This document shows positions 1 to 64,000 of a DNA stretch of 64,000 nt, piece after piece (the first letter of the stretch is position 1; each line of letters begins with the position of its first letter). The notes beneath the pieces were generated by a model. That model saw nothing but the letters and a program-made list of their open reading frames with translations, made no database searches and was not told where the DNA came from. The DNA is from a virus (lineage: Duplodnaviria > Heunggongvirae > Uroviricota > Caudoviricetes), in IMG/VR virus record IMGVR_UViG_2684623127_000006. One strand, written 5' to 3'. The position numbers and the translations under genes are program-made.

Positions 1-45294: not shown

Positions 45295-47145
45295 TTATGC
45301 TGCCGGTGCATTTATCTCCAGCACCAGACTTTCTATCTCAACGCCATACGCTGCATTTTTTGTAACATCCGTCAGCGTCAGCGCATTCAGTCCCAGTGTC
45401 AGACTGTCTTTTATAACCTGGAATGCCGGGCCAGCCACTCCATTCAGTTTCGGAGTAACCGTGGCACTGCCGGCGGTGAACACCAGCTCCAGCGTCTGCC
45501 AGTCGTTACCGTAATCGCCGAACTCCCCCAGCTTCGTGTTTCCGGCTTTCCTGTGATGCATCAGATTCACTCTGCCGTCAGTGGTCTGAGTAAAGTACGA
45601 CATCAGGAACGGATTACCGGTACCCGTCATCGCCACACCATCAGGAACGGGAGCATCCGTATACAGATAAATCCCCAGCCCGAACTGATTGTTGGTCAGC
45701 GCGCCTGACAGGCGGAACTTACAGGTCAGTCTGCCGCCCTGTGTCAGCAGGGTAATTGCGTCATCCACCGGATGCGTCAGGGACCAGGTTTTATTGCTCT
45801 GCCTGGTGATCTTAAATACACCATCTGACAACTGAATTCCGCCATCCTTAATGCTCCAGCCCTGCGCAGCAGCCTCTCCGGCTGCCGGCAGCAGGGAGAT
45901 TGTGCGAACGGACGTATCTGCAGACGGACCCGATGGCGTGTTGCCGCCGGGCGAGGGTTTGATTTCCGGTGCCTTACCACTGATGAAGGCTGAGGTGCGC
46001 CCGGCTGCGTTCAGAATAGCGGTTGCCAGACGATCCGGAATAATGCTCCTGCGCGCCCATGAACTGAAATGTGTCGGGCGGTTTGATGATACCTGGTTTC
46101 CATTCGTTCTCGATGCCGCACCGTAATATCCTGATGCCGGAATATCCGGATCTTCTGCCGGCGCGTTAGTGGCGGTATTGACGCCGTTACCGTCTGTCAT
46201 GAAGGGCACAAAATAAACGCCCTCACTCTCCCTGTTTTTATACCCGCCGTACACGGTGTCGTACTGGGTAGCGTATGTATTTTTCCAGTAATACGTCGTG
46301 TCACCACAAATCCACGGCACATCTGCAGCACTGCCACCATGGCACTGCGCGTTAAACACGGAGAGGTCAGCACGAAACTGTGCCAGCATGGCTGTAAACA
46401 GCGCAGGTTGCTGTGCGTGGGTGGCGGCGCTCATGTCAAACTCTCCCTGCATCCAGCAGACGGCCAGCAGAACGTTTTTGGGATTTTTCTGCAATGCCGC
46501 TTTGGTGCGGGAAATCAGATCCTGATATAACGGCTTGCCCACCCCCCAGCGTGCCGAATCCTGGCTGGCCCCCGTGGACTCGCTGAATGTCCCCTCCGCG
46601 CCCTGGGTAAATGCCGAACCACCACGACAGCATGGTACCAGCAGGATCCCCGCGTTATTCGGGATATACGGGAGCAGTTTTTTGGCAATATGTAACCCCT
46701 GGCCGACACAGCCGTACTGCCCTTTGCTCAGGTCTGCCTTCGGATGATTCAGCGTACTCATATCCTGCACATCATGCAGGCAGTGGTCGGCCGGAATAAT
46801 ATCGTTATATCTGCAGGCAGCCCCACCCGGCGTCACTGTACTGCGGCGCGCCAGCTGTTTAATGCGCGGATCCGGAGCATCGTATGAATCCGGCAGCGGA
46901 AGCCCTTCACCGTAAGCCATGGCATTGGACTGCCCGGCCAGTACGATGACGTAGTACCAATCCGGCTCAGTTGCACCACTGACCACCACATCACCTTCTG
47001 CTGTAATCGCCTGCATCAGGGTATAAGGGGTTATGGCCACCGGACTACCAAACGGCTGCCAGCCCTCTTTCAGTTTGTGTGTCAGCTTTTCCGCAAGGTC
47101 TGACGGCGACGCCGCCCTGACAACATCATAATGTTTAATCGACAT
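45295..47145 (-). CDS. nanS: Phage-type sialate O-acetylesterase (NanS-p-like; DUF1737 + SGNH hydrolase)
   Basis: 616 aa; N-terminal MSIKHYDVV…, GQSNAMAYGEG block; GGAGA SD. Confidence 0.7.
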   Translation of the reverse strand: MSIKHYDVVRAASPSDLAEKLTHKLKEGWQPFGSPVAITPYTLMQAITAEGDVVVSGATEPDWYYVIVLAGQSNAMAYGEGLPLPDSYDAPDPRIKQLARRSTVTPGGAACRYNDIIPADHCLHDVQDMSTLNHPKADLSKGQYGCVGQGLHIAKKLLPYIPNNAGILLVPCCRGGSAFTQGAEGTFSESTGASQDSARWGVGKPLYQDLISRTKAALQKNPKNVLLAVCWMQGEFDMSAATHAQQPALFTAMLAQFRADLSVFNAQCHGGSAADVPWICGDTTYYWKNTYATQYDTVYGGYKNRESEGVYFVPFMTDGNGVNTATNAPAEDPDIPASGYYGAASRTNGNQVSSNRPTHFSSWARRSIIPDRLATAILNAAGRTSAFISGKAPEIKPSPGGNTPSGPSADTSVRTISLLPAAGEAAAQGWSIKDGGIQLSDGVFKITRQSNKTWSLTHPVDDAITLLTQGGRLTCKFRLSGALTNNQFGLGIYLYTDAPVPDGVAMTGTGNPFLMSYFTQTTDGRVNLMHHRKAGNTKLGEFGDYGNDWQTLELVFTAGSATVTPKLNGVAGPAFQVIKDSLTLGLNALTLTDVTKNAAYGVEIESLVLEINAPAA

Positions 47146-47231
47146 CGAATTTCTCCCGTGTACAGGAACAGAGTTAAAAAGCCGGAACCGGAATCAAATC
47201 ACAGGATGACCATCTGCCAGTGGCTGGTCGT

Positions 47232-47262
47232 AAAAAAAAGGCCGCGCCATGCGCAGCCGGAA
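47232..47262 (-). terminator. Rho-independent terminator upstream of nanS-p
   Basis: Minus strand CCGGCTGCGCATGGCGCGGCC followed by TTTTTTTT. Confidence 0.5.
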
Positions 47263-47459
47263 ATAAAGGGATAACGATGATAGTTTGAGAAAAACAGAAA
47301 TAACACTTTTGTGGCAAAGCATGGTGCCGGGTGCCTCCCGGTGAATTCAGTACCAGCACCTGAATCCGCGATTATCCCATATACCTTCTTGCTGATCGCC
47401 CCTCCGCACAGGGGGATTCACCATGCAGAAGTGTTTTTAATAAACAGCAAACAAAAAAA

Positions 47460-47627
47460 TCAAGCATTATGCAGGCTGTTTCTTTTTATCACCGGCCACA
47501 GCAATACCACAATGCCGCAGACCAGCACCCCATCCGCCAGCACCGACATGATTCTGCTGGTGAAATCCACCATCACCACCAGAAACAGCAGGAGTGCAGC
47601 CACAGTCAGGCGCAGTTTTACCGTCAC
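47460..47627 (-). CDS. Candidate small two-helix membrane peptide (55 aa) coupled to TerB-like gene
   Basis: GTG overlapping TerB stop (GTGA); MTVKLRLTVAALLLFLVVMVDFTSRIMSVLADGVLVCGIVVLLWPVIKRNSLHNA; below the ORF-track size cutoff. Confidence 0.35.
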   Translation of the reverse strand: MTVKLRLTVAALLLFLVVMVDFTSRIMSVLADGVLVCGIVVLLWPVIKRNSLHNA

Positions 47628-48085
47628 AGGTGATTCTCCAGACGAAGACCCAGAACACCGGCAATCTCTTCCAGCACCTTGCGCTCTTCCGGCTCAATTT
47701 CGCCGTCTGCCTCCGCAATGGCCACCGCCACATCCAGCACATCTTCCGCTTCACGCGTATCGTGTTTCACATCCTCGATCTCACGTAACGCCGCACGACG
47801 ACCAGTTTTAAAGTTCGTATCCAGCTGACCGATAATGGTTGCGCTAATCGCATTAATTTCTGACGTAAACGCGGACAGCGCAGGCTGATTACGCAGTACC
47901 TGTTCGATCTTCGCTTTCTCGGATGCCTCACATTCACCATCTGCACAGGCCACCAGGTATGCGGCGTTAATCACCACCTGTGCCAGATCGCGTTTTTCAA
48001 ACTTTTTAATTTCCGTTGCCGCTCTGCGGGCTTTTTTTACCAAAAATACCAAACATCGTGACGTTCCTTTGGGTGGGTGAGCCAA
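47624..48085 (-). CDS. TerB-like domain protein; 5' end disrupted relative to the copy at 1-137
   Basis: …ADGEIEPEERKVLEEIAGVLGL…; ATG at 48056 is out of frame because of an A7 run where the other copy has AAAAAGAAAA. Confidence 0.5.
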   Translation of the reverse strand: MAHPPKGTSRCLVFLVKKARRAATEIKKFEKRDLAQVVINAAYLVACADGECEASEKAKIEQVLRNQPALSAFTSEINAISATIIGQLDTNFKTGRRAALREIEDVKHDTREAEDVLDVAVAIAEADGEIEPEERKVLEEIAGVLGLRLENHL

Positions 48086-48228
48086 CGCCCGGGAGCGATC
48101 TGCCCACAGAGAAAGTCACACTGACCACTCCGTAAGCTCCCCCCCCCCGAAAGGCTCTGTGGTTGGTATGTGCCGGGCGTGGCGCAGATACAAAAAAGGC
48201 CCGCAAAAGCGAGCCGGGAAAATAAGTG

Positions 48229-48305
48229 TGGCGCGTTGTACTGGAGTCGAACCAGTGACCGATTGCTTAGAAGGCAATTGCTCTGTCCTGCTGAGCTAAA
48301 AACGC
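48229..48305 (-). tRNA. argO: tRNA-Arg (anticodon UCU)
   Basis: 77 nt; anticodon loop CTTCTAA; compensatory T-stem change versus the 307-383 copy; one acceptor-stem mismatch. Confidence 0.7.
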
Positions 48306-48318
48306 AGAATACCGATAA

Positions 48319-48395
48319 TGGACCGCCATCGGAGACTCGAACCCCGCGAAACCAGCTTCGAAGGCTGGCGTTCTATCCCGATGAGCTAATGGCGG
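48319..48395 (-). tRNA. argN: tRNA-Arg (anticodon UCG)
   Basis: 77 nt; acceptor CCGCCAT/ATGGCGG, anticodon loop CTTCGAA, T-loop TTCGAGT. Confidence 0.7.
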
Positions 48396-48402
48396 TATGT
48401 GA

Positions 48403-48478
48403 TGGTGGCCCTTGCTGGATTTGAACCAGCGGCCTGGCGATTATGAGTCGCTCGCTCTCACCACTGAGCTAAAGGGCC
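48403..48478 (-). tRNA. ileZ: tRNA-Ile2/Met (anticodon CAU), ileZ-like
   Basis: 76 nt, near-identical to 484-559. Confidence 0.75.
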
Positions 48479-48488
48479 GGGCGCAGGA

Positions 48489-48516
48489 TAATAACGTTAC
48501 GAAATCAATGTTGCAA
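48489..48516 (-). promoter_or_regulatory. Candidate sigma70 promoter of the tRNA cluster (-35 TTGCAA, 17-nt spacer, -10 TATTAT)
   Basis: Hexamers read on minus strand a few nt upstream of the tRNA 5' end. Confidence 0.45.
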
Positions 48517-48596
48517 GCATTCAAGAATCACCTGGTTAAAAATTACCCTTACTTCCTCCACCAGCGCATTCACCATGTCTATCCGAGATAAGTGGC

Positions 48597-48621
48597 ACAA
48601 AAAAACCCGCTTGTGGGCGGG
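48597..48621 (-). terminator. Rho-independent terminator downstream of Q-like gene (tR'-like)
   Basis: Minus strand CCCGCCCACAAGCGGG followed by TTTTTTT. Confidence 0.55.
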
Positions 48622-48688
48622 TTTTGTTTGCTTTTGCCATCACGTACAAAATCGGCAAAATATCAGATTTGCATGAAATATATGCCTT

Positions 48689-49384
48689 TCAATCTACTTT
48701 TGCAACACTTTGCTTTGAAAATGCCGCCTTTTGTTTTGAACGCGTTCTCATTACAAACAATAAAGCCTCACTATCCAGTCGGTGAAAAATGTGTTTCATT
48801 GCAACCCAGTGACGAGTAAATGTTTTGGACCAGTTTTTAGTTGTCACTCCCACCAGTAATGCCAGCTCCTTGTATTCATAACCTTCCCCACCAAAAAGTT
48901 CTGCTTTTACTGCCTGCGCCGCCAGCCAGATTAATTTTTTCAGGCGTTCCTGCGTTTTCCCTGCAATTTTTCTGGTACCGGATTGAGTATTAAATTCATT
49001 CCACGCCCACTGTGTTATCGCGATCTGATATTCCCAACAAATACTCCCGCTGTAACACCACAACAACCAGGCTTTATGATGTTCTTCAAGAGACAGAACA
49101 GCCCGCCGCCACGATGATGTCGAAAACTCAACCGGACTGACCAGAGGAATTGACGTCACCTTCGCCAGCGATTGCTTTCCCGGGATTGGTGGATTATCCC
49201 GCGTTATCATTTTTCCAGTCACTTCATCGCGGTACCGGATTTTTTTTCGCCTGTAACGCCCTGTATCGAACATGGCATTCTCCTGCCAGGCTTCAAGCTG
49301 ACCTTTTGTTGCCCCACTCAAATCAGCGGTGGCGATAATGAGCTGCTCACGCACAAACTGTAAATAGTGGTTATTCATGCGCAC
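48689..49384 (-). CDS. Putative late-gene antiterminator (Q-like), different family from 1859-2425
   Basis: 231-aa ORF in the Q position, overlaps rusA stop. Confidence 0.4.
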   Translation of the reverse strand: MRMNNHYLQFVREQLIIATADLSGATKGQLEAWQENAMFDTGRYRRKKIRYRDEVTGKMITRDNPPIPGKQSLAKVTSIPLVSPVEFSTSSWRRAVLSLEEHHKAWLLWCYSGSICWEYQIAITQWAWNEFNTQSGTRKIAGKTQERLKKLIWLAAQAVKAELFGGEGYEYKELALLVGVTTKNWSKTFTRHWVAMKHIFHRLDSEALLFVMRTRSKQKAAFSKQSVAKVD

Positions 49385-49734
49385 TCCAGTTCTGTGATTT
49401 TTATCCCCAGCCGCTCACCAGGAACGAGCTGACCGCGCACAATATTGATTTCATCAAACTGCTCGTCGTCTATGAGAAGTCCGGCATGCGTCAGCACATC
49501 CAGTGGTGCTTTCAGGATATTGTCCAGGTCACGACGGCGCTTATCCGGTGGCTCTGCAATAATCTTTATCACCAGCCTTCCGGACAGGTTTAATTTCAGC
49601 CGCTGCTGGCGAACAATAAGTGCCACATCCCGGCGATAACGCTCACCGGCTTTTGATACAAAATATGTGCTGCCACGACGTCGCCAGTAGGTGTTCACCG
49701 TCGGCGGGTAAGGCAAAACAAACTCTATACGCAT
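49375..49734 (-). CDS. rusA: RusA Holliday-junction resolvase
   Basis: 119 aa, full length. Confidence 0.85.
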   Translation of the reverse strand: MRIEFVLPYPPTVNTYWRRRGSTYFVSKAGERYRRDVALIVRQQRLKLNLSGRLVIKIIAEPPDKRRRDLDNILKAPLDVLTHAGLLIDDEQFDEINIVRGQLVPGERLGIKITELECA

Positions 49735-49746
49735 CAGTAACCTCTT

Positions 49747-50796
49747 TTACCCGAGCACGCCGGTTGCAAAAGCGTGATCAAGAAAACGAAAAATTAAATC
49801 AACCTGGGAACCATGCTTTTCTTCGAACGCCAGCGGATCCGCATGAAGCTCGTTGTGATGCTCCCGACACAGCGGTAGCGTGAAAATATCGTGGGATTTT
49901 GTTCCCATTCCACCCTGACCATGACCAATCAGATGATGAGGATCGTCCGCTGGCTTACCACAACACGCACACGGCTGTGTCTTTACCCAGCGTGTGTATT
50001 TCTCATTTACCCAGCGGCGACGTTTAGGTCGTTTCATGAAGGATTTCGGAGACTCCGGATCAACGGCAATGCTGACCACCGTCTTTTCCTGTGGTGGGTT
50101 CTGTTGCTGGTGGGTGTGAGGCGGTAGCGCAATATTTTTTGTGCGCTGCTTCAGTATGCTGGTGGCGGTCTGTTCTCCCGGTATGATGTCGCTTTCACGG
50201 TATACGGAGCGGATTTTTTCCGCACGCAACCCCAGCGAACGACGTAATACCGCTTCCGGTAGCGCGTCCGCCACCTGATTGCGGACCGCCCACCAGGATA
50301 ATTCAGCCAGAGATAATTCACGCTCCTGTGCGCCATTCATTGCGTGACGGATGATGTCAATCATCCAGGCGGCCAGATTCTGTTGAGCAAGTTGATCCAG
50401 TGAATCAGATGTCTGCTCCCGCAGCTGGTTGTCGCAGTGCCAGCACAACACCATCGCGCCGGTACCGTAACGGTGAATGACGGTTTCGCTGTGATGATAA
50501 TCACCGTGTAGCCACTGGCAGGATTTCACGTGACGTAATAACCAGTCAGACAGTGCACCAGCGCCACCCGCAGCACGGATCACCCGCTCATCGCTGAAAA
50601 ATGGCAGTAGTGATTTATCTTCCGCCAGCGGCTGGTGAACGGCAGGTACAACCCCGGACGGCAGAGCTCGCATGCTTTTTGGTTCCGGCTCCACCAGTAT
50701 TCTGCCGTTATGGAATGCTGACATTGATTCACGGCCTGGCTTAACGATAACCAGACCGAGTTCCGGTACCAGAACAGGTCGAAGTAATACCCGCAC
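49747..50796 (-). CDS. DUF968-domain protein (YdfU-like)
   Basis: 349 aa, GTG start with GGAGG SD. Confidence 0.7.
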   Translation of the reverse strand: MRVLLRPVLVPELGLVIVKPGRESMSAFHNGRILVEPEPKSMRALPSGVVPAVHQPLAEDKSLLPFFSDERVIRAAGGAGALSDWLLRHVKSCQWLHGDYHHSETVIHRYGTGAMVLCWHCDNQLREQTSDSLDQLAQQNLAAWMIDIIRHAMNGAQERELSLAELSWWAVRNQVADALPEAVLRRSLGLRAEKIRSVYRESDIIPGEQTATSILKQRTKNIALPPHTHQQQNPPQEKTVVSIAVDPESPKSFMKRPKRRRWVNEKYTRWVKTQPCACCGKPADDPHHLIGHGQGGMGTKSHDIFTLPLCREHHNELHADPLAFEEKHGSQVDLIFRFLDHAFATGVLG

Positions 50797-50797
50797 A

Positions 50798-51076
50798 TTA
50801 CCTCCAGATCCGTTGCTGGAATGTGCGGGACGGACGCGGTGGCCGTTCGGAGTAAGGGAGCCTGACGGAGATTATCCAGTGACGGTAGTCGAGGCTAAGG
50901 GCTTTTTTAACCTCGCATCCGCGCCTGCGGTAACACTGAATGAGCCATTCGGCCTGTTCTTCAGTGCATGGGGGATGCTGGTACCAGTCAGATTTGAATG
51001 CGTAAAAACACCGTCCGCGCCTGCTGGCAAAGACGGCAGAATCATCAGAATTGTATAATTTGGTATCGTGCGCCAT
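50798..51076 (-). CDS. Hypothetical nin-region protein
   Basis: About 92 aa from MAHDTKLYN; C-terminal similarity to 3845-4117. Confidence 0.4.
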   Translation of the reverse strand: MAHDTKLYNSDDSAVFASRRGRCFYAFKSDWYQHPPCTEEQAEWLIQCYRRRGCEVKKALSLDYRHWIISVRLPYSERPPRPSRTFQQRIWR

Positions 51077-51243
51077 CGGTTGTCTCTGCTGGCGCAGCAG
51101 GTGCCAGTTGTTCAGGCTGGCGTGCGAATTGTAAACCAGAATGCCAGGAAAAAACAAAACCCGCCGAAGCGGGTTAAGTGCGGGTGCGTTGAGGATGCCT
51201 GATTCATCAGAGGTGGCGAGGGATTTCTCCCTCGCCGGGTCTC

Positions 51244-51399
51244 TTACTCCTCAGGTTCGTAAGCTGTGAAGACAGCGACCTCCGTCTGGCCGGTTCGGAT
51301 TCGTACCTCGCAGAGGTCTTTCCTCGTTACCAGTGCCGTCACTATGACGGTAATACAGATGACGATCAGGGCGATTAACATCGCCTTTTGCTGCTTCAT
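51244..51399 (-). CDS. hokD: HokD/RelF type I toxin
   Basis: 51 aa MKQQKAMLIALIVICITVIVTALVTRKDLCEVRIRTGQTEVAVFTAYEPEE. Confidence 0.85.
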   Translation of the reverse strand: MKQQKAMLIALIVICITVIVTALVTRKDLCEVRIRTGQTEVAVFTAYEPEE

Positions 51400-51864
51400 A
51401 GCCTGCTTCTCCTTGCCTTTCGGCGCGTAAGAGGCTAACCTACATGTGTCTAGCATGAAATTGGCCTCAGATTAATGTTAGGCGTCTTGCAGGACGCGTA
51501 ATGTTAACTGGGGCTTTTCTCTGTCTGCCTTACGGTGGCATGCCCGAGGCAGACAGCCTCAAGCACCCGCAGCAATTCTACTTAACTCTCGCTTTACCGC
51601 AAACCGTTTTTACCCGATATGGGAATTCCCATATCGTAATGAATTCAGTTCCCTAGTCGATCCATCAAAAACACAACCAGGCAGTAAACGCCCACAACAG
51701 CAATAACAGCCAGCGCACCTTCCATTGCCAGTGAAATATCATCCGACATATTCCCTCCTTTGGTGTGAATCCCGGCGAACGTTTTTACCCCCACCGACAA
51801 ATAACATATACTAAAAAATCAATAGCTATAGCAACGCCTGTAATTGCAAAGGCTTCAGGCCAGA

Positions 51865-52509
51865 TCATTGGCGCACCTCCTGCGGCGGTTCTGGTAGCGG
51901 CATCCAGTCGGTTACATTGCGGCTCTGTGTTTCGAAAAATTCATCACCATTACGGACTACATCAAAAAACTCACCGTCTCGATATTGCGCATAAAGAACG
52001 AATGCGCCATCACATAAAATAATTACGTGCTGACCATCATCCGGCATTCGCTCACTACAGCTTATCCAATCATCCAGAGTTACCGGATAGTTGGTTGACG
52101 TTTCCGAGATTTCCCGAAAATTATTGGTTGACGAACCCTTTTTTTCCCGAAAGTTTCCAGCCTGAAGCATGGCGGCGCTGTCTGGCGGGGCAGCATATAG
52201 CGGCACGTATATTTCCGGTTCCTTATCAGCACCGGGTTGCTCTTCCAGTGAGAATGTCTTTCCGGTAAATCGATTCATATAAAGCACGGGCTCTGCTTCC
52301 AGCGAAGCCTGAGCAACAAGGGCCAGTGCTAAATCCAACTCAATTGCCTCGAGAGAATTTTTGAATGCTGTCTGTTTTACTGCAAATTTCATCGCCTTTA
52401 CATTTTCACTAACATGACTGATTAACTGCTCTTTTGTAAAAGTGGTCATCTCATTCTCCTTTGATGCGAATGCCAGCGACAATTGAAGCCTGATAGCTAA
52501 TTCACTCAC
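51865..52509 (-). CDS. DUF551-domain protein
   Basis: 214 aa, homolog of 5149-5706. Confidence 0.55.
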   Translation of the reverse strand: MSELAIRLQLSLAFASKENEMTTFTKEQLISHVSENVKAMKFAVKQTAFKNSLEAIELDLALALVAQASLEAEPVLYMNRFTGKTFSLEEQPGADKEPEIYVPLYAAPPDSAAMLQAGNFREKKGSSTNNFREISETSTNYPVTLDDWISCSERMPDDGQHVIILCDGAFVLYAQYRDGEFFDVVRNGDEFFETQSRNVTDWMPLPEPPQEVRQ

Positions 52510-52639
52510 AGTACCGCCTCCTGAAAATTGCCCTGATAGAACGCCAGTACACGCAGCATAACTTCACTCTTCCGGCACTCGCCACTGAACCGCCCCGGGA
52601 ATCCTGGAGACTAAACTCCCTGAGAAAGAGGTAAACAGG

Positions 52640-52966
52640 ATGACTAAAAATACACGTTTTTCCCCCGAGGTCCGTCAACGGGCAGTCCGTATGGTTCTGG
52701 AAAGTCAGGGCGAATATGACTCACAATGGGCGGCAATTTGTTCCATTGCCCCAAAGATTGGCTGTACACCAGAGACTCTGCGTGTGTGGGTTCGTCAGCA
52801 TGAGCGGGATACCGGGGGCGGTGATGGTGGACTCACCACCGCTGAACGTCAGCGTCTGAAAGAGCTGGAACGTGAAAATCGTGAACTGCGCCGCAGTAAC
52901 GATATCCTTCGCCAGGCTTCCGCTTATTTTGCGAAGGCGGAGTTCGACCGCCTCTGGAAAAAATAA
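52640..52966 (+). CDS. IS3-family transposase OrfA
   Basis: 108 aa [26 protein letters not shown]…. Confidence 0.85.
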
Positions 52967-53853
52967 TGCCGCTGCTGGATAAGCTGCGTGAGCAGTACGG
53001 GGTCGGACCGGTATGCAGTGAACTGCATATTGCCCCGTCAACGTATTACCACTGTCAGCAACAGCGACATCATCCGGATAAACGCAGTGCCCGTGCGCAG
53101 CGCGATGACTGGCTGAAGAGAGAGATACAGCGCGTATACGATGAAAATCATCAGGTGTACGGTGTGCGTAAAGTCTGGCGCCAGTTGTTACGCGAAGGTA
53201 TCAGGGTGGCCAGATGTACAGTGGCGCGCCTCATGGCGGTTATGGGACTTGCCGGTGTTCTCCGGGGTAAAAAGGTCCGTACTACCGTCAGCCGGAAAGC
53301 CGTTTCCGCAGGCGACCGCGTAAACCGTCAGTTCGTGGCAGAACGTCCTGACCAGCTGTGGGTGGCTGATTTTACTTACGTCAGCACATGGCAGGGCTTC
53401 GTCTATGTGGCGTTCATCATTGATGTGTTTTCCGGATGTATCGTGGGGTGGCGAGTCTCATCGTCTATGGAAACGACATTCGTGCTGGATGCACTGGAGC
53501 AGGCGTTGTGGGCCCGTCGGCCGTCCGGCACAGTCCATCACAGTGATAAAGGTTCTCAGTATGTATCACTGGCCTATACGGAGCGACTAAAAGAAGCAAA
53601 ACTGCTGGCATCAACAGGGAGTACAGGTGACTCGTATGACAACGCGATGGCGGAGAGCATCAATGGTCTTTACAAAGCGGAGGTAATACACCGTAAGAGC
53701 TGGAAAAACCGTGCAGAAGTGGAACTGGCCACACTCACGTGGGTGGACTGGTATAACAATCGACGATTGCTGGGAAGGCTGGGTCATATCCCTCCGGCAG
53801 AAGCAGAAAAAGCTTATTATGCTTCCATCAGAAACGATGATCTGGCAGCCTGA
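52966..53853 (+). CDS. IS3-family transposase OrfB (integrase core, DDE)
   Basis: 295 aa overlapping orfA end. Confidence 0.85.
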   Translation: MPLLDKLREQYGVGPVCSELHIAPSTYYHCQQQRHHPDKRSARAQRDDWLKREIQRVYDENHQVYGVRKVWRQLLREGIRVARCTVARLMAVMGLAGVLRGKKVRTTVSRKAVSAGDRVNRQFVAERPDQLWVADFTYVSTWQGFVYVAFIIDVFSGCIVGWRVSSSMETTFVLDALEQALWARRPSGTVHHSDKGSQYVSLAYTERLKEAKLLASTGSTGDSYDNAMAESINGLYKAEVIHRKSWKNRAEVELATLTWVDWYNNRRLLGRLGHIPPAEAEKAYYASIRNDDLAA

Positions 53854-53895
53854 GTTCACAGATAAAACACTCTCCAGGAAAACCGGGGCGGTTCA

Positions 53896-54215
53896 CCACA
53901 GATTATGTTCTGTTGTCTGTCGTAGCGGCGTATTTCTCCGTCTGGTAACTTTCGAATCAATGTCTGGTCGGTTGCTTTCTCCGCTGCCTTACGCCATACG
54001 CGATACACCTGTTCTGATGTAAAAACACCGTATTTACCGGGCATGTATAAATCGCCACAAGCCAGTACATCCACAAGGCAACGTCTGACTGAATGCCAGC
54101 CTGCTCCCGTCGCTCTCTCCAGTTGTGATATCGTCATGCGTTCATTTTTGCGTACCAGCCCGATAATTCGGGCCTTCAGTTCTTCACGCTGTTCGTGTGT
54201 AAAAGGTTTCGCCAT
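53896..54215 (-). pseudogene. Hypothetical DNA-binding protein gene interrupted near its 3' end by IS629
   Basis: Reading frame resumes at 52520-52585 on the other side of the IS. Confidence 0.55.
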
Positions 54216-54230
54216 AAGCGCCTCCGGCTA

Positions 54231-55000
54231 TCACTTTTCCGATACAACACGGCGGGAAGAATCAGTAATCTGTCGAACAATATCCCGGTGCTTGTTCAGC
54301 TCCCGCAGCGCGGCGCAGACTCGCTCCCACTTCTGAACATCACTTTTCGCCCTGCGCAGCGCCAGGTTTGCCCTGCGCAGGGACGGAAAAATCAGCTCAT
54401 CTGCTTGCGTTTCGGTAAACGATGGCAACGGCTGCACAATGTCCGCCACAGTTTCTGTTTTAATTTCTTCCTGTGTTGCGGCTTCCCGGACTGGTAACGC
54501 AGCACCTGCTGGCTGAGGAAAGGCCTTACCATCATTTTTCGTTACCGGCGCGGCTTTCGGATCTGCTGGTAAATTACCCCCCGACATGCAGTAACGAAAT
54601 TTACCGTTCTGATTAACGCGTGCCAGCCGCCCCGTTGCGGTTACCACCGCCAGCGTGGAAGCAACCTTGCGAGTACTGACGCCGAACTTACCCGCCAGTT
54701 CCTCACACGTTTTAGCACCATCCTGACCGATAAACTCAACCATCATGTCTGCGGTAACTTTTGGAGCGACCTCTTCGGTTACCACATCCGGCGCTTCAGG
54801 TTGTAGTGCCTGCCCTTCGGTTACCCCGGCTTCACCTTCGACAGCCAGAAACCAGGTGTGACCCGTTTTATCAACAACGCCATTTTTTTGAGTTCCCACA
54901 GTTCGTTAAGAACTTCTTCACGGCTGATATCAAGCCGCGCCGCCAGTTCAACAGAATTGGCTTTTCCCATCGCTTTCAGTGCATGCAATACAGTTTCCAT
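54231..55000 (-). pseudogene. DUF1627-domain protein, frameshifted at an A7 homopolymer
   Basis: N-terminal 42 codons from ATG 55000 stop shortly after the A7 run (54891-54897); remainder is in the 54231-54899 frame. Confidence 0.5.
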
Positions 55001-55025
55001 CGAAAATTTACCTCGTCAAAAATTC

Positions 55026-64000: not shown

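Follow-up and report, generated by a model that had tools for sequence, protein, structure and literature searches.

A tciA-tciB gene pair in the Shiga-toxin slot of an Escherichia coli O157:H7 prophage, preceded by a conserved and putatively regulatory RNA leader

Described relatives of the gene pair and of its site

The closest described relative of the genes considered here is the tciA-tciB pair of phage P1, in which a ~143-aa TerB-like gene is followed by a gene for a ~54-aa, two-helix DUF3927 protein whose start overlaps the preceding stop, and which is set among phage tRNA genes, as is the pair described below. The TciA proteins are 51% identical, and the TciB proteins 58% identical over a 31-aa core. 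Phage P1 differs in having a third ORF, tciC; no tciC-like third small membrane ORF was found after tciB in our locus, where an STnc100-like RNA follows tciB instead, and where the location is the lambdoid late-operon moron site. The gene pair itself is not new and has been annotated before: it corresponds to PHROG 632 and PHROG 1470 and takes its names from phage P1, GenBank/RefSeq phage records name both genes tciA and tciB (for example JLK-2012, with 91% DNA identity), and the PPyecE record carries the label ‘TciA/TerB-like’. Papers on D6-like and P1-like elements treat the tci genes as untested morons in the tRNA region (PMC6799933, PMC9603915); a CRISPRi screen found all three tci genes of phage P1 to be non-essential (PMC10695390); and solo phage terB genes have been remarked on several times, without tests. 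In the literature that we searched, no experimental test of TciA, TciB or a phage TerB was found, the names being given from homology alone.

Two cellular systems are also related. TciA resembles KP-TerB of the terZABCDE operon (PDB 2JXU) in family, size, predicted helical fold and paired ADG...E motifs, but it is phage-borne, stands alone without TerZ, TerA, TerC, TerD and TerE, and has as its partner a small membrane protein of hairpin form in place of TerC. DjlA, which combines a TM helix, a TerB-like domain and a J domain, is a parallel in that its TerB-like domain is kept at the inner membrane; unlike DjlA, TciA is without a J domain, and in the tci pair the membrane element is encoded separately. 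The match of TciA to the TerB region of the NCBIfam DjlA model is weak (E 5.7e-7, 29 bits; the DjlA cut-off is 162 bits), and the NCBIfam matches of the pair as a whole (DjlA, YmfL) are weak and sub-threshold only.

The site, too, has been described. Tree et al. (2014) reported a PR'-proximal ‘moron insertion site’ in O157 prophages, at which the Sakai prophages Sp3, 4, 5, 9, 10, 11, 15 and 17 carry cargo coding sequences with sRNAs downstream (PMC4104026). The stx2AB cassette of phage 933W is likewise inserted after the pT-ileZ-argN-argO terminator and before an STnc100-like sRNA region and nanS-p; the tciA-tciB cargo differs in being unrelated to Shiga toxin and in having its own leader, which is predicted to be structured.

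The explanation that we favour, to which we give a probability of about 0.6 as a whole, is that tciA-tciB is a moron-site cassette expressed late, with translation gated by its leader, and encoding a membrane-tethered protein pair of benefit to the phage. The parts of this explanation differ in strength and are taken in turn.

The cassette in the stxAB slot and its two copies

The window, by which we mean the whole 64,000-nt stretch of DNA that was analysed, is 100% identical to many E. coli O157:H7 chromosomes. Two lambdoid prophages, A and B, are partly present in it, with their late genes on the minus strand. The features that frame the cassette are as follows.

48689-49384, minus strand: Q-family late antiterminator (Pfam Phage_antiter_Q, PF06323, 7e-92)
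48705-48677, minus strand: PR'-like -35/-10 (consensus scan)
48625-48602, minus strand: tR'-like hairpin (consensus scan)
48516-48488, minus strand: pT-like promoter 5' of the tRNA genes (consensus scan and 933W homology)
48229-48478, minus strand: three phage tRNA genes (ARAGORN)
48478-48403, minus strand: tRNA-Ile2(cat) (ARAGORN)
48395-48319, minus strand: tRNA-Arg(tcg) (ARAGORN)
48305-48229, minus strand: tRNA-Arg(tct) (ARAGORN)
48198-48215, minus strand: intrinsic-terminator-like hairpin 3' of the last tRNA gene, the final element in common with 933W before the tciA-tciB cassette
48054-48169, minus strand: tciA 5' leader of copy B, predicted to be structured (covariance model R1, 107.8 bits)
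48032-48038, minus strand: A7 run, one A above the A6 of intact alleles
47624-48052, minus strand: tciA, TerB-family, allele with a damaged 5' end (Pfam TerB, 7.7e-14; WP_001303509.1)
47460-47627, minus strand: tciB, DUF3927, 55 aa (Pfam PF13064, 3.3e-17; WP_000216653.1)
47283-47455, minus strand: STnc100-family sRNA-like element (Rfam RF02076, 101.8 bits)
47240-47258, minus strand: terminator-like hairpin 5' of the esterase gene (consensus scan)
45295-47145, minus strand: nanS-p-like SASA carbohydrate esterase, which bounds the slot downstream (Pfam DUF1737, SASA, DUF6645)
44846-44640, minus strand: class II holin
1-247, minus strand: prophage A, intact leader (247-135; covariance model, 119 bits) and 5' end of an intact tciA

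A sequence-only reading of this DNA had likened the order Q, tR'-like terminator, tRNA genes, cargo, nanS-p-like esterase and holin to that of Stx phages, with the cargo in the place of stxAB, and the gene calls and blastn comparison with 933W bear this out. Positions 48516-48181 are 92% identical to the pT-ileZ-argN-argO region and terminator of 933W; homology then stops at 48181 and restarts at 47444, in the sRNA region and then in the esterase gene, the prophage B esterase being homologous to that of 933W. The gap between these points holds stxA2-stxB2 in 933W and tciA-tciB here. Because homology with 933W breaks and resumes at these two positions, the cassette lies in the stxAB slot: this copy of tciA-tciB occupies the PR'-proximal moron site of an O157:H7 lambdoid prophage, at exactly the position of stxAB in Stx phages. 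The neighbours of tciA are tRNA genes, tciB, the sRNA-like element and the esterase gene, with TerC, TerD and TerE absent. The STnc100-like element begins 5 nt past the tciB stop and is part of the flank shared with Stx phages, outside the cassette; the spacer downstream of tciB gave no match to AsxR/AgvB-type anti-sRNAs.

That the first gene encodes a TerB-like protein had been suggested from the sequence, and a profile search agrees: its product matches Pfam TerB (PF05099) with 52.4 bits against a cut-off of 24.4 (E 7.7e-14, residues 41-148) and PHROG 632, ‘tellurite resistance’, at 2.6e-65. A profile built from 17 homologues found the solved Klebsiella TerB, 2JXU_A, in the PDB with E 8.9e-15, aligning query residues 12-137 (of 143) with residues 18-144 of the chain. 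On this profile evidence TciA is homologous to TerB of the ter operon over its full length. The protein is predicted to be all-helical, its AF2 model having seven helices (pLDDT 83.8). The best Foldseek PDB matches of that model are the TerB-superfamily structures 2H5N and 2OU3 (probability 1.0 and 0.97), with a TM of only ~0.5 and E of 0.03-0.5, and 2JXU was absent from the Foldseek PDB matches; we rest the TerB assignment on the sequence profile and not on these moderate Foldseek scores. Two acidic ADG...E motifs, with D38, G39 and E45 in the one and D116, G117 and E123 in the other, are invariant or nearly so in the 17 homologues.

The second gene, read beforehand as a 55-aa hydrophobic ORF of two helices whose GTG overlaps the TerB stop, was recovered as such: tciB starts with a GTG at 47627 that lies within the GTGA ending tciA, with GGAG 8 nt upstream, and TciB has two hydrophobic helices in 55 aa. 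It matches DUF3927 (PF13064) with 62.6 bits against a cut-off of 25 (E 3.3e-17) and PHROG 1470, ‘TciB-like’, at 5.6e-30. The ratio pN/pS is 0.057 for tciA (36 related alleles) and 0.32 for tciB (codons 1-47 in 16 related alleles). Since Pfam scores exceed their cut-offs and pN/pS is low, neither gene is a chance ORF, and by the pN/pS measure both are under purifying selection.

The small ORF is also conserved elsewhere, as a DUF3927/TciB gene directly 3' of tciA. Among the related loci with enough downstream DNA, it holds this position in 81 of 82, and the GTGA overlap is present in 75 of the 82. DUF3927-type ORFs follow TerB-like genes in P1, N4-like Pollock, the Erwinia jumbo phage ChrisDB, Pantoea LIET2, Salmonella Arash, Pseudomonas ZY21 and a Klebsiella phage; in P1, JLK-2012, Pollock, LIET2 and Arash the two are on the same strand and overlap or abut. 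The distant relatives were gathered singly from GenBank phage records, since no more than 8 loci, each a close relative, came from the GTDB genome scan, and the IMG/VR scan gave only relatives at least 94% identical. The two genes travel together across many unrelated phage lineages (lambdoid, P1-like, N4-like and jumbo). Their partnership is not obligatory, because phages 434 and 2B8 have TciB without TciA and some phage TerB-like genes are without a small membrane ORF, that of Vibrio K481 among them, which has no TerC beside it either. Pseudomonas phage AF has, with an ATGA overlap to its TerB-like gene, an unannotated and non-homologous 73-aa ORF with one TM segment, and Vibrio phage MS02 has the order TerD-x-TerC-TerB with no TciB, being the only phage seen with TerC beside TerB.

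The two prophages of the window differ in the state of the first gene. The sequence-only reading had placed the start of the same TerB-like gene at 137 in prophage A, where an ATG (137-135) indeed opens an intact frame, MFGIFKKKTRRAATEIKK, before the gene leaves the window at its edge. The full prophage A copy could be followed in strain 272, which is near-colinear with the window (strain FRIK2533 is not colinear): its counterpart is a 143-aa TerB-family protein (WP_001302123.1) and then a 55-aa DUF3927 protein (WP_000216636.1). Prophage A has, with its intact leader, an intact tciA-tciB pair. In prophage B the TerB-like ORF first listed at 47624-48085 (153 aa) is a mechanical call that begins with TTG. 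This copy has its ancestral ATG at 48056-48054, and the frame of that ATG reads MFGIFGKKSPQSGNGN*, with a stop after 16 codons; the ATG is out of frame because of the A7 run at 48038-48032. Intact alleles read ATG TTT GGT ATT TTT GGT AAA AAA GCC, with A6, or, in another intact version, ATG TTT GGA ATC TTC AAA AAG AAA ACC. RefSeq does not call the gene a pseudogene because an in-frame TTG start remains, 4 nt downstream of the ancestral ATG, at 48052, from which a TerB-family product of 142 aa (WP_001303509.1) is annotated. The copy B leader has been altered as well, a G10 run (48148-48139) standing in place of the GGGGGUG of intact copies, and tciB of copy B is intact.

The frameshift proposed for the 5' end of this copy is real. 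Of the complete E. coli records, 554 (O157:H7, O55:H7, O111, O26 and O103 among them) have the exact 90-nt A7 start region as their best match, so that it is not a sequencing artefact; in 8 the best match is A6 with the same flanks, and at least 993 contigs carry the 142-aa product. One might suppose, from an A7 sequence that allows perfect tRNA-Lys re-pairing after a +1 slip, from the wide occurrence of the allele and from the 8 A6 versions with identical flanks, that the run is a programmed or phase-variable switch, so that slippage restores MFGIFGKKARR... and copy B is regulated, not broken. We consider this highly improbable: the run length is constant, with A7 throughout the 554 records and so without variability; all five non-O157 carriers that were fetched have gained a GAG-to-TAG nonsense codon and two missense changes in tciA, which PGAP calls a pseudogene in each, with tciB intact; the leader of copy B is mutated too; and an independent, second 1-nt deletion in the same region of tciA is found in other contigs. 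The A7 allele looks degenerate and not regulated. To judge from these changes, copy B tciA is damaged, the additional A unhooking the ATG and the G10 run disrupting the leader. Taken together, the identity of the pair, its place in the stxAB slot and the decay of copy B are conclusions that we hold with high confidence.

A conserved leader upstream of tciA

A conserved leader of ~105 nt, predicted to fold, precedes tciA and is a new observation of this study. Conservation of these ~105 nt, which run from the tRNA terminator to the tciA start, extends over E. coli, Pantoea, Pseudescherichia and Franconibacter prophages, a Klebsiella phage and an Erwinia jumbo phage, and persists where the TciA proteins share no more than 30-49% identity. 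Rfam at the gathering threshold gave no family for the tciA leader anywhere in the window; at a permissive E of up to 10, window positions 1-330, which hold the copy A leader, gave noise only and no cis-regulatory family, the copy B leader being searched at the gathering threshold only. The elements that we place in it, and a paralogue elsewhere in the window, are as follows.

48162-48155 and 48111-48104, minus strand: arms of helix P1, copy B leader (covariance model, pair counts)
48154-48150, minus strand: anti-SD CCUUU, copy B leader
48083-48075, minus strand: 3' arm of helix X, copy B leader
48070-48066, minus strand: SD AAAGG, copy B leader
43434-43551, minus strand: paralogous ‘type II’ leader (covariance model, 33.2 bits, E 7e-7)
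43436-42867, minus strand: P22_AR_N antirepressor-like gene (Pfam)

RNAalifold predicts a long-range helix X, in which GGUGAGCC pairs with GGCUCACC, and an extension of it that pairs CCUUU with the SD AAAGG, so that helix X includes UUU:AAA and a C:G pair at the SD. In a further helix, P1, the apical region pairs with the 8 nt that immediately precede the anti-SD. Its arms covary, in five versions: CCACAGAG/CUCUGUGG, CCGUAGAG/CUCUACGG, AACCACAA/UUGUGGUU, CCGCAGAG/CUCUGCG and CAGAGAG/CUCUCUG. Because helix P1 cannot coexist with full helix X plus the P3 hairpin, alternative folds are suggested.

The pairs were counted over 68 distinct rows, after removal of 7 reverse-strand artefact matches. 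Helix X, whose columns were not fitted by the covariance model, is 94% paired (33-55% when slid), with double changes in 7 of its 18 pairs, and helix P3 is 86% paired (29-58% when slid). Helix P1 is 98% paired, with double changes in 6 of 8 pairs, on an alignment (A5) that was itself fitted to helix P1 by the model. The covariance model was restricted to helix P1 and the apical hairpin, and MAFFT misaligned the 3' arm of helix P1 in divergent leaders. In three leader types the MFE structure is an SD-sequestered hairpin; the leader of copy A, which is of the E. coli type, has another fold at its single-sequence MFE, and z-scores are modest (-1.2 to -3.1). Helices are thus kept by compensatory changes in the tciA leader and one of them includes the SD, with regulation being putative. 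On this covariation evidence we think it more probable than not that the leader is a real cis-acting RNA structure.

The leader is not confined to tciA. The covariance model gave 85 strong matches, 84 of which precede tciA (intact or frameshifted) or an alternative cargo gene, the remaining one (L284) lying at a contig end. In other phage contigs the same leader precedes, in the equivalent slot, an NMT1/phosphonate-binding-like periplasmic protein, and its architecture is also found before several proteins without an assigned function. Weaker paralogues include the ‘type II’ leader at window positions 43551-43434, which has the same architecture with other helix sequences and an MFE fold that sequesters the SD. 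It lies before the P22_AR_N antirepressor-like gene, which is positioned between the endolysin and spanin genes here and in 933W, and its counterpart lies before ant in 933W; other weak paralogues precede unrelated proteins 3' of the lysis genes. The R1 leader was not detected in the region upstream of tciA in phage P1.

We propose that the leader gates the translation of tciA. Long helix X, together with P3, would pair the anti-SD CCUUU with the SD AAAGG, and helix P1, which cannot form at the same time, would leave the SD free; the competing 5' helix, formed first during transcription, would then open a ribosome-binding site that the long helix otherwise locks. SD-sequestering mRNA leaders with alternative or metastable folds are known from hok mRNA and from the maturation-gene leader of MS2. 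As in these, a long-range helix is predicted to occlude the SD, and the competing, earlier-transcribed helix of the tciA leader covaries; unlike them, the tciA leader is known from sequence alone, and there is no sequence relationship.

The same stretch could instead be a boundary sequence, acting at the level of DNA in cassette exchange by homologous recombination, with no RNA regulator involved. This would account for a leader that is more conserved than the coding sequence and that stands before both divergent TciA proteins and unrelated genes, and it has an analogy in the mobile regulatory cassettes reported for T4-type phages (PMC2839356). We think it unlikely as the sole explanation: compensatory changes preserve helices P1, X and P3 across three leader types that differ in helix sequence, and the pairing takes in the SD itself. 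The boundary role and the RNA role are not mutually exclusive.

If the leader is a real switch, it would account for the separate translational control of cargo genes that share a single, very long Q-antiterminated transcript. The leader is, besides, a marker of cargo boundaries in the region controlling Stx production. The gene pair leaves the general picture unchanged, being a widespread and annotated phage accessory cassette that happens to fill the Shiga-toxin slot, with copy B partly degraded, and the unannotated leader RNA family is the item of most interest. A bolder possibility is that these leaders form an undescribed family of portable, two-state elements for late-operon morons of enterobacterial phages, coupled here with TciA-TciB as a TerC-independent, membrane-tethered TerB module that phages would use on the host envelope; as a combined proposal this is speculative, and we would not ourselves bet on it.

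Expression and possible role of the pair

No promoter-like (sigma-70-like) site was found by consensus scan between the tRNA terminator and the tciA ATG. Because tciAB lies behind a terminator, has no such site of its own and is within the Q-antiterminated late transcript, we expect it to be made mainly in lytic growth, like stx2; its transcription would be late and Q-dependent. Low-level read-through from the tRNA promoter may occur in lysogens.

As to function, we suggest that TciB is an inner-membrane partner that would hold TerB-fold TciA at the cytoplasmic face of the membrane, a role that can be likened to that of TerC in ter operons and of the N-terminal TM helix in DjlA. That MS02, the single phage with TerC next to TerB, is without TciB was counted toward such a TerC-like partnership. 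The pair would serve the phage during infection, whether it adjusts membrane or ion stress or blocks superinfection or envelope-sensing defences, and would give the lysogen no tellurite resistance; its presence in virulent N4-like and jumbo phages, its non-essential status in the P1 CRISPRi screen and the lack of a promoter-like site between terminator and ATG were counted toward benefit to the phage over benefit to the lysogen. This membrane-tether, phage-benefit function is a tentative part of our explanation, a little short of even odds in our analysis.

The name tci itself implies another role, lysogenic conversion, in which the prophage would give its host TerB-type resistance to tellurite, oxidative stress or colicins. 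TciA has the profile of a true TerB homologue, published work links ter operons to tellurite, colicin and phage resistance, and the upstream tRNA promoter could give the read-through that expression in a lysogen would need. However, the other ter genes are missing, tciAB lies behind a terminator in a late operon, obligately lytic phages carry the pair, and decay of the tciA allele is tolerated in many STEC lineages, all of which make lysogen tellurite resistance unlikely; published comments also doubt that solo phage terB genes have any activity (PMC8421299), and we regard this role as distinctly improbable. Somewhat less improbable, if still on the unlikely side, is a prophage defence or superinfection-exclusion system in which TciA and TciB would sense or block phage at the membrane, like Dionysus, Shango and Bunzi. 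TerB domains occur in these validated systems, with a membrane-surveillance role proposed (bioRxiv 10.1101/2025.09.30.679545), which makes exclusion or counter-defence plausible; the partner of TciA is a membrane protein, and tciABC is one variable region of P1-like elements (PMC9603915). Against this, PADLOC-DB v2 gave nothing significant (the best TciA match was PDC-S48, E 0.005, 13.9 bits; TciB had no match), the cassette has no effector-like gene, and expression in the lysogen is made less likely by the position in a late operon. Exclusion during lytic growth could still occur, and at that point this role merges with the phage-benefit explanation that we favour.

The tciAB genes are among the most widely shared phage accessory pairs, and the constant pairing with TciB, together with MS02, which is without it, gives a testable hypothesis for their partnership. 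O157:H7, with one intact and one decaying copy, provides a natural control for studies of expression and phenotype. A natural fusion of TciA and TciB (P0041) also exists.

Structured RNA on either side of tciA-tciB

Both copies of tciA (the TerB-like gene) in the window lie downstream of a conserved structured RNA leader, and one paralogue of this leader precedes a P22_AR_N antirepressor-like gene, itself located downstream of the endolysin gene; in 933W, the Stx2 reference phage, that gene lies between endolysin and spanin. Relatives in other phage contigs are found upstream of a gene for an NMT1-like protein of the periplasm and of genes for several unknown proteins. In the predicted structure of the family an anti-SD pairs with the ribosome-binding site (SD), with helix P1 as a competing alternative. 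We found no Rfam match for the family, searching the whole window at the gathering threshold and the prophage A copy permissively.

48054-48169, minus strand: tciA leader, prophage B, conserved structured RNA
135-247, minus strand: tciA leader, prophage A, conserved structured RNA
43434-43551, minus strand: paralogous leader before the antirepressor-like gene, conserved structured RNA
47283-47455, minus strand: STnc100-family sRNA-like element (101.8 bits)
47258-47240, minus strand: terminator after the STnc100-like element

The STnc100-like element, which begins 5 nt past the stop of tciB (the small DUF3927 membrane-protein gene), is common to Stx phages, where it lies downstream of stxB. It is probably the counterpart of the PasD/STnc100-type prophage sRNAs reported to adjoin the sialate esterase gene (bioRxiv 10.64898/2026.05.13.724894).

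Possible fusions, possible frameshifts and other neighbours

In two database entries, P0041 (197 aa) and P0094 (170 aa), a single ORF that matches both Pfam PF05099 and PF13064 holds TciA together with TciB. Small indels where the two genes meet (GTGA) would account for such ORFs, which may be either errors of sequencing or genuine fusions. A putative second, independent 1-nt deletion (ATGTTTG-TATTTTTGG), within the same first ten codons, frameshifts tciA in other E. coli prophage contigs (IMG/VR loci L117, L157, L199 and L068, L078, L091); this could be either a real mutation or an assembly error.

In two other phages the TerB-like gene has different neighbours. Vibrio phage vB_VpaP-MS02 (L100, 1-2426) bears a mini ter cluster in the order TerD, hypothetical, TerC, TerB; it lacks a DUF3927 gene, in contrast to those phages that carry TciB but not TerC. 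In Pseudomonas phage AF (L095, 1932-2153), the ATG of a 73-aa unannotated ORF with one hydrophobic helix overlaps the TerB-like gene stop (ATGA), an arrangement analogous, not homologous, to tciB.

tRNA clusters and the prophage A late region

Phage lineages that are unrelated to one another (P1-like, lambdoid, jumbo and Nickievirus) repeatedly have the tciA-tciB pair inside or beside a cluster of tRNA genes, examples being phage P1 (L093), D6, JLK-2012 (L001), ChrisDB (L094), ZY21 (L101) and L010. This association could reflect an accessory hot-spot common to these phages or a mobile module in which tRNAs and cargo move together.

229-559 and 48229-48478: window tRNA regions near tciA-tciB
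384-483, minus strand: prophage A spacer of ~100 nt
about 588-1300, minus strand: helix-turn-helix gene of prophage A (in the near-colinear O157:H7 genome of strain 272, WP_000301797.1)

The tRNA genes of prophage A are limited to tRNA-Ile2(cat) and tRNA-Arg(tct); the spacer lies at the place of the prophage B tRNA-Arg(tcg) and, judged from position, may be a decayed argN. The helix-turn-helix gene, between the DUF1133 gene and the tRNAs, is a further cargo gene in the late-promoter region.

Other RNA elements

Each prophage has loci of the hok/sok type (Rfam sok, 113-117 bits) as well as genes for the DicF sRNA (75-77 bits). An ALIL pseudoknot flags an insertion sequence at about 52.9 kb.

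4853-5027 and 51394-51568, minus strand: hok/sok-type loci
12249-12300 and 59727-59778, plus strand: DicF sRNA genes
52921-53037, plus strand: ALIL pseudoknot (IS3-family frameshift signal)
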